Below, piece after piece: positions 1 to 64,000 of a stretch of 64,000 nt of DNA. Each line of letters starts with the position of its first letter. The stretch's first letter is position 1. The stretch comes from a virus (taxonomy: Duplodnaviria > Caudoviricetes). The notes beneath the pieces were generated by a model. The model made no database searches. It worked only from the letters and a program-made list of their open reading frames with translations, and was not told the DNA's origin. The stretch is from IMG/VR virus record IMGVR_UViG_3300032302_000065; one strand, 5' to 3'. Both the position numbers and the translations under genes were made by a program.

Positions 1-2426
1 CTTCCCGTAATTTCTTTTTCTGTTTCAAAATATGTACTGAATGTTGCGTTAGCATAATCTATGTCAGCAACAAATTCGCTTTCTCTAAAATGCTCATAGA
101 AATTTTTTGTTGAAGATTGATAGAGTTTACTTTCGCCTAATGAAATTTCATATCCATGTTTCACATTCATTACTGGCTTAAACTGTATATTAGTTTTACC
201 TGAAGTGGTTCCAGATGTAACTGATGGATCCGTTTTTAATGGTAACGATACTGTCATCCACTCTGAAAGTGATGGAGAAACATTTGATACGGATTTTGAT
301 GGATTACCACCAGGAACTAATTTTAATTCATATCTTTTATTTGTTGTAGTATCGTCTAATAGAGGAGATGAAATATCTTTGAATGTTTTTACTTTCTGTT
401 CCCAATGGAACCTAGACGTAATAATCTGTGCGTCAGTTAAAAACTCGTTATGTATGCTAACAATATACTCACGTATAGTTTGTGATTTAAATATAATATC
501 TGCTTCAACTTCAATCTTAGTGCTTAGTAAAAGTTCACCGAATGCTTGAAGACCAGCTGGATGCAATAATTTCTTTATCGTATCTTTATATGCATTGAAC
601 ACTAAACCACTCTTAATAACATAAGAGAAGTCTTGATAATAGTATGAGTCTTGGATTTTTTTATAGTTTACTTTACCATCGTCACTAATCCAATTACCTT
701 CTTTAACACCAAGTCCCGAAATGATTGGAGTTAAATTTGCATTTCCATCACCATACGAATTGACGTTTGCTGTAGCAGTAGTATATCCAATACCAAAATC
801 TTTAACAATAATTTCACGAATTGATCCGATACCTGTTGCATTATTGGCTACGTCAATAGTAACGTTTGCGCTTTTACCTTGAATGTTTGTCGCAACTAAA
901 TTTGCGCTAGAACCCGTTGTGGTAGAAACTGTGATTGTTGGTAAACTTGTTGGTGTATATCCGCTACCATAGTTTGTCAATTCGATTCTAGATATAGGAC
1001 CTTTTACCTTCCAATCTTCATTTTTAATGATATCTTTGCCGGTTTCAGCAATCATTTTTGTGTCATCTTCAAATTTCAAATCATATGTCGTAGTCTCTAC
1101 AACGGATGCAACAATACCGGCTGCGTTAGAACCAGACCCACCAGTAAATATTAAAGTGTTACCAACACCATAATTTGTACCTGCATTGTTAATCGTAATT
1201 AAATTTTCGGACAATAAACCTAAAGAAGAAATGACAGCATCTTCTAGTGTTACTGATGGTTTTTTGTAATAATTTGAACCACGATTAATAATTGAAATTT
1301 CTGAAACTTCACCAACTGTGTATGTGTTCGATCCACTTGTTACATTATAGGTGTTTGCTAATCCCGTGACACGAATAATCAAACCAGAACCACCTGTTCC
1401 GGCATTATTAATTGTTGCAGTAGTGTTTAATTGATATCCATAACCAACTGAGTTTACTTTAAATGCTGTGATTGGAGATTGTTTGATAGATGCAACAGTA
1501 GCTTGTGCTTCTTTACCATCACCAGATATAGAAACGTTATCACCAACCGCATAACCTGAACCAGAATCATTGAGTGTAAATCCAGTAACCATGCCATATA
1601 CGCTAGTATTAGCAATTGATTCATCGTTCAATACTTCGATTGTTTCACCCGCAGTAAACACTCCGTCAACCAACGTAAGTGTCATTTCTGCAATTTCAAT
1701 AGACCCCAAAAAGAACTTTCTAATGTCAACAACATTACCCAACGCACCACTAGATTTTCCGACTACAGTTTTATTAATGTAGCTAAAAATTTGTGGGTTG
1801 ATAGCGGCTCTAATGATTTTAGTCTTTTCAAACTTACCATCAGAAATTCTTAATAAATCGGTTCCTGGATAATAAAATTCAGAGTTCTGCCCGTATAAAT
1901 GTTTTAATAAGAAACGGTATGACTCTTCATTACTCTTAGACTGATATAAGTCTTTATATCGTAGTGCGATATCTCTTGCATTGCCGTAGACATTTTTTGG
2001 AATGTTGTCGTATAATTCTTCTTTTAAGAAATCGACATACTTGTCAACAGAATTATCAATTGTTCTGTAGTCAAGTAATTTTCCCGATTTTCTGACAACG
2101 TTATCTTTTATGCCAGAAGAGATTCCCACAGCATTAGAGGTTTGACCCGTAATGTTTTCATATCTATCAAATGAAATTGTAGACGTTGAACGTATTACAA
2201 TATTACCATCAGTTTTAACTTCTTTTATTATTCCTGTTGCGCCAGAAGTTTCACCAACGACTATTTCATCACGAACAAACGTTCCTGTAATTCCAGAAAA
2301 CGATATGTGTGTAGTTTGTAGCCATTCATAATATGCTTTTAAGAATAGTAAAAAATTCTCCGATGCAACATCATCGGGGAAAAAATTACTTATTCCTAAT
2401 GCAGGATTAAATTTATTGTTGTCCAT
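1..2426 (-). CDS. gp7: Baseplate wedge initiator gp7-like (runs off the left edge; not in the ORF track)
   Basis: ATG at 2426, read manually as MDNNKFNPALG...FLKAYYEWL...; contains KKIQDSYYYQDFSYVIKSG..KKLLHPAG, typical of T4-like gp7; directly follows gp6. Confidence 0.8.
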   Translation of the reverse strand, partial: MDNNKFNPALGISNFFPDDVASENFLLFLKAYYEWLQTTHISFSGITGTFVRDEIVVGETSGATGIIKEVKTDGNIVIRSTSTISFDRYENITGQTSNAVGISSGIKDNVVRKSGKLLDYRTIDNSVDKYVDFLKEELYDNIPKNVYGNARDIALRYKDLYQSKSNEESYRFLLKHLYGQNSEFYYPGTDLLRISDGKFEKTKIIRAAINPQIFSYINKTVVGKSSGALGNVVDIRKFFLGSIEIAEMTLTLVDGVFTAGETIEVLNDESIANTSVYGMVTGFTLNDSGSGYAVGDNVSISGDGKEAQATVASIKQSPITAFKVNSVGYGYQLNTTATINNAGTGGSGLIIRVTGLANTYNVTSGSNTYTVGEVSEISIINRGSNYYKKPSVTLEDAVISSLGLLSENLITINNAGTNYGVGNTLIFTGGSGSNAAGIVASVVETTTYDLKFEDDTKMIAETGKDIIKNEDWKVKGPISRIELTNYGSGYTPTSLPTITVSTTTGSSANLVATNIQGKSANVTIDVANNATGIGSIREIIVKDFGIGYTTATANVNSYGDGNANLTPIISGLGVKEGNWISDDGKVNYKKIQDSYYYQDFSYVIKSGLVFNAYKDTIKKLLHPAGLQAFGELLLSTKIEVEADIIFKSQTIREYIVSIHNEFLTDAQIITSRFHWEQKVKTFKDISSPLLDDTTTNKRYELKLVPGGNPSKSVSNVSPSLSEWMTVSLPLKTDPSVTSGTTSGKTNIQFKPVMNVKHGYEISLGESKLYQSSTKNFYEHFRESEFVADIDYANATFSTYFETEKEITG

Positions 2427-2428
2427 CT

Positions 2429-4246
2429 TTATCTATTTACGAGACTAATTGATTTGTCATCTATCATATTAACTGTTATGTCTTCGGAACGAATAGAAAG
2501 AATTTGATTTCTCAAAGGAAGAATATCTTTGTTTGCTGGTGTGGCTGTTAGTTTTAAAGTATTACCGCCATCAGCAAATGCAGTTGGAGTAAAACTATTA
2601 AGAATAATTTTTCCTGTTGAATAATTTACGCTTCCAGCATTTAAAAGAACAGCAATGCTTTCATTTTTTTCTGTTCTATAAATTCTAATTATTCCATTGT
2701 TTTCATCAAATTTGCAAGTATCGTATCCGGCATAACTGAATACATTCGAATAAATTTTATTTCCTATACCAAAAGGTTGCGTAGTTGATCTACCATCACT
2801 TGCATTATCGATTGCATTTGAAAAATTAATTTCGTATTTTGTCGGAACGTTCAATTGAACATTCAACTCTTTTCTCATTAAAGTTGAAGTATCGTTGTTC
2901 AATATAGACGCTTCAGCCATATCAATCAATCTTGATAATTTTGAATATCTAAAATATTTTCCAAATTGATTTATCTCATCAATATTGTATGTTTGTATAA
3001 TTTTTGTAATCAAATCAGATAAATCATTAGTTCCCAATATAGTCTTATTGGCTTCGTATTTGACAGTAGAAGATATGATAATATACAAATATTCAGGATC
3101 AACAATTTCAGTTGAGATAGTGAGAATCTTTTTAGGGTCAATAACAGATTTGATTAAGTTATCTTTTTCGGTTGGCGTCAATACTTCACCTGATGTTGGT
3201 TTGATTGCAACATAAACTTTACCATAAGTTGGCGGATCATTGTCTTCTCCACCCCAAACAACAACAGAGTCCACATTAGACTGCTTCAATAGTAACGCTT
3301 TATAATCATCGGCAGTAACTGCACGATTTTGTGCCTCATACATTTTTGGCGCATTAAATTTAATTTGAGAAACAGTTTCTCTATCTGCACCTCCAGCCGC
3401 TGGATCGTCAGCAGTAAATGTTGCGGATATGACATCAGTAATTGTATCATTATATGTTAATGCATTAATGTCATTAGCCAAACTTCCATTGGAAACAAGA
3501 TAACTCAATACAACTACATTGCCATTGTTTAATGCAATACCAAATGTACCATCGCCAAATTTAACTTCATATTGCCCATCTTCAGATTCTTCTAAGAAAT
3601 ATATTTGAGATGTAGTGTTTAATTCCACTAAATTTTCAGCTTGAACAAATGTTCTTGATGTGCTGTCTGAAGAAGAGTTTAATATAGATACAGTCAATGT
3701 TGTAGTATCAATATTTGCGTTTGGAATTAAAAATCTTTGTTCTTTATCCGAACTCAATACTGTATATCGTGTTCTAATTAATTGTCCTTCTTTTAGTACG
3801 ATACTAGTAGAATACACTCCAGAATTGTTGTAGACTGTTTTTGATTGGACGTTAGAGAACGTATAAGTTTTTCCATCAATGATTCCTGAAAATTCTGTGT
3901 ATGCAGGAATTAAAACTGCGGATGGACTACCATTAGTAGTTAACGTAACAGTACCAGTGATGCTAGCCGATGTAGTTGATCTTGGCGTATAGTTTAAAGA
4001 CTTTGCTAAGTTAACAACCGAATTTCTTTTTTGTGCAGTAGAAAGAAAAGATTCGGATGCTACCATGTTAAGATAGAAAGAATTGTAGTAGGTATTGTAG
4101 GCAAGCAAGTCTAACAATACTGAAATACCAGCACCTTCAAAATTATAATCCCTAAACTGATCTTGAGATTTTAAATAGTTTTTGAAGTTAGCTTTAATTC
4201 CATCAAAACTAAGTTCATCGATTTTTAGATTGTTATCTATGGCCAT
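2429..4246 (-). CDS. gp6: Baseplate wedge subunit gp6
   Basis: LSFDGIKANFKNYL..DYNFEGAGISVLLDLLAYNTYY N-terminus; AQNRAVTADDY; WGGEDNDPP.YGKV. Confidence 0.95.
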   Translation of the reverse strand: MAIDNNLKIDELSFDGIKANFKNYLKSQDQFRDYNFEGAGISVLLDLLAYNTYYNSFYLNMVASESFLSTAQKRNSVVNLAKSLNYTPRSTTSASITGTVTLTTNGSPSAVLIPAYTEFSGIIDGKTYTFSNVQSKTVYNNSGVYSTSIVLKEGQLIRTRYTVLSSDKEQRFLIPNANIDTTTLTVSILNSSSDSTSRTFVQAENLVELNTTSQIYFLEESEDGQYEVKFGDGTFGIALNNGNVVVLSYLVSNGSLANDINALTYNDTITDVISATFTADDPAAGGADRETVSQIKFNAPKMYEAQNRAVTADDYKALLLKQSNVDSVVVWGGEDNDPPTYGKVYVAIKPTSGEVLTPTEKDNLIKSVIDPKKILTISTEIVDPEYLYIIISSTVKYEANKTILGTNDLSDLITKIIQTYNIDEINQFGKYFRYSKLSRLIDMAEASILNNDTSTLMRKELNVQLNVPTKYEINFSNAIDNASDGRSTTQPFGIGNKIYSNVFSYAGYDTCKFDENNGIIRIYRTEKNESIAVLLNAGSVNYSTGKIILNSFTPTAFADGGNTLKLTATPANKDILPLRNQILSIRSEDITVNMIDDKSISLVNR

Positions 4247-4635
4247 TATGCCGTCCTTGTTATTGTTGCGACTAGATTTCCTACTCTATTAATGCCTTTT
4301 ATTCTATATTGCACTTTTATGTCAATTCCCTGGCCATCATCAATGTAATCGACAACAATATCTCCTACGTCAACCCTAGGCTCAAAACGTGTTATGGAAT
4401 CTTTCAATTCTTTCTGGAGATTAAATTCTGTATATCCAGGAACATAATTAAACAAATAATTGTCGATATTGCATCCATATGTTGGATTAAAAGGTCTAGT
4501 TCCTTTTCTAGTTTTTATTAGATTCATTATAGACCTTCTAATAGCAACCTCATTTATAATAGGGCGAACGTCTCCACTCACCGGATGCGGTGTGAAGTCT
4601 AGTCCCAAGTCTTTATAGAATGCGATATCTGCCAT
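4246..4635 (-). CDS. gp25: Baseplate wedge subunit gp25
   Basis: YKDLGLDF..HP, SIMNLIKT.KG.RPFNP.YGC, FEPRV motifs; precedes gp6. Confidence 0.92.
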   Translation of the reverse strand: MADIAFYKDLGLDFTPHPVSGDVRPIINEVAIRRSIMNLIKTRKGTRPFNPTYGCNIDNYLFNYVPGYTEFNLQKELKDSITRFEPRVDVGDIVVDYIDDGQGIDIKVQYRIKGINRVGNLVATITRTA

Positions 4636-4648
4636 TTTTTTCTTTTAT

Positions 4649-4834
4649 TTATGTTGTTTGTTCTGCCGTTTTGGCATCTTGAATTTCTTTTCTGCGCTCT
4701 TTTGTTGCTTTGCTCAATTCAGCTAATGCTTTTCTCGCTCTAGTGCCAGCGGCTTTGTTGCCTTTGCTTTCAAATTTTTCGTTCTCTGCGAGATACGATT
4801 CAAATAAATTTACTAAGTTTTCGTGATTTGTCAT
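4649..4834 (-). CDS. Small basic Hc1-like (histone H1-like) protein
   Basis: GNKAAGTRARKAL.EL.K..KE.RKEI motif; RBS TAAGGA. Confidence 0.75.
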   Translation of the reverse strand: MTNHENLVNLFESYLAENEKFESKGNKAAGTRARKALAELSKATKERRKEIQDAKTAEQTT

Positions 4835-4853
4835 AATTATTCCTTATAAAATG

Positions 4854-4882
4854 TTGACATTTGCTTGACATAGTGTTACACT
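4854..4882 (+). promoter_or_regulatory. Sigma70-like promoter antisense to gp5
   Basis: TTGACA(4854-59), 17 bp, TACACT(4877-82) with extended -10 TG; second TTGACA at 4865. Confidence 0.6.
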
Positions 4883-4904
4883 ACTGTGTAGCCTATGATT
4901 TTAA

Positions 4905-5480
4905 TTAAGTATTAGCAATAGGTAAAGTAGCCGCAACTGCAATTGCAATATCCTGCGTCTTATCCTTTTCCTCTAATGATGTTAATCTGTTTAGTATTTC
5001 TGATAAAGTGGTGTTATTCAACCCATCAGACAATCTTAACTCTGTATTACCATGAAGTCTAAAATTTGTATTTGATGATATAGTAATCTTATCATCATTT
5101 GTGTTCCACAGAATAGAATTTTTGTCATCTACAGTCGCAAAATTTCTAGTCATACTTGGAGCCACCCCAAAATATTCAGAAGCGGCTTCAGGTATAGCAG
5201 GTAAGTATCCTAAGATTGCTGGTTCTTGTGCAGACAATGAGTCTAAGAAAAAGCCAAAGACCCAATCGCCAAGTCTGGGAGTACCATAAAGATTTGGCGT
5301 ATTTAATGGGTGAATAGAAAGTGCCCAAGGCAAGTCTTCAGTCGGAACTAAATTAGTTGACTTTGCTGGATGATATCCAAAACATCTGACTTTGCATCTG
5401 CCAAGTGTCAATGGATCGTCAATACTTTCAACGATACCAATCCACCAAACAAATCCATCCTGCCCAATAAAATTTGCCAT
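4905..5480 (-). CDS. gp5: Short gp5-like baseplate spike (OB-fold; no lysozyme domain)
   Basis: F.WWIG.VE..DDPL.LGRCKVRCFGYH..LPWA..G.WVFGFFLD...QEP.ILG is the gp5 OB domain; only 191 aa. Confidence 0.85.
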   Translation of the reverse strand: MANFIGQDGFVWWIGIVESIDDPLTLGRCKVRCFGYHPAKSTNLVPTEDLPWALSIHPLNTPNLYGTPRLGDWVFGFFLDSLSAQEPAILGYLPAIPEAASEYFGVAPSMTRNFATVDDKNSILWNTNDDKITISSNTNFRLHGNTELRLSDGLNNTTLSEILNRLTSLEEKDKTQDIAIAVAATLPIANT

Positions 5481-5483
5481 TAA

Positions 5484-5714
5484 TTATCCCAAATGCTTAA
5501 AGTACTGAATTTGTCTCTCTTGACTTGCAACCCATTCATCTGATGGTTTACCCTCACCTTTATAGTAGCGTAAAGGCTTGCCTGTCTTCTTAGAGACTAG
5601 TGCCCACTTGCCATCCACTTGTTTAAGTACTTCAGTTAATTCTGCACCAAAAACTTCTTCTTCCCATTCTTCTTGCGAAAGTGTAGTGCCTTTAATAAAC
5701 TCTTTAAATTTCAT
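5484..5714 (-). CDS. Hypothetical, possible internal virion protein
   Basis: N-terminus MKFKEFI resembles T4 internal-protein targeting sequences. Confidence 0.6.
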   Translation of the reverse strand: MKFKEFIKGTTLSQEEWEEEVFGAELTEVLKQVDGKWALVSKKTGKPLRYYKGEGKPSDEWVASQERQIQYFKHLG

Positions 5715-6661
5715 AATTTGTCCAATTCTGATGTGTCTACTGAACCTGGAGGAACGTTATCACGTATCCAAGTCAGTAATTGTTTCTTCACATCAAGTTC
5801 TGTTTTCGCTGGTTTTCCTGGTTCTTTAAGAGTTAAATATTTAAAATCTTTGATGACAGGATTTCCTTTTGAGTCTTTATATGCCCTGTTTGTTTTTGGA
5901 TCAACAATAAAGACTGTATTCTCAGGATTATTTAGAATGACATAAACACCACCTCTGACAGAAGGTGGCATAGCATTTGTTACTAAATTATAAACTGTTT
6001 CGGCCGCCCCTTTGTGTGTTGCTAATAGAATATCTTCTGGCACAACTCTTGATCTACCTTTATTATTTTGAATTGCAATTTGATAATTTGTCAAAACCCA
6101 AGTTACATGAATATTTTCAGATTCATATCCAGCATTAAATAATTTGGGTAAAACAGAAGTCATATCATCAACTTCTTTAAATGTGCTATCAAAAATAATA
6201 TTTGGCAACTGACCTTTTTCTGCACCAGCAAGCATTAAATCTAAAGTTTTATCTTTAACGCCGGTTGCACGAACAAGAACGTGCAACATATAAACGTTAG
6301 TGGGAGTTCTTAAATTTAAATCACCTAATCTTAAATTTTTATCAATCAATTCTTTTTGAATAAGGTCTTTATCTTTTGATGAAATTTTATCGCCATATTT
6401 TGCAAGCAAATCTTTAGTCGTAAATTTTTGAATGGCATCTAATTTTTGAAATGCTTTTTTTAATTCATCAACGTCACGGACTTTAAAGTCAGATCCTTGC
6501 ATAAAATGTTGAATTGCGAATCCTTTACCAGATCCGGCGCCTCCAGCAAGAAATACAATCTGTCCGTACTTTGCGCCTTTGTTGTAAAGAATTTGTTTCT
6601 CTACAAGTTCATATGCTTTGTAGTCTTTTAAATCTACATATTCTGAAAATTTGAGTTTCAT
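5711..6661 (-). CDS. P-loop kinase/NTPase (zeta-toxin/AAA_33-like)
   Basis: Walker A GGAGSGKG, IIFDST, N..R.RVVPE lid motif. Confidence 0.7.
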   Translation of the reverse strand: MKLKFSEYVDLKDYKAYELVEKQILYNKGAKYGQIVFLAGGAGSGKGFAIQHFMQGSDFKVRDVDELKKAFQKLDAIQKFTTKDLLAKYGDKISSKDKDLIQKELIDKNLRLGDLNLRTPTNVYMLHVLVRATGVKDKTLDLMLAGAEKGQLPNIIFDSTFKEVDDMTSVLPKLFNAGYESENIHVTWVLTNYQIAIQNNKGRSRVVPEDILLATHKGAAETVYNLVTNAMPPSVRGGVYVILNNPENTVFIVDPKTNRAYKDSKGNPVIKDFKYLTLKEPGKPAKTELDVKKQLLTWIRDNVPPGSVDTSELDKL

Positions 6662-6672
6662 TTTTTTGACCT

Positions 6673-8058
6673 TTAGGGTATTAGTCTATTTAAATTTATT
6701 GGAGAAGAACCTCTTGTTAGTTCTAATCGTTTTATGTAAGTTGCTCCAGACAAACTATGTTGAACGCCTGATACAAAATATTTACCTGAATGCATTGCAT
6801 CAGGCAAAGGTGTGCTAGAATTTAATGATAATTGTCTGTCATATGCACTTGGAATAACAAGGTTCACTACATGTCCAACACCAATTGAATTTGTTGCGCC
6901 TTGAATATCTACTTCAAGTTTATGTAAACTTTTAGATAAACCAAACATATTATTTGGCAACCAAGACTTTCTATCAACAGGATCATTTATTGACGAAAAA
7001 AACAATTTTCTTCCTGGTATTTCATTTTTATTGTTATCGTATGTATTGAAAATATTTTTATCATCTAGCAATTTATTTTCGTAAAAATCACCAGTATCTC
7101 TATTTTTATATCCAAACTTCTCTACATTATAAGTTCTATTGATTGGATTTATAGCAGTCATTGTGGTGTTATAAAGACCCAAAGTCATACACTCTAGATG
7201 ATTGAAATTTTCTTGATATGCTAGTCTTACTGCACGTATTTTTTTACCTTCTATTTTTGCATCTTGATTTAGATTAAAATATATGCTGTGTATTCCACCA
7301 GTTATAGAATCTTCTATTAATTTTTCATAGCTTCCAAAATAATGTGATGATGCAAATTTACTACCATCAGGATATGTACCCATAACTGGAACAAAACGTT
7401 CATAGAATATAAAAAACTTATTTTTTACGCAAGCACGTTCGGCCATCATTGTGATTGCTTTGTGTGGCATTATTCCAGTAGCAATAAAAGGTTTAGTTAA
7501 CGTAACTCTTGAGTCTTCTACTGCTAAATCGTTATTCGACATTTCTCCGAACATTGATAGAACGGCATCTTTAATGTTTGTATTTTTATAACTTTTAAAT
7601 AGTAATTTTTTTGTGGAATCAACAAAAGATTTTGATGTGAAATATAATGTATAACGTCTAGTTAAATTTGTGTTATCAACTTCATACTTACCAATTTTAG
7701 TTATTATTAAATCTTCTCTCCAAACAATAATTTCATTTGTAGCTGGCATAGAAAATTTTAATGCAATACGTTCACCACCTTCTATTTCCCATTTTTCTAA
7801 CGCACCGCCAATATCATTGATTGTCACGGACCCAATTATGAAAGCTGAAAATACATTTTCATCTATATTAAATCCTGCGAAAGAATCCAACAATGAAATT
7901 CTCACACCTTGGCGAGTTATGATTGACAATTCATTAATGATAACGTCTCCACCAATTTGTGCTTTTGGTGGAGAAGTTTTAATTATCGATACGTTATTTG
8001 GGTTATCTATCTCATCATTAGACACCGCCCCAAATGCATTAGTTATTTCATATTTCAT
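6673..8058 (-). CDS. Baseplate hub/tail protein (gp27-like)
   Basis: 461 aa after gp53; C-terminal G.VVNL.IP...SGKYFVSGVQH typical of hub proteins. Confidence 0.55.
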   Translation of the reverse strand: MKYEITNAFGAVSNDEIDNPNNVSIIKTSPPKAQIGGDVIINELSIITRQGVRISLLDSFAGFNIDENVFSAFIIGSVTINDIGGALEKWEIEGGERIALKFSMPATNEIIVWREDLIITKIGKYEVDNTNLTRRYTLYFTSKSFVDSTKKLLFKSYKNTNIKDAVLSMFGEMSNNDLAVEDSRVTLTKPFIATGIMPHKAITMMAERACVKNKFFIFYERFVPVMGTYPDGSKFASSHYFGSYEKLIEDSITGGIHSIYFNLNQDAKIEGKKIRAVRLAYQENFNHLECMTLGLYNTTMTAINPINRTYNVEKFGYKNRDTGDFYENKLLDDKNIFNTYDNNKNEIPGRKLFFSSINDPVDRKSWLPNNMFGLSKSLHKLEVDIQGATNSIGVGHVVNLVIPSAYDRQLSLNSSTPLPDAMHSGKYFVSGVQHSLSGATYIKRLELTRGSSPINLNRLIP

Positions 8059-8061
8059 ATC

Positions 8062-8592
8062 TTAAACAATTGGTTTTACAAGCATACTTTTTAGTCCAGA
8101 ATCTAATGCACCTAAAGAACTCTTTTGCATTATTTTGATTTTAGACTTGTTTGTATTTTTTCTCAATTCCCATTCGTATATTGTTTCGGAACGTCTTTTT
8201 GATGACGATAATTCCGTCCATTCAATAACATCTATGATATTTCCTGATATGTCATAGTAGTATTTTGTATTTTGCATTGCGTAGTCTAAACTTCCATACT
8301 TTTCTATGATATAATTCCTAAACTCTTCGCTATCTCTCGGCCAGTCATCATATATGTTATACATGTTATTTGTTAGTAGTATAATCCAATCATACTCTGG
8401 ACTTCCATATAATTTGTATGAAACATAGTCTGGAGTTTCTCCATCACCAATCACATATGGAGTATATGATATACCTCTAAACTCTTTTATATAATTTTTT
8501 ATTCTAGACACAACAGTAATGTCGATTGCCTTAAAATAATTATGATCGTCAATTTTATAACGAACTTTTGGATAATTAGTGAATATACTCAT
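8062..8592 (-). CDS. gp53: Baseplate wedge gp53
   Basis: GETPDYVSYKLYG..YDWIILLTN...DWP; YEWE..KN.NK.KIK. Confidence 0.9.
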   Translation of the reverse strand: MSIFTNYPKVRYKIDDHNYFKAIDITVVSRIKNYIKEFRGISYTPYVIGDGETPDYVSYKLYGSPEYDWIILLTNNMYNIYDDWPRDSEEFRNYIIEKYGSLDYAMQNTKYYYDISGNIIDVIEWTELSSSKRRSETIYEWELRKNTNKSKIKIMQKSSLGALDSGLKSMLVKPIV

Positions 8593-8594
8593 TT

Positions 8595-9623
8595 TTAGAA
8601 AATTGTTCTAGTTGCTGAAGTTGTACGCTCATCGACAAGCGTTCCGGTTGTTGGCAATGAAGTCTCTCTTAAATTAATCGTCATCGTTACTTCACTTGGA
8701 TAGTATTTGGCGCCGGTTTCAGAACTAAAAAATACCATTTTATTTTGAGATCCATAATCAACTGAAACGTTTTCAATTACACACATTTCACTCGCAAACA
8801 ATTCAGCTAACGCAGTATTCGCCGCTCCAGTATTTTTTTGCAGAAGTAATTCAAATTTACATGTATCTGGATACCCAAAACTGTAAACGGTATTATATGC
8901 CGCACCACCTATTCCATCGGGATTTAAAAACGCAAATATATCTTGATTTGCTTTATTTGCTTCTTCAGCGGCCTTCAAGTCATCGCCTGTCAAGTCTTTG
9001 GTCTCATTAATCCCATTAACAGAGTCTGATACACCAGGACCTTTTGGATCTGAATTCCCTTTTGGTGATGATGCATATCTAAATGTATTGACGATATTCA
9101 TCATGTTTTCTGCTTCATCATAACTAGTTGGTCTCATTGTAAATGGTAATGTGAACCTTCTAAATGTTGGACCTTGATAAATTAATTGTTGGAAACTATT
9201 TAAAAATCTTTTTGATATAAATTCGTATTGTGATTTTCCACTTAATCCAACAGACTGTATGAAACCTTGTGCGCCTGCACTTGCAAATTTGAGTTGTTTA
9301 AATACTGCTTCTAGTCCAGATGATCCAGGTTTAACAAGTTGTTTTAATCCTCCAAAAATACTATCAGCTTCTGCGTCTGGCGTACCAAATATGTTTTGAC
9401 TTTCTTGATATCCATTACTCAATGTTGTTTGAAACGTTCCTCCCATGCGTATAAATATGGTTGGGGATCCATCCGATAGACTTTCTGCAAATGCATCATA
9501 AAACTGAAACCTAGCCATCGTAGCCACAAAATCTGCATGTGAATCTTTTGTTCCAAAAAATAATGTATCTGATGTAGGATAACTACCGACTGTTTGATTT
9601 ATTTTAAACGGTTGTTGTGCCAC
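8595..9623 (-). CDS. gp48: Baseplate tail tube cap gp48
   Basis: YQGP.FRRF.LPF.MRP.SYDEA..M..IV..FR; CVIENVSVDY; synteny with gp53 and gp4. Confidence 0.75.
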   Translation of the reverse strand: MAQQPFKINQTVGSYPTSDTLFFGTKDSHADFVATMARFQFYDAFAESLSDGSPTIFIRMGGTFQTTLSNGYQESQNIFGTPDAEADSIFGGLKQLVKPGSSGLEAVFKQLKFASAGAQGFIQSVGLSGKSQYEFISKRFLNSFQQLIYQGPTFRRFTLPFTMRPTSYDEAENMMNIVNTFRYASSPKGNSDPKGPGVSDSVNGINETKDLTGDDLKAAEEANKANQDIFAFLNPDGIGGAAYNTVYSFGYPDTCKFELLLQKNTGAANTALAELFASEMCVIENVSVDYGSQNKMVFFSSETGAKYYPSEVTMTINLRETSLPTTGTLVDERTTSATRTIF

Positions 9624-9657
9624 GTTTTATTCCTTTTTTATTGAAAACTCATTACTC

Positions 9658-9665
9658 TATTTATG
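9658..9665 (-). promoter_or_regulatory. T4-type late promoter variant (CATAAATA)
   Basis: One mismatch to TATAAATA, upstream of the gp48 operon; similar NATAAATA boxes at 10102(+), 25160(-), 52809(+). Confidence 0.55.
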
Positions 9666-10106
9666 TCATACAAAGGTAAATTTAAGCCTAAAAACTATCA
9701 AAAGTACAAAGGTAATCCAACTAATATTGTATATCGTAGTCTACTTGAACGCAGATTTATGGTGTATTGTGATGAAACTCCATCAATTCTTGAATGGTCT
9801 TCAGAAGAAGTTGTCGTGCCGTATGTATCTCCTGTTGACAATCGTTATCATCGATACTTTGTCGATTTCTGGATGAAGTACGTAGACAAGAATGGAAACA
9901 TAAAAATTGTTTTAATTGAGGTTAAACCGGATATACAAACACGCCCACCAGTCAGAAAAAACACACCAAACGGCAAACCAACTAGAAGATTCATCAATGA
10001 AGTGATGACATGGGGCGTTAATCAAGCAAAATGGGAAGCGGCAACAAAATACTCTATTGAAAGAAATTGGGAATTTAAAATCATAACCGACAAAGATTTG
10101 AGATAA
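9663..10106 (+). CDS. gp4: Head completion nuclease gp4
   Basis: YKGKFKPKN..KYKGNP.NIVYRS..E, WSSEE, HRYFVDF, VNQAKW.AA. Confidence 0.95.
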   Translation: MSYKGKFKPKNYQKYKGNPTNIVYRSLLERRFMVYCDETPSILEWSSEEVVVPYVSPVDNRYHRYFVDFWMKYVDKNGNIKIVLIEVKPDIQTRPPVRKNTPNGKPTRRFINEVMTWGVNQAKWEAATKYSIERNWEFKIITDKDLR

Positions 10107-10114
10107 ATAGAAGT

Positions 10115-10714
10115 ATGGCTATATTCGATAACATACTAATTAAAGGCGCACAACAAGGTGTCGTTCCCGCAAAAACTAAAGTTGCAAGGGAATGGTACAG
10201 ATCGGCTGCCGGAAAGTTAATGGGAAACATATCTCCAAGTACATTTGAAAAACGTACAGATGAAGCACGTAAAGTTCCTACTATGGAATTTGGATATATG
10301 TATGCATTTAAATATGATCCAAAACATAAAGCTGACTTACCATACTATGATACATTTCCATTGATATTTCCCGTGAAAATGGAATCTGATGGATTCTTAG
10401 GAATTAACTTTCACTATTTGCCACCAATTCTACGTGCTAAATTAATGGACGCTTTGTATTCAACGTTGACAAATAAAAAATATGATGATAGCACAAGAGT
10501 TAGAATTTCATATTCTATTTTGCAGAGTGCATCTAAGTATAGATATTTTAAGCCAACACTTAAAAAATATTTACGTGCCCATGTGCGTTCTCAGTTTTTA
10601 GAAATACAAGTACAAGAATGGGACATTGCTTTGTTTTTACCAACAGAGTCATTCAGAAAAGCAGACACTGGTCGTGTTTGGGAAGAATCACGTAAGAAAT
10701 TAGGAAGAACATAA
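10115..10714 (+). CDS. gp2: DNA end protector gp2
   Basis: YDPKHK..LPYYD.FPLIF, GFLGINFHYL. Confidence 0.95.
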   Translation: MAIFDNILIKGAQQGVVPAKTKVAREWYRSAAGKLMGNISPSTFEKRTDEARKVPTMEFGYMYAFKYDPKHKADLPYYDTFPLIFPVKMESDGFLGINFHYLPPILRAKLMDALYSTLTNKKYDDSTRVRISYSILQSASKYRYFKPTLKKYLRAHVRSQFLEIQVQEWDIALFLPTESFRKADTGRVWEESRKKLGRT

Positions 10715-10715
10715 A

Positions 10716-11291
10716 ATGGCATTAGAAACAAAATTAGACTCAGTAGAAATTACAGCTAAAAGGAGATCATTTAAAATTTCGGATTTAAGAACCAAAGTTG
10801 GTGCTGTAGCACGACCAAATTTATTTAATTGTTATTTGGACGGGTCTAGTGTATTTGAATCGCAAATACCAAATTTTAGTTTTAGGTGCGAAAAGGCTGA
10901 ATTTCCAGGAAGAACAATTGCAACAACAGATGATACGCATTCTGGACCTACATTGAAACTTCCATATGACATGACGTATAATGACATTACTCTATCTATT
11001 ATTTGTTCTGAAGACATGAAAGAACGCATGTTCTTTGAAAGCTGGATGGATCTTATTGTAAAACCAGCAAGTCAACCTGATGCAGGAACAATTGCATATC
11101 ACAGCGAATATGCAAGAGGTTTAAAATTACATGTAGAACAACTAAATGGAAATGGCAATACTATTGCAGAATATGTTTGCCATGATCCTTATCCTATAGC
11201 AATAACGCCAATGAATGCAACATGGGATGAAGTAAATACATATCAGCGTTTTGGTCTAACTTTAACATATAGATATCATACGTACTCTTAA
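10716..11291 (+). CDS. gp54: Tail tube-like / baseplate tail tube initiator (gp54/gp19 family)
   Basis: ARPNLF, CE.AEFPGR, FFESWMDLI, YPIAI motifs. Confidence 0.6.
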   Translation: MALETKLDSVEITAKRRSFKISDLRTKVGAVARPNLFNCYLDGSSVFESQIPNFSFRCEKAEFPGRTIATTDDTHSGPTLKLPYDMTYNDITLSIICSEDMKERMFFESWMDLIVKPASQPDAGTIAYHSEYARGLKLHVEQLNGNGNTIAEYVCHDPYPIAITPMNATWDEVNTYQRFGLTLTYRYHTYS

Positions 11292-11334
11292 CGTTTGACA
11301 TTTTATAATTTTTTATATAACTGGAGAAAATACT

Positions 11335-12081
11335 ATGGCTTTACCTAAATTTAACAACCCAATTTTTGAATTGACTTTACCATCTACTGGACAATCAGTC
11401 AAATACAGACCATTCTTAGTAAAGGAACAAAAACTTCTTTTGCTTGCTTTAGAAGGCAACAATCAAAATGAAGTTTTGACTGCAATTAAACAGATTGTTG
11501 GTAATTGCGCTATCGATGATATTGACCCAAGCAAAATTGCACTATTCGATTTAGAATATTTCTTTATGAGACTTAGATCAAAATCTATTGGTGAATCAAT
11601 TGATTTGAGATTGAGACATCCGACAGGATTCAATTCTAATAATGAAGAGTGTGACCACATGACTCCAATCTCAGTAGATTTGCTAAGTGTTGAAGTTGAG
11701 AAATTGGAAAATCATACCGATAAAATTATTCTAGATGATGAGACTGGAATTGGTGTTAAACTTAAATATCCAAATGTGGACATGGCAATTGCAACAAATA
11801 AAACTATTGAAGGCAAGAACCAAATGGATATTGCTACAGATGCAATCATTAACAGCATCGAATACATTTTTGATAAAGAAACAGTATACAAAAAAGAAGA
11901 TTCTACCAAGAAAGAATTGATTGAATTCATTGAGAATTTAACTCAAGATCAATATTTAAAACTTACAAAGTTTTTTGAAACTATGCCAAAGTTAAAGCAC
12001 AAAGTAGAGTGGACTTGCAAAAAGTGTGGATGTAGAGATGACGTAACTTTGGAGGGCTTGTCAAATTTTTTCGGCTTCTGA
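11335..12081 (+). CDS. gp26: Baseplate hub assembly protein gp26
   Basis: MALPK...YRPFLVKEQK.LL.A; DLEY.F..LR.KSIGE; LEGL.NFF. Confidence 0.9.
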   Translation: MALPKFNNPIFELTLPSTGQSVKYRPFLVKEQKLLLLALEGNNQNEVLTAIKQIVGNCAIDDIDPSKIALFDLEYFFMRLRSKSIGESIDLRLRHPTGFNSNNEECDHMTPISVDLLSVEVEKLENHTDKIILDDETGIGVKLKYPNVDMAIATNKTIEGKNQMDIATDAIINSIEYIFDKETVYKKEDSTKKELIEFIENLTQDQYLKLTKFFETMPKLKHKVEWTCKKCGCRDDVTLEGLSNFFGF

Positions 12082-12272
12082 TGGGGTCTGAAAATTTAGC
12101 AAACTACTATAAAACTAACTTTGCGCTAATGCAACATCATAAATATGATTTAGAGATGTTGGAGAACTTGATTCCTTTTGAACGTGAATTGTATATTATG
12201 CTACTTTCTCAACATATTGAGGAACAAAACCAGCAAGCAGAATTACAAAGACAGCAAAAAGGAAGAAGATAA
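12081..12272 (+). CDS. gp51: Baseplate hub assembly catalyst gp51
   Basis: NYYKTNFALMQHHKY.L..LENLIPFERE.Y. Confidence 0.9.
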   Translation: MGSENLANYYKTNFALMQHHKYDLEMLENLIPFERELYIMLLSQHIEEQNQQAELQRQQKGRR

Positions 12273-12797
12273 ATGACGACAGCCAAAGAGTATGCAAAAT
12301 TAAGTGCTAGTGAGCAGAAAAAAGAAGATTGGATGAATGCTAAATGGCGTCCGATGATGGGTTGGATTTATATGCTAACCTGTGTGACTGACTTCATTAT
12401 CTTTCCTATTTTGTGGAGTATTTTACAAGCCGCATTGAAACAACCTGTGACTGCATGGCAACCCATCACCTTGCAGGGTGCAGGTTTATTTCACCTTTCT
12501 ATGGGTGCTATTATTGGTGTTGCGGCTTTCGGACGTACACAAGAAAAACTAGCAGGAGCAAATAATGGCGGAATGCAACCCTTGGGACAAAGCGTCACAA
12601 CAACATATGGCTCTTCGTCAGCAGGCGGATTCGGAGCATCCAATACTTTTGGTGCACCAATATCAACACCAAGCTATGGTGGAAATTCAGGCTTTGGAAC
12701 GCCAACGACTGGGACTGGAGGATTTTCAAAACCAGCAACAGGAAAGTCAGCAAGATTTGCAGAAGCCGATCCAGACTCTGTATTCGACAGAGGGTAA
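12273..12797 (+). CDS. Holin (3TM/GTA-holin-like) with Gly-rich tail
   Basis: WRPMMGW.Y motif, TM helices, G.FH..MGA..GV.AFGRTQEK. Confidence 0.7.
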   Translation: MTTAKEYAKLSASEQKKEDWMNAKWRPMMGWIYMLTCVTDFIIFPILWSILQAALKQPVTAWQPITLQGAGLFHLSMGAIIGVAAFGRTQEKLAGANNGGMQPLGQSVTTTYGSSSAGGFGASNTFGAPISTPSYGGNSGFGTPTTGTGGFSKPATGKSARFAEADPDSVFDRG

Positions 12798-12804
12798 TTA
12801 ACAT

Positions 12805-15800
12805 ATGGCAACATTAGGCAATTATGTCTCCGCTCTTGGCGGAATGGCTAAAGAAGCTATCACAGGTACTGCTAAAGGACTTGTAGGTGGGCTAAAAGGT
12901 GCAATGATCCGTGAGGCTCCAGGAATTGCTGGCGTATATGAATTTGGTAAAGATTTAAATAAACGTGCAAATTCTTATGCAAAAATGCCTGCTGGAGGTA
13001 CGCCCCCTTCGGCAGGAACATCTAATACATCTTCTCCTTTAGGTGGATTTGCTCAAGCAGTATCCGCTGTTGCTGGCATCAACCAAGGCAATGTTATTAA
13101 CCTTGAACAAGTTCGTCAATTAAAACAATTAAATGACAATGTTGTAAATCAATCTAAACTCATTGCGTTTCAAATTGCAGATCAAAAAAGAAAAGATCAA
13201 TTTGCAGAAGAAACCGCAAATGAACAAGCGGTTCGTGATGATGCACTATTACAAGCAATTAAACAAATTGGTTCCCGTGATTCTAGTGGAAAAAAATCTT
13301 CAGATGATGGTAGAGGTGGTTCTAGTAGTTTTTTAGGAAAAATTGGCGATTTAATATCGGATAATTTAGGAAGCATAATTGGAAGCATAATTGGAGGATA
13401 TTTTGGTGCCAAAACCGGTGTCCCTGGCAGAGTATTAGGTGGCATAGGACGTGGTGCGGCTGGCCAAGCCGCAGGATCAATGGCAGGTCGTGCAGTTCCT
13501 CAAATAGGAATGGCAGGTCGTGCAGTTCCTCAAATAGGAATGGCAGGTCGGGCGGCCGCAAGTAACATTATAGATGTTGAAGCAAGAGTGATTTCTAGTT
13601 CAGCCGCAAGAGGAGCATTAGCTGAAGGGATTGGTACTATTGTTCCAATGGTACTTAGATTTTTAACTGGTCCTGTGGGATTAGGAATCATGGCAGCCGC
13701 TGGCATAGGCACTTACCTTTATTCAAAACGTGATCCTGACAAAGCGGCGGCCGCAAGTGCAAATTCTGCATTAAAAAAATTAAAAAATCAACCACCAGAA
13801 ACTGAAGGTCAATTCCGTAAAGTCAAAATCACGCAAGATGAAGCAAAAGTATTATTAGAACAAAGAGCAGAGAGAGAAAAAGAAGCGGTGGAGGCCGAAG
13901 CCAAAGCCAAAACAATATCTGAATCTACTACTGCAACAGCAGAACAAAAAGAAACTGCTAAAAAATTCGCAGAAGGCAGAAGAGAAGCTGTTGATTATGA
14001 TATCAAACCGTATGGAGGACTTGACAGAATTCAAAAAGTTGCCGCAGGCCTGCCAGATCCAGGTGGAGCAGTATCTACTAGTCAATATCTTGATAAAATG
14101 AAAGGTGTTGAATCTGGAGGTAAAAATATTGCAAATCCTATTGGCGGTACTGCTGGCGGCGTTTATCAAATTACAGATAGCACTTGGACTGGTAATGTAA
14201 CAAAAATGATTGCGGCTGGAGATAAAAGGTTTACTAAAGCCGATCTTGATCCAAAGATGAAATTTAACCCAGAAAAAGCAAGAGCGGTTGCAGAATTCAT
14301 CACAAATCAAAATATATCAGGATTAAAAAATGGATTGCGTAAAGACCCAACAGAAACAGATGTCTACATGGCATGGTTTTTGGGTCTGGGTGATAACAAC
14401 TCTGGCGCAATTCAATTTTTAAAAGCAAAAGAGAAAGATCCAGCACAACTTGCATGGAAACTTGCATCATCAAATGAAGATAGTGATATAATCAATAACA
14501 ATGCTGAAATTTTCTATCAAAAAGTATCTAGAGATCCAACAACTAAAAAAGTTTTAAGTAAAGAAGGTCCACGTTCTGTACAAGCACTTTATGATTTGAT
14601 GAAATCAAAAGTTGCTAGATTTGGTGGCACTGGTGATGCAGTAGTTATTGCTTCTACAGGTTCAACTTCAGGTAATACAACTTCAGCTAATAATGAAGGA
14701 AATACAAAAGAAAAACGTCCTGGAACTAAAGTTGAAGTTAATAATAAAGAGGTAAAAGACTTTTACGCAAAAGATGATTCGCCATTTCGAACTGCCGGTG
14801 GTGGTCTTTTATTTCCTCCTGAAGCAAGTGTTCCAGGAAATCCTCCTCCAAGTGTTCCAAGAAATCCTCCTCCAAGTGTTCCAGGAAATCCTCCTCCAAG
14901 TGTTCCAGAAAAAAAATCTACATGGATGGGACAAACTGATGAATGGGGAAATTTAGCTACACCAGTCGCAACACCAACCACAAGATCACTTAGTGGCGGT
15001 ACTAAAATTGCTGTTAAGAATGCGCCAATCAAAACAGAAGACGATAAGCTAAGAAAAGTAACAGAAAATATAGCTAAACAACAGGGAATAGATCCTAAAA
15101 AATCTAGTGCAACACAAACGCCCACACAAAAGCAAAAAGAAACTGCAAGATTAGCTTCTATTGTTAAGCCTTTATACAAATCTAATACTGATATAATTAA
15201 TGATACCAATCAGAAATTTTTACAAGGATTTAAATCTACTGCTACAAGAGCATTCACTCAAATCTTAACAAAAGAATTTTTTCCAAAAGGACTTGGTGTT
15301 TCATACGACCAAGCAAAACGAGATGATAATTATCGTGGTCAGCAATTACAAAAGATTTTTGGAACACAAGCCGCATCACAAAAATTTGCAACTGGTCTAT
15401 TAGGAAAAACTTATGGTCCTATGTTTGCACCTTTGTTCAATCAAATGGCGCAAGGTTACTTGGAAGTTGGTTCTAGAATTGCAGGAAATGCAATTTTTCA
15501 AGGCATTGGTAAATTAGGCGCAGAAGAAGCACAAGGCATTATGGGGCAAGTTCTTGGGAACTATGCTGCCGGAAATAAAAAATTAGCATTAGAGCAATTG
15601 ATATTTGGCGCATCAGGCGGTAGAAATAATGGTGGTATTGCACTCGGTATGGAATCGCTTTTTGCTAAGTATGGATTTAATAATCCAACACAAGGTATTT
15701 CATATTTTGCTGGTGGGCTTGCAGATATGGCTACTGCACCTCTTGCAAATATGTTAGGAGGCGATACAACTAATGGTGTTCGTTTTGATAACAGAACTGG

Positions 15801-18576
15801 AAAATATTATAACAGAGATGGTACAGAATCTAATGCAAATGAATATGCGGCCGCAGCCCGACAATATGGCGCATCAATTAATCAAGGACCATTGTTTAGT
15901 GTAGGTAATGATAATTATAGTGGTCGTGGACAACCTGGCACAACACAAATGCAAGGCGGTGTTGTTCAACAAGGATACGGACAACAATATGGATCGTCAC
16001 CGGCTCCTGGACAATTTAGAGTTGTTGCACCAACAGTAAATACTATTACTGGAGTAACTACTGCACCAACACTCGCTCAAGCCCTTGGATTAACTCAACA
16101 AACAGTAGCAGGATTTAGTAAAGAACAACTTGCGGTCGCAGAAGCACAACTTGATTTAGCTAGAATAGAAGGTACTAAAAGAGCTGAAGAAGCAAAAGCT
16201 AAATTGATATCAGATGCGGAATCAAGAGCGCAATCATTAGGTTTAGAAAAAGATAGTGCAGAATATAATAGAATGGTTGCGGCCGCATCCGATAGAGGTA
16301 ACGCAATAGTTACTATGGAAGCCGCAAAATATACTGTTTCGGGTTTAAGTGGACAGGGAAAAGAAGGTGGTGGAACTGCTATACAAGGAACACTTAAACC
16401 TGGTGATCCTGGATACAGAGAAGGTCAACTATTTCAAAATCCAACAGGTGGTGGAAAATTAAGTTTCGGACAAGAGTTAGGAAACTTTGGATTTGATGTT
16501 GGTAAGATGATGTTAGGAAATAAGATATCTCAAAGTCTAGGAATTAAGAATCCATATGCTCAAATGTTTGCAAACTTTGCAATTCAAAAAGGATTGAATT
16601 ATGGATTTGAAGCACTAAAAGGTACTGACTTATTTAAAGGCATGTTTGGTGGACCGTCTAGCCCGGCTAGCACGTGGATGGGACAAACCGATGAGTGGGG
16701 TAGTTTAGCTGATGCCGCAGGTGATGTTACTGATGTTGTAGATGCCGGAAGTGATATTGCAGACGTATTTTCTTGGTTCGCCGCTGATGGTGGTATTGCA
16801 ACTAAAACAACTCCTGGTGTTTTTGGTGAAGCTGGTGCTGAAGCTATTATTCCTCTTTCAAATCCTACTGCAACAAAAGCATTGTCTTCAGCTATGGGCA
16901 CAGACAAACAATTGTCTGCGTTAGGAGACCAAACACAGTTATTGTCTAGCATCGATAATTCACTATTGACAATATCAGGAAAATCAGCTGGTTCTGGAAC
17001 TAACATTGGTGGTGGAAGTTTATCATCATCAGGAAGTTCTTATATGATGAGTGGCGGCCTAGGTGGAGTTTGGAATCCAACTGCTACTACCTCATCAGGA
17101 CTTAAACCTGGAGTTAATGCAGGAAAACCTGGTGCTCCTAGCACAATGGACATTGTTGGGTCTATAGCAACTAGTTTGGTAAAATCATACGTAGTTAAAA
17201 CTGCTATCGGTGCGGCATTAAATCTTGCCGTTCCAGGAACTACAGCCGCTTTAGCCGCAGGATTTGAAGGTGGTATTATGGCTGGCGTATCAAATGCGGT
17301 AGGTATGGTTCCACAATTTCTTAGTGCCGCAGGAACTAATATTTCAAGTGCTTTAGGTTTGGGTGAAGGTGTTGGTGTTTTAGCGTCTGGTGCAAGTTCT
17401 GTTGCTAGTGCTTTAGGTGCTACTGAAGTCGCCGCCGCATTTGCGTCAGAAGGTTTGATGGCTGGCTTAGCCGCTATGGGACCTGTTGGTTGGGCGGGGC
17501 TTGCTGTTGTTGGTGTTGCGGCCGCATTAGGATATGGCGGTGGTGGCGGTGGAGGAAGTGCGCCTCCACCAAAAGAACCTAAATTTCATGCCGCAATCTA
17601 TGTAACAGGAAATAACAATATTGATGCGATAGCGCCAGTATATGAAACAGTCGATTATCATGCAGTTCCTGATGTATACAAAACGATTGCGTATGGTTTA
17701 TTGCGTGTAGCTTTTAATGCGGCAAAGGCAGCCGAATCAGTTACAAAAATGGCGCCTCCGTTTGATTACTTATACATTAAAGTCGAATATAATAGAATTT
17801 CTTTATGTTGGGGTAAAGGCGCACCTAATGCAAATACTCTAGCGACAAGTGATGCTAATCAAGTCGGTTCATGGGGTCCACCAAGCAAAGAACAAAATCT
17901 TAATGCTGTTGCAAGTGATATTGTAGATTTAATTAATAAAGAATTTAAAAAGACAGCAAACGCACAACAACTAACTAAACTAGATACTGCGGCTAAAGCA
18001 TTGGGTAACATGACATTAGACCAATTGAGTTCTGGTTTGATTCAAGACTTGAAGACTGGTGAGTTCAAATTAGATAAATCTGTAGAAAAAGGAATATATG
18101 CAAATAATGTAGCCGAATCTAACAGAATTGGTTCCCTAATTAATGCATCATCTACTCATGCAGGATATGTGTCAACAGGAACGTCAGCAGAATATGATGC
18201 CGATGGTAATTTGATAAAAGAAGGAACCACAGGCGGAACTCCTATGATTTGGAGTATGAAAGATAACGCATATGTTGACGCTACTAGGTCTCCTGGTGCA
18301 TTACTATTAGACGCACAAGGAAGACCTGTGTATGATATTCCAGGAACGTCAGCAGGTTTAACTGCTGAAGATTTTGGTGGAACAGACGTTGTTGGTATTG
18401 ATAGACCAGCTAACTTGTATTCTCCTACTACAGGAAGTGTTACTTCAGGTTCAGGTTCTGGCGGTACTGTTATTAGCGCACCATCAAATACAAAAATTGA
18501 TAATTCAGCGGTGAATAATTTTTATAATACCCCATCAAATTCTTTAGATATGTTGAGAAATACAGGACCGAAATAA
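12805..18576 (+). CDS. Tape measure-like protein (gp29 position) with lysozyme/transglycosylase-like domain
   Basis: 1923 aa, Gly/Ala-rich; VESGG..AGGVYQI..W and DVYMAWFLG lysozyme-fold motifs; ADGG..GEAGAEAIIPL tape-measure motif. Confidence 0.7.
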   Translation: MATLGNYVSALGGMAKEAITGTAKGLVGGLKGAMIREAPGIAGVYEFGKDLNKRANSYAKMPAGGTPPSAGTSNTSSPLGGFAQAVSAVAGINQGNVINLEQVRQLKQLNDNVVNQSKLIAFQIADQKRKDQFAEETANEQAVRDDALLQAIKQIGSRDSSGKKSSDDGRGGSSSFLGKIGDLISDNLGSIIGSIIGGYFGAKTGVPGRVLGGIGRGAAGQAAGSMAGRAVPQIGMAGRAVPQIGMAGRAAASNIIDVEARVISSSAARGALAEGIGTIVPMVLRFLTGPVGLGIMAAAGIGTYLYSKRDPDKAAAASANSALKKLKNQPPETEGQFRKVKITQDEAKVLLEQRAEREKEAVEAEAKAKTISESTTATAEQKETAKKFAEGRREAVDYDIKPYGGLDRIQKVAAGLPDPGGAVSTSQYLDKMKGVESGGKNIANPIGGTAGGVYQITDSTWTGNVTKMIAAGDKRFTKADLDPKMKFNPEKARAVAEFITNQNISGLKNGLRKDPTETDVYMAWFLGLGDNNSGAIQFLKAKEKDPAQLAWKLASSNEDSDIINNNAEIFYQKVSRDPTTKKVLSKEGPRSVQALYDLMKSKVARFGGTGDAVVIASTGSTSGNTTSANNEGNTKEKRPGTKVEVNNKEVKDFYAKDDSPFRTAGGGLLFPPEASVPGNPPPSVPRNPPPSVPGNPPPSVPEKKSTWMGQTDEWGNLATPVATPTTRSLSGGTKIAVKNAPIKTEDDKLRKVTENIAKQQGIDPKKSSATQTPTQKQKETARLASIVKPLYKSNTDIINDTNQKFLQGFKSTATRAFTQILTKEFFPKGLGVSYDQAKRDDNYRGQQLQKIFGTQAASQKFATGLLGKTYGPMFAPLFNQMAQGYLEVGSRIAGNAIFQGIGKLGAEEAQGIMGQVLGNYAAGNKKLALEQLIFGASGGRNNGGIALGMESLFAKYGFNNPTQGISYFAGGLADMATAPLANMLGGDTTNGVRFDNRTGKYYNRDGTESNANEYAAAARQYGASINQGPLFSVGNDNYSGRGQPGTTQMQGGVVQQGYGQQYGSSPAPGQFRVVAPTVNTITGVTTAPTLAQALGLTQQTVAGFSKEQLAVAEAQLDLARIEGTKRAEEAKAKLISDAESRAQSLGLEKDSAEYNRMVAAASDRGNAIVTMEAAKYTVSGLSGQGKEGGGTAIQGTLKPGDPGYREGQLFQNPTGGGKLSFGQELGNFGFDVGKMMLGNKISQSLGIKNPYAQMFANFAIQKGLNYGFEALKGTDLFKGMFGGPSSPASTWMGQTDEWGSLADAAGDVTDVVDAGSDIADVFSWFAADGGIATKTTPGVFGEAGAEAIIPLSNPTATKALSSAMGTDKQLSALGDQTQLLSSIDNSLLTISGKSAGSGTNIGGGSLSSSGSSYMMSGGLGGVWNPTATTSSGLKPGVNAGKPGAPSTMDIVGSIATSLVKSYVVKTAIGAALNLAVPGTTAALAAGFEGGIMAGVSNAVGMVPQFLSAAGTNISSALGLGEGVGVLASGASSVASALGATEVAAAFASEGLMAGLAAMGPVGWAGLAVVGVAAALGYGGGGGGGSAPPPKEPKFHAAIYVTGNNNIDAIAPVYETVDYHAVPDVYKTIAYGLLRVAFNAAKAAESVTKMAPPFDYLYIKVEYNRISLCWGKGAPNANTLATSDANQVGSWGPPSKEQNLNAVASDIVDLINKEFKKTANAQQLTKLDTAAKALGNMTLDQLSSGLIQDLKTGEFKLDKSVEKGIYANNVAESNRIGSLINASSTHAGYVSTGTSAEYDADGNLIKEGTTGGTPMIWSMKDNAYVDATRSPGALLLDAQGRPVYDIPGTSAGLTAEDFGGTDVVGIDRPANLYSPTTGSVTSGSGSGGTVISAPSNTKIDNSAVNNFYNTPSNSLDMLRNTGPK
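13480..13550 (+). repeat. 30-bp in-frame tandem repeat (MAGRAVPQIG), ~2.4 copies
   Basis: atggcaggtcgtgcagttcctcaaatagga repeated exactly. Confidence 0.95.
14825..14908 (+). repeat. 24-bp in-frame tandem repeat (SVPGNPPP), ~3.5 copies
   Basis: caagtgttcca(g/a)gaaatcctcctc units. Confidence 0.95.
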
Positions 18577-18608
18577 AAAAAGGGAAGCATTTTATTGCTT
18601 CCCTAAAG
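18575..18608. terminator. Intrinsic terminator between convergent tape measure gene and gp32
   Basis: AGGGAAGCA-TTTTAT-TGCTTCCCT hairpin with an A-run on the left (U-tail on minus). Confidence 0.85.
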
Positions 18609-18634
18609 TCTCACAGGAGAGAGATTACAAAAGA

Positions 18635-19549
18635 TTAATCTTCAGCCAACTTCTCAAAGTAACTCAAATCTTCATCATCATCAACTGAGTCTGCAACTGT
18701 AGGTTTCTTAACAGGTGTTGTCGTAGGTTTTGTTGTTGAAGCAGTACCTGGTACGTTAGGTTTAGTAGAGTAATAATTATCTCCAGCAGAACCATCTTCA
18801 AGACCAAGCACTTTGTTCAAACGTGCTTTCAATTCATCATAAGACTTGAAGTTCTTTTCGCTTAAGAATTCAGACAAACCAAACTCTTGCTTCCAGATAC
18901 GCTCTAAGTCATCTTCATCGCCAGACAATGGTGCTGGTGATTCAAACTCAGACTTATCATAGTTCTGATAACCTTCAACTTTACGAATCTTCAACTTGAA
19001 GTTCGCACCTTCCCAAAGGTCGAATGGGTTGACAGGAGTTTCATCTTCAAACTCGGGATTCATCAAGTCGTTCAACTTGTCGAAAATCTTCTTACCGAAT
19101 TTGAACAATTTAACTGTTCCGTCATTATCAGGATTTGCAGGATCCTTGATAACATAGATGTTTGCGATATACTGCAACTTACGCTTTTGTTTACGTGCAA
19201 TATCTTTGTTAGCATCAGAACCAGAGTTCCAAAGGATGCTATTGTGTTCAGACACAGGGTCTTTCTTGTTGAGTGTAGTCAACGAATTTTCAATGTACCA
19301 TCCACCAGGACCTTGGAATGAATGATTGAAAACTTGAACCCAAGGTACATCTTCGCCTGCGGGTGCGGGAAGAAAACGGATCGTTGCGAAACCGTTACCT
19401 GCTTTGTCTACTGTGGGTTTCCAGAATCGGAGGTCTTCATAAGACTTCTTACCCTCTTCTTTATTTGTGAGTTTGGAAACTGCGTCTGTGAGTTTTTCCA
19501 AATCTTTGGTGCGTGACTTTTTCAAATCTGCAAATGATGTTGATGCCAT
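18635..19549 (-). CDS. gp32: ssDNA-binding protein gp32
   Basis: D.RFWKP..DKAGNG.A.IRFLP, HSFQGPGGWYIEN, acidic C-terminus. Confidence 0.97.
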   Translation of the reverse strand: MASTSFADLKKSRTKDLEKLTDAVSKLTNKEEGKKSYEDLRFWKPTVDKAGNGFATIRFLPAPAGEDVPWVQVFNHSFQGPGGWYIENSLTTLNKKDPVSEHNSILWNSGSDANKDIARKQKRKLQYIANIYVIKDPANPDNDGTVKLFKFGKKIFDKLNDLMNPEFEDETPVNPFDLWEGANFKLKIRKVEGYQNYDKSEFESPAPLSGDEDDLERIWKQEFGLSEFLSEKNFKSYDELKARLNKVLGLEDGSAGDNYYSTKPNVPGTASTTKPTTTPVKKPTVADSVDDDEDLSYFEKLAED

Positions 19550-19627
19550 ATTAGTATATTCCTTGTATGTTAAGTATTAAATGTATGTTTTGCTTGTCCA
19601 CTTTTATCATAATCTACTATAGTATAT

Positions 19628-19656
19628 AGTCTATCATAATTCTCTACAGGTGTCAA
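19628..19656 (-). promoter_or_regulatory. Sigma70-like promoter of gp32
   Basis: TTGACA-17-TAGACT. Confidence 0.7.
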
Positions 19657-19700
19657 TAGTCGGCAAACTTTCTTTGGTTTACGCACTACTGCCGACACCA

Positions 19701-20300
19701 CTACGTCACTACTACTAACTCTCTGAGTGACTTTTTCATCCTTGCCGTATCGTAATTTAAAAAGGGCTGGTACTTTTTGCATAACTTGCTTACCTCTTTG
19801 TAGATTGGATCATGTATCATTGTATCATACCTTTTGACAAAATGCAATAGTGAATTCAATATTGCTAGTGTCTCCAGACTGATTTCTCCTCTTAAATATT
19901 TCTTGATAATCGGTGGATGGTCACCACCTTTAGCATTAAAAAATTCATTCAGTTCGTCTGGCTTCCAACCAGAAATAAAATCCATCTCATTTTTAAATAC
20001 ATACGTCAACGATTCTTGTTTACGTTTCCATTCTTTGTAGCGGTTCTCACATTCTTCAGAGAGAAGTTCGCCAACCCAAATTTTTGTGTCATGCATGAAA
20101 TTAGAAACTAAAAACTCTTCTAAGTAAGCATCTTTACGATTACCAAGTTTAGCAAAAAAGATTTTGTCTTTACGTTTCAAAAAAGAATCGTATGTGACAT
20201 TGACCTTTTTGTTGTACTTAAACCAATCGTAACTGTCTAACGTAAAATGATTTTTAATTCCTAAGTAAACTTTGTATGCGTCTATAGCATCCATTTTCAT
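19701..20300 (-). CDS. gp59: Helicase loader gp59
   Basis: YK.YL.IKNHF...YDWFKY, F.KRKDK.FF.KL, ISLETL. Confidence 0.93.
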   Translation of the reverse strand: MKMDAIDAYKVYLGIKNHFTLDSYDWFKYNKKVNVTYDSFLKRKDKIFFAKLGNRKDAYLEEFLVSNFMHDTKIWVGELLSEECENRYKEWKRKQESLTYVFKNEMDFISGWKPDELNEFFNAKGGDHPPIIKKYLRGEISLETLAILNSLLHFVKRYDTMIHDPIYKEVSKLCKKYQPFLNYDTARMKKSLRELVVVT

Positions 20301-20542
20301 TAATCGTCAAACTCAATAGGCAATCTTGCTTTCGGTGCAATCATCTTTAACTTCATTGCTTCACCCTCAATAGAAGATTTCATACGTGGTGTAATTAAAG
20401 ATGCCGCAGTTTCGACTTCAACGTTTTTAATTGAGCAGTACTCTAAGATAGCATCAATCATTGTGATAGGATGTTTATCACGTTGAATTTTTTTTATCTC
20501 AGATTCAAATTCTTTCTGTGTTAAAATCTTAAGACTCATCAA
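20300..20542 (-). CDS. gp33: Late transcription coactivator gp33
   Basis: IDAILEYC...VEVET...LI...K..IE.EA..L. Confidence 0.9.
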   Translation of the reverse strand: MMSLKILTQKEFESEIKKIQRDKHPITMIDAILEYCSIKNVEVETAASLITPRMKSSIEGEAMKLKMIAPKARLPIEFDD

Positions 20543-20726
20543 CTGAAACTCTCATTGAAGTAATTCGTCCGTTTCGAAATGTTCCAGATGCGTTTGGAGT
20601 GCTTGCAGGCTTTGCAGTACGAAACATAGGATTTTTCATATCACTTTCCGATGCATAGTAACTTAGTGGATATCCATTCTTGCGTTGGTAAGTTTTAACT
20701 TTAACTTGTTTTTTCACGATACTCAT
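20529..20726 (-). CDS. Hypothetical basic protein
   Basis: ORF with RBS AAGGA before MSIVKK. Confidence 0.55.
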   Translation of the reverse strand: MSIVKKQVKVKTYQRKNGYPLSYYASESDMKNPMFRTAKPASTPNASGTFRNGRITSMRVSVDES

Positions 20727-20739
20727 TTCAAAGTTCCTT

Positions 20740-21246
20740 TTACATTCTATAAAAAATATGACCTTCGATAGTCGCAACTTTCGTCACCTTACTACGCCAT
20801 GATGGTTTAATATCAATAGCATGAAAGTGTGTTGCTCCTTCTAAGAGTTTAATTATATCTGATCCACCTGTTTTTGTCAAGAGCATCTTAGCAACTTCAT
20901 AGCACTCTTTCCATCGTTTGCTGTTTGATGGTGGTGTACTTGCAACTCTGCTATTATACCATGAAAACTGTTGTGGCTCAGTTACAACATCACGAATGTT
21001 TTTTGGAAATCTGCTGTCGTGCAATCTGTTGAGTGTGACTGCACCAACTGCCATTTTACCGATTAGAGGTTCGCTACCTGCTTCGTAATAGATGTTCATT
21101 GCCATCCAATACAGGTCCGACTTACTAGAATTTTTTGGTGCGACAGCCGCATCTTGAATTTCTTTTAATGATGGCAATTCAGTAGCAATCACATTTGTAG
21201 AAAATAGTGCCGATACAAATACTACAGCCGCTAATAGTGCTTTCAT
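20740..21246 (-). CDS. SleB/Hydrolase_2 cell wall hydrolase with signal peptide
   Basis: NIYYEA..E...GKMAV..VTLNR, QFSW, GATHFHA, GHIFY. Confidence 0.92.
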   Translation of the reverse strand: MKALLAAVVFVSALFSTNVIATELPSLKEIQDAAVAPKNSSKSDLYWMAMNIYYEAGSEPLIGKMAVGAVTLNRLHDSRFPKNIRDVVTEPQQFSWYNSRVASTPPSNSKRWKECYEVAKMLLTKTGGSDIIKLLEGATHFHAIDIKPSWRSKVTKVATIEGHIFYRM

Positions 21247-21264
21247 ATTTTTTCCTTTCTTTTT

Positions 21265-21296
21265 AGACCCACTAAATTTTAGTGGGTCTTTTATTT
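21265..21296 (+). terminator. Hairpin with U-tail on the plus (antisense) strand
   Basis: AGACCCACT-AAATTTT-AGTGGGTCT followed by a T-rich tail. Confidence 0.55.
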
Positions 21297-22551
21297 AGCA
21301 TTTAACTAATGTGCTTAGTAAATGTGGTCCATCCCATGTTTGGCTTTCGATTCTGAATTGACCTTTGAAGCCATAAACTTCTTTAGCCCACATCCTTTCA
21401 TTGTCGAAATAAAATGGAAATGTTTGTTCTGTGATGATGTTCACATGTGTTGGATCCCAAAAGGCAGCCGCATGAGGAAATGCAGGTGTCTTTGAATAGA
21501 ATTTTCCTCCAACTTTCAATACTCGCCAAATCTCACTCATCAATTCTACAAATGGATATCTACGATTTGGATTATACATCAGTCTAGGAATGTGTTCGAT
21601 GAAATCATGTGCAGTCACATAATCAAAGAAATTATCTATAAACGGAATTGGTTCAATAACTAAATCTGCCCGTGTGATTTTATTCTTAGTATCATCTCTA
21701 ACATCAATACCATATACATGTTTTGCGTTAAATGGATTTTTAGGATACTCACCACAACCTAAATCAAGTGAATAAGTTTCTTCTGGTTCTTTAGTGTATC
21801 GAATAATGTCTTCGCTACAATCAGTTACCTTAGGTAAATCTTTACTCCACAATTCTTTTAAAGTTTCTGCTGTCATAACACCATTTGGTCCATGATAGTG
21901 ATGGCTTCCCCATCCACGAATTCTATCGTGTTCTGGCACTTTAGTTTGAATCTGCAATCTACGTTCAAGCATACCTCTACTAGCAATACAATTTGCATAG
22001 TGGAAAATCATCATCTCTTCATTGTTGTATGAAGCAAAATGGCGACCAACATCATATTCCATTGTTTTTACATTATGCAAACTTCTAGCACGGCGAGCCA
22101 TAAAGTCTGTCTTATAGTGAATACCTTGTTTCTTCTGTGCCCACAAAGGTTTAGTTCTGTCTAACTCACCATTTGGATTCCAATCCCAGAATGTGATTGT
22201 TGGAATTAAATGTTGTGTAGACCTAATCGTGTCAACTAAAAACTTTTTATAATCGCCAACTAAAAATTCTGTGACATTTAAACAAATGCGCCAGCCTTCA
22301 ATCTTACGTTCATATTCTAATACTTCAACGTCAACAAGTCTAGCATTAAATTCTGAATTTTTAGATTGTACAACTTCCCATGTCGGACAAATCTCTTTGA
22401 TGATTTCACGGGACCTGTCTGTAGATGCATAGTCGATAATGATACCATGATCGAAAATTTTCTTATGATGTTCTAGCCACCAAGGTAGAATATATTCTTC
22501 ATTATAAATGTGTGCAATTACTGTTGATGCCATTATGTCCTCAATTTTCAA
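21295..22551 (-). CDS. GT2-like glycosyltransferase fused to SAM methyltransferase
   Basis: N-terminal YNEE..LPWWL.HH..FDHG.IID..STD; C-terminal LDLGCG, DFIEHI, EIWRVLK.GG, DPTH. Confidence 0.85.
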   Translation of the reverse strand: MKIEDIMASTVIAHIYNEEYILPWWLEHHKKIFDHGIIIDYASTDRSREIIKEICPTWEVVQSKNSEFNARLVDVEVLEYERKIEGWRICLNVTEFLVGDYKKFLVDTIRSTQHLIPTITFWDWNPNGELDRTKPLWAQKKQGIHYKTDFMARRARSLHNVKTMEYDVGRHFASYNNEEMMIFHYANCIASRGMLERRLQIQTKVPEHDRIRGWGSHHYHGPNGVMTAETLKELWSKDLPKVTDCSEDIIRYTKEPEETYSLDLGCGEYPKNPFNAKHVYGIDVRDDTKNKITRADLVIEPIPFIDNFFDYVTAHDFIEHIPRLMYNPNRRYPFVELMSEIWRVLKVGGKFYSKTPAFPHAAAFWDPTHVNIITEQTFPFYFDNERMWAKEVYGFKGQFRIESQTWDGPHLLSTLVKC

Positions 22552-23230
22552 TTAAACTTGTATCTATCAAAATCGGTACTGTGCTTGTCTTTAATAAGTT
22601 TTCAACTGATCCCGGTTTTACATTTGGGTTTCTCAATTGTCCAAACTCATAGAATGAACGTCTAGGTCCACCAACATGACAAATGCCTGTTTGTTCACTT
22701 AAACATTTTTCTGCAATCTTAGGTGCAATGATATCTATGTACTCTTTAGATGAATACTTATCTGTGAACGCAGTATCAAATGGAAAATCAACATCACAAA
22801 ATTCAGTTCTTATGACTAATGATTTTTCATAGATAAGCGTAGCCATCTCACCAGCAACTTTAGATTTTGCATATCGTGTTAATGGATTAGGCAAATCTGT
22901 GTGTGTGTAGTTTCCTTTTTGTCCATCGAATACATGTGACGATGAAATAAAAACAAATCTAGCATTCTTACTCATCGCATGTTTTAATGCATTACATGTA
23001 CCTTGAATGTTTGTTTCAATTGTGTCAATAGGATTTTTTTCCGCATCAGCAAATTTTGCGATAGCCGCACAATGAATAACCAAATCACAATCAAATAGTA
23101 TAAAGAAGAGTGGATCAGTAATGTCTAACTCACTACTACTAGGCGCAATGATTTCATGTCCTTTTACTCTTAAATGGCGAATTAAATTTTTGCCAAGAAG
23201 TCCTGACCCACCAGTTAACAAGATTTTCAT
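22541..23230 (-). CDS. rmlD: dTDP-4-dehydrorhamnose reductase-like (RmlD)
   Basis: TGGSGLLG, LDIT, VFISS.HVFDG, NPL..YAKSK..GE. Confidence 0.8.
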   Translation of the reverse strand: MKILLTGGSGLLGKNLIRHLRVKGHEIIAPSSSELDITDPLFFILFDCDLVIHCAAIAKFADAEKNPIDTIETNIQGTCNALKHAMSKNARFVFISSSHVFDGQKGNYTHTDLPNPLTRYAKSKVAGEMATLIYEKSLVIRTEFCDVDFPFDTAFTDKYSSKEYIDIIAPKIAEKCLSEQTGICHVGGPRRSFYEFGQLRNPNVKPGSVENLLKTSTVPILIDTSLIEN

Positions 23231-24192
23231 TTGCCTAAAACTTTCTGAAATGTTGTTATGTTAGAATATTCATCACTATCAAAATTATAGCTTAACGGAT
23301 CCATATTGTCAAGTATCTCAGCCAAAGAATCTAAAGGGGTAAACTGTGCTTTGAAACCCAATTCATCTTCGATTTTTTCCGTACTTACTTTGTAGTTACG
23401 AACATCATTGTTTTCATTGATAACTAAGTCAACAACATATCCTCTTTTTCTCAACTCACCATGAATCGCTTCGCCCAACTGACCAATCGTCATATTGCCG
23501 CCAGAGAGGTTGTAAATACCAGATACATTCAAGTCTGCTTCTAATGCTTTTTGATATCCCTGAATCACATCACGAATATCTACAAGAGGGCGCCAAATCT
23601 TTGGATTGTTAACTACAATTTTTTGTGTTGTGAATGCACTCTTCAACATAGTGTTCACAACTAAATCATAGCGCATTTTTTGTGACCATCCACCAACTGT
23701 ACCTTTACGGAATACAATCGGTTTAAAGTTATCATCTTCTAAAGTTTCTAAACCACGTTCACATTGTAGTTTAGAAATACCATATGCATATGCAGGCTTA
23801 ACAAGACTGCTTTCATTTAGTGTCTTGTTCTTTGTGAAGCCATATACGCTACAAGAACTAGCACAAATAAAACGTTTTACTCCGGCTTCTTTAGCAATGA
23901 ATGCAAGATACATTGGTGCAGAAGAATTCTCAATGAAGTTTAAGTCTGGTCTGAACATCGCCATTGGATCATTAGACAATCCAGCAAGAAACAAAACAGC
24001 ATCATATGTTGTCAAGTCTTCCGGTTTAATATCCCACAAACTTTTCTTTTCTTTTGAAATGCTTTTAGTTAAATTATCACCAAACCAAAAGTTATCAATA
24101 ACATGCACTTTGTATCCCATGCGGGTACTCAAGTGATTTGAGAGTCTTGTGCCAATGTAGCCAGCGCCACCAACGATAAGAATATTTTTCAT
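23227..24192 (-). CDS. NAD-dependent NDP-sugar epimerase/dehydratase (extended SDR)
   Basis: GGAGYIG, ASSCSVYG, YGISK, MRYDLVVN. Confidence 0.9.
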   Translation of the reverse strand: MKNILIVGGAGYIGTRLSNHLSTRMGYKVHVIDNFWFGDNLTKSISKEKKSLWDIKPEDLTTYDAVLFLAGLSNDPMAMFRPDLNFIENSSAPMYLAFIAKEAGVKRFICASSCSVYGFTKNKTLNESSLVKPAYAYGISKLQCERGLETLEDDNFKPIVFRKGTVGGWSQKMRYDLVVNTMLKSAFTTQKIVVNNPKIWRPLVDIRDVIQGYQKALEADLNVSGIYNLSGGNMTIGQLGEAIHGELRKRGYVVDLVINENNDVRNYKVSTEKIEDELGFKAQFTPLDSLAEILDNMDPLSYNFDSDEYSNITTFQKVLGK

Positions 24193-24194
24193 AA

Positions 24195-24749
24195 TTAGAA
24201 TTTTGGATTTAGTTTATAATCTGCGAAAGAACCTGCGGCTCTGTCTTTGTCTGATAGAATGAAGTCTTTGATTGTATCAATTGATTGCCAATCGATATTC
24301 AAATCTGTATCAAATGGATTAATTGCGGCTTCTGCTTTGGAATTATGTACTGCTGTGCATTTGTACATTAGATGCGTATATTCTGCTAATGAAAGAAACG
24401 CATGACCAAAACCTGCTGGTACCCATAACTGATTGTTTGATTCTGGTCCTAACAACTCAGCATGATACTGTCCGTATGTTGGAGAATCTTTTCGTAAATC
24501 AATTGCAACATCAAGTCCATATCCATGAGTGACACGAACCAATTTACCCATTGGTTTGTCCCATTGGAAATGAATACCTCTTAGAACATGTTTTTTTGAT
24601 ACGGATTGATTGTCTTGAAGAAATTTTACGCCAAGTGCGTCTTCAACTTCTGGTCTGAATGTCTCTGTAAAGAAACCACGATTGTCTCTATAAACAGGTA
24701 GATTGATGATTTTAACATCAGGGATTATTTTCGAATCAGTTATTTTCAT
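24195..24749 (-). CDS. rmlC: dTDP-4-dehydrorhamnose 3,5-epimerase
   Basis: DNRGFF.E, QDNQS.S...VLRGIHFQ, DLRKDSPTYG, VPAGFGHAF, LSDKD. Confidence 0.95.
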   Translation of the reverse strand: MKITDSKIIPDVKIINLPVYRDNRGFFTETFRPEVEDALGVKFLQDNQSVSKKHVLRGIHFQWDKPMGKLVRVTHGYGLDVAIDLRKDSPTYGQYHAELLGPESNNQLWVPAGFGHAFLSLAEYTHLMYKCTAVHNSKAEAAINPFDTDLNIDWQSIDTIKDFILSDKDRAAGSFADYKLNPKF

Positions 24750-24764
24750 TATTACTCCATAAAT

Positions 24765-25030
24765 TGGTGACAGGTTATTCTGTTACGAGGAAACCTGTCG
24801 AAACCCTAGTCAGCGTTTAGGCTGCCAATGCGAACTGTGAGTCGTTTGCGTTTACTTTTTTTTAGTTTTAACATCTACTCTGATGTGCTGTCCACTCTGG
24901 TACTCTTTGCCCTGTCGAAACTATGCACCCCCATCAAAAACACACTTCATGGATGGAATGTGTTTTTGGTGGAGGTGGGGGGATTCGCACCCCCGTCCAG
25001 AACCTTTTTCTCTTTGCTTCATACAGCAAT
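24765..25030 (-). ncRNA. ssrA: Circularly permuted (two-piece) tmRNA; tag ANDSQFALAA
   Basis: Minus-strand order: acceptor piece ending GGGGGTGCGAATCCCCCCACCTCCACCA (24967), hairpin spacer, coding piece starting GGGGGTG (24932) giving a G3:U pair, tag frame 24849-24817. Confidence 0.93.
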
Positions 25031-25031
25031 A

Positions 25032-25169
25032 TCAATCATAAGGTGGCCAACCAGTGTCCGCCTTACTATCTTCTTCAAAATTATTCCAATCGTAGGTTGC
25101 AACTTTGTAAATCCAAAATGCATGTAGTCCTACAACAAGAATTAATAAAATTATATCACTATTTATCAT
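25032..25169 (-). CDS. 45-aa membrane peptide (not in the ORF track)
   Basis: MINSDIILLILVVGLHAFWIYKVATYDWNNFEEDSKADTGWPPYD; fills the gap between the exonuclease gene and tmRNA. Confidence 0.55.
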   Translation of the reverse strand: MINSDIILLILVVGLHAFWIYKVATYDWNNFEEDSKADTGWPPYD

Positions 25170-25170
25170 G

Positions 25171-25839
25171 TTAGTCAATCAGTACGGCATCATATGCTTC
25201 ACGGTAAGAAATAAAATCTTTGATATAGTCGTTGCGTTTCTTAATGAACACTTGTGGATGTTCAGAGTCAACAGCAATCATAATTACAATTTGTGATACT
25301 GGTATACCAGTTCGTTCTTCATACATGACTGCGTATGCAGAGCATTGCATAAAGTATCCTTTAATCCAACTCTCTTCTTTTAACTTACTTGAAGTCTTGA
25401 AGTCAATGATAGATAACTTACCATCATATTCTGCAATACAGTCAACTCTACCAGCAACTTTTAAATGATGAGAATACAAAGGAATCTCTAGCGCATGAAT
25501 GTTATTTACATGTTCATCTAATAGAGGTTGTAAAGACTTGAACATAGCAACAGAATCTGGCATCGTCTTACGTGCATAGTCTTCTTCATTGTTCAAATAA
25601 TTTTCGCAAATCTTATGTACTCTAGTGCCACGGCTGGATGCTTTAGTGGAGATACGATTGGCTTCTTCTTCACCGACACGTTTTCGCCATTCTATGATTT
25701 TATCTTTACCATGCTGAGATGTGATAGTAGTCACGGAAGGATATAGATTGCCTTCAGGCGTCTTGTAAAAACGCTTGCCGTTTATTGTTTCGGTTTCTAG
25801 GTCATAATCAATATCACAACCAACATGTTTAAAGTTCAT
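25171..25839 (-). CDS. PD-(D/E)XK exonuclease (T4-like phage exonuclease)
   Basis: YPSVTT, RGT.VH..CE.YL, AGRVDCIAEY.G.LSIIDFKTS, Q..AYA. Confidence 0.9.
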   Translation of the reverse strand: MNFKHVGCDIDYDLETETINGKRFYKTPEGNLYPSVTTITSQHGKDKIIEWRKRVGEEEANRISTKASSRGTRVHKICENYLNNEEDYARKTMPDSVAMFKSLQPLLDEHVNNIHALEIPLYSHHLKVAGRVDCIAEYDGKLSIIDFKTSSKLKEESWIKGYFMQCSAYAVMYEERTGIPVSQIVIMIAVDSEHPQVFIKKRNDYIKDFISYREAYDAVLID

Positions 25840-25841
25840 TT

Positions 25842-26615
25842 TTATAGTACCATAAAGTATAGATTAAAGTATTTATCTCCGTTGCTTTCAACCCCACCAG
25901 AAAAATGTATTAAAGGAAGTCTTGCCAAGTCTCGTAGTTTAACACGAATGTCAATATCTGTCAATAGTATAACGTCATCGGAAATATCTTTTAGATATGT
26001 ATTCTTTAATTCAATCTCAAATCCTCGCTTATCAGTATTTTCATCTTTTACCGAATACAATTGGCTAATTCTTTCTTGTGTTATGAATTTTGGATACAAC
26101 CCAAAGCCACTTGAGTCTATGAGAGATTTATACTTGTCTTTAGATTTTATTGATTGATATCGTGTAACTGCACACTTAGATTCGGTCCATTTGAATCCAT
26201 ATCCAAAACCTTTTGTAACAGTTTCACAATATACTTTATACTTAGCAACATTGGTATTGGCTTCAATTGCAAAAATAATAAAATCGCATGTAGAAAATTC
26301 ACTCAACAGCATGTCGATATATTTTTCGGGGAAGTTATATTTCTTAACAATTTTTAATACGCTGTTAAAATTCGTAAACTTCTCTTTTCTACAAACCACA
26401 ATAATACGATCCCTGTTAAAATTACTTTTAGTAATTTTAACGGAATGATGTATTTTCATTTTGTGATCTAGCCAAAATTCACTTTGAAAATTTTCTAAAA
26501 ATTCTATTACATATTGATTATCAGTACGAATTGAATCCAAAGCGATATACTTTGGATCCAATGAACGAATATCTATGTTTGCTAGACTAACTTGTTGCGG
26601 TAACTCCATCTTCAT
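25842..26615 (-). CDS. Hypothetical protein
   Basis: 257-aa ORF in operon. Confidence 0.6.
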   Translation of the reverse strand: MKMELPQQVSLANIDIRSLDPKYIALDSIRTDNQYVIEFLENFQSEFWLDHKMKIHHSVKITKSNFNRDRIIVVCRKEKFTNFNSVLKIVKKYNFPEKYIDMLLSEFSTCDFIIFAIEANTNVAKYKVYCETVTKGFGYGFKWTESKCAVTRYQSIKSKDKYKSLIDSSGFGLYPKFITQERISQLYSVKDENTDKRGFEIELKNTYLKDISDDVILLTDIDIRVKLRDLARLPLIHFSGGVESNGDKYFNLYFMVL

Positions 26616-27402
26616 ATTGTAATTTCGCTAAAATATAATCTTTCACTAGAGAAGAACGAACGATATCATCAACAGTAAATTCAATCTTTGTGAATGCATT
26701 CATGTGATGTGCAATGTCAAAGAATTTAAGAATTCCTGATACATCATTTTTCTTTTTATTCAAGTCTGTTTGTCTATAGTCGCCGCACCAAATAATTTTA
26801 GAGCGATAACCAACCCGTGTCATAACAGTATCAATCTCTTCATACGTCATGTTTTGCATTTCATCAACAATAATGATAGCATCATCAAATGACATACCAC
26901 GAATGAATGATGTTGAAATGAATTCAATATGTCCTTGCTCTTCTAATCTATCCCATGCGTCTTTGCGACCAAATAGTGTTTCGCAGATTTGTCGATATGG
27001 TTGTTGATAGATTTCCATCTTCTCATTTACGTCACCTGGCAAATGTCCAATCTCTCTTGATTGAACAGCAGAACGTACTACGATGATTTTATTAAATGGA
27101 TTTGCTTTATCCATTACTTCTTCAATTGCTTTATACAATGCACAGAATGTTTTACCTGTACCTGCTACGCCATGAAGTGCTACGAAATAGTCTCCACGTT
27201 TATATGCATCGAAAAAAAGTTTTTGATTTTCTGTTAAAGGGTCAAAAGTTTTTAAATCATCTAGTCTGATTCTGAGTGTATTATTGACGGTTTTGTTTCT
27301 AGGAGTCGATTGAAGTTCTGGTTCGGTATTTGCTGATTTAGGTACAGCAGGTTTTCTTGCCATGGGAGTCCTTTTACTTGTTGTAGTATGGTGTATCCCC
27401 AT
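26587..27402 (-). CDS. phoH: PhoH-like ATPase
   Basis: GVAGTGKT, IGHLPG...EK, FIRGMSF, VDEMQN, GD..Q.DL, DIVRS.LVK. Confidence 0.95.
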   Translation of the reverse strand: MGIHHTTTSKRTPMARKPAVPKSANTEPELQSTPRNKTVNNTLRIRLDDLKTFDPLTENQKLFFDAYKRGDYFVALHGVAGTGKTFCALYKAIEEVMDKANPFNKIIVVRSAVQSREIGHLPGDVNEKMEIYQQPYRQICETLFGRKDAWDRLEEQGHIEFISTSFIRGMSFDDAIIIVDEMQNMTYEEIDTVMTRVGYRSKIIWCGDYRQTDLNKKKNDVSGILKFFDIAHHMNAFTKIEFTVDDIVRSSLVKDYILAKLQYEDGVTATS

Positions 27403-27404
27403 TA

Positions 27405-27641
27405 TTAGAAAGTGTTAACATTACCTCTAGGGTGAGCCTCTTTAGCTTTTGCAAGGACTTCTCTAAATCCATTGTCTGGCTTTCTGAGACCCAATCTAAT
27501 AGGATCACCTAATGATGGGGCGCCTAGCATAACAGATTCATATTGAGGATTATGTTCTAAGAATTCCTCTTTATCAGCAATTTTAAAAAGTTTTTCAATT
27601 ATCTCGCCAGTTTCACGATGGCGAAAGTTGTAAGTTGGCAT
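27405..27641 (-). CDS. FmdB-like small protein (Cys-less)
   Basis: MPTY.F...ETGE..E N-terminus. Confidence 0.6.
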   Translation of the reverse strand: MPTYNFRHRETGEIIEKLFKIADKEEFLEHNPQYESVMLGAPSLGDPIRLGLRKPDNGFREVLAKAKEAHPRGNVNTF

Positions 27642-28188
27642 TGTTTACTCCGTGTGAGAACCACTCTGGTGTTTCCCTGTTTTTCCAATTAGCGAATCTC
27701 GCCTTATCATGTATATAGTAATTCTGATACGAGCGAATAGAATCATTCGTCACTTTATATATGTCTGGCATTGCAGGCGTGGGTTCGGTGAATGGAACAT
27801 CAGCAATGTTCTCTGGAGGCATACAAAGATACTTTGCATATTTTTCACATGCATGATGCTTGCCGTATCGATGTGTATACTCAGTCATCAAGTGAGTCCA
27901 CATCTGATACAGCCACATATAGTTTTGTTTGCTTGCACGAACCCATATGTTTGACGGATGATTAACATGTGATGCTTTCATCAAGCCGTATTCAATGATT
28001 TCGTTTTTCATGCGCCAACGTTGAATGTTACGATTGTTCGCAGTCTTATCTATGAATTTGTCGCCATCAAGAACACGGTGTGCGGTAGACATGAGTTGTG
28101 CATACTCAATAATCATTTTTACAACGTGTTTGTCTAAGTGCATTTCTGCACAGACTTTTGGTTCGTGATTCAAATAAAAAATGTTCAA
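27613..28188 (-). CDS. Pyrimidine-dimer DNA glycosylase (DenV)-like protein
   Basis: MNIFYL...P..CA..H.DKHVVKM..E.AQL, H.NHP..W, EY..RYGK.H. Confidence 0.7.
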   Translation of the reverse strand: MNIFYLNHEPKVCAEMHLDKHVVKMIIEYAQLMSTAHRVLDGDKFIDKTANNRNIQRWRMKNEIIEYGLMKASHVNHPSNIWVRASKQNYMWLYQMWTHLMTEYTHRYGKHHACEKYAKYLCMPPENIADVPFTEPTPAMPDIYKVTNDSIRSYQNYYIHDKARFANWKNRETPEWFSHGVNNANLQLSPS

Positions 28189-28625
28189 TCTAGTCTCTCC
28201 ACAAGTGTTTGTTCGCCCAATTCTTTTCCAAACGACATGTTATCATAGTATACACGAACAAGCCCCTTACGTGCAAGTGAAACACAGGTAACACATGCAC
28301 CAAAGTAATTAACGTTCTCGGTAATATCTTCGATGCATTGGCTTGGCACACCTTCGGCACGGGATAACATTTCTGTCATCAATATAACATCTTCCATACC
28401 ATCATTAAATTCGCTATCACCCTCATCAATAATTTCCATTAATGTTTGCAGGTTCTCATCAGACAATTTTTTAAAGAATTTACCTAATGATATGTATGGA
28501 TTACGCATCAACATCTTTGCAACAGATTTTGTAACTGGCAAAAGTTTATCTGATTCAATAATCTTTTCCATGCAAGGATGTGAATTCTCAAAGTCGATAG
28601 GGTTTTTATTTATAAGTTTACTCAT
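28185..28625 (-). CDS. Hypothetical protein
   Basis: ORF in operon. Confidence 0.6.
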   Translation of the reverse strand: MSKLINKNPIDFENSHPCMEKIIESDKLLPVTKSVAKMLMRNPYISLGKFFKKLSDENLQTLMEIIDEGDSEFNDGMEDVILMTEMLSRAEGVPSQCIEDITENVNYFGACVTCVSLARKGLVRVYYDNMSFGKELGEQTLVERLD

Positions 28626-28626
28626 A

Positions 28627-29544
28627 TCAAATCTCCACGTATTTTAGTTTAAAGTTATCAGCACGGTCTTCGTGATTGATATAGCCACGTGGATTACAAA
28701 CAACTCTAGTAGTACCAATCATGTAATCAAAGTCTTCATGTGTGTGTCCATGAGTCCACAATTTGATTTGTGGGTTGTCAAGAATGAATTGATCCAAACG
28801 GCTACTGTATGCGCCATTCATAATCACTTCATCTTTATATCGTGGATGAGTAGATGCCTTGCTAGGTGCATGATGCCCAACAACAACATACTTGTTTGTA
28901 TTCTTACCAAGCATATCAGTAGTCACTTGAATGTATTCTAACATTTTCTTGTGATCTTGTACAGTATCTTCTGGTGTGAACCTAGCAGGACGCTTATGAA
29001 ATTCTGCTTTCTGAATTGCATGTCCATTTTCATCCAGTTTAACATTACCATCAGCATCGTATGCATTGACCATTGTCTTGTACGATACCATTTCGGTGCT
29101 GTTTTCGATAATGCGAAAATCATTCATCACACCACGAATGTGTGAAAGAGTAACAGGGTCTTGTGCATTCATGTCGGTCCACAATGTGCCACCAATGAAC
29201 GTTACATCACCAAGTGTGACATGCTCTTTGTCAAGAATGTGCAAATTTGAAATGTGTCCAAGAAAGTTTCGTAGAATCGTAAACGTTTCTGCATAGTCGC
29301 CATTATAGTGTTCGTGATTTCCTGCAACGTAAATTACTGAAGGAAATTGAAAAGCACAACGGCTAAAGAAATCGATGTAGCGTTCGCTTTTACCTTTCCC
29401 TACAATCCCATATGGATCAGACTTACGAAAGTCAGCCGCAACGCAGATATCGCCAGACAGTATTAATACGTCAGCGTTTTCTTCGTTCTTTAAAATCAGA
29501 TCACCAAACTCTAGGTGAACATCGGAAGCAATAGCAATTTTCAT
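28627..29544 (-). CDS. Calcineurin-like metallophosphoesterase
   Basis: SDVHLE, GDI, GNHEHY, HHAP, HGHTH. Confidence 0.92.
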   Translation of the reverse strand: MKIAIASDVHLEFGDLILKNEENADVLILSGDICVAADFRKSDPYGIVGKGKSERYIDFFSRCAFQFPSVIYVAGNHEHYNGDYAETFTILRNFLGHISNLHILDKEHVTLGDVTFIGGTLWTDMNAQDPVTLSHIRGVMNDFRIIENSTEMVSYKTMVNAYDADGNVKLDENGHAIQKAEFHKRPARFTPEDTVQDHKKMLEYIQVTTDMLGKNTNKYVVVGHHAPSKASTHPRYKDEVIMNGAYSSRLDQFILDNPQIKLWTHGHTHEDFDYMIGTTRVVCNPRGYINHEDRADNFKLKYVEI

Positions 29545-30029
29545 TGTAGTAGTCTTTTCAGAGTTTTAATAGTTACATTAACATCGTTATGCAGTACAGT
29601 AATACCGCCAGCGTTTCCAAATGATTCAATTACATCTGGAGTATCATCCACCAATATGGTTGTGGATGTTGCGTATTCGGCTTTCAATTTGCGCCCAGGC
29701 ACAGTATTTATTTTATATTCAATTCCCCGTTCACAAAGCCATTGCGTCTTTTGGATTGTCACTTCCGCATGATACTTTTGTCCGCCGCTAGAAGTCAGCA
29801 TTTCAATAGGAATATCACGAATGGTTCTTACGTATGCAAGTAATTCTTCTCCACCTTCGTACCAATCTAATGTTGCAAAACTTTCGGCTTCAATAAATTT
29901 AGTCCAGTTAGGAGAAAATTGTTTTCGATCCCGTGATTCACCCGCAGTCTCGCCGAACAATTCATAATAGCGTCTATTGAAATCACAAAAAACGCCATCC
30001 ATGTCCAGATAAATTTTAGTTATAGCCAT
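29541..30029 (-). CDS. HAD 5'(3')-deoxyribonucleotidase-like
   Basis: YLDMDGV..DF, K..WL, LVDD. Confidence 0.85.
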   Translation of the reverse strand: MAITKIYLDMDGVFCDFNRRYYELFGETAGESRDRKQFSPNWTKFIEAESFATLDWYEGGEELLAYVRTIRDIPIEMLTSSGGQKYHAEVTIQKTQWLCERGIEYKINTVPGRKLKAEYATSTTILVDDTPDVIESFGNAGGITVLHNDVNVTIKTLKRLLQ

Positions 30030-30142
30030 AAAATAAGTCCAATCATTATTGCAAAAAGTAAATATTCCATAAGAGTGAAGTTTATCATTAGTTTATAAAA
30101 CCAAGGATACTGCATCAATCTATCATATATGGAAAGTTTCAT
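30020..30142 (-). CDS. 40-aa membrane peptide (not in the ORF track)
   Basis: MKLSIYDRLMQYPWFYKLMINFTLMEYLLFAIMIGLILWL; overlaps both neighbours. Confidence 0.5.
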   Translation of the reverse strand: MKLSIYDRLMQYPWFYKLMINFTLMEYLLFAIMIGLILWL

Positions 30143-30297
30143 TCTGACATTCTCGCAATTAAATTTTGTAAAACAGGTTCTATTTCAAAAACGGGAACGC
30201 TTGACATATACTGAACATAATTAATAACGTCAGTACCAGTCAAGCCTAAGTCCCATGCTTCAAGGATGTAACGTTCTATTAAGTCACGATCATCCAT
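30139..30297 (-). CDS. Hypothetical protein
   Basis: GGAG RBS before MDDRD. Confidence 0.55.
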   Translation of the reverse strand: MDDRDLIERYILEAWDLGLTGTDVINYVQYMSSVPVFEIEPVLQNLIARMSE

Positions 30298-30313
30298 ATC
30301 ACTCCAATCATTA

Positions 30314-30787
30314 TCATGTTCGAATATATGCTTCAGCGAATGCACGGTCTTCGTAATCCGCAACGTCTGTATCAATCTCATCAAGCAGATTAACAGGTTT
30401 CTTTGCAGAAGACTTTGCCATTGCATTCATAATTCCATCAAGGGAATCACCAGCAGGAACAGGCGTAGGAGTAACTTTCTTTGCTTTTGCAACAACAGGC
30501 TTAGCCGCTTTGACAACAGGTGCTTTAGCAGGTTTAACAGCCTTCACTTTAGCAGGCTTTGCAACAGGTGCAGTACCAGCGCCAACGAGTTCATAACTCA
30601 CAACTGTGCGACCATCACGATTGGCACGAACAGCAAAGCCCGTGTTTTTCTTGATTTCCCACAAGTAAGTGGAGAGGCGAGTGGCAACGATACCATCAAT
30701 TGCACGAATGGTGCTAACCGGAACGGGAGCCTTAGCGTTTTGCAAAACTTCAAAAATCTTTGTGTATTGTTGAACAGATTTAGTCAT
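30314..30787 (-). CDS. Putative DNA-binding protein (HTH-like N-terminus, AKP-rich linker)
   Basis: Lys/Ala/Pro repeats, acidic tail; own promoter. Confidence 0.5.
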   Translation of the reverse strand: MTKSVQQYTKIFEVLQNAKAPVPVSTIRAIDGIVATRLSTYLWEIKKNTGFAVRANRDGRTVVSYELVGAGTAPVAKPAKVKAVKPAKAPVVKAAKPVVAKAKKVTPTPVPAGDSLDGIMNAMAKSSAKKPVNLLDEIDTDVADYEDRAFAEAYIRT

Positions 30788-30823
30788 AATAAATTTCCTT
30801 AAAAAGAGTTAACTAAGAGATAC

Positions 30824-30852
30824 ATGGTAACACACCATGTGGTGTTTGTCAA
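30824..30852 (-). promoter_or_regulatory. Early sigma70-like promoter
   Basis: TTGACA-17-TACCAT. Confidence 0.7.
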
Positions 30853-31268
30853 GCGGTAACAACAAAAGGTTTGTCCCACTTGCCAACATTGATATGAGCA
30901 TAGTAAGCGGTGTCGAAATAATCCGTTTGTGCATCACTATTGTCATAATAATCACCAGAATACATTGCAGTAACGATTTTGGTCATTAGTTCTTTTGCCT
31001 TACCAGAATAGTGGTTCTGATAATGGTAGGGATTCACTTGGTCATAGCCAGTGTCATTGGGGCGGAAGCCACGGGATACTTGATAGAAGTCAGCGGCACA
31101 AGTTTCGTTAGAGTTAGCAATAAAATCAACAGGCGCAGATTTGATCGTGCATGTGATAGAGAGATTATCGCAACGCAAGGAATACTTAACGCCAGTGCCT
31201 TTAAGTGCGGCATCAAGGTTTGCTTTGATCTTCGCTTTGCGTTCTTGGTTCATATAAGCCATGTTCAA
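30849..31268 (-). CDS. Hypothetical early protein
   Basis: Phage-like DNSD.QTDYF..AYY. Confidence 0.65.
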   Translation of the reverse strand: MNMAYMNQERKAKIKANLDAALKGTGVKYSLRCDNLSITCTIKSAPVDFIANSNETCAADFYQVSRGFRPNDTGYDQVNPYHYQNHYSGKAKELMTKIVTAMYSGDYYDNSDAQTDYFDTAYYAHINVGKWDKPFVVTA

Positions 31269-31462
31269 TTCACTCCATAATAAAAAGCATCAAGATCATA
31301 CGAATGAGATTCATACATCATCATATCGTGGTAAGCATTCATTGTATCAAGGAATGCTTGGTAAGTCAAGTCAATTTCCTCTTGTTGTTGGGTTAATGCA
31401 ACAACTTGAAGTTCAGCATTGATTAGGGCAATTACTTTAGAGTCCAATTCAAAGAGATTCAT
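31265..31462 (-). CDS. Hypothetical early protein
   Basis: First ORF after the promoter, TAAGGA RBS. Confidence 0.6.
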   Translation of the reverse strand: MNLFELDSKVIALINAELQVVALTQQQEEIDLTYQAFLDTMNAYHDMMMYESHSYDLDAFYYGVN

Positions 31463-31500
31463 AATTTAAAGTCCTTAATATCTTCACAACCAACACCCTC

Positions 31501-31562
31501 AGTATACCGCAAGTTCCATCGAATGTCAAGCACTTTTTCGGCAATGTTGCATAAAAACAACA
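31501..31562 (-). promoter_or_regulatory. Early promoter plus upstream TGTTG-N8-CAACA palindrome
   Basis: TTGACA-17-TATACT; palindrome at 31545-31562. Confidence 0.85.
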
Positions 31563-31570
31563 CAGATTTA

Positions 31571-31656
31571 GGCGGTTTTGAGCCGTTTTTTGCTATAGTT
31601 TGATGCTAGAGTACGTCCAAGCCGTCAGAGCCGCCCAAACGGCGGTCTAGGGCGTC
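31571..31656. repeat. 86-bp phased GC-rich element, copy A
   Basis: Aligns without gaps to 34902-34987 and 47292-47377. Confidence 0.75.
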
Positions 31657-31923
31657 AATATCAGCGCCTAAACGGCGGTGAAAAGAGTCCTCCCCGTCAT
31701 CCCCCGAAACCAGCCAGTCGATCCTCTGCACATAAATTTGTGCTAATAAAAGTGTCATATGAGCCAGTTTAAATTTTTCAATAGTTTCTGGCGAATAACC
31801 ATAACCTTTTATGTCTCCGTATTCGTTCACTTCCTCAGAATCATTGTCTAGAATAAGTTGTTCGATTTCATCCGCAATATATTCTAGTTGATATTGTTTG
31901 TATTGAAAATGTCCACCACTCAT
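31606..31923 (-). CDS. Hypothetical protein
   Basis: MSGGHF.Y...IDWLVSGDDGEDSF..RL. Confidence 0.65.
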   Translation of the reverse strand: MSGGHFQYKQYQLEYIADEIEQLILDNDSEEVNEYGDIKGYGYSPETIEKFKLAHMTLLLAQIYVQRIDWLVSGDDGEDSFHRRLGADIDALDRRLGGSDGLDVL

Positions 31924-32047
31924 AATTATCTTCCTGTAATAAATCCCACAACAAAACCAAACGTTCGAATACACCAAACCTTGAAACGGAATCTTTTGTT
32001 TATACCATTTCGTTTGGACTCATCGTATCGATTACGCAATATTGGAT

Positions 32048-32251
32048 TCACACGGTTCCTCCGTAGTAAGAAATCAGCAATTCTAAAGCGGCAATGAGTT
32101 TAATGTTGTTTGTAACATCTTCTGGATGCAACCATTTTCCGTCTTCATAATCTTCAAGTTCTTTTCGCAAATATTTTAATTGTGATTGCAGGTCCAACAG
32201 AGTAATTCTGTCGGCGGTTTCGTAATCAATTTCTAGTCCTGTACTCATCAT
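32048..32251 (-). CDS. Hypothetical protein
   Basis: ORF track, operon context. Confidence 0.55.
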   Translation of the reverse strand: MMSTGLEIDYETADRITLLDLQSQLKYLRKELEDYEDGKWLHPEDVTNNIKLIAALELLISYYGGTV

Positions 32252-32455
32252 TCAACTCCGAAAGGTTTTAGCAATTTTATCTGCACAGTAATGTCCATCT
32301 TTACCATTGTCGCCCATTTCTTCGCATATGTTTAGGCATTCTTGGATAATCAACTCGGCGAACTTTTCTTCACGGTCCCAATGAAAAATATCGCTGATTT
32401 TGAATGCTGGAATACCCCAAGCCTCTGTAATAAGTTCTTTAATTCGTTCGTTCAT
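32252..32455 (-). CDS. Hypothetical protein (MNERIKEL..EKFAELII.EC type)
   Basis: Recurrent small phage protein motif. Confidence 0.6.
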   Translation of the reverse strand: MNERIKELITEAWGIPAFKISDIFHWDREEKFAELIIQECLNICEEMGDNGKDGHYCADKIAKTFRS

Positions 32456-32685
32456 GCGAATTCCTCAATGTCAAATTTAGTCATAACGATTTGACCCTTC
32501 ACTTTCTTCGGATAAAATTCTGGTGCAGTCATTGTCTCTGCAACAAGAATTTTACCAAGTGCGATCCATTCAACAAGTGGCATTGAAATGTCAGTATATG
32601 CTTCAAGATATTCTTGGCATTCAGCAAACGTTTCAAATTGTTTTGCGTCTAGTGTATTAGTCAGTTTTGGTTTTGCGAGTAACAT
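32452..32685 (-). CDS. Hypothetical protein
   Basis: ORF track, RBS. Confidence 0.55.
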   Translation of the reverse strand: MLLAKPKLTNTLDAKQFETFAECQEYLEAYTDISMPLVEWIALGKILVAETMTAPEFYPKKVKGQIVMTKFDIEEFA

Positions 32686-32688
32686 AAT

Positions 32689-32910
32689 TTATTCCTTATA
32701 AACAAGTGAGGAGGTACCATCGTAACGTGAAATGTCTTCGTTCCATGAAGGTGGTTGTCCGCATTCAAAATGCGCTACATCACGACCTTCAATGTCTTCT
32801 TCAACATCTAGAATATCAACTTCATCGGTATAATGCCAATCATGGCACCATTCGCAATAGACTTTGAATCTATCTTGTGCCATTTGGCGTTTGCTTTTAA
32901 AACCTGTCAT
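32689..32910 (-). CDS. Hypothetical protein with CxxC
   Basis: CEWC; GGAG RBS. Confidence 0.55.
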   Translation of the reverse strand: MTGFKSKRQMAQDRFKVYCEWCHDWHYTDEVDILDVEEDIEGRDVAHFECGQPPSWNEDISRYDGTSSLVYKE

Positions 32911-32912
32911 GT

Positions 32913-33347
32913 TCACTCCGCAGAAACTGGGTCTAAACAAAATTGTGCAAACTCTTCCCATGTACCTTCGAACAATGGTTCTTGGTCATATGGACTTTCA
33001 CCATATGGAAAATCGTGATACACAATCACTTTGTTTTCGTATACGTGATATTCATAATCTTGGCTGTAGTCACGACCAAGCACAGGTGCGTAGATATAAA
33101 TTCCACCAACACCATGTTTTAATTGAACAACCAATTGTGCGGCAAGGCAACCCATGCCATTTGCTTGTGCAGAATTTTTATCGCTATACCCATTGACTAG
33201 GGTTTTAGAATTTAAAAACTGAGCCAGTTCATGGCCATGCCCTGAAGGATAGCCATCGAATTGCCGATAGATGCACATGATTGGTTCGTTAGTTCCGTCA
33301 TCGGAATTGGAACCATCATACACAAAAGTTAAAGACCGAGTACCCAT
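32913..33347 (-). CDS. Hypothetical phage protein
   Basis: MGTRS..Y.QFDGYP.GHG, NGMGCLAAQL. Confidence 0.65.
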   Translation of the reverse strand: MGTRSLTFVYDGSNSDDGTNEPIMCIYRQFDGYPSGHGHELAQFLNSKTLVNGYSDKNSAQANGMGCLAAQLVVQLKHGVGGIYIYAPVLGRDYSQDYEYHVYENKVIVYHDFPYGESPYDQEPLFEGTWEEFAQFCLDPVSAE

Positions 33348-33535
33348 TACATATTCTCCTTTGCCATATCATAGCCATTCATAAAATCAGCATCGGAAAA
33401 CAACAAGTCATTCCAACGCTTCTCAACAATTTTCTCAACCCATTCAACTGGACAACCAACCTGCTCTGCAATTTCTTCGCAAAGCATAACTGTGGTGTCT
33501 AGTATCTCATTAATTTGAATTTCAATTTCGCTCAT
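33347..33535 (-). CDS. Small HTH-like protein
   Basis: EEIAEQVGCPVEWVE. Confidence 0.5.
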   Translation of the reverse strand: MSEIEIQINEILDTTVMLCEEIAEQVGCPVEWVEKIVEKRWNDLLFSDADFMNGYDMAKENM

Positions 33536-33699
33536 TGTGCATTCTCACGCATAGCGGAAACACCAGTAAACATGATAGCAAGACCAGTTACCGCAACAAT
33601 CATTTGAACCAGCAAATCGGCATCAGGATTCACTTCGATAGTACCAACGGCACCAAAGACAATCAAAAAACCAACAAGCATTCGAATAGAACCACGCAT
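33532..33699 (-). CDS. 55-aa two-TM membrane protein (not in the ORF track)
   Basis: MRGSIRMLVGFLIVFGAVG...; GGAG RBS; first gene after the promoter. Confidence 0.6.
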   Translation of the reverse strand: MRGSIRMLVGFLIVFGAVGTIEVNPDADLLVQMIVAVTGLAIMFTGVSAMRENAQ

Positions 33700-33728
33700 T
33701 TTAATCTCCAATCAACTGAACAAATTCT

Positions 33729-33789
33729 AGTATAACACAATAGGAGGGAATGTCAACAAGTTTTTTCACTCTGTTGTTTTTTTGCAACA
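33729..33789 (-). promoter_or_regulatory. Early promoter plus TGTTG-N8-CAACA palindrome
   Basis: TTGACA-16-TATACT; palindrome at 33772-33789. Confidence 0.8.
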
Positions 33790-34013
33790 CCATAAATTTG
33801 CCACAATTTTTCTTCACCGTCATAGTCATGTGCATAGACAAAAAGTTTCTGCCCATAAACGGTGATATATCCCCAATTATCATAAATATTATCTGGATCT
33901 GGTTCTACAGTAACGCTCCGCACAATTTCACAATAACCATTTCGCCATGTAGGCAATTTCTGTTTAAAATACTTATCATTTTCTTGTTGAATGATATAGA
34001 TTTTAGATTTCAT
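33753..34013 (-). CDS. Hypothetical protein
   Basis: ORF track. Confidence 0.5.
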   Translation of the reverse strand: MKSKIYIIQQENDKYFKQKLPTWRNGYCEIVRSVTVEPDPDNIYDNWGYITVYGQKLFVYAHDYDGEEKLWQIYGVAKKQQSEKTC

Positions 34014-34014
34014 T

Positions 34015-34764
34015 TTAAGCCGCCATCAACATAAGAGTAGGATATTTCACAAAACCGCTGGTATCTTTTTTAGCCTTGCCTTTAGCATACAAGCCAACAA
34101 TCACACCTTTGGGATCAAGGAAACGCAGGTCGGATTCGTCACCATTGAAAACTGGCAAGCCCATATAAGTCTCAGGCATTGGCAAAGTTTTCTTGATACC
34201 GAACACGGTAGCAACATTATAACCTTGTTGAATTGCTTTTGCAACATCGGCATCATTGCCGTCAGCGGCAGAGAATGTCAGGTGGTAGTTAACGATATCA
34301 ACAATTTTACGACCAAGAATCTTGGTGTAATCATAGAATTGGACTTCAGGAAAAGCGGTGAAAATATTACGAAAGAATTTTCCGTTACGTACAACCTCAT
34401 ACTTTTCAAACGCAAGGTCGGAAGTACCATTCAGACGGAAAACAGGAATCAGGTTCATCCGTTTGCTTTGTTTGATAGCCAATTCAATATCAGCAACAAG
34501 CAAAGTCATAAAATAGTTACGGGTTTCGAAAAACATTTTGGTTTTGCGAATACGTGCCTGTTGGATAACGTTAGTGGTTTCGCCACGCTTAAACATACCA
34601 CCACGACCAGCGGTGTTTAGGCAAGCGGCAGTACAACCAGCAGTACGCTTGGCGCAGGTTTCATAACCGCTCAAGTTGGCAGGCGCAAGGTGCAGAATGT
34701 AAGTATTGTAACCTTGGGACATTCCTTTCAGAACCTTGGGATTTCCAGTAGAGAGCAGTTTCAT
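34015..34764 (-). CDS. GP88-family (radical-SAM-like Cys cluster) protein
   Basis: C.....GC...CLN.AGRG, RLNGTSD, FYDYTK, YHLTFS, GD.SDLRF.D. Confidence 0.75.
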   Translation of the reverse strand: MKLLSTGNPKVLKGMSQGYNTYILHLAPANLSGYETCAKRTAGCTAACLNTAGRGGMFKRGETTNVIQQARIRKTKMFFETRNYFMTLLVADIELAIKQSKRMNLIPVFRLNGTSDLAFEKYEVVRNGKFFRNIFTAFPEVQFYDYTKILGRKIVDIVNYHLTFSAADGNDADVAKAIQQGYNVATVFGIKKTLPMPETYMGLPVFNGDESDLRFLDPKGVIVGLYAKGKAKKDTSGFVKYPTLMLMAA

Positions 34765-34797
34765 AAATTTCCTTTGTTTTCTCAATCAACAAAGTCT

Positions 34798-34884
34798 ATT
34801 CTACAGGTCCTACCGAGGAAGTCAACAACTATTTTCAGTTTTGTGGGGTTTCTACAACACCCCAAATGTTGTAAAAAAACAACA
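34798..34884 (-). promoter_or_regulatory. Early promoter plus two TGT(T/G)G-N8-CAACA palindromes
   Basis: TTGACT-16-TAGAAT; palindromes at 34842-34859 and 34867-34884. Confidence 0.8.
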
Positions 34885-34901
34885 AAAAACCGCCTGATTA
34901 G

Positions 34902-34987
34902 GGCGGTTTTAGGCGGCTTTTGCCGTTTGGGAGGGGTAGGAGTACAGTCTAGGTCGGAAAGTCGCCCTATCGGCGGTTTAAGGGGTC
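34902..34987. repeat. 86-bp phased GC-rich element, copy B
   Basis: GGCGGTTTT(+0), AGTAC(+39), CGGCGGT(+69); also hairpin AAAACCGCC/GGCGGTTTT. Confidence 0.75.
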
Positions 34988-35457
34988 GCTGTATGCCAGT
35001 TTTTCATTGCTTTTTCTAGTTCCTTGAATGCCTCATCTTCCTCCTTAGAATATGACGGAATTGTGACAGTATTATTACTAGAATCTGATGATGTTAATGT
35101 GATACAAATATTATCAAGATTACTAAGATTAAATGCGGGAACAGTAACTGTTTGCATTGTATTTTCTGGTAATACTACTGGTTCTGGTTCTTCTTCAAAT
35201 TCTTCCTGTTCTTCTTCGAATTCTTCCTCTTGTGGAAAACTTTCATCACGAACTGCATCAAATACAGTTTGAAATTTTTCATACAATGTAGAATCGATAT
35301 CGTCAATCATACCTTCCATTGTGTAGATTGCAGATTGCAATACTTTAATGTCCACATAATTTTCTGTGCCAGCAACAAGAAGTTTAAAGAGATTTTTAAA
35401 TTCTCCAACTCGGATGATTGCTGTTTCTAAATCATTTAATTCGCCCCAATGTTTCAT
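34978..35457 (-). CDS. Hypothetical acidic protein
   Basis: ORF track. Confidence 0.55.
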   Translation of the reverse strand: MKHWGELNDLETAIIRVGEFKNLFKLLVAGTENYVDIKVLQSAIYTMEGMIDDIDSTLYEKFQTVFDAVRDESFPQEEEFEEEQEEFEEEPEPVVLPENTMQTVTVPAFNLSNLDNICITLTSSDSSNNTVTIPSYSKEEDEAFKELEKAMKNWHTATP

Positions 35458-35645
35458 ATTGACTCCATATGTTTAATTTGTTGATTGTTTTGTCGTGGTT
35501 GTTGTTCACGAACAGACTCTTTGATAGTGTTTTGAAATTTACTAACACTACTATCTATAAGCATAGCAACTCCAGAAGTTCCTGCTGTCGCTAAAAAAAT
35601 TCCAAATGCAATTCCACTTAAAAATTTAATCATGCTATATTCCAA
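35454..35645 (-). CDS. Small membrane/secreted protein
   Basis: Hydrophobic N-terminus. Confidence 0.5.
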   Translation of the reverse strand: MEYSMIKFLSGIAFGIFLATAGTSGVAMLIDSSVSKFQNTIKESVREQQPRQNNQQIKHMESI

Positions 35646-35956
35646 TTTATTTCATCACGAATCTCTACTGATTCAGAACCATCATATTCGTGAATGCGAA
35701 AAGCTGTACCGACAGGCAACCATTCGATTGTTAAATCGTCTGCACCACCACAGTATGTGTGTGGATGTACAGACTTAACATATGTTTCGATATCTTCTAT
35801 TGAATCTTTATTCTCAACCATATCAACTAGTGTCGGATCAAAGAGCATAAAGTCACGATTATCTTCGTCACCAGTATATGCCCATGTCGACCAACCAGCA
35901 CCAAATCCTGGAGATACTAGTACTGCAACTTTCCCATCACGAATAACTTTATTCAT
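35630..35956 (-). CDS. Hypothetical phage protein
   Basis: VAVLVSPGFGAGWSTW, F.I.EYDGSE. Confidence 0.7.
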   Translation of the reverse strand: MNKVIRDGKVAVLVSPGFGAGWSTWAYTGDEDNRDFMLFDPTLVDMVENKDSIEDIETYVKSVHPHTYCGGADDLTIEWLPVGTAFRIHEYDGSESVEIRDEINWNIA

Positions 35957-36567
35957 TAGTCCACCTTCATTGTATTCAATTCGCTAATCTTTTGTTCTTC
36001 AATCTTACCAGTTTCTTTGTCTAACTCACGGAAAGATTTAGATGCACGTAGTTGTGCGTAGAGTGCGGCATTACGTTGTACTTCAGCAAGCATAATTTTG
36101 TTTGATTCATCAGCAGAGAAACGTAGTCGAACAAATGCACGGAAACCACTACCTTCTTTCACAACAATAAAGTTTGTGCGTTGAACACCAACTAGATTTA
36201 CTTTAGCAACAATCAATCGTGTAGTACGTTCAATATCTGCGTTAGCAACACCTTTACCTAGAATGCCAGACTCAACTGCAAAGTCTTTCATCATAGCACT
36301 AGTGTATGAAGAATAGTTAGATGCAAGTTCACGTTTAGCGGATAGCATCGCCTTGTCTACTGCAAATTGAAAATCATTTGAGTATTCGGTACCAACACCA
36401 TAGATAGACGAATCATCTTTCTTTGGCGCATCCGCATACCATTTAGGATAGTCAACTTCATTGCTGAAAGTTTTAGTTTCACTTACACTAGGCCCATCTT
36501 TGATAGTGCTACATGCAGTCAAAGAAACTACGATTGGTAGCACGATATAGCATAAAAGTTTATCCAT
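35956..36567 (-). CDS. LPP20-like lipoprotein
   Basis: Lipobox LTAC; P.WY, GVG, A..KA...AK.ELA. Confidence 0.7.
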   Translation of the reverse strand: MDKLLCYIVLPIVVSLTACSTIKDGPSVSETKTFSNEVDYPKWYADAPKKDDSSIYGVGTEYSNDFQFAVDKAMLSAKRELASNYSSYTSAMMKDFAVESGILGKGVANADIERTTRLIVAKVNLVGVQRTNFIVVKEGSGFRAFVRLRFSADESNKIMLAEVQRNAALYAQLRASKSFRELDKETGKIEEQKISELNTMKVD

Positions 36568-36569
36568 GA

Positions 36570-36698
36570 TTATTTTCCCACATTCTTAATGTATTGACCT
36601 GCTTGATTCAAGTCTTGTCCAGCGCCTTGCATTGCGCCACCCACAGTACCACAGCCCGTTAGAACCGCAAGTACACCCATAATAAAAAACAACTTCAT
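36570..36698 (-). CDS. Entericidin-like lipoprotein (42 aa; not in the ORF track)
   Basis: MKLFFIMGVLAVLTGCGTVGGAMQGAGQDLNQAGQYIKNVGK; lipobox LTGC and T..G.G.D pattern. Confidence 0.7.
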   Translation of the reverse strand: MKLFFIMGVLAVLTGCGTVGGAMQGAGQDLNQAGQYIKNVGK

Positions 36699-36699
36699 T

Positions 36700-37422
36700 T
36701 TACTGCCTCTCAATACTTACATGATGATTAATAACTTTTCTGCTAGAGAACGGAATGTCCTTTACCAGCGCCTCAAACTCCATTGTACTGTACCTAGGTT
36801 TGAAAGTCAAATTCTTATCGGTAAATAAAAACACCAGCAGTTCATTAGAATGACTTTTGCCATTTGGCAATTCAGCTTGCAGTTTATAATTAGCAGATGG
36901 AATTTGAATTTGTTTGTTAGTCTCCAGTACTTTGTCAGTATAGACCATTTGGTACTCTTTGTCAACTAGATTAAAAATGCCAACGGTACCGGCAATCCCA
37001 GAGACGGCTTGGAAAACAAATCGTTCGCCAACCTTCAATTGATTTTTGCCCTCAACATGAAACTTCATAGTATTGGTAATCTTCTCTACGTTCGCAACAA
37101 TGTCAACTTCACAAACTTGTCGATTCCTATCGGGATAAACTTGTTTGTCTTTTTTGATGATTGTTTTAATCTCACCACTTACTTCAGTATAAAGAGTAGA
37201 AAGCACGGTACACTTTTCATCTTTACAATTTTCGTTTTGTGCGGCTTCGATTAATTCACCAACAAAATTTGCAATTGCATTTTGCTTTGCTTTTTCTTCA
37301 GCAAGTCTACATGCAACATTCTCAGCAGTATCAGGACCAAATGAATACTCACCAGTACCTGATACACGTTCAGCGTGTGCAATACTTGCACAAAGCAAAG
37401 TCATAACAAATAGTTTACGCAA
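36700..37422 (-). CDS. Secreted/periplasmic protein (FlgT N-terminus/LPP20-like)
   Basis: Signal peptide AHA; AC..AE..AK.NA. Confidence 0.5.
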   Translation of the reverse strand: MRKLFVMTLLCASIAHAERVSGTGEYSFGPDTAENVACRLAEEKAKQNAIANFVGELIEAAQNENCKDEKCTVLSTLYTEVSGEIKTIIKKDKQVYPDRNRQVCEVDIVANVEKITNTMKFHVEGKNQLKVGERFVFQAVSGIAGTVGIFNLVDKEYQMVYTDKVLETNKQIQIPSANYKLQAELPNGKSHSNELLVFLFTDKNLTFKPRYSTMEFEALVKDIPFSSRKVINHHVSIERQ

Positions 37423-37939
37423 CTTTCAATCCTTTCAGTCTGTCTGCCGCATACGATGCCGCAAACGCATTTGGTTTAACCATCGGAACAACATTACATG
37501 TTCCTTTGATGTATCCAATTGCTTCATTAATCACACAATAACTTCCATGTATCTCATTCGGATTGATATCCAAATGAACTTCTACATCACGACCTTCAAG
37601 TACATCTGCAAGTTTGATATACAATTCAGAAAGTTTATACACTTCATTCATCAAACGATATCTTGGACGATTAACTTTTTGGTCATAGTCACGTTCACGC
37701 TGTACTTCACCAAACAATTTGCATCCATTATTTCCGTTGATATGAACTACGATAGCAAGAATGTAATCTGCGTACCACAACCCACCTATGTTAAATCTTT
37801 CAGAATCACAACCAATATAGATTTTAGTATCGGGCGTTTGATCTTCTATGAATTGCCGCACCTCTTCTAAATCTAATTTTCGCACAACGTAACTCCTTAA
37901 TAAAAAACTTGGTGGGCAGAGAGAGAATTGAACTCCCAC
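37415..37939 (-). CDS. RNase H-like YkuK family protein (true start probably near 37885)
   Basis: IYIGCDS, RL..EV, EVHLDIN, KP.AFAAS.AAD. Confidence 0.8.
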   Translation of the reverse strand: MGVQFSLCPPSFLLRSYVVRKLDLEEVRQFIEDQTPDTKIYIGCDSERFNIGGLWYADYILAIVVHINGNNGCKLFGEVQRERDYDQKVNRPRYRLMNEVYKLSELYIKLADVLEGRDVEVHLDINPNEIHGSYCVINEAIGYIKGTCNVVPMVKPNAFAASYAADRLKGLKVA

Positions 37940-37984
37940 TCAAGCGATTATGAGTCGCCTGCTTTACCATTAAGCTACCTGCCC
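37910..37984 (-). tRNA. tRNA-Ile2 (CAT, lysidine type)
   Basis: GGCGA-CTCATAA-TCGCT arm resembling ileX; CCA encoded. Confidence 0.8.
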
Positions 37985-37988
37985 ATAT

Positions 37989-38071
37989 TGGTACGAGTGG
38001 AGGGACTTGAACCCTCAATCCGAAGCGGCAGATTTTAAGTCTGCTGTGTATACCAATTCCACCACACTCGC
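37989..38071 (-). tRNA. tRNA-Leu(TAA)
   Basis: Cloverleaf, long variable arm, CCA. Confidence 0.95.
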
Positions 38072-38076
38072 ATAAC

Positions 38077-38153
38077 TGGCCTGCCCTGAGAGATTCGAAC
38101 TCCCGACATGCGGTGTAGAAGACCGCTGTTCTATCCAACTGAACTAAGGGCAG
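38077..38153 (-). tRNA. tRNA-Arg(TCT)
   Basis: GCGGT-CTTCTAC-ACCGC. Confidence 0.95.
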
Positions 38154-38174
38154 TTATTTAACTAATATACATGT

Positions 38175-38203
38175 AGTATAGTTGATATTGATTGTAATGT
38201 CAA
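38175..38203 (-). promoter_or_regulatory. Internal sigma70-like promoter for the last tRNAs
   Basis: TTGACA-17-TATACT. Confidence 0.75.
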
Positions 38204-38204
38204 G

Positions 38205-38280
38205 TGGAGCGGGAGGCGGGATTCGAACCCGTCTATTTCAGTTTGGAAGACTAACGTGTAACCGTAAACACTTCACCCGC
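38205..38280 (-). tRNA. tRNA-Gly(TCC)
   Basis: TTAGT-CTTCCAA-ACTGA. Confidence 0.93.
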
Positions 38281-38288
38281 TTATTTTT

Positions 38289-38362
38289 TGGCATCCCCTG
38301 AGAGATTTGAACTCCCACCAACGGTTTTGGAGACCGGTATGCTGCCGTTACACTAAGGAGAT
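38289..38362 (-). tRNA. tRNA-Trp(CCA)
   Basis: CGGT-CTCCAAA-ACCG. Confidence 0.93.
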
Positions 38363-38371
38363 ATTATTTTT

Positions 38372-39031
38372 TTATTTAACAACTTCACAATTAAATGCTA
38401 AGATAATTCTATCTTCATCATCTTTATGTTCCGAACTTTCGTGATATATTAATGGTGGAAATAAAATTAAATCTCCATCATTTGCTGGAATCTTTACCGC
38501 TGGTATTGTATATTTTGTTAAAGCCAGTACTTCTTTGTATCGTGCGAAATATGAAGAATCTCTTCCTTGATTTCGACTTTTTCTCGGAAGTAAATCGATA
38601 AATGGATTTGGATTGTGCAAAATTGTTTCACCCCCATTTCCTTTTTTAATATAAAGAACTCCAGAAACTACGGCAGGATGTGCATGTATATGTTTTTGTG
38701 TTTTAGCACCACGCTTTTGTTTTGTGATCCATGAACGCCCAAATACACATCCTGGAATACCATAATATAATACATAAGAATCTACTGCACGTTGTAAATC
38801 TTTTTTTATATTGACACATGATGGAATTTGTGCTTCTATCATATCTAATGCATTTTCTTTATTCCAAAATGTTGTTTCGGCATTATCGGGACTACCAAAC
38901 AGACCATGATGATATTTTTGTGACTCGGACAAATTTTCTACAAATTCAATTATGTCATCAATTTGTTCTTTTGTCAATGCTTGTCCGGTAAAAACTGGAA
39001 TAGAAAATAAATCGTGAGACTTTAATTTCAT
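38372..39031 (-). CDS. Putative 2OG-Fe(II) oxygenase (TIGR02466-like)
   Basis: SW, HIH, SGVLYI, GDLILFP..IYH, R..LAFN. Confidence 0.85.
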   Translation of the reverse strand: MKLKSHDLFSIPVFTGQALTKEQIDDIIEFVENLSESQKYHHGLFGSPDNAETTFWNKENALDMIEAQIPSCVNIKKDLQRAVDSYVLYYGIPGCVFGRSWITKQKRGAKTQKHIHAHPAVVSGVLYIKKGNGGETILHNPNPFIDLLPRKSRNQGRDSSYFARYKEVLALTKYTIPAVKIPANDGDLILFPPLIYHESSEHKDDEDRIILAFNCEVVK

Positions 39032-39570
39032 GGATTTCCTTTTGTGTGTGGAAGATCAAATACGAATGTTATTCTATCTGTTGTTCCATTATTAATTGCA
39101 GAGTGAAACTTTTTATTGTCAAACCAGAAAAACGTTCCTGGTTCAATTTGATGCGTTTCACCATCAACTTCGTATAGATATGTTCCCTGTATCGATACAT
39201 GATATCTATCTCTAGTCAAATAGTATTTACCATCATCAATGTGTCTACCCACTTGCCCGCCAGGTTCAAGTTTAAAGAATCCTGCTCTTGATGTACTTTT
39301 TATTCCTTGACTTTTCAAGAACTTTTTAATTTCAGAGTACTTATCGTAGAGTGGTGTGCGTTGTTGTAGATTAGAATCTTTGATGTTATCGGTTGGATTT
39401 TTAACTTTACCCATCACCAATGGAAGAAATCCATATGGATGAGTTTTGCCCCCAATATTTGCGTATGTAGAAACTGCTTGCCAATCTTTAGGATTCGCTA
39501 ACAATTGTTCTAAAATTTTTGATACGTCAATGTCCTTTTCAATGAATCTAAAATTCTCACTCATCACCAT
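39028..39570 (-). CDS. Aspartyl/asparaginyl beta-hydroxylase-like 2OG-Fe(II) oxygenase
   Basis: HIDDG, RYH, WFDN...HSA.N....RITFVFD. Confidence 0.85.
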   Translation of the reverse strand: MVMSENFRFIEKDIDVSKILEQLLANPKDWQAVSTYANIGGKTHPYGFLPLVMGKVKNPTDNIKDSNLQQRTPLYDKYSEIKKFLKSQGIKSTSRAGFFKLEPGGQVGRHIDDGKYYLTRDRYHVSIQGTYLYEVDGETHQIEPGTFFWFDNKKFHSAINNGTTDRITFVFDLPHTKGNP

Positions 39571-40216
39571 ACTCCATCAATTCCATATTGTCTATTGGCG
39601 CAAAATTATATCTGTCAAAATGATCCGCATTTGTTTTACCTACAGGCATAATGTTTGCACCAACAATAATTCTATACTGAGACTTATTTGGTTTAGTGAA
39701 ATGTGATGCCCAAGATGGAAATACTAATAATGTTCCAGGTTTAAAGTCAAATGCTTTCTCTTTAACAAGCATTGGTTCTTTATTATGATTGACTGGTGGT
39801 TGAATCACATATTTTTCGAATGCCGAATTGTTGAAAACTGTACCGCCAGCAGAATTATCTATATCAAATGCATAGAATGAACAACCCAAAAAACTATTAC
39901 AATGAACATGATTATGATGTGATGCACCAACACCTTGTCTGGTTGCCCACATACTTGTTATGCCGCACTTGTCTTTATATCCCATATCAGCCATTGCGTA
40001 CTTTGCAGACTCAACAATAAACTCTGTCAGTTTATGAATTGCTTGATGCTTATGTAGATTTGGATTTGTAATTTGCAGACCAGAATATTCTCTAGCATCA
40101 AGATACAATGAATCTTGTGCTAAGTATTTTACTATCAACTCCTGATCGTTTTTAAAGTCGGGATACTCAAACTCCCATATTGGAGTATAAAATAATTTAT
40201 GTAATTCAGCTTTCAT
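39557..40216 (-). CDS. Putative 2OG-Fe(II) oxygenase (TIGR02466-like)
   Basis: MW, HVH.NS, GTLLVFPSW..H, R.IV..N. Confidence 0.85.
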   Translation of the reverse strand: MKAELHKLFYTPIWEFEYPDFKNDQELIVKYLAQDSLYLDAREYSGLQITNPNLHKHQAIHKLTEFIVESAKYAMADMGYKDKCGITSMWATRQGVGASHHNHVHCNSFLGCSFYAFDIDNSAGGTVFNNSAFEKYVIQPPVNHNKEPMLVKEKAFDFKPGTLLVFPSWASHFTKPNKSQYRIIVGANIMPVGKTNADHFDRYNFAPIDNMELMEYGDE

Positions 40217-40521
40217 TTTTTATATGTTTGTCTGAATTTAACTTCTTTGGTTTCTTCGTTGTACTTATGGATTGATTCGAATTCATCATCATACAAACCT
40301 AATTCTTCGCTGATACGAACCATTTCATCCAATGCGGCTTCTTGACGCTTTTTTGCAAAGGCTTCATAGTCTTCTTTATTTCCCAATCGATATCCTTTAT
40401 CAGAATGAATCTCTTCGGCCGCCTTGATATTCTTTTTAAATATAGCATCAAATCGATTTGCGTATTCTTCCTGACTTACGCTAAATGGACGTGGTGCGCT
40501 TCCTTTTCCGCCATCACTCAT
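40213..40521 (-). CDS. Hypothetical protein (MSDGGKGS.PRP type)
   Basis: Recurrent phage N-terminal motif. Confidence 0.6.
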   Translation of the reverse strand: MSDGGKGSAPRPFSVSQEEYANRFDAIFKKNIKAAEEIHSDKGYRLGNKEDYEAFAKKRQEAALDEMVRISEELGLYDDEFESIHKYNEETKEVKFRQTYKK

Positions 40522-40964
40522 AAAATCACCCTATGATATTCGTAGTTAACTGTGTCTTCATTATCTCTGAAAACAACTGCACCATTACGCAAATGAAAAC
40601 GTCTAGCCAATTCAGTCTTAGGACTTAGCGTAACGTATCTTTGAATTTCGGGTTTGTTTTCTTTGATGTGTCGAACCGCATCAAAAATTAATGTGCGACC
40701 AGCACCTGGAGCATAACTCCAAATGGTATAAAAGATTGCAACAACAGGTTCAGATGATACCTGAAACAACTCTGTTTCTTTTGTTGGAATTTCTGTCTGA
40801 TAACTTACGCATGTAATTGCTTTCACTTGTTCATTTTCATCACGCAACACAAAGATATCTTTGTTGTCGCCAACTCTATCAACATGTGGAATATGAGGGC
40901 GCACCGGATCTTCATTCAGCATTCCCATTACACTATCAGTAAACGATTTTATTAGATATAACAT
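40518..40964 (-). CDS. Hypothetical, GNAT-like fold possible
   Basis: DPVRPH, FYTIWSY..GAGR, TLSPKT.LA.RFHL.NGA. Confidence 0.6.
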   Translation of the reverse strand: MLYLIKSFTDSVMGMLNEDPVRPHIPHVDRVGDNKDIFVLRDENEQVKAITCVSYQTEIPTKETELFQVSSEPVVAIFYTIWSYAPGAGRTLIFDAVRHIKENKPEIQRYVTLSPKTELARRFHLRNGAVVFRDNEDTVNYEYHRVIL

Positions 40965-40994
40965 TTTATACTTTCACTTTATTTCCTAAATTAA

Positions 40995-41069
40995 TGGTGG
41001 AGGATGGGAGGATCGAACTCCCACTTCATGCTTGCAAAGCACATGTGCTCCCATTATCACTAATCCCCC
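40995..41069 (-). tRNA. tRNA-Ala(TGC)
   Basis: Cloverleaf, G3:U70. Confidence 0.95.
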
Positions 41070-41073
41070 AAAT

Positions 41074-41150
<77 letters not shown>

Positions 41151-41159
41151 TATTTATAC

Positions 41160-41234
41160 TGGTGCCGGATGAAGGATTCGAACCATCGACCTACCGCTTA
41201 CAAGGCGGTTGCACTACCCCTGTGCTAATCCGGC
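41160..41234 (-). tRNA. tRNA-Thr(TGT)
   Basis: ACCGC-CTTGTAA-GCGGT. Confidence 0.95.
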
Positions 41235-41247
41235 AAAAACTTTAAAT

Positions 41248-41322
41248 TGGCTCCAGAGGCAGGGATCGAACCTACGACCAATTGATTAACAGTCAACTGC
41301 ACTACCGCTGTGCTACTCTGGA
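41248..41322 (-). tRNA. tRNA-Asn(GTT)
   Basis: GTTGA-CTGTTAA-TCAAT. Confidence 0.95.
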
Positions 41323-41329
41323 ATGAAAC

Positions 41330-41405
41330 TGGTTGCGGGTGAAGGATTCGAACCTCCGTCTCTCAGGTTATGAGCCTGATAGTCTGACCTCTGACGTAAC
41401 CCGCT
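41330..41405 (-). tRNA. Initiator-like tRNA-fMet(CAT)
   Basis: 1:72 mismatch, GCGGG/CCCGC acceptor, TCAGG-CTCATAA-CCTGA. Confidence 0.85.
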
Positions 41406-41410
41406 ATTTT

Positions 41411-41902
41411 TTATTTTTTTGATAAATTATCATCTTCTGGTTTATCAAAAGTCCTTACTGATAATGTTTTTATTCCAATATTTTTACGACCAAAGAATTC
41501 TTGTACATTATAAACGCCTTTGTTTATATCAACTTGAGAATCATTATCTGCAAGTACAGTTTGATCTATGATAAAACTTGGGTCAATAATTTCATCATTC
41601 ATATCACGCAATGCATGAATACATGTCATAATAGTATCATCTTCTTTTGCAGTTAGTCTGTGTCTAATATTTTTTCCGATAAAAATAAACATGGGTGCTG
41701 TGAAAATTTTTCCAACAATAACACTACCATCTTCATTCATTTTTTCAACAAGAACTTTACCTTTAGCCAAAAGCGTCCCGTGGTCATATTCATGGTAATG
41801 TCCCAATTCCACATCACCAGCTTTTTTGAAATTCATTAGTCTGCAATAAACATTGCTTACTGCTAAAATTTTTACTTCAGGTCCATCAATATCTTCTGTC
41901 AT
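41411..41902 (-). CDS. Cupin-like protein
   Basis: GHYHEYDH.TLL..G, H.L.A.ED.T...CIHA. Confidence 0.7.
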   Translation of the reverse strand: MTEDIDGPEVKILAVSNVYCRLMNFKKAGDVELGHYHEYDHGTLLAKGKVLVEKMNEDGSVIVGKIFTAPMFIFIGKNIRHRLTAKEDDTIMTCIHALRDMNDEIIDPSFIIDQTVLADNDSQVDINKGVYNVQEFFGRKNIGIKTLSVRTFDKPEDDNLSKK

Positions 41903-41943
41903 AAAATATCCTTAATAATTAAATGTACATATAATATATATGC

Positions 41944-42019
41944 TGGAGTGAGTGACAGGAATCGAACCTGCATTATACGGACTTGCAAACCGTTGCCTAG
42001 CCTTTCAGCGCACACTCAC
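41944..42019 (-). tRNA. tRNA-Cys(GCA)
   Basis: Anticodon GCA, U73. Confidence 0.9.
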
Positions 42020-42028
42020 ATAAAAACT

Positions 42029-42104
42029 TGGCGGTCTTAGGGGGTAACGATCCCCACTCTTATGGCGTGACAAGCCATCGTGCGTCCATGAACACTTTAA
42101 GACC
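42029..42104 (-). tRNA. tRNA-Asp(GTC)
   Basis: ATGGC-TTGTCAC-GCCAT; atypical T-loop. Confidence 0.9.
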
Positions 42105-42110
42105 AAAACT

Positions 42111-42203
42111 TGGTGGAGTAACTTGGAGTCGAACCAAGAATGTTTACCACAAGGGGACGGATTTACAGTCCGCCGATGCACACGCCATAGCATCAATTAC
42201 TCC
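42111..42203 (-). tRNA. tRNA-Tyr(GTA)
   Basis: GCGGA-CTGTAAA-TCCGT; long variable arm; enlarged D-arm. Confidence 0.9.
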
Positions 42204-42204
42204 A

Positions 42205-42413
42205 TGGTATTAGTTGTATCGTTTTGTTATGGACAGCAATCACCCTACTGCCGTTTGCTTTTATCGCCCAAACCTTATACAAGGACATCGGCCGATGCTA
42301 ACCTTGCTTTCGTTTGGCACAACTGTATATAACTTCAATCTAGAATCCATTACATTGCCAGTGCATTATCCAAGTGGACACAGGATTTTTCCAAAACGAT
42401 ACAACTAATACCA
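42205..42413 (-). ncRNA. Unknown structured ncRNA 1 (~209 nt)
   Basis: Perfect 22-bp terminal inverted repeat; lies inside the tRNA operon. Confidence 0.6.
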
Positions 42414-42414
42414 C

Positions 42415-42616
42415 ATTTAATTACACTGGATGATTGACAAAAATAACAGTTTTGAACCTGCCCTACCATGCCGTCCATGGATTTGTTTGTCAACCACATT
42501 ACGGACCAAGTTGTTCCAGCGTGATTCGCTCGTTCATGTAATCTAGAAGTGCCAGTCCGTCAACTGGTTCTCACTTGTTAAATTACCTACTGGCTTGGTA
42601 ACCAATGTAATTAAAT
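42415..42616 (-). ncRNA. Unknown structured ncRNA 2 (~202 nt)
   Basis: 15-bp terminal stem with G:U on the minus strand; internal stems and a T-loop-like arm. Confidence 0.6.
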
Positions 42617-42617
42617 C

Positions 42618-42693
42618 TGGTACACGGTACGGGAATCGAACCCGTCTTACATACGTGAAAGGCATGTGTCCTAAACCGATAGACGAACCGTGC
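42618..42693 (-). tRNA. tRNA-Glu(TTC)
   Basis: CATGC-CTTTCAC-GTATG. Confidence 0.95.
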
Positions 42694-42700
42694 ATATATT

Positions 42701-42712
42701 TTTTAAAGAACA
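42701..42712 (-). promoter_or_regulatory. boxA-like antitermination site
   Basis: TGTTCTTTAAAA between the promoter and tRNA-Glu. Confidence 0.65.
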
Positions 42713-42740
42713 TCTGATTGATTTCTCAATCTATGAATAG

Positions 42741-42804
42741 AGTATAACACTCTACACATTTTTTGTCAACAACAATTTTTGATAACTGTTGTTTTTTTGC
42801 AACA
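42741..42804 (-). promoter_or_regulatory. Internal tRNA-array promoter plus TGTTG-N8-CAACA palindrome
   Basis: TTGACA-17-TATACT; palindrome at 42787-42804. Confidence 0.85.
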
Positions 42805-42805
42805 C

Positions 42806-42893
42806 TGGCAGAGAGTATGAGATTCGAACTCATGCACCGCTTTCGCAATGACGGTTTAGCAAACCGCTCCTTTAACCACTCAGGCAACTCTCT
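42806..42893 (-). tRNA. tRNA-Ser(GCT)
   Basis: Long variable arm, G73. Confidence 0.95.
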
Positions 42894-42900
42894 ATAACTT

Positions 42901-42990
42901 TGGCGGAAGCGGTGAGATTCGAACTCACGGAACATTTCTGTTCGTCTGTTTTCAAGACAGGTGCAATAAACCGGACTCTGCCACACTTCC
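42901..42990 (-). tRNA. tRNA-Ser(TGA)
   Basis: Long variable arm, G73. Confidence 0.95.
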
Positions 42991-42996
42991 ATATCT

Positions 42997-43072
42997 TGGT
43001 GCAACCTAGAGGAATCGAACCTCTTTCAATGGTTCTTCAGACCACCGCTATGACCACATCAGCTAAAGTTGC
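42997..43072 (-). tRNA. tRNA-Phe(GAA)
   Basis: GTGGT-CTGAAGA-ACCAT. Confidence 0.93.
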
Positions 43073-43074
43073 AT

Positions 43075-43149
43075 TGGCGCACCCTGAGAGAATCAAACTC
43101 CCAATTCCTCGTTCGTAGCAAGGTGTGATATTCATTTCACTAAAGGCGC
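43075..43149 (-). tRNA. tRNA-Arg(ACG)
   Basis: CCTTG-CTACGAA-CGAGG. Confidence 0.9.
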
Positions 43150-43156
43150 TAACATT

Positions 43157-43233
43157 TGGTGCCCTCTCTCAGATTCGAACTGAGACTTTACGGCTTCTAA
43201 GACCGTCCTCTCTACCAATTGGAGTAAGAGGGC
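43157..43233 (-). tRNA. tRNA-Leu(TAG), short variable arm
   Basis: ACGGT-CTTAGAA-GCCGT; 77 nt. Confidence 0.9.
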
Positions 43234-43238
43234 ATTTT

Positions 43239-43312
43239 TGGTGCTCAGTACAAGAATCGAACTTGTGATAAACGCTTATCAAGCGTCCGTTATACCATTT
43301 AACTAACCGAGC
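43239..43312 (-). tRNA. tRNA-Ile(GAT)
   Basis: GACGC-TTGATAA-GCGTT. Confidence 0.93.
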
Positions 43313-43318
43313 AAAATC

Positions 43319-43393
43319 TGGTACCTTGTGACAGGATCGAACTGCCGACCTTCTCCTTGTAAGGGAGACACTCTACCGCTGAGTTAACAAGGC
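43319..43393 (-). tRNA. tRNA-Val(TAC)
   Basis: TCTCC-CTTACAA-GGAGA. Confidence 0.95.
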
Positions 43394-43402
43394 AATTTTC
43401 TT

Positions 43403-43478
43403 TGGGGTGACCTATGGGATTTGAACCCATCCTATCGGAATCACAATCCGAGGTGCTGACCGCTAACACTAAGGTCAC
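43403..43478 (-). tRNA. tRNA-His(GTG)
   Basis: TCGGA-TTGTGAT-TCCGA; C73; T at -1. Confidence 0.93.
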
Positions 43479-43492
43479 ACCAAAGAAAACTA

Positions 43493-43598
43493 CTACCATA
43501 TAGAAACACATTATACAACAGGTTTAGGTCTGCTTCTGTATCCTGTTACGGCTGAGTATGAAGTTATCTCTAGACCTATGCCGTAATGTGTTTTTATA
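43493..43598 (-). ncRNA. Unknown structured ncRNA 3 (~105 nt)
   Basis: ~20-bp terminal stem TACCATATAAAAACACATTA/TAATGTGTTTCTATATGGTA that includes the tRNA-Lys ACCA; inner TAGGTCT/AGACCTA. Confidence 0.55.
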
Positions 43599-43673
43599 TG
43601 GTAGGGGCACAGAGAATCGAACTCTGATTAATAGGTTAAAAGCCTACTACTTTAGCCGTTAAGTTATACCCCC
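43599..43673 (-). tRNA. tRNA-Lys(TTT)
   Basis: GTAGG-CTTTTAA-CCTAT. Confidence 0.93.
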
Positions 43674-43676
43674 ATT

Positions 43677-43751
43677 TGGTGGTGACAGTTGGATACGAGC
43701 CAACGACCTCCTGCGTATGAAGCAGATGCACTACCGCTGTGCTATGTCACC
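43677..43751 (-). tRNA. tRNA-Met(CAT), elongator-like
   Basis: TCTGC-TTCATAC-GCAGG. Confidence 0.88.
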
Positions 43752-43757
43752 ATTTAT

Positions 43758-43831
43758 TGGCAGAGGGTACAAGGATCGAACTTGTGCTAACAGAGTCAAA
43801 GTCTGGTGTGCTACCGCTACACTAACCCCCA
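43758..43831 (-). tRNA. tRNA-Gln(TTG)
   Basis: CAGA-CTTTGAC-TCTG; G73. Confidence 0.93.
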
Positions 43832-43850
43832 ACATAAAAAATATGGATGC

Positions 43851-43866
43851 AAATTGTTAAAGAACG
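43851..43866 (-). promoter_or_regulatory. rrn-type boxA antitermination site
   Basis: CGTTCTTTAACAATTT versus E. coli rrn leader boxA TGCTCTTTAACAATTT. Confidence 0.8.
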
Positions 43867-43892
43867 TTTGTAATATATTCGATGATATACAC

Positions 43893-43929
43893 AAAGAAAA
43901 ACCCCCTAGAGTTTTCAGTCTCTAGGGGG
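43893..43929 (-). terminator. Attenuator terminator upstream of the tRNA array
   Basis: CCCCCTAGAG-ACTGAAAA-CTCTAGGGGG followed by TTTTTCTTT. Confidence 0.92.
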
Positions 43930-43984
43930 CTTGTCTTTGTATTCTCTTTAGGACTTTTTTGGTCCTCAGGTATAACAAGCCCCC
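43925..43984 (-). promoter_or_regulatory. Antiterminator helix, mutually exclusive with the terminator
   Basis: GGGGGCTTGT (43984-43975) pairs with ACAAGCCCCC (43934-43925) and sequesters the terminator's CCCCC. Confidence 0.8.
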
Positions 43985-44082
43985 ATCACTGGTGCGTGGC
44001 AATCGGATTTCTCAAAGCGAGAAATACTCTGCCACGTAATTGGCATATAATTTCTTGTTGAGAGTTTCGAAATTAAATTCAT
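43966..44082 (-). CDS. Putative attenuator leader peptide (38 aa, all 20 amino acids)
   Basis: MNLISKLSTRNYMPITWQSISRFEKSDCHAPVMGACYT*; ATG 1 nt after the upstream TAA; last codons overlap the antiterminator strand. Confidence 0.75.
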   Translation of the reverse strand: MNLISKLSTRNYMPITWQSISRFEKSDCHAPVMGACYT

Positions 44083-44083
44083 T

Positions 44084-44368
44084 TTAGAGTACCGTTTCTT
44101 TCGTATAAATGTTAGACCATTTCTGGAGTTTTTCTTTTTTCTTTCGTGATGCGTTATCTACTTCATCAATATTAATAATACCTGTTTCAATCATCAATTG
44201 AATCATACAAAATAAATCACCAACTTCTTCTGTCAATCGTTCACGATTAGATGCGCCATTGTGTTGTGCATGTAATCCAAATCGAAAAACCTTACTGATT
44301 GCCTGTGTCACTTCTGCACATTCTTCCTGTGCAATCAATAAAATTTCTTTCTCATTCGCATTAATCAT
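44084..44368 (-). CDS. MazG-like NTP pyrophosphohydrolase
   Basis: EECAEV.QA.SK..RFG; L.EEVGDL. Confidence 0.8.
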   Translation of the reverse strand: MINANEKEILLIAQEECAEVTQAISKVFRFGLHAQHNGASNRERLTEEVGDLFCMIQLMIETGIINIDEVDNASRKKKEKLQKWSNIYTKETVL

Positions 44369-44388
44369 TATCCAAACCTTTTCTCAAT

Positions 44389-44691
44389 TCACACATTCTG
44401 AATGAATTCTTTCACCAAGAATCGTTTCACTTCCCATGCGTTAGTCATTCGCACAGTCTTTTCTTTACTATTCAATCTGTATGTAATATATAGTCTTTTT
44501 GGAGCAGAAATTACCACAGCACCAAAAATATTTTTACTGAGTCCAAATGGTATCACATAAGCATCACCGTTGTCAAGTTTCTTCTTGGCATAACCATTAG
44601 CACCTTTGATCTTATCAAGACCACCAAATCGAACTGTATCTAAAATTTCAACAGCCATCGATTGTCGTGGACCCATACCATCAATATACAT
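44389..44691 (-). CDS. Hypothetical protein
   Basis: TAAGGA RBS before MYIDG. Confidence 0.55.
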   Translation of the reverse strand: MYIDGMGPRQSMAVEILDTVRFGGLDKIKGANGYAKKKLDNGDAYVIPFGLSKNIFGAVVISAPKRLYITYRLNSKEKTVRMTNAWEVKRFLVKEFIQNV

Positions 44692-44804
44692 ATTGTTCCT
44701 TATGCTTTGGTTCTCTCTTACGCTTGTCTGCAACCACACGCATACGATACTTAGGGCTACGCAAGTCCTTCGCTACCATGTTACGTGGTTTTGTTTTCGA
44801 CAAT

Positions 44805-45041
44805 TTAAAATTCAGGCTCTCCATAACTTCCGTAATCCTCATCGGTTCCATATCCTGCTGAAGCCATAGCGGAATCAAAATCTCCGTCCATGTCATCATT
44901 ATACTCTGGATCAATAAAATTTGCAACAAATTCATCTACCATTTCAACTGGTAAATTAAGCATCATCGCAATCGTAGATTCTTCATAACCTTTTGCGTAC
45001 AACTCTTCAATTTCCATCGCCAATTCAGCCATCTTACTCAT
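44805..45041 (-). CDS. Small HTH-like acidic protein
   Basis: TIAMMLNLPVEMV; SA.ASAGYGTDEDYG. Confidence 0.6.
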   Translation of the reverse strand: MSKMAELAMEIEELYAKGYEESTIAMMLNLPVEMVDEFVANFIDPEYNDDMDGDFDSAMASAGYGTDEDYGSYGEPEF

Positions 45042-45382
45042 GCTAGTTCCTTTTGTTTATCCAAAACTTCTTGATACGTCATTGTAGGTTCTTTACTGGT
45101 GATAACACCATCAAACTCCAACTGAGATTTTTCGAACCATGAAAGATAATCATCACTTTCAATGGACCAATCGATCATAGTCTCACGGTTATACTCATTG
45201 TCCGTTTCGATACCAGTCAACGCAAATTTGACTAACTCATTATAGTCCACATTGAGCGGAATGTCAAGTATCTTATACTCGCAACCGCCTTTTGCTTTCC
45301 AATACTGAGGACACTCACCCTCACCATCCCAATCATGTGCGCCATAATTTTCGTGATATTGGGTAGAGATAACTAGCATCAT
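45038..45382 (-). CDS. Hypothetical phage protein
   Basis: TQY.ENYGAHDWDG.GECPQYWK.KGG. Confidence 0.7.
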   Translation of the reverse strand: MMLVISTQYHENYGAHDWDGEGECPQYWKAKGGCEYKILDIPLNVDYNELVKFALTGIETDNEYNRETMIDWSIESDDYLSWFEKSQLEFDGVITSKEPTMTYQEVLDKQKELA

Positions 45383-45386
45383 ATAT

Positions 45387-45656
45387 TTATTCCTTAAAAC
45401 CTAAATTGAATTCCATCAACAACATTTTGGCAATATTGATATACTGCCGTGCATCATTTAAACCACGCTCGGTACCAGACTGCATCACTTCCTGTGCATC
45501 GGAAAGATAACTTGCAATTATCATGCCGGGACCAGAAAATTTGAAACTAATTGAATCCGTAACGGACTCAAGGATTTCGGATTTCGTAGCACCATATGCT
45601 TGGATTTCCCAGAGGGTTTGTTCATTCGCTGTTCGCATTTCAATGTCCTTTATCAA
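45387..45656 (-). CDS. Hypothetical early protein
   Basis: LSDAQE...ARQYIN.AK. Confidence 0.6.
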   Translation of the reverse strand: MIKDIEMRTANEQTLWEIQAYGATKSEILESVTDSISFKFSGPGMIIASYLSDAQEVMQSGTERGLNDARQYINIAKMLLMEFNLGFKE

Positions 45657-45669
45657 CTCAACAGACTCT

Positions 45670-45731
45670 AGTTTAACAGGTTGGGTGGGTAAGTCAACAA
45701 CTATTTTTGGTAGTGTTGTTATTCTGCAACA
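45670..45731 (-). promoter_or_regulatory. Early promoter plus TGTTG-N8-CAACA palindrome
   Basis: TTGACT-16-TAAACT; palindrome at 45714-45731. Confidence 0.8.
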
Positions 45732-45737
45732 TGTCAG

Positions 45738-45941
45738 TCATAGATTCTCTCCAGTTTCATCATCAATGGCACCAGTGTAGACAGCAATTGTAACAGGCTG
45801 ACCCACAGGGATGTTATATTCGTTGACATACCGAAGTGCTTCTTCAACAGTAGGAAACTCCACCTCATCCAGCACCTTGTGGTCATTCACATGTCCGGCA
45901 TAGATAGGATAGACTTGAACATTGTGTACGATAACCATCAT
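45738..45941 (-). CDS. Hypothetical protein
   Basis: ORF track, RBS. Confidence 0.55.
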   Translation of the reverse strand: MMVIVHNVQVYPIYAGHVNDHKVLDEVEFPTVEEALRYVNEYNIPVGQPVTIAVYTGAIDDETGENL

Positions 45942-46119
45942 TAGTCCTTAAGCAAACATCTTGCGACCATCGACCATGAACCGTTCAAAGGCTTCCATCA
46001 CTCGCTCGGAGTAAATCATCTTACCTTCTTTTTGGATATCTTGCAACAACTCCAAGAAACCAATACCCAAAAATTCACGTTCTTTATTCAGAATACCAAT
46101 TGCTGTTTCGATTTTCATA

Positions 46120-46356
46120 TTAAGCGCCATAAAAGTCAGAAGTAAAACCACAAGCATTATAGACACACTCACGAACTTCGGTGTCCATCGCCTCACCAAA
46201 TTTGCTATAGTCAGATTTCGCTAACATGTTAAGACACTTATAAGTCTGTGGCCATGTCAGGTTCATTGTAATTGCAGTAACGACAATACCGTGAACGGCT
46301 AAGTTACCAACTTCGCTAAACATTCCGTAAGAGATATCGGTTGTCAATGTAGTCAT
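46120..46356 (-). CDS. Hypothetical protein
   Basis: YGMFSE.GN.AV, EAMDTEVRE.VY. Confidence 0.6.
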   Translation of the reverse strand: MTTLTTDISYGMFSEVGNLAVHGIVVTAITMNLTWPQTYKCLNMLAKSDYSKFGEAMDTEVRECVYNACGFTSDFYGA

Positions 46357-46365
46357 TTTATTTCC

Positions 46366-46620
46366 TTAAATCAAATCAATCTGAACTTGCATACCACGGG
46401 TTGTATAACCCAAACCAGTTGGAACCAACTCGTTATCTTTTTTAGCCATGTAACGCATATAAGATAATTTCAACAATGCATCACAAGCGGCGGCGCTATG
46501 GCTAGCAGTAGCAAAAGTACCGCACACACCACCTACAGTAGTGTAGACACCGAACCCATCAAACATCACACGGATTTTTTGTGAATTCTTAAAGCCGTCA
46601 ATAAAAGTCTTAGTACGCAT
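46366..46620 (-). CDS. Hypothetical early protein
   Basis: First ORF after the promoter. Confidence 0.55.
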   Translation of the reverse strand: MRTKTFIDGFKNSQKIRVMFDGFGVYTTVGGVCGTFATASHSAAACDALLKLSYMRYMAKKDNELVPTGLGYTTRGMQVQIDLI

Positions 46621-46656
46621 ATCAAATTTCCTTATTTCTCAATCACTACAGAATCT

Positions 46657-46718
46657 ATTCTACTCTCTTGGGCAGAAAAGTCAACAACTATTTTTCAAGT
46701 TGTTGCTTTTTTGCAACA
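46657..46718 (-). promoter_or_regulatory. Early promoter plus TGTTG-N8-CAACA palindrome
   Basis: TTGACT-16-TAGAAT; palindrome at 46701-46718. Confidence 0.85.
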
Positions 46719-46719
46719 A

Positions 46720-47073
46720 TCACAGATAGTGAGGACCCATCCACTGGATTGAGTATCCACCGTCCAGAATGTTACCACGTGCGGCGTTACGTGCAGGAGC
46801 CGCCCAACCAGCCGCTTTCAGAATGTCACCTTTACGGAATTTCTTGTCCGTATCAGTTTTCACAATGAAACCCCAAACCGAGGAACCAGTAACAATCTTG
46901 ATGTACTTGCTACCTTCATCAATTCGAATTCCGTTGATAAACTCGTCAAGCATCCGTGCTTGGATTTCGGTGCGAGGTTTACCACCAACGTTTTGCCAAC
47001 CTTCGTAATCGGCAACAATGTCATTCTTCAAGGTTTCTAGTGCTTCGTACATCATTTTCATTTCCTTTATCAA
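46720..47073 (-). CDS. Hypothetical phage protein
   Basis: G.KYIKI, GDILKAAGW.APA...RGNI, W.GP.YL. Confidence 0.7.
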   Translation of the reverse strand: MIKEMKMMYEALETLKNDIVADYEGWQNVGGKPRTEIQARMLDEFINGIRIDEGSKYIKIVTGSSVWGFIVKTDTDKKFRKGDILKAAGWAAPARNAARGNILDGGYSIQWMGPHYL

Positions 47074-47202
47074 TTAACCGAGGGTTTTAACAGAACCGCC
47101 AACTGCGGCACCGAACAGAACCATCGCAACAAACAAACCCATCAAAATCGCTAAAACCGTAATCATTTAAATCTCCAATCAATCTCACTCACTACAGAAT
47201 CT

Positions 47203-47283
47203 ATTATACAGGCACTGGTGGGCAAGTCAACGGATATTTTCACTTTGTGCAAAAAAACAACGTTTTGTGGGGAAAAAACAACA
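47203..47283 (-). promoter_or_regulatory. Early promoter plus two degenerate palindromes
   Basis: TTGACT-16-TATAAT; sites at 47245-47262 and 47266-47283. Confidence 0.8.
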
Positions 47284-47291
47284 GCCCTAGA

Positions 47292-47377
47292 ACCGGTTTT
47301 GGGCGGTTTCTAGGGCTGTGGAGAGGTGTCAGTACACTAGACGGCCAAAACCGTCCTAGACGGCGGTTTTAGGCGTC
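47292..47377. repeat. 86-bp phased GC-rich element, copy C
   Basis: Same register as copies A and B; hairpin ACAGCCCTAG/CTAGGGCTGT. Confidence 0.75.
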
Positions 47378-47971
47378 TTCTTCGGCTTCATCCTCGTCCT
47401 GTGGGAGGGTTTCACCTCGTTCTAGTCGGTGGGTGTCGCACAATGTTGAAATCCATCCGTAGTTATTTGAACGACCAGGATTGCCACACTCTTCACATGT
47501 ACGATATGACATGGACTCTGCCATTGAAATCATTGCACCAATGCCTTCGGTATAACCATTAGTGTAGAATCGTAATCCACCAAACTTTTCTTTGACTTGG
47601 CTTGCTGTGACGTATGGCATGTATGGAGGAACTTCTTCATATTCTGCTCTTTCAATTGCTTTGTATGCATACTCAATTCCAAACTTGGTTGGTTCTGTAT
47701 AATCACCAAAACTAAAATGCATTTGAAGTGGACGTACATCTCCATTCAATGCACGTTTCAACGCACGATTAAATCTCAATGCTTTTGCACGTTCTTTACG
47801 TTTTTGATTCACATGATGTTGAATATGCAAACACAATACGTCAATGATGTTGTACCAACCATCACCACATTCAAAACCCCAACACATAGCAGTATGTGTC
47901 ATTGGTGCATGACGATACTTGAAAATCTTTGGGTACTTTGCACATAGTGCTTCATCCAATTCTTGTTTCAT
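47369..47971 (-). CDS. Hypothetical phage protein
   Basis: CGDGW..I, QVKEKFGGLRFY, CE.CG.PG. Confidence 0.7.
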   Translation of the reverse strand: MKQELDEALCAKYPKIFKYRHAPMTHTAMCWGFECGDGWYNIIDVLCLHIQHHVNQKRKERAKALRFNRALKRALNGDVRPLQMHFSFGDYTEPTKFGIEYAYKAIERAEYEEVPPYMPYVTASQVKEKFGGLRFYTNGYTEGIGAMISMAESMSYRTCEECGNPGRSNNYGWISTLCDTHRLERGETLPQDEDEAEEDA

Positions 47972-47987
47972 AATATATTCTCAGGGG

Positions 47988-48176
47988 TTATTTTATTTCG
48001 TCAAATTCTTCAAACTCATCCCAATCATCTTCATTTATATTTTTGGGATCAATAAATTTAGTTTGGTGCTTGAACTTATCTTTTTGCTTTTTCGATTCGT
48101 TCAACTTCGGTTTCCTTACTCTGCCTTCGTCTTCATAGAAGTCACGGAAACTGGAATATTTCTTTGTCTTGGCCAT
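47988..48176 (-). CDS. Hypothetical protein
   Basis: ORF track. Confidence 0.5.
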   Translation of the reverse strand: MAKTKKYSSFRDFYEDEGRVRKPKLNESKKQKDKFKHQTKFIDPKNINEDDWDEFEEFDEIK

Positions 48177-48179
48177 TTG

Positions 48180-48623
48180 TTACTCTGATTCTCCCTGCAA
48201 AATTTCAGGCAACGCTTCTTCGATTAATTTACGATTGATGCCTTTGTAAGTAAGTTTTTTTTCTTTCATCATCAGAACCAATTTGGCTTCTTCTGGTGAA
48301 ACGCTTTCCAGAACCTCAATAAAAATTGATTCACGTTTAATAGGATGCAAATTATTTCCAGTTATGAAATATTGAAACTTTCTCAATTCTCTAGGCAATC
48401 TATTGTGTCCCCAATTTGCTGGAGTCTCCATCTCTTTGTATGGAGGTACACCTTTAGGTAACTCAAACTGTATATTCTTATGAAATGTATATTTAAGAAC
48501 AGTTTTCAACTCTGGTGTCAAATTCGCAATTTGTTTCAATGCACTTGCTTTCTTCGCAACAGGCAAATCTCCGATATGCTGTAGCAACTCAGGCAAAGTC
48601 ATCTTCTCAATATTAATAGCCAT
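48180..48623 (-). CDS. Hypothetical T4-like protein downstream of RNase H
   Basis: LP.G.PPY, KRE..FI..LE...P.EA. Confidence 0.7.
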   Translation of the reverse strand: MAINIEKMTLPELLQHIGDLPVAKKASALKQIANLTPELKTVLKYTFHKNIQFELPKGVPPYKEMETPANWGHNRLPRELRKFQYFITGNNLHPIKRESIFIEVLESVSPEEAKLVLMMKEKKLTYKGINRKLIEEALPEILQGESE

Positions 48624-48624
48624 T

Positions 48625-49491
48625 TTAAAATTCCTGTATATGTTCCATCAACTGCTTCATGCGGTTTTGGATAAAATAGTTAAGTAGTTTTTCCCTACCA
48701 CGTTTAGGGGTATTATCATAAGTCTCAAGAATCTTCTCTTGATACTCAGTTGGAATCTTCGACAGGTCAATCAGCAATTCGTTTCGCTTGTAATTTCTCA
48801 GCATCACTTCATCACAAAAAGACTCAGGTTCTTCTTCTAACCACTTATTTAGTTTTTTCTCAGTTACAGGTTTTTGTCGTGCTTCTACAACAAATGTATC
48901 ATCGGAAGACAGAAAGTTAGGGATTCCATCGCTTCTGTCTCCTTTAAAAATATGTTCTTTTAGGAATTTGTCTGGATCGCTACAGCGCAAGAACTTCTTA
49001 GTCATTGGGCTATACTGTTCTACGTTTGCGAACTTTTGCAATTGCATAAAGTCTTTATCACTAGACAGAATCAGAATCTTTTCGGTAGTGCTGTTCTTAA
49101 GTGGAACGCCAAACTTGTGCGTCAACGTAGCAATAACGTCATCGGCTTCTGTCTTGTCAACTTGAATCACTTTGTACGGAAAGTATTCTTTGATTTCATC
49201 ACGCACTTTGTTTAGCGTTTCAAAAATCATATTCCAATCGAACGGAGATGCCTCTCTGTCTTTCTTACGACCTGCTTTGTAGTAGGGGAAGTAATCACGC
49301 CTCCAATACTTTTTGTCATCGCAACAGATAACAATCTCACCGTACTCATCTTTGAATTTGACATTGTACATACGAATGCTGTTCAGCACCATATGTCGTA
49401 CCATGTTTTCATCAATTGGGTTTGATGCATTTGAATTTATTTGCATCATCAAGTTTGAAATCATTACCTGATTCAAGTCAATCAAAATCAT
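48625..49491 (-). CDS. rnh: RNase H / 5'-3' exonuclease (T4 rnh)
   Basis: WRRDYFPYYKAGR, EADD.IA, SSDKDF.QL, GDRSDGIPN. Confidence 0.95.
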   Translation of the reverse strand: MILIDLNQVMISNLMMQINSNASNPIDENMVRHMVLNSIRMYNVKFKDEYGEIVICCDDKKYWRRDYFPYYKAGRKKDREASPFDWNMIFETLNKVRDEIKEYFPYKVIQVDKTEADDVIATLTHKFGVPLKNSTTEKILILSSDKDFMQLQKFANVEQYSPMTKKFLRCSDPDKFLKEHIFKGDRSDGIPNFLSSDDTFVVEARQKPVTEKKLNKWLEEEPESFCDEVMLRNYKRNELLIDLSKIPTEYQEKILETYDNTPKRGREKLLNYFIQNRMKQLMEHIQEF

Positions 49492-49497
49492 TTTAAG

Positions 49498-50619
49498 TTA
49501 TCCAGTTATTACTCTAACAATAATTGTATCAGAGTTAATTCGTCCTGTCAACTCGGAAGGTTTGGTAGTCAATCCGTCTAACAGTTTTTTCAACACAATT
49601 TTACCACCATCAAGTACTTGCTTAACAGTCACTTCAGGTTTACGCAAACGTTTGCCAGTGGATGTTTCGGTATTGAAGTTTTGAATTGTTGTGCCTTTGA
49701 TTGTCAAACCTTTTGCATTGTCAGCATTGTACATGCCAAGCAATTTTGTTTTGGTATTGTACAACCAGACTTGGTTTGCACCAATAATCTTTTCTGGTAA
49801 AACACTTTTCAAACTCAAGTCCGCAAACTCTTTCATGTATTGCACTTTAGCGGCAATCACGCTTGCAGGTTTCTCTTTTACTTTACGTGCTTTACGTGTA
49901 GGTTTGTTTTCTGCACCACGATTTGTTTCAGCAACAATCGCATCATAAAACTCTTTAACTTTACGCAATTGTACTTTGGTGAAATTGGAGTATGCCTCTT
50001 TCGTATCTGCATCCGTTGCATTCATCACTTCTTCGAATTCTTTAGAACGCTTGATGAATACTTCACACATGCGTTTTTGCACAACGGCAGATAATTCTTT
50101 ACCTTTCAGATATGATTGCATATCTGGTGCAGACTTGCATCCACCAGCAATGAAGTCATCTACAAGTCCTTCGATTTCACCGACTTCTTCAGATGCCTTT
50201 TCACGAATTCTATCTTGAATAGAAACGATTGGTGCGGTCGATGCAACAACAGGTACTTTTGCTTTTTTAGTTTTCTTTGCAGTCTCAACAACATTCTTAA
50301 ATTCTTTGACAAAGAATTTTTTGAATGATTCGGATGGTTCGTAACCCATACACATCATACGTGCTACCCAACCAAGTTGTACTGGAATAGATGCGTCACT
50401 TGATGCGACTAAAGAAATTTCTTCCTTCGGTCGATCAACGCTAGCCATGTATTCGACAACAAACGTTTTTGCTTGTTTGTTGTCACAAAAATAATTATAC
50501 CAATTCAATGCACGAATTTCTTCGCTTCTGAGATTTTGCATCTCGGCTTGATTGGTCCAAGAAGGTTCCATGCCATATGCTTTTGCATCGGCACCAGGAT
50601 TAATCTTGGAAAATTTCAT
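49498..50619 (-). CDS. Hypothetical T4-like protein
   Basis: 373 aa; KGTTI..F, LRKP, GRIN. Confidence 0.7.
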   Translation of the reverse strand: MKFSKINPGADAKAYGMEPSWTNQAEMQNLRSEEIRALNWYNYFCDNKQAKTFVVEYMASVDRPKEEISLVASSDASIPVQLGWVARMMCMGYEPSESFKKFFVKEFKNVVETAKKTKKAKVPVVASTAPIVSIQDRIREKASEEVGEIEGLVDDFIAGGCKSAPDMQSYLKGKELSAVVQKRMCEVFIKRSKEFEEVMNATDADTKEAYSNFTKVQLRKVKEFYDAIVAETNRGAENKPTRKARKVKEKPASVIAAKVQYMKEFADLSLKSVLPEKIIGANQVWLYNTKTKLLGMYNADNAKGLTIKGTTIQNFNTETSTGKRLRKPEVTVKQVLDGGKIVLKKLLDGLTTKPSELTGRINSDTIIVRVITG

Positions 50620-50622
50620 AGT

Positions 50623-50922
50623 TTATTCACCCAATGTAAATGATACAGATTTGATAGAATCGTAGCGGAATGAACGCCATTCGTTTTTCTCTAAGTCAAC
50701 TACAGAAATAGACTCATCGGTTGAAGTTGTGCGAACACGTTCGGTTTTCTTTTCGTATGTTGGAATTGCAGACTCTAACAATGTGCATTTCATGGTACGC
50801 ATTGTGCCGTCTTTCTTTTGGAAATCAACAGTCACAGGACCATATTTGAGATGGCCAACAAGCCAATCACGAAATAGTTTTTGTTCTTTTGGTGTAGTTG
50901 TTGCATAATTAAAAGTTGTCAT
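50623..50922 (-). CDS. SH3-like/WYL_2 beta-barrel protein
   Basis: F.KKDGT.R.M.CTL; DLEK.EWRSFR. Confidence 0.75.
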   Translation of the reverse strand: MTTFNYATTTPKEQKLFRDWLVGHLKYGPVTVDFQKKDGTMRTMKCTLLESAIPTYEKKTERVRTTSTDESISVVDLEKNEWRSFRYDSIKSVSFTLGE

Positions 50923-50966
50923 ATCAAAGTTCTCCATGTTAAAAATATCTTTCATTCAATGTCTCT

Positions 50967-50995
50967 AGTATACCTACAATCCGTTCAGTTGTCAA
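50967..50995 (-). promoter_or_regulatory. Early sigma70-like promoter
   Basis: TTGACA-17-TATACT. Confidence 0.8.
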
Positions 50996-51005
50996 GTTTG
51001 CCATG

Positions 51006-51251
51006 CTAACTCTTTTCTATTCTCAATTCATCATAAAGGTAATCATGCAATTCATTGATACCACCAATATAAGTTAAGTTGTGGTATATGTGAGGAACAA
51101 AAGTAGTTCCTGGAATTAGCTTGTCCAATTGCTCTCTTGTATAGTCTTGTCCCAAGATAAAAAGTTTATATTTTCGTCTACAAACATTTAAAAGCAATTC
51201 CGCTTTTTCGGTAGACTTGCTTCCTATTGCACCATAAACATAGTACGTCAC
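51006..51251 (-). CDS. Glutaredoxin-like protein lacking CxxC
   Basis: VPHIY..YIGG..EL; GSKS at the active-site position. Confidence 0.6.
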   Translation of the reverse strand: MTYYVYGAIGSKSTEKAELLLNVCRRKYKLFILGQDYTREQLDKLIPGTTFVPHIYHNLTYIGGINELHDYLYDELRIEKS

Positions 51252-51643
51252 GGCGCATTGTACACCTGCACAAATTCACTTGGTTCATAATGTAGTATTG
51301 CAGTTTTTAATGTACCCTTAAATTCATATGTAACTTGATAGCCTTTAATTACATCATAGTAATCTTGATGCGTCACAATATTACATACAGGTTTTGAATC
51401 TGTTTCAGTTTTTGCAATTATGGGAGAATTTACAGACGGACCGCTATAGTGCGTAGTTCCATAATATCTCTCACAATAATTTTTAGTTGCCATATATGCT
51501 ACCTTTTCTACTATAGGTTTTTTTGATATAACCTTTGCCATATAGATTCCGCTTTGATTAGAAGAATCTTCGACAAGAACAACGCCTGCTTTTGCAATTG
51601 ATGCAAAAAAAGAAATTGCTATAATACTATGTAGCTTTTTCAT
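51248..51643 (-). CDS. Secreted YcfJ-like protein (paralogue 1)
   Basis: Signal peptide; AKVIS.KPI, GY.VTYEF.G. Confidence 0.55.
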   Translation of the reverse strand: MKKLHSIIAISFFASIAKAGVVLVEDSSNQSGIYMAKVISKKPIVEKVAYMATKNYCERYYGTTHYSGPSVNSPIIAKTETDSKPVCNIVTHQDYYDVIKGYQVTYEFKGTLKTAILHYEPSEFVQVYNAP

Positions 51644-51645
51644 AA

Positions 51646-52164
51646 TTACTGGATTACATATACACTTGTAACTGCTTTAATTCTTACTGTATCTCCGGGA
51701 TCATTTTCCATACGAACTGTTCGTATTTGTCCAAAATATTCAAACGTAACGTCATATCCATTAATGACTTGTTTGTATTCTCTGTCATTATATGGAACAC
51801 AACGTTGAATCATCTTTGATTGTCCAGCACCAACAACACCTCCGGCGACTGCTGGAGATGGAGATAAATCTTCAACTAATGTACATGATTGGCGGATAAC
51901 GCTATAAACTTTTGAGGTTGTGATAGGCTGAATTCGCACAACTCTAGCTAAGTCATATTTTACAAAATTATCACCGCTACCTGTGCTATAGCCACCAGTA
52001 ACTTCTGGAGAAGTATTACGCCCTGATCCATAAAAAGCCTCTGCACTTGAATTTGTCATTACGCAAATACCAAGTAGACTGGCAATTAAAATTTTCACTT
52101 TGAACTCCCAACAGTAGCATTCACTAACGCAGTTAACCAGAATACTGCAAATACAGTTTCCCAT
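51646..52164 (-). CDS. Secreted YcfJ-like protein (paralogue 2; true start probably downstream)
   Basis: ARVVR.QPI, GYDVTFEY.G...RM..DPG. Confidence 0.6.
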   Translation of the reverse strand: MGNCICSILVNCVSECYCWEFKVKILIASLLGICVMTNSSAEAFYGSGRNTSPEVTGGYSTGSGDNFVKYDLARVVRIQPITTSKVYSVIRQSCTLVEDLSPSPAVAGGVVGAGQSKMIQRCVPYNDREYKQVINGYDVTFEYFGQIRTVRMENDPGDTVRIKAVTSVYVIQ

Positions 52165-52319
52165 GTCACAGGAATATTTAATGCGGGAAACAAACTATTG
52201 ATAGCGCATAATGTCACATATGAACCAATCAAATAAAAAGATAGCCAAGCAAATAACGCACCTAGCAAAACGCTCATAGTCATTTTTTCTGGCGCAACAG
52301 TAAACGGTCCAAGTCTCAT
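52095..52319 (-). CDS. Small membrane protein
   Basis: Hydrophobic; AIN.LFP.L.IP.TW.T. Confidence 0.6.
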   Translation of the reverse strand: MRLGPFTVAPEKMTMSVLLGALFAWLSFYLIGSYVTLCAINSLFPALNIPVTWETVFAVFWLTALVNATVGSSK

Positions 52320-52347
52320 ATAAAAACTCCTTTATTGATGTTTATAC

Positions 52348-52376
52348 AGTATAACACAACAGTCATGGCATGTCAA
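52348..52376 (-). promoter_or_regulatory. Early sigma70-like promoter
   Basis: TTGACA-17-TATACT. Confidence 0.8.
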
Positions 52377-52690
52377 AATGTATTTAACGATGGCTCATAT
52401 TCGGCAATCAATTCACGTTCACGCTGGTGTGCGGGTTTACGTCCACGGATCACTTCAATAACTTCATATTGCCAGTTTGCGCCAGCCAACTCACGCAATG
52501 CATTACACATTGCCCAATTTTTGTTTTCGCACTTAGCACGGCTCACATGTTTTTGCCAACGAACTTTAACAGAACGCAAATAGGCTTGACCTTGTGCAAC
52601 AGTCAAGCCAACATATGTATCGCCAGTATCAACGCATGTAACTTTGTACAGTACATGGTTTCTGTCACAACGTTTTTTTCTCATTACCAT
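52373..52690 (-). CDS. GIY-YIG nuclease-like protein
   Basis: LYKVT...YVGLT, RW..H, E..LI....P.LN. Confidence 0.75.
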   Translation of the reverse strand: MVMRKKRCDRNHVLYKVTCVDTGDTYVGLTVAQGQAYLRSVKVRWQKHVSRAKCENKNWAMCNALRELAGANWQYEVIEVIRGRKPAHQRERELIAEYEPSLNTF

Positions 52691-52696
52691 ACTTAC

Positions 52697-52789
52697 AGTA
52701 TAACAAATCCGGAGAATTTGTCAAGGAATATCCACATTGTTGCAAAAAAACAACAAAATCCCCCTATGAAGTGTTGTGTTTTTGACACA
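52697..52789 (-). promoter_or_regulatory. Early promoter plus palindromes
   Basis: TTGACA-16-TATACT; sites at 52738-52755 and 52772-52789. Confidence 0.8.
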
Positions 52790-52847
52790 TTTTTAAGACT
52801 TGGATTACCATAAATAATGTTATCAAGTCCTAGGGAGGATAATAATC

Positions 52848-52997
52848 ATGGATATAGTAGAGATACTTTTAAAAGCATGGCCAGTATTTTTAGCATTTAT
52901 CACTTTAGTCATAGTTTTGGCTAAAATGGACGTGCGAATCGGAGTATTAGAAGAAAAAGTCAAATCATTATTTGATTTACATAACAAAGGAAAATAA
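52848..52997 (+). CDS. 49-aa TM plus coiled-coil protein (not in the ORF track)
   Basis: GGAGG RBS; MDIVEILLKAWPVFLAFITLVIVLAKMDVRIGVLEEKVKSLFDLHNKGK. Confidence 0.7.
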   Translation: MDIVEILLKAWPVFLAFITLVIVLAKMDVRIGVLEEKVKSLFDLHNKGK

Positions 52998-52998
52998 A

Positions 52999-53349
52999 AT
53001 GGCAGAAAAAACAGCAGAACAAGCACATGAAAAAGGTGCGTTTATAGAGAAATTATTATTTGCATTATTACCTCTATTAGTTGGTTCAGTTGGATATTTA
53101 ATTCAAGCATTAGGTGTTATTCAACATGATGTAACCATTCTGAATCAAAAAGTGAGTTTAGTTGTTACTACAGATAACAAGCAGGCTAGCAATAGCGGTG
53201 CTGAATTGGCACGTGAAAAACTACGTCAAGATTTAGAAAAAGAAATTCAAAAGAATCGTGACGCTATTATGGAGAATAGAACACACATTGCTATTCTTGA
53301 AGACAGAGCAGGTGTAACGAAAAAAATTGGACCAATGAAAGAAAACTAA
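52999..53349 (+). CDS. TM plus coiled-coil protein
   Basis: Hydrophobic helix then heptads. Confidence 0.65.
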   Translation: MAEKTAEQAHEKGAFIEKLLFALLPLLVGSVGYLIQALGVIQHDVTILNQKVSLVVTTDNKQASNSGAELAREKLRQDLEKEIQKNRDAIMENRTHIAILEDRAGVTKKIGPMKEN

Positions 53350-53350
53350 A

Positions 53351-53908
53351 ATGGCAGAAGTAGTATTACAACAGAAACCATTGTCACGTAGCGAACGTGA
53401 GGCACATATTAAAGATAAAGCTGGATGGGTAATTACCGTCTTAGCCGCTTTACTTGCAATTAACACTTATATATCAAATGGTAACAGCAGTAAAGTTTTA
53501 AATAACACAATCCGAGCAAATGATACTTGGGCATTTTATCAAGCTAAGAGTATTAAACAAACTCTAGCAGAAATGCGTATGGATGATGCTATTGCACAAA
53601 AAGATTTTAAAAAGGCTGAAGCACTAAAGGCTAAAATTGATAAGTATGAATCTGATCCAACTACGGGTGAAGGTAAAAAAGAATTGTTTATTAAAGCAAA
53701 AGCACTTGAAGCTGAACGTGATGAAATTCGCAAATCAAGTCCTTGGTTAACATTTGCGGGTTCTGCATTTCAAATTGCAATTGTTTTATTAACGGCAAGC
53801 ATTTTAGCAGTCAGCATGTCATTGTATTTCGCTAGTATTGTTGTTGGAATTTTTGCCTCAGTACTAATGAGTCAGGGTCTGTGGCTTTGGCTTCCTATCG
53901 CTTTGTAA
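53351..53908 (+). CDS. DUF4337-like membrane protein
   Basis: AND.WA.YQAKSIKQ; FQIAIVL..ASIL. Confidence 0.75.
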   Translation: MAEVVLQQKPLSRSEREAHIKDKAGWVITVLAALLAINTYISNGNSSKVLNNTIRANDTWAFYQAKSIKQTLAEMRMDDAIAQKDFKKAEALKAKIDKYESDPTTGEGKKELFIKAKALEAERDEIRKSSPWLTFAGSAFQIAIVLLTASILAVSMSLYFASIVVGIFASVLMSQGLWLWLPIAL

Positions 53909-54119
53909 AGTACATATCAATTACATTATGTTTTGTTATTTTAACTGGAAGTGCTGAGATAAAAGAAAGTCCTAAAAAACAGGATGAAGTAAAAACCTGC
54001 ACCAAATGGAAATGGGCAGGTGATGTTTTTAATCGAACAGTCTGGTGTGTGGAATGGACCATAAAAAATTGTTCTCAGAGATTGCATAAAGAAATATGTA
54101 AAACTGGTGGTTAATAATC

Positions 54120-54737
54120 ATGGACCCAATTACAATCGGACTTGCATTCTCAGCCGCACAGAGTGCAGTCAGTCATATCAAGCAGGCAATCGCATTAGGC
54201 AAAGACGTTAATAGTCTTGTCGGGCAATTCAGCAAATTCTTTGAATCGTCAGATGCTATTCATCGTGAAAAAACAAAACAAAGAGCAAAGGCGCAAAGCC
54301 TAGGTAAAACTGATGCTGAGTTAGGTAAAGAAGCACTTCAAATTGCTATGCATAGTGATGCATTACGTGAGCAAGAACGTGAACTTAAGGATATGATTAT
54401 CTGGGAATTGGGTAAACCTCAAATTTGGGAACAGATGATTAAAGAGCGCACACGTTTATTTAAAGAACGTGCAGAAGCAGAAGCGGTCGCTGAGAAAAAA
54501 AGATTAGAGGATAAAAAGAAAATGGCAGACATGTTTATGTTTGCAATGTATTTCATTGCAGGATCAATTATTTTATTTGCAATTGCCATGGGCGGAATTG
54601 GTTTATACGGAGCAATGGAAGAAAAAAGAATCTATGAAGAAAAAGTTGCTAAACGAAATTTACTTATACGACAGCAACAAAAAGAACGTGATACGAAAGA
54701 GCGTGAAGCAAGAGATAAAGCAATTGGAGGAGGCTAA
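54120..54737 (+). CDS. Hypothetical membrane coiled-coil protein
   Basis: MDPIT... N-terminus; C-terminal TM. Confidence 0.65.
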   Translation: MDPITIGLAFSAAQSAVSHIKQAIALGKDVNSLVGQFSKFFESSDAIHREKTKQRAKAQSLGKTDAELGKEALQIAMHSDALREQERELKDMIIWELGKPQIWEQMIKERTRLFKERAEAEAVAEKKRLEDKKKMADMFMFAMYFIAGSIILFAIAMGGIGLYGAMEEKRIYEEKVAKRNLLIRQQQKERDTKEREARDKAIGGG

Positions 54738-54850
54738 CTTATGTACTTTAATATAATTATTACATTTAACGATTTATTATTTTTATTCTGTATGACTCCG
54801 TTACTTGCTGTCTTTTGGGTTATGTTTAAAGATTGGTTAAAGGATAGAAA

Positions 54851-55615
54851 ATGAAAACATATCGTTCTATTTTTGTGAGTGATGTACATTTAGGTACCAA
54901 AGATAGTCAGGCTGATAAGTTAAATAACTTTTTAAAGCATAACAGTTGTGACACACTATATCTAGTGGGTGATATTATTGATGCATGGCGCATACAACAA
55001 AACAAATGGCGATGGAAACAAAGCCACACTAATGTGGTACGTAGAGTATTGGGTCACGCAAAACGTGGCACTAGAGTTGTTTATATAGCAGGGAATCACG
55101 ATGAGTTTCTTAGACCCATGATACCATATGGTTTTAGTTTTGGTCTTATCGAAATTCACAATCAAATAGAACATATAGGTGCAGATGGCAAACACTATTT
55201 AGTTACACATGGTGACTTGTTTGATGGCATTACTAGACTTGCACCATGGTTGAGTTTTTTAGGAGATAAAGCATATGATTTCATTCTTTCGCTCAATAGC
55301 AAGTTCAATTGGATACGTCATCGTTTTGGTTTTGGGTATTTTAGTCTTAGTCAATATCTCAAACATAGAGTAAAAAAGGCTGTAGATTTTATATTTCAAT
55401 TTGAAAAAAATCTAGCCGCTTACTGTATCAAACGAGGTTTTGATGGGGTAATATGCGGACACATACACCACGCAGAGATTAAAGAAATCAATGGTGTTAT
55501 GTATATGAATGATGGCGATTGGGTTGAAAGTTGTACAGCACTTGTAGAACATCATGACGGCCGCTGGGAAATTATAACTTGGACTAAGGAGAAAGACAAT
55601 GATGAAACTATGTGA
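54851..55615 (+). CDS. LpxH-like UDP-2,3-diacylglucosamine hydrolase (metallophosphoesterase)
   Basis: SDVHLG, VGDIID.W, GNHD, HGDLFD, CGHIH, NDGDWVES. Confidence 0.85.
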   Translation: MKTYRSIFVSDVHLGTKDSQADKLNNFLKHNSCDTLYLVGDIIDAWRIQQNKWRWKQSHTNVVRRVLGHAKRGTRVVYIAGNHDEFLRPMIPYGFSFGLIEIHNQIEHIGADGKHYLVTHGDLFDGITRLAPWLSFLGDKAYDFILSLNSKFNWIRHRFGFGYFSLSQYLKHRVKKAVDFIFQFEKNLAAYCIKRGFDGVICGHIHHAEIKEINGVMYMNDGDWVESCTALVEHHDGRWEIITWTKEKDNDETM

Positions 55616-56312
55616 TAAAATCACTATTGTTGTGCCTTGTAAAAATGAAGAAAATTATATTCATCATCTACTAGATTCACTACGCTCACAAAACATAGGC
55701 GACACTAGAGTAATCATTGCCGACTGTTCAACCGATGCCACTAGACAAGTTATTAAGAATAACAGTATTGGACTGAATGTCGAAATTATTGATGGTGGTC
55801 CAGTATCTATTGCTAAGAACAACGGAGCAAAACTAGTCACTACTCCGTACATTCTGTTTATCGATGCTGATGTTAGATTCTTTAAAGATACAGTTATTAG
55901 AGATGCTGTCAACAAGATGGAATTAAAGAAACTGCATCTTGTTGGACTAAACATTAAATGTTACGACAAAGACATACGAGCAAAGATTGGATTTACAGCA
56001 TTTAATGTAATCAATCACACACTAAAATTCTTTAGCCCATTTGCTGTAGGTGCATTCATGCTGACACGTAAAGATAAGTTTGAAGAGTATGGTGGGTTTC
56101 CCGAAAACTTATTAACATCTGAAGACTACTTTTTATCTAAGAAATATAGTCCTAGAAAATTTAAGATTATTCGACATCACTTTGGACAAGATAGCCGTAG
56201 ATTTAAAAAGATGGGCTACTTAGGTATGGGCAAATATCTTGTTAAAAATTTTGTCAATCGCAATAACAAAAAATATTGGGAAAGTTTATACCATAATAGA
56301 TACTGGAATTAA
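55599..56312 (+). CDS. Glycosyltransferase family 2
   Basis: VVP.KNEE, D.STD.T, LFIDAD, SED. Confidence 0.9.
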   Translation: MMKLCDKITIVVPCKNEENYIHHLLDSLRSQNIGDTRVIIADCSTDATRQVIKNNSIGLNVEIIDGGPVSIAKNNGAKLVTTPYILFIDADVRFFKDTVIRDAVNKMELKKLHLVGLNIKCYDKDIRAKIGFTAFNVINHTLKFFSPFAVGAFMLTRKDKFEEYGGFPENLLTSEDYFLSKKYSPRKFKIIRHHFGQDSRRFKKMGYLGMGKYLVKNFVNRNNKKYWESLYHNRYWN

Positions 56313-56737
56313 ACTTTTGGTGCAGGATTTCTCTTCTTAGGCGCACTAGTTGTAGGCGCTTTAGTAGTTTGTTGTTGTTTTGGTTTAGCAGTTTTCTTTG
56401 CTGGCGCTTTGTGTTTAGCAATAGATTTTTCTACTGCATCAACTTTACCATCTTTATTCAAATCTCGTTCATCTGCTTCAGTTTTTACTGGAGTTGCAAC
56501 TGGAGTTTGTTTAGGCTGAGTTACAATTTCTGCGCTAATAACTTTACCCATAACTGGTGCAGTAGTCTCTACAATATTTTTTTCAATATGTTCAGATTTT
56601 ACATTAGGGTTTAGATATGGACATTTTGATGGGTCACCGCCATGAGATGTTTCTTCTTTAGCTTTTTTTACTGCAAAGTGATGTGCAATAAATGCCAAAA
56701 CTGCGGCAACGATAATTAGTCCAATAATAATTTCCAT
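56309..56737 (-). CDS. Membrane-anchored protein next to the endolysin
   Basis: N-terminal TM, DLNKDGKVD, Lys-rich tail. Confidence 0.6.
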   Translation of the reverse strand: MEIIIGLIIVAAVLAFIAHHFAVKKAKEETSHGGDPSKCPYLNPNVKSEHIEKNIVETTAPVMGKVISAEIVTQPKQTPVATPVKTEADERDLNKDGKVDAVEKSIAKHKAPAKKTAKPKQQQTTKAPTTSAPKKRNPAPKV

Positions 56738-56748
56738 GATTTCTTCCT

Positions 56749-57369
56749 TTAAGTTAAAATTTCAATCGCATGATTGTAATGATTAATTCTTTCATCTAAG
56801 CCAAGATAACCGCCATTGATGCGTTTTGTCATTGTTTTAATGTCTCCAATATCTGCTAGTTCATTTAGTCTAGCCGCAGACCAGAACCAACAAGCAGAAT
56901 GAATAGCATATTCCGATTCAACTAACAAATCAGGATTCTCAACTAATACATTGCTTTCGAACAATGATTGTGAGCATTTAGTGTAATTGTTTTTTCCTGT
57001 AATTTGCACAATACCTCTACCACGGAAGTACCAACCTTCTCCAGAGGCTTCATCTCCATTACCCATACGATTTGCATATACACGATTCGCAATCATTTCT
57101 GGTCTACGTTCGTATTGTTTTGCTACTGCTTCAGTAGGAAAATATTTCTTAAAAGTACCAACTAAACCTTTTGCAGAGTAATTTAAATTCTCTTGAAGGG
57201 TAGTAAACCCACCAGATTCGTGCCCACATTGAGCCATGAATGCGGCAACTCTAGCAGAAGTGTCTATATCGTATTCTGGCAATATATTTAATAAATTGTT
57301 ATACCACTCATCAAAGTTTTTAACTTTTGGTATCAATTGTTTTACTGCATTTTCCGTAAAAAATTCCAT
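56749..57369 (-). CDS. Endolysin, glycoside hydrolase family 19
   Basis: AAFMAQ..HES, ENLNYS, RGRG.VQITGK.NY, TKRINGG. Confidence 0.93.
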   Translation of the reverse strand: MEFFTENAVKQLIPKVKNFDEWYNNLLNILPEYDIDTSARVAAFMAQCGHESGGFTTLQENLNYSAKGLVGTFKKYFPTEAVAKQYERRPEMIANRVYANRMGNGDEASGEGWYFRGRGIVQITGKNNYTKCSQSLFESNVLVENPDLLVESEYAIHSACWFWSAARLNELADIGDIKTMTKRINGGYLGLDERINHYNHAIEILT

Positions 57370-57409
57370 TGCTATCTCCTATGATAATCATAGGAGTATT
57401 TAGCATAGT

Positions 57410-58135
57410 TTAATCCCAAAGTGCTTGGTAGTACTTACCGAACAAACGAAATCCGTTTTGAATTCGTGTCTCAACAACTTTCATGCCTTCATAGTCACAC
57501 TTGTATGTGTTATTGGGACCATCTGTCATTCGAAACAATTTAGCATCTTTCTTAGGAACTTCATTGCCATCTTTATCGACAGGTAGCCAAAGCAAGTCAT
57601 GTTCACCAGAACGAAACTCTTCTTCCCAAGAACCATCATTCTTGCAAGTGAATGCAAAAATCATTTCATCTAATACCCAGTCCCAACGCTTGAAATGATT
57701 TTCGTCAGTATCCCATTCATTTTCTTTTGCTGGCGCTGAAGTTGACTTTAGTTCTTCTGGCACATCTTCATCATCAACATTGGGGGCGCCATGCTTTGTT
57801 GCTTGCAATTGTTTCAGCATAGGTAAGACAATCATTGCAAGTGTGTGATCCATTGACCATGTATCGTACTTGTCAATCTTGATATATGATTTGCGACTAC
57901 GCTTAGACTCTATCCATTGACACAGTTTCAATAGCCAAGTTTCTGGCGGATTCTTTGAGTCTACAATTTCTTCTTTTGTGGTGCCGTGAGAAAGCCAAGT
58001 GCCAAAATTATGCACCCACCTAGGTTTGCTTTCCATATCATATTCGTCCTTTACTGGCTTTGCCCAAAAACAAAGTGCTTCAGCAATCTGATATGGTCCA
58101 ACCCAATTCTTATAGGGTCCGATATAAACTTTCAT
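57410..58135 (-). CDS. Hypothetical phage protein
   Basis: DTWSMDHTLA, WDWVLDEMI.AF, GFRLFGKYY..LWD. Confidence 0.7.
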   Translation of the reverse strand: MKVYIGPYKNWVGPYQIAEALCFWAKPVKDEYDMESKPRWVHNFGTWLSHGTTKEEIVDSKNPPETWLLKLCQWIESKRSRKSYIKIDKYDTWSMDHTLAMIVLPMLKQLQATKHGAPNVDDEDVPEELKSTSAPAKENEWDTDENHFKRWDWVLDEMIFAFTCKNDGSWEEEFRSGEHDLLWLPVDKDGNEVPKKDAKLFRMTDGPNNTYKCDYEGMKVVETRIQNGFRLFGKYYQALWD

Positions 58136-58443
58136 TTCAATTTCTTTCTAATGTGTGGACACGGATTCGGTCTAGTGCGAGTTAGTTCTCCTCCAGCAAA
58201 AGGATCGTCATCTATTAACACACCGAACTCTTTTTCTATATAGTACTTACCCATCGCTTTGATACATTGATCCATCAAACTGTTAGAACCAGAAGAATCG
58301 TCTTCTGCCCAAAAGCAAATTGGAGACCTACCCCATGTACGATATCTTAAAACATCGTGGAAAATTTTTCTATGTTTTTTATTACTAGGGTCAAACGTTT
58401 CGAACACTCTGCCGAACTGTTGAATCTTGCTCATTACTTTCAC
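58132..58443 (-). CDS. Hypothetical protein
   Basis: ORF track. Confidence 0.55.
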   Translation of the reverse strand: MKVMSKIQQFGRVFETFDPSNKKHRKIFHDVLRYRTWGRSPICFWAEDDSSGSNSLMDQCIKAMGKYYIEKEFGVLIDDDPFAGGELTRTRPNPCPHIRKKLK

Positions 58444-58553
58444 TTTCTATCATAATTAAAAGTCGCTTTGATTCTTTACGAACCTCATCTGTTACTGACC
58501 AACCAAAACCTTCTGGATGCAATAACTCTTTCAAGAAGTGTATAACTTCATTT

Positions 58554-58793
58554 TCAGTTTTCGCTTTCATTCGTCACCTTCACGAATAAACTGTTGACGG
58601 CAAAATCTTCAGGCATTCTCTCAACAATCTTTGTGAAGTGATATGAATCTGGATAGTGTCGTAGAACACTCAAAGCACGTTGACGAATGTACTTTGGTAC
58701 TTTGGGTGTTACTTTTGGGTTCAACAAATCTAAAAGCATTTGATGCCCACAACGCAACGCACGATATCTTTCATCAGGTAGCGTCATAATCAT
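58554..58793 (-). CDS. Hypothetical protein
   Basis: MTLP.ER.RA, TP.VP..IR..A...LRHYP. Confidence 0.65.
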   Translation of the reverse strand: MIMTLPDERYRALRCGHQMLLDLLNPKVTPKVPKYIRQRALSVLRHYPDSYHFTKIVERMPEDFAVNSLFVKVTNESEN

Positions 58794-59265
58794 TCTCGCT
58801 AATATGTTCTGCCATTGTTGTGAAAAACGTTTTAACTTTTAATTCATCATTCCATACTCTTGCGTAGTCATTGTCTTTATCGCACAATGCAAGTGCTTCT
58901 TCTTTAGTCACGACACGATGTGACACGATAGTTTCGCCTAAGTGTTCTTGCGAAAACTCTTTGGCTTCTTCCATAGTGACAGTATCAAGTGCCCAATCAG
59001 CTTTGTCTTTACCATATCTATCTGTGCCGACAGGAACTTCTACCATGTAGCGTTCACGGAACATAGACACCGTTTCAACAAGAACCCATTGTGTTTCAAT
59101 TTTTTTCATAGTCCAACTTCCATCTTTGTTATCAATCCATTCAATACTGTCGCCAGTTTGCCAACCAGTTCCCTCTAGTATATCATCATTTAGGGGAAGA
59201 ATCAAGTCACCAGTTTCTGGGTCTTCTTCCAATGAAATTGTCCAAGTTTTGTTTTCCATATGCAC
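58774..59265 (-). CDS. AbrB-like N-terminus plus unknown domain
   Basis: GDLILPL...L...GW..GD.IEW. Confidence 0.55.
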   Translation of the reverse strand: MHMENKTWTISLEEDPETGDLILPLNDDILEGTGWQTGDSIEWIDNKDGSWTMKKIETQWVLVETVSMFRERYMVEVPVGTDRYGKDKADWALDTVTMEEAKEFSQEHLGETIVSHRVVTKEEALALCDKDNDYARVWNDELKVKTFFTTMAEHISENDYDAT

Positions 59266-59284
59266 TCCTTAAGCGAATACATTC

Positions 59285-59313
59285 ATTATAAATGGGGTTT
59301 GACGGAAAGTCAA
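59285..59313 (-). promoter_or_regulatory. Sigma70-like promoter
   Basis: TTGACT-17-TATAAT. Confidence 0.75.
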
Positions 59314-59603
59314 GCAATGAGCATTCTTACCAAACCAATGGTATCTATGGTTGTTAGCAGTAGATAGTTAGCCAACATGCCAAAAGATTTCCTAGTCCAA
59401 CTAGCCCAAGCATACAAAGCACAGCCAAGAATCCAGACAGGATAAAGAGCAAGAAGCGGAGGGGTGGGGACTGTGACTGCCATAGTAATACTACAACCAA
59501 TACTAATAGCCCAAGCAAACAACTCAACAGCAAAGCGAATTCGGTTAGACTTAAAGTCATCTTTAATCCATTCTATAGTAGGGCGAAACAAATCAATAAT
59601 CAT
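59310..59603 (-). CDS. Small multi-TM protein
   Basis: Three hydrophobic segments. Confidence 0.65.
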   Translation of the reverse strand: MIIDLFRPTIEWIKDDFKSNRIRFAVELFAWAISIGCSITMAVTVPTPPLLALYPVWILGCALYAWASWTRKSFGMLANYLLLTTIDTIGLVRMLIA

Positions 59604-59604
59604 A

Positions 59605-60423
59605 TCAATCCAAGTTAAATAATTCTGGATGTGTCTTTGAAAAATATAGCCTTAAAATATTCCAATGTTCAAACAATTCAATCGATTGTCGTTCAACAAC
59701 CATTCTTTTTATGCCATATAATGATTCTAAAACTTTACTAAAATCATTGATCTGATTTTTATAAACATCATATTCGTATGGACGACTATACACTTTATAT
59801 TCTTTCAATTGAAGGAATGTAGAAAACAATCTTTCAACAATAAACGGAAACATATTGAGATTTGGATCTCTGCTATAGTTTGCACTACCATGATAAATCT
59901 CAGCATCTTCTCCTGTCAATGCTTCAAGTTTTTGTTTAATGTCATTCACAAAAGACAAGTACTCCAACCAAAATTTTTTAGTTGCAACAAAGTAACTGCA
60001 ATAACATGTAGCGTCCGTCATAACTGAATTAAGAACAGAAGTATCATATCCACCAGCAACAAATGCAGAATGAACAATTTTTTTAATTCCAGGATGAAAA
60101 TAATCTCCCTGTTCCCAAACACTTACTGTTAGTGCATTTTGTACTCTAGCATGATTAAAAATATAAACATCAAAATTTGGATTTTCATCAATCGACTTTT
60201 TAATTTCTGATGCACCATATCGCATTTTGCTTTGCCAGCGAGGACCAAAGACACCCCAAGCATCCAAATCATCCACATGACCCTCATCAATAATACGATT
60301 GAACGAATGAAACTCACGTAATTCTGGACGCTCATTTGATGTGTTATCAAAAGGTGTTAGCAAAGGATCGACTAGGGGGATTTGTTTGTCCTCAAAACAA
60401 ATTTGAAAAATTTTGTAGTTCAA
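59605..60423 (-). CDS. Hypothetical, glycosyltransferase-like
   Basis: KIFQI, F..ERLFS. Confidence 0.45.
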   Translation of the reverse strand: MNYKIFQICFEDKQIPLVDPLLTPFDNTSNERPELREFHSFNRIIDEGHVDDLDAWGVFGPRWQSKMRYGASEIKKSIDENPNFDVYIFNHARVQNALTVSVWEQGDYFHPGIKKIVHSAFVAGGYDTSVLNSVMTDATCYCSYFVATKKFWLEYLSFVNDIKQKLEALTGEDAEIYHGSANYSRDPNLNMFPFIVERLFSTFLQLKEYKVYSRPYEYDVYKNQINDFSKVLESLYGIKRMVVERQSIELFEHWNILRLYFSKTHPELFNLD

Positions 60424-61145
60424 TCTGACACTCCATTACCATTAGGAGCGATATTTCCTTGCACTCCAATTTTTGAAATTTTTTGAATTAAGTCTTCTCT
60501 TAAGTGCGAGAATAGTAAATGCTCAATGTCAATATATCCGCCATCAGTCAATCTTTTATTCATATCAGCAAACATGTTTCGATATACTTGTGTAATTTCT
60601 GGAAATAATTCAGAATCAAAACTCCAAAGTCTACTCATATACTGAAAGATAACATTGCCCGTTACTGCTGGCGTGAATTGACTAGTAAATGGTCCACGAA
60701 TTACAATTTTACCTTTTGCATTATAATGCGTATCATAATTAAAATCATCGTTTAAAACGTATCGACCACTCATTTTAAAAATACGTTTATAGTGTTTATA
60801 GTCTTCAGTCATATTCATTTGTTCAAACATGGTTCCGAATGTCATTATTTCAGCCATGTTTTTTACGATATCCTGACTGGGAATACTAAGAATGTGTTTT
60901 AAGTGTGGCGATTCACAAAAACTAATGAATGTGAAAATGTGTGGAGATAATTTTTCTTTTTCTTCATCAGATAAATCTTTATCTCCACCATCAATAATCA
61001 TAATGTCTGCTGGACACCTACTTTTAATTGATTTGCACGTTTCGATTGTTTGTTCTAGTCTTTGTTCAGGACTATAAACTCCATGTTTAGTATGTATTGC
61101 AGACGATACTAAAAATAAACTTTCATTCTTTTGGTTTTCTTGCAT
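60420..61145 (-). CDS. Hypothetical, glycosyltransferase-like
   Basis: R..QT, FKMSGRY, DIEH. Confidence 0.45.
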   Translation of the reverse strand: MQENQKNESLFLVSSAIHTKHGVYSPEQRLEQTIETCKSIKSRCPADIMIIDGGDKDLSDEEKEKLSPHIFTFISFCESPHLKHILSIPSQDIVKNMAEIMTFGTMFEQMNMTEDYKHYKRIFKMSGRYVLNDDFNYDTHYNAKGKIVIRGPFTSQFTPAVTGNVIFQYMSRLWSFDSELFPEITQVYRNMFADMNKRLTDGGYIDIEHLLFSHLREDLIQKISKIGVQGNIAPNGNGVSD

Positions 61146-61785
61146 TTGGTTTTTTCCTCACAGTTTTAGCGGCAGCTTTTTTCGCAACAGGTTTTCGTTT
61201 TGGCTTAGCTTCCCCATTCATCATTTCTTCTTTTTTATTCAATCGTTTGAATACCTCTTCTGGTTCCATCCAGATATCTTTGTTCTCTAGTATAGACTTA
61301 ATTTCATCGTCTGTCAAGAATCCAGCATATACGCTACGCATGAATCGGTCAGACCACTTACGTTCGTACATAATATTGTCGTACATCTCACCACCTTTGC
61401 CTATAGTACCACCTGAGTAATTGTGGAACATAAACATAGAATGTTCTGAGATTTCAAATCCATGCCCACATAAAAATATCATAGTAGCCGCAGACATACA
61501 TGCGCCTTCTACCGATGTGATAATTTTAGCTTCGCATTCTGCCATTACACGCATCAATTGTATAGCAGTAAATAAATTACCACCAGGTGAGTTGATATGT
61601 ATTTTAATGATATCAGTATCTGAAGCATTTCTGATAATTTCATACCATTCAACGTAATCTTCCGGAGAAGATATTTCACCAGTCAAGTATAGAGTATATA
61701 AATGACCTATGGGTTTAGGTTGTCTAGGTTTTTTAGAATCATCTAAGTTAAATATTGATCCCAATTTGTTTTCTTCTTCGTCCAT
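61123..61785 (-). CDS. ClpP-like serine protease
   Basis: INSPGG, C.SAATMI, MFH, D.W. Confidence 0.85.
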   Translation of the reverse strand: MDEEENKLGSIFNLDDSKKPRQPKPIGHLYTLYLTGEISSPEDYVEWYEIIRNASDTDIIKIHINSPGGNLFTAIQLMRVMAECEAKIITSVEGACMSAATMIFLCGHGFEISEHSMFMFHNYSGGTIGKGGEMYDNIMYERKWSDRFMRSVYAGFLTDDEIKSILENKDIWMEPEEVFKRLNKKEEMMNGEAKPKRKPVAKKAAAKTVRKKPNARKPKE

Positions 61786-61820
61786 AGTTACTCACTTTCT
61801 ACAGTAATATAGAGTATACT

Positions 61821-62405
61821 CTATTTTGTTTTAAATGTCAAACTTTCAACTCCATATTTGCACAACCAGTATGCATCAATCAAGTCAGAAGAAGGATTCC
61901 ATTGTTTCTCGGTCATATGTAGTTCTTCTTTTAAACGAATGTCATTAAATTCTTCAAAGACTTCCTGCATTCGTTCTTTATTTGCATTGCCTTTACCAGT
62001 AGCATATTTCTTAAGTACTGTTGGTGGCACTTCTGTACATTCTACAGCAAACAACCATAGTCTGTATTTTAAAATGCCAGCGTTCTCTGCAATGTTGAAT
62101 ACTCTGCCTTTTGATCCCATAGAATATCCTTCTAGGAATACGTGGCACTCTTTGTCTGTCTCTAACAATTTATCGATAAAGAAATTTGATATACCATCGT
62201 ATCGTAATACGTCAGTCACTCCTTCGTGGTCAAAAAATCTACCTGTTATGTTTTTAAATTGCACATCATATTTTCTAGATTGAGTTAGAAAATAAAAATT
62301 ACAATCAGAAAAATTAAAATGTCCAATCCTGTCATTGTTTTCTCCAGTATCAAATACACACATTGCAGGACATGTTAGGGAATAATCTATTCCTGCTACA
62401 ATCAT
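61821..62405 (-). CDS. RuvC-like Holliday junction resolvase
   Basis: GIDYS, EGYS, KK.ATGKGNA.K, D..DAY. Confidence 0.8.
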   Translation of the reverse strand: MIVAGIDYSLTCPAMCVFDTGENNDRIGHFNFSDCNFYFLTQSRKYDVQFKNITGRFFDHEGVTDVLRYDGISNFFIDKLLETDKECHVFLEGYSMGSKGRVFNIAENAGILKYRLWLFAVECTEVPPTVLKKYATGKGNANKERMQEVFEEFNDIRLKEELHMTEKQWNPSSDLIDAYWLCKYGVESLTFKTK

Positions 62406-62614
62406 CTATCGTCTTCTTCCGTGTTCCATTCATCTTCTATTAGACTATCCCAATCTTCATCTGTCCAATCGTCTTCAACTTCTGTAATTGTTTCTTCCAA
62501 TATCTGTGATCCACAATAGGAACAATTTGTTGGAATTAAATCTGATACTCCTGCCGATGGTGTTACTGAATACTCAGTTTCACATGTGTCGCAAAATACG
62601 TTATATGTTGTCAT
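62402..62614 (-). CDS. Zinc-ribbon protein
   Basis: CDTC...CSYCG, acidic tail. Confidence 0.65.
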   Translation of the reverse strand: MTTYNVFCDTCETEYSVTPSAGVSDLIPTNCSYCGSQILEETITEVEDDWTDEDWDSLIEDEWNTEEDDR

Positions 62615-62624
62615 TTTTTTCTCC

Positions 62625-63248
62625 TTATTCGTACATTACAGTACTGGTGCTTCCGAGTGCCCATTTTGCTTCAGTCTCTACTGACCAACGCTTTGTTGCT
62701 ACTTTGAAATCTGGAATCTTAAGTTCCTTTGGGTTACTACTAGGTTCTAAAATCAACATTCTATTGTTGGGCTGTGCCGCAAATTGCCCATTATCACATT
62801 TAATAAAATTATAAGATTTGTGATCCTCAATGTCTTCGCTGAATCCTGTATCTAATATATTAAAATCTGGGTGGGCAGAATCGACAGTAAACATATACTC
62901 GCCGTATCTCCAATCACCCGCCTTACTTTTAAATTTACATTTCTGAGATTGCAACTGTGCTTTTTTAATTACAGTAATGTCATATGACAAACAATCCCAC
63001 AATTGTAATTGGTCAAGGGGCATCTCATCTGTTATTTCTTTCCAGCAGAATGCATGTAATGGCAATTTGTCATATAGTGCGCCGTATTCATTTAAATATG
63101 CTTCTATGCGAAATGCTTGTCCCCTCAGACTCTTTATACTTATCCACCAGCAAGGAACTAATTCTCCATGACCCTTTTCAAAGTCATAGAGAAATTCTTT
63201 GCGTACAAAACATTTAACCGCCGGAAGATTTGCTACGATGTGTGCCAT
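62625..63248 (-). CDS. Hypothetical phage protein
   Basis: GA.YDKLP, LWDC, NGQFAAQPNNR. Confidence 0.7.
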   Translation of the reverse strand: MAHIVANLPAVKCFVRKEFLYDFEKGHGELVPCWWISIKSLRGQAFRIEAYLNEYGALYDKLPLHAFCWKEITDEMPLDQLQLWDCLSYDITVIKKAQLQSQKCKFKSKAGDWRYGEYMFTVDSAHPDFNILDTGFSEDIEDHKSYNFIKCDNGQFAAQPNNRMLILEPSSNPKELKIPDFKVATKRWSVETEAKWALGSTSTVMYE

Positions 63249-63405
63249 TTACCAATGCCTTATAACACCTGCTACAATAAACAGGTTTGCTATTATATAG
63301 CAAAGCACAATACATGTTCTGATAATTGCAACTTTGTCGGACTCGTTATCACATACACTAGCCTTATCGCCCAATGCTTTTGCCCATAGTCGCCACATGA
63401 ATTCC

Positions 63406-63891
63406 TCAATTGCACCAAGATTGTTTCGCATCTCCGTAGTATTCACGGGCTAAACCGTTTGCAATCAATGCTTGTCTTAAACTATTTCCGTCTAAAATAA
63501 CGTCACCTAAAACACGCCCACCATACTTATCCCAATCCATCAACATAACTTGGCGTTTCTTTGCAGAAGCAACAGCATGTTTTGTAAATTCTGTGGCACG
63601 TTGTCCTCTTAAGTCCTCTTGTGGACATTGCGCTCTGAATCCTTTTTCTGGTGTGTCAACGCCAAAGACACGAATGCTTAATTCTTTTTTGAGTGGATCT
63701 GGTAAGAATGTCGCTTCAAACGCAACAGTATCGCCATCAATAACCCTAGTGATATTAGCATCGTATATAACTCCAGGCCTTTGCTTTCCTGTTTGTGCAT
63801 GTGTATTCCATGCAAGAAATGTAATTCCAACTACCAAACAAATTTTCCAAAATAAATTTTTCATGCCGCTTTCCCCCATACGTCTGCCCAA
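63406..63891 (-). CDS. Thermonuclease (SNase-like) with signal peptide
   Basis: RVIDGDT, R..GVDTPE, DKYG.RVL. Confidence 0.9.
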   Translation of the reverse strand: MGRRMGESGMKNLFWKICLVVGITFLAWNTHAQTGKQRPGVIYDANITRVIDGDTVAFEATFLPDPLKKELSIRVFGVDTPEKGFRAQCPQEDLRGQRATEFTKHAVASAKKRQVMLMDWDKYGGRVLGDVILDGNSLRQALIANGLAREYYGDAKQSWCN

Positions 63892-64000
63892 TCACCTTTT
63901 GTAGCACCCTTTGCATAGTCGGTTGCTCTGTTCTCAAAGAAATTAGTATGCGTTGGAGCATTAATCATTTCTTCAACCCAAGGTAATGGATTTCTTTTAA
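63861..64000 (-). CDS. nrdB: 3' end of ribonucleotide reductase beta subunit (partial)
   Basis: NPLPWVEEMINAPTHTNFFENRATDYAKG...W.DVW. Confidence 0.85.
   Translation of the reverse strand, partial: KRNPLPWVEEMINAPTHTNFFENRATDYAKGATKGDWADVWGKAA

Follow-up and report, generated by a model that had tools for sequence, protein, structure and literature searches.

The tRNA operon of a T4-like phage is likely headed by a ribosome-mediated (leader-peptide) transcription attenuator, a reading to which we assign a probability of about 0.7. The window, that is, the whole 64,000-nt stretch of IMG/VR record IMGVR_UViG_3300032302_000065 that was analysed, comes from a phage carrying the T4-type genes gp6, gp32 and RNase H, and the entire element is compact (about 190 nt). 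Sequence comparison shows that the short leader ORF is kept open, that the presence of all 20 amino acids in its product is under selection, that its RNA can form either of two alternative helices, D:E or E:F, with covariation, and that the position of the stop codon and the arrangement of promoters fit such a switch. The features, all on the minus strand and in the order of transcription, are as follows.

44084..44368, minus strand: gene for a MazG-like nucleoside triphosphate pyrophosphohydrolase, 94 aa (phrog_4856, E=1e-23)
43966..44082, minus strand: leader ORF, 38 codons plus TGA (ORF list, sequence)
44020..44055, minus strand: mid-ORF hairpin X, AGAAAT..TGCCA/TGGCA..ATTTCT (folds)
43975..43984, minus strand: D, 5' strand of the proposed antiterminator, GGGGGCTTGT, within codons 33-36 (sequence, folds)
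43951..43965, minus strand: small spacer hairpin GGAC/GTCC in the antiterminator loop (folds)
43925..43934, minus strand: E, 3' strand of the proposed antiterminator, ACAAGCCCCC, complementary to D (sequence, folds)
43891..43932, minus strand: intrinsic terminator F, 13-bp stem, 8-nt loop and U tract (terminator scan; -22.9 kcal/mol)
43874..43889, minus strand: boxB-like hairpin TATAT-CATCGA-ATATA (sequence)
43854..43865, minus strand: boxA-like element GTTCTTTAACAA, 22 nt 5' of tRNA-Gln (sequence)
42806..43831, minus strand: first tRNA block, 11 genes (ARAGORN, promoter scans)

A preliminary description of the region had listed the ORF with its 20 amino acids, D and E, the terminator, a hairpin CGTGGCA/TGCCACG, boxA and tRNA-Gln, and all of these held, as did the two-box coverage of Leu, Ser and Arg, the missing ATA and the TAA-A-ATG start. 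The 10-bp terminator that it reported held in part: the hairpin spans 43932-43899 with 13 pairs counted by the tool, and 10 bp is the length of the G+C-rich core. As for its interpretation of the region as an attenuator, the structural elements are supported by comparative evidence, translation, readthrough and the response to stalling are inferred only, and the suggested counter-defence role remains conjecture.

The leader ORF (44082..43966) encodes MNLISKLSTRNYMPITWQSISRFEKSDCHAPVMGACYT, in which all 20 amino acids are reached by codon 34. Both codon boxes are used for Leu (TTA/CTC), Ser (TCN/AGT) and Arg (AGA/CGC), and ATA is absent. Decoding of the CTC codon, it may be remarked, would need four-way wobble by tRNA-Leu(UAG). 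The upstream gene, which was also matched to phage MazG-like genes by tblastn, ends in TAA a single nucleotide before the leader ATG, a spacing suggesting, from sequence alone, that translation of the leader is coupled to that of the MazG-like gene. In relatives of the L023 type, the MazG stop and the leader start overlap as ATGA. The motif AAGGAAG found 5' of these leaders was considered as a Shine-Dalgarno sequence and dropped; given that it lies within the MazG coding sequence, the stop of which overlaps the leader ATG, translational coupling is the firmer statement for the L023-type leaders. The clade-2 leaders start 6-7 nt 3' of a consensus TTGAC(A/T)-17-TATAAT promoter, so close that their mRNA is by implication leaderless. 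The PHROGs search assigned the leader to no family, and a profile search of a 5.8-billion-cluster protein set matched only three proteins, revealing no new diversity.

For comparison, we assembled 52 distinct leader peptides of 34-45 aa encoded by lake-metagenome phages in IMG/VR and metagenome contigs. Every one of the 52 leaders has an intact ORF and a tRNA array downstream, and the lack of conservation that, according to the preliminary description, would refute the attenuator was thus not observed. Indels within the ORF are multiples of three, except for two frame-changing ones, after which a close stop still follows. Substitutions are distributed over the codon positions as 48:45:57, pN/pS between lineages is 0.5-0.9, and synonymous divergence is 0.44 in the leader versus 0.69 in the neighbouring gene; M13, W17, Q18, E24 and G34 are invariant. 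Selection appears to constrain the leader RNA rather than the peptide sequence, again an inference from sequence alone. A blastn search of GenBank phages (INPHARED) with the leader and 1.9 kb of upstream sequence returned tRNA matches only and no relatives; all relatives are metagenomic. The nearest record (G001) is 97-99% identical across the region and hence uninformative for comparison.

The chance that 38 residues include all 20 amino acids is about 0.3%. The frequency check proposed in the preliminary description found full coverage in one of the 184 short ATG ORFs of the window, with about 0.7 expected, which is not significant on its own; because this count is near expectation, the significance of the all-20 coverage rests on the relatives, where it is seen in 36 of the 52 distinct leader peptides. 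We evaluated it with permutations that retain the phylogenetic pattern of each alignment column and are conditional on a reference peptide. With the window peptide as the reference, all 20 amino acids are present in 11/14 clade-1 peptides outside the window's own clade (1.4-1.6 expected, P<1/3000) and in 16/17 clade-2 peptides (0.2-0.3 expected, P<1/2000); conditional on a clade-2 member, the count is 15/16 (2.4-5.2 expected, P<1/3000). One leader (L040) reaches complete coverage within its first 29 codons. Both boxes of Leu, Ser and Arg are represented in 14 of 19 lineage representatives, which are not independent, versus 4.9 expected. Furthermore, residues in several lineages have been relocated rather than conserved while the coverage persists. 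Sequence comparison thus shows that all-20 coverage is under selection, beyond shared ancestry. It is not strictly required, because the window's own clade (all 20 in 9/21 distinct peptides) often drops Phe or Val. Some amino acids occur only late in the leader, namely, Ala, Val and Gly, which are confined to the last nine codons in the window, and Asp, Glu and Tyr, found only in the leader tail of clade 2; under the model, a ribosome stalled at Val32 or Gly34 would still cover D, and no induction is expected.

The D:E helix (8-13 bp) shares 8 nt with the 5' arm of the terminator, so the two pairings are mutually exclusive; in the window, the eight common bases lie in E and the outer part of that arm. 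The folding energies are balanced, with D:E at -15 to -30 kcal/mol versus -12 to -23 kcal/mol for the terminator. Pairing of the helix holds in 98.4% of alignment cells, and the terminator is present in all relatives. The TGA stop of the window starts 6 nt 3' of D, and across the relatives the stop always follows D by 3-8 nt, or by 14 nt in L095/L121 (3-14 nt overall), although D itself is found in three different reading frames (the window, L070 and L026). This comparison indicates that D is an RNA element. The examination of related leaders that the preliminary description had suggested gave the expected outcome: full coverage is kept despite divergence, D:E covaries and, in clade 2, D, E and F are all replaced. 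Specifically, L026/L103 carry a GC-to-AU compensatory pair in D:E involving an E base that has at the same time lost its F partner, and clade 2 has its own D, E and F sequences (GAGGGTTTTGG, CCAAAACCCTC and GAGGGTTTT, respectively) in an unchanged layout. D and E were mostly fixed by the search patterns, and covariation within clades is therefore under-sampled. The terminator scan also scores the window terminator on the plus strand.

The leader as a whole folds far more strongly than shuffled sequence (z = -6.2). Hairpin X possibly acts as an RNA polymerase pause hairpin, pausing being inferred and not observed; it shows compensatory changes in L031 and L026, its covarying arms include two conserved codons, CCA for Pro and TGG for Trp, and the clade-2 hairpin at the same site differs in sequence (CCACT/AGTGG). 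An alternative hairpin Y (CGTGGCAG/TTGCCACG, 44036-43995) competes with X in the folds. The place of the GGAC/GTCC spacer hairpin is taken by other hairpins in L026 and clade 2. In constrained folds, a ribosome positioned at the stop or stalled at V32 or G34 leads to the terminator, whereas a stall anywhere from W17 to A30 leads to the 10-bp D:E helix. These predictions match the proposed logic and reproduce the caveat of the preliminary description that stalls at the last codons may still mask the antiterminator. At equilibrium and without a ribosome, the terminator fold of the window leader is the more stable one by about 6 kcal/mol, and D:E leaves a 5-bp apical portion of the terminator free, from which strand displacement might conceivably defeat the antiterminator. 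The search for a segment that would sequester D without translation, like the 1:2 pairing of trp, yielded only a weak 3-bp contact in the minimum-energy fold.

The first tRNA block encodes tRNAs for Gln, Met, Lys, His, Val, Ile, Leu, Arg, Phe, Ser and Ser, with tRNA-Gln at 43831. As the preliminary description had claimed, the window has no recognizable promoter between the terminator and tRNA-Gln, the top sigma-70-like match being 9/12 and overlapping the tRNA start. Near-consensus promoters are present further within the array (42769-42741, 38977-38949 and 38203-38175), and we infer that, of the tRNAs in the window, only the first block is gated by the switch alone, the later blocks having promoters of their own. 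A strong promoter in this interval, named in the preliminary description as a refutation, does exist in many relatives: 33 of 40 distinct clade-1 spacers have a near-consensus promoter between the terminator and the tRNAs, and in those relatives the switch can do no more than supplement expression from that promoter. This is not the case in the window, nor in 12 of the 16 clade-2 spacers, where no such promoter was found; in clade 2, the sole tRNA promoter is usually the one ahead of the leader. In the promoter-less variants, at least 11 tRNAs would lack any promoter. The element GTTCTTTAACAA, which we take to be an rrn-type boxA site by its resemblance to the consensus GCTCTTTAACAA, without Nus-binding data, is kept ahead of the first tRNA in most relatives. 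The clade-2 spacers retain the CATCG loop of the boxB-like hairpin with covarying stems (GGC/GCC, GGG/CCC and GGAG/CTCC).

The mechanism that we propose for the attenuator runs as follows; leader translation, ribosome-polymerase coupling and the direction of the response are inferred, with no expression, Ribo-seq or Term-seq data, and so are terminator readthrough and its dependence on stalling. Transcripts from the upstream early genes would bring the leader ORF, coupled in translation to the MazG-like gene. During smooth decoding, the ribosome would cover the last codons and the stop while the polymerase makes E and F; with D masked, E:F would pair and transcription would stop at the U tract. 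A ribosome held at an earlier codon (roughly codons 2-30) would leave D free as E emerges, the D:E hairpin would form in place of the terminator, and the polymerase would continue past the boxB-like hairpin and boxA, where Nus factors would probably be loaded, into the tRNA genes. Because no amino acid is missing from the leader, and usually neither box of Leu, Ser or Arg, phage tRNA synthesis would increase in this way whenever decoding is slow at almost any class of codon, and the element would serve as a feedback sensor for the supply of tRNA or aminoacyl-tRNA. A role against host tRNA nucleases is conjecture. Among the attenuator criteria, a conserved open ORF, a terminator ahead of the tRNAs and an exclusive antiterminator pairing are present. 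The absence of a promoter for the controlled genes is met for the first 11 tRNAs of the window and in 12/16 clade-2 spacers, not for the later window blocks. The classical enrichment of regulatory codons is not met: there are no codon runs, and all 20 amino acids appear instead.

The closest parallels are the leader-peptide attenuators of amino-acid operons (PMC1183508, PMC3082878). Well-known examples are trpL, hisL, pheL, leuL and thrL, along with the multivalent ilvGMEDA leader. As in leaders of the trp/his type, the phage element combines a short ORF, a terminator, an antiterminator whose 5' strand a ribosome would mask and an in-leader hairpin that could pause polymerase, and stalling would likewise give readthrough. 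Unlike them, it lacks runs of a single codon, each amino acid occurring once to a few times; the genes under its proposed control encode tRNAs, not enzymes of biosynthesis; the strand to be masked precedes the stop codon instead of following it; no clear 1:2-type pairing sequesters D in the absence of translation; and the element is phage-encoded and followed by boxB/boxA. In the bmrCD, vmlR and lmo0919 leaders, a small uORF similarly detects a slowed ribosome, and the stall favours an antiterminator; the tylosin-induced yxjB leader is another stall-sensing attenuator (PMC6851288). However, these systems govern resistance genes and are triggered by drug-bound ribosomes in particular peptide contexts, whereas the composition of the phage leader implies sensing of decoding supply across all codon classes, with tRNA as the output. 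T-box elements, much as is proposed for the phage leader, sense tRNA charging, choose between terminator and antiterminator and control genes of the translation apparatus, but they bind one specific uncharged tRNA directly and need neither ribosome nor ORF; no T-box features were found in the phage leader by Rfam. In the same search, the Histidine operon leader (RF00514) was matched at 29.9 bits, against a gathering threshold of 49, and at 27.2 bits on the opposite strand, in both cases over the terminator hairpin only, and was rejected. In pyrBI and pyrE, termination depends, as is proposed for the phage leader, on the ribosome-polymerase distance across a leader ORF; in those operons, the ribosome itself obstructs the terminator hairpin and close coupling results in readthrough, whereas about 35 nt separate the end of the phage ORF from the terminator arm and close coupling should result in termination. 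The boxA sequence after a small hairpin, just 5' of an untranslated RNA operon, recalls the boxB/boxA of rRNA leaders; this would be a second, downstream layer that leaves the leader ORF and the D:E/E:F switch unexplained. In the literature searched, we found no published case of tRNA genes controlled by a leader of this kind.

The alternative that deserves most consideration, albeit one that we regard as unlikely, is that the attenuator responds to nothing more specific than general translation activity or transcription-translation coupling, and that the all-20 composition has no sensing role. In its favour, any stall, or the absence of a ribosome, would free D irrespective of the codon; loss of Phe or Val is tolerated in the window's clade; and two or three amino acids occur only in the tail, where several stall positions should be non-inducing. 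Against it, complete coverage is maintained far above the phylogeny-aware expectation, with residues relocated and not conserved, two-box coverage of Leu, Ser and Arg is enriched as well, and no other reason for this composition is apparent.

Two further explanations dispense with the attenuator altogether. An ordinary small protein gene might be followed by the terminator of the upstream operon, with D:E pairing incidental and the tRNAs expressed through leakage or unrecognised promoters. An ORF plus terminator is indeed a complete gene layout, with its own promoter in clade 2, the leader has five invariant residues, and most clade-1 relatives possess a separate tRNA promoter. This possibility nevertheless seems very doubtful to us: D is preserved as nucleotides across three frames, clade 2 swaps D, E and F as a set, variation is nearly equal among codon positions with pN/pS as high as 0.5-0.9, the conserved CCA and TGG codons coincide with covarying hairpin arms, no PHROG family was found, and the promoter-less variants would strand at least 11 tRNAs. 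The other explanation, a structured non-coding RNA (an sRNA ending at the terminator or a tRNA-precursor processing signal) with a fortuitous ORF, can draw on the strong folding of the leader, the nucleotide-level constraint and the covarying helices, and yet is all but excluded. The ORF is open in 52/52 versions, against a chance that we estimate, for the base composition found here, at about 8% for each independent frame of 38 codons; indels are in frame, and the stop follows D whichever frame is used; the start codon is either coupled to the preceding stop or set at a leaderless transcription start; the selected amino-acid composition is meaningful only with translation; and the sole Rfam matches are the sub-threshold His_leader hits, on both strands, to the terminator alone.

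Discussion of phage tRNA genes usually centres on codon usage or on evasion of host tRNA nucleases, and the control of their expression is largely unknown. If the attenuator reading is true, the phage gauges decoding speed directly and adjusts the tRNA supply, and the trp/his logic reaches beyond amino-acid synthesis to the machinery of translation. With selection for all 20 amino acids, a coding sequence is subject to a new type of constraint, one on composition and not on sequence. A bolder reading, as likely in our view to be wrong as right, is that decoding capacity in T4-like lake phages is under closed-loop feedback control. The leader would then be a test translation, with starvation, post-infection tRNA decay or anticodon nucleases inducing the tRNAs, and boxA would render the transcript termination-resistant; taken jointly, these details could go either way. 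If they are true, the element would be the first known attenuator of tRNA genes and its product the first leader peptide selected for complete coverage. Being compact and reliant on host sigma-70, ribosomes and intrinsic termination, the element should function in laboratory bacteria, where the idea can be tested directly, and might also be of use as a translation-stress reporter.

Several candidates from the searches were not retained. A DNA pattern allowing one gap also returned unrelated loci, namely, the L035 group, L039, L069 and others that have no ORF and no tRNA. The search with the neighbouring gene gave other arrangements without the leader (L005, L029, L030 and L032), and L006 and L014 were left out since their sequences stop at their own leader start. 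Two matches in genome contigs, both short and binned to a cyanobacterial MAG, have no ORF ending at D and no tRNAs; their number is close to chance expectation, and they offer no clue to the host. L160/L195 combine a 26-codon ORF with a D:E-like hairpin that barely overlaps the terminator and were not counted as attenuators. A scan anchored on promoter and boxA recovered mostly array-internal promoters, and the sole new leader type that it yielded is L181.

The genes for the gp6 baseplate wedge, gp32 and RNase H identify the phage as T4-like. Upstream of its tRNA array, on the minus strand, lies a 38-codon ORF (the leader), the last codons of which contain the 5′ strand (D) of a putative antiterminator. 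The 3′ strand (E) shares eight bases with the outer part of the terminator 5′ arm, where it pairs with the terminator strand F. The arrangement is as follows.

Features of the leader locus and tRNA array in the window
44368-44084, minus: MazG-like pyrophosphohydrolase gene, 94 aa (phrog_4856), TAA stop
44082-43966, minus: leader ORF, 38 codons, ATG one base past the MazG-like TAA, TGA stop
43984-43975, minus: D, GGGGGCTTGT, within codons 33-36
between the leader TGA and E, minus: small hairpin, GGAC/GTCC
43934-43925, minus: E, ACAAGCCCCC
43932-43891, minus: 13-bp terminator with a U tract (terminator scan)
between terminator and boxA, minus: hairpin TATAT-CATCGA-ATATA
43865-43854, minus: boxA-like GTTCTTTAACAA
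43831, minus: tRNA-Gln, first of 25 tRNAs
42769-42741, 38977-38949 and 38203-38175, minus: promoters of later tRNA blocks

All 20 amino acids occur in the leader peptide, MNLISKLSTRNYMPITWQSISRFEKSDCHAPVMGACYT, the codons of which sample both boxes of Leu, Ser and Arg. A promoter scan of the window found no credible sigma-70 promoter between the terminator and tRNA-Gln. Thus, every feature listed in the preliminary description (the ORF, its composition, D/E, terminator, hairpin, boxA, tRNA-Gln and promoter absence) held. We consider it likely (probability of about 0.7) that leader and switch constitute a ribosome-mediated attenuator. The attenuator architecture and the selection acting on it are shown by sequence comparison; leader translation, ribosome-polymerase coupling, which way the system responds and what triggers it biologically are inferences, and no expression data are available. 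The terminator (43899-43932) also scores as such on the plus strand, its upstream A-rich tract pairing with the U tract; the neighbouring genes are all on the minus strand.

Relatives of the leader were sought by searching with the neighbouring 116-aa gene, by DNA-pattern scans of IMG/VR and JGI metagenomes, and by a scan built on a promoter-boxA module lying outside the leader, which revealed a new type that was then scanned for in turn. Pooled, these routes yielded ~115 loci, at which 52 distinct leader peptides (34-45 residues) are represented, including a near-identical leader on a 150-kb lake-metagenome contig (L127); none was found among GenBank phages. Clade 1 comprises the window type, L023, L025, L028, L040, L031, L026/L103 and L070, and clade 2 comprises L181 and 26 others. 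The first half of the clade-2 peptide is homologous to that of clade 1 (..LS.R...P....W.G.SR..); the second half is different. Some loci (L006:3350-3620, L005, L014 and G001), not the window, carry a G+C-rich insert of ~205-280 nt between the 116-aa and MazG-like genes, with no long ORF and no Rfam match, possibly a structured RNA or mobile element. Two further loci, L160 (oriented 11883-12020) and L195, contain a 26-codon ORF, MTTRKMHSAFIEYSRPTLDWNGGVRV, with 18 distinct residues and a 5′ end similar to that of the L070 leader. It stops inside a GTTCGTGTGT/ACACACGAAC hairpin abutting a terminator directly before the tRNAs; the overlap between hairpin and terminator is minimal, making switching uncertain.

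By itself, complete amino acid coverage in the window is no more than chance. The probability of 20 distinct residues in 38 is ~0.3%, whether estimated from real protein windows, phage-composition draws or random ORFs, and the leader is the only one of 184 short ATG ORFs in the window with all 20, versus ~0.7 expected. The frequency check proposed in the preliminary description was thus non-significant for the window alone, so that the test must rest on the relatives. Among these, 36 of the 52 distinct peptides contain all 20 amino acids, and the remainder hold 18 or 19. Our permutation kept, for each alignment column, which sequences share residues, preserving phylogeny and site conservation, and redrew only the identity of residues differing from the window peptide, using phage composition or BLOSUM62-conditioned frequencies.

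Peptides with all 20 amino acids, observed versus expected under permutation
Clade 1 outside the window's own clade, conditional on the window: 11 of 14 versus 1.4-1.6, P<1/3000
Clade 2, conditional on the window: 16 of 17 versus 0.2-0.3, P<1/2000
Clade 2, conditional on a clade-2 member: 15 of 16 versus 2.4-5.2, P<1/3000

The positions of Cys, Tyr, Val, Phe and Met shift among leaders; coverage is complete within the first 29 codons in L040 and within 36 in L242. Of 19 lineage representatives, 14 use both codon boxes for Leu, Ser and Arg, versus 4.9 expected from codon usage, kinship being ignored. Coverage is under selection, though not absolutely so: just 9 of the 21 distinct peptides in the window's own clade are complete, with Phe or Val frequently missing. 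The prediction that leaders of tRNA arrays in related phages keep coverage despite divergence was accordingly met, not universally.

The ORF is intact and upstream of a tRNA array in all 52 distinct leaders, so that the lack of conservation that would have refuted the proposal was not observed. Indels within it are multiples of three, except two frame-changing ones that still leave a stop close behind D, whereas past the stop they can have any length. The clade-1 start is coupled to the MazG stop (TAA-A-ATG or overlapping ATGA). The clade-2 ATG is found 6-7 nt past a near-consensus TTGAC(A/T)-17-TATAAT promoter (11 of 12 and 12 of 12 matches), as at L236:944-972 (minus), L255:10480-10508 (plus) and other clade-2 loci, placing the transcript start at or beside the AUG. 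The clade-2 mRNA is therefore expected to be leaderless, which would be unusual among attenuator leaders, an inference from sequence alone. Changes are spread evenly over codon positions (48:45:57), pN/pS between lineages is 0.5-0.9 and synonymous divergence falls below that of the neighbouring gene, so that the peptide is only weakly constrained and constraint acts mostly on the RNA. The conserved Pro (CCA) and Trp (TGG) codons form the two arms of a hairpin. Codons ending in G or C make up 42% of the leader (43969-44082, minus) versus 27% in the long ORFs of the window, which might reflect RNA-structure needs or a preference for slow codons.

D is an RNA element rather than a peptide motif: GGGGRCTT is read in three frames, AT[G GGG GCT T] in the window, [GGG GGC TT]G in L070 and T[GG GGA CTT] in L026. 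In each frame the stop codon follows 3-8 nt past D (14 nt in L095/L121, which have a 1-nt insertion). D and E are paired in 98.4% of alignment cells, and L026/L103 carry a G-to-A change in D together with a compensating C-to-T in E, after which that E base mismatches its terminator partner. Variation of D and E is under-sampled because the search patterns fixed most of both strands, a bias offset by the leader-independent promoter-boxA anchor. Clade 2 retains this layout and stop position but has all three strands replaced as a set: the last codons hold GAGGGTTTTGG as D, the terminator arm holds CCAAAACCCTC as E, and F is GAGGGTTTT. In every lineage, the stability of the antiterminator (-15 to -30 kcal/mol) equals or exceeds that of the terminator (-12 to -23).

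Predicted folds of the window leader under a 28-nt ribosome-footprint mask, by ribosome position
On the stop codon, or halted at Val32 or Gly34: complete terminator
Halted at any codon from Trp17 to Ala30: 10-bp D:E helix, terminator retaining only its 5 apical pairs
Halted at Lys6 or Tyr12: nascent RNA forms D:E first, terminator favoured at equilibrium
No ribosome: nascent RNA forms D:E first, terminator favoured at equilibrium

Residues found only in the leader tail are Ala, Val and Gly in the window and Asp, Glu and Tyr in clade 2, and the model predicts that stalls at several such codons, Val32 and Gly34 in the window, should fail to induce. The caveat that stalls at the last codons may mask the antiterminator therefore held for these two, not for Ala30. 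The 5-bp apical part of the terminator, untouched by D:E, could seed strand displacement.

Twelve of 16 distinct clade-2 spacers between terminator and tRNA-Gln (50-53 nt) contain just a CATCG-loop hairpin, the stems of which covary, and boxA, with no promoter. As the promoter before the leader is the only visible tRNA promoter there, terminator readthrough must occur. The window spacer is likewise promoter-less. A promoter at this position, which would have counted against the proposal, is present in 33 of 40 distinct clade-1 spacers, within an inserted ~70 bp module (TTGACA-16/17-TATACT and a boxB-like hairpin ahead of boxA). This extra promoter in many relatives is a weak point for the attenuator reading. 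The module is the only difference between some near-identical phages, and in both clades phages that are otherwise ~95% identical either have it or lack it (compare window 43866-43899 with L004:4113-4247 and other relatives); it appears to be a recurrent indel that adds a promoter to an operon otherwise governed by the attenuator alone. Later tRNA blocks of the window have their own promoters, so that the switch would be the sole gate for the first 11 tRNAs only. An internal module just before tRNA-Glu (42741-42769 and 42701-42712, minus), found at ~60 IMG/VR loci, combines TTGACA-17-TATACT, a boxB-like hairpin GATTGAGAAATCAATC and boxA TGTTCTTTAAAA. Near-consensus sigma-70 promoters (10-12 of 12 matches) also lie upstream of the leader, at 44547-44576, 44898-44926 and 45239-45267 (minus), in a run of small minus-strand genes, possibly an early-gene region supplying transcripts to the attenuator.

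In the proposed mechanism, smooth decoding would bring the ribosome to the leader end, so that D is covered during synthesis of E and F, and transcription would terminate. A ribosome delayed at an earlier codon would leave D free to pair with E once it emerges, and polymerase would read through, boxA then probably loading Nus factors for the long untranslated array. Because the leader includes every amino acid, phage tRNA synthesis would rise under nearly any shortage of charged tRNA. The attenuator interpretation of the preliminary description is supported to the limit of sequence comparison; its counter-defence part, a role against host anticodon nucleases, is conjecture. The logic is that of the trp, his and ilv leader-peptide attenuators, but these use codon runs rather than complete coverage and do not target tRNA genes; stall-sensing leaders of some antibiotic-resistance genes are also similar. 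Full-text literature searches turned up no description of tRNA genes, whether phage or cellular, being under the control of an attenuator or leader peptide.

Among other explanations, a plain small protein gene followed by an operon terminator appears unlikely, as it does not account for why D occurs in three frames, why D, E and F were replaced as a unit, or why changes are distributed evenly among codon positions. Still less plausible is a non-coding RNA with a fortuitous ORF, which leaves unexplained the open frame with its in-frame indels, the position of the stop and the composition, meaningful only if the ORF is translated. A general sensor of coupling, for which composition is irrelevant, cannot be dismissed, but leaves the composition signal unexplained. 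Apart from the full tRNA set, the genome carries a tmRNA gene (24726-25059, minus; tag ANDSQFALAA), a further ribosome-rescue or translation function encoded by the phage.
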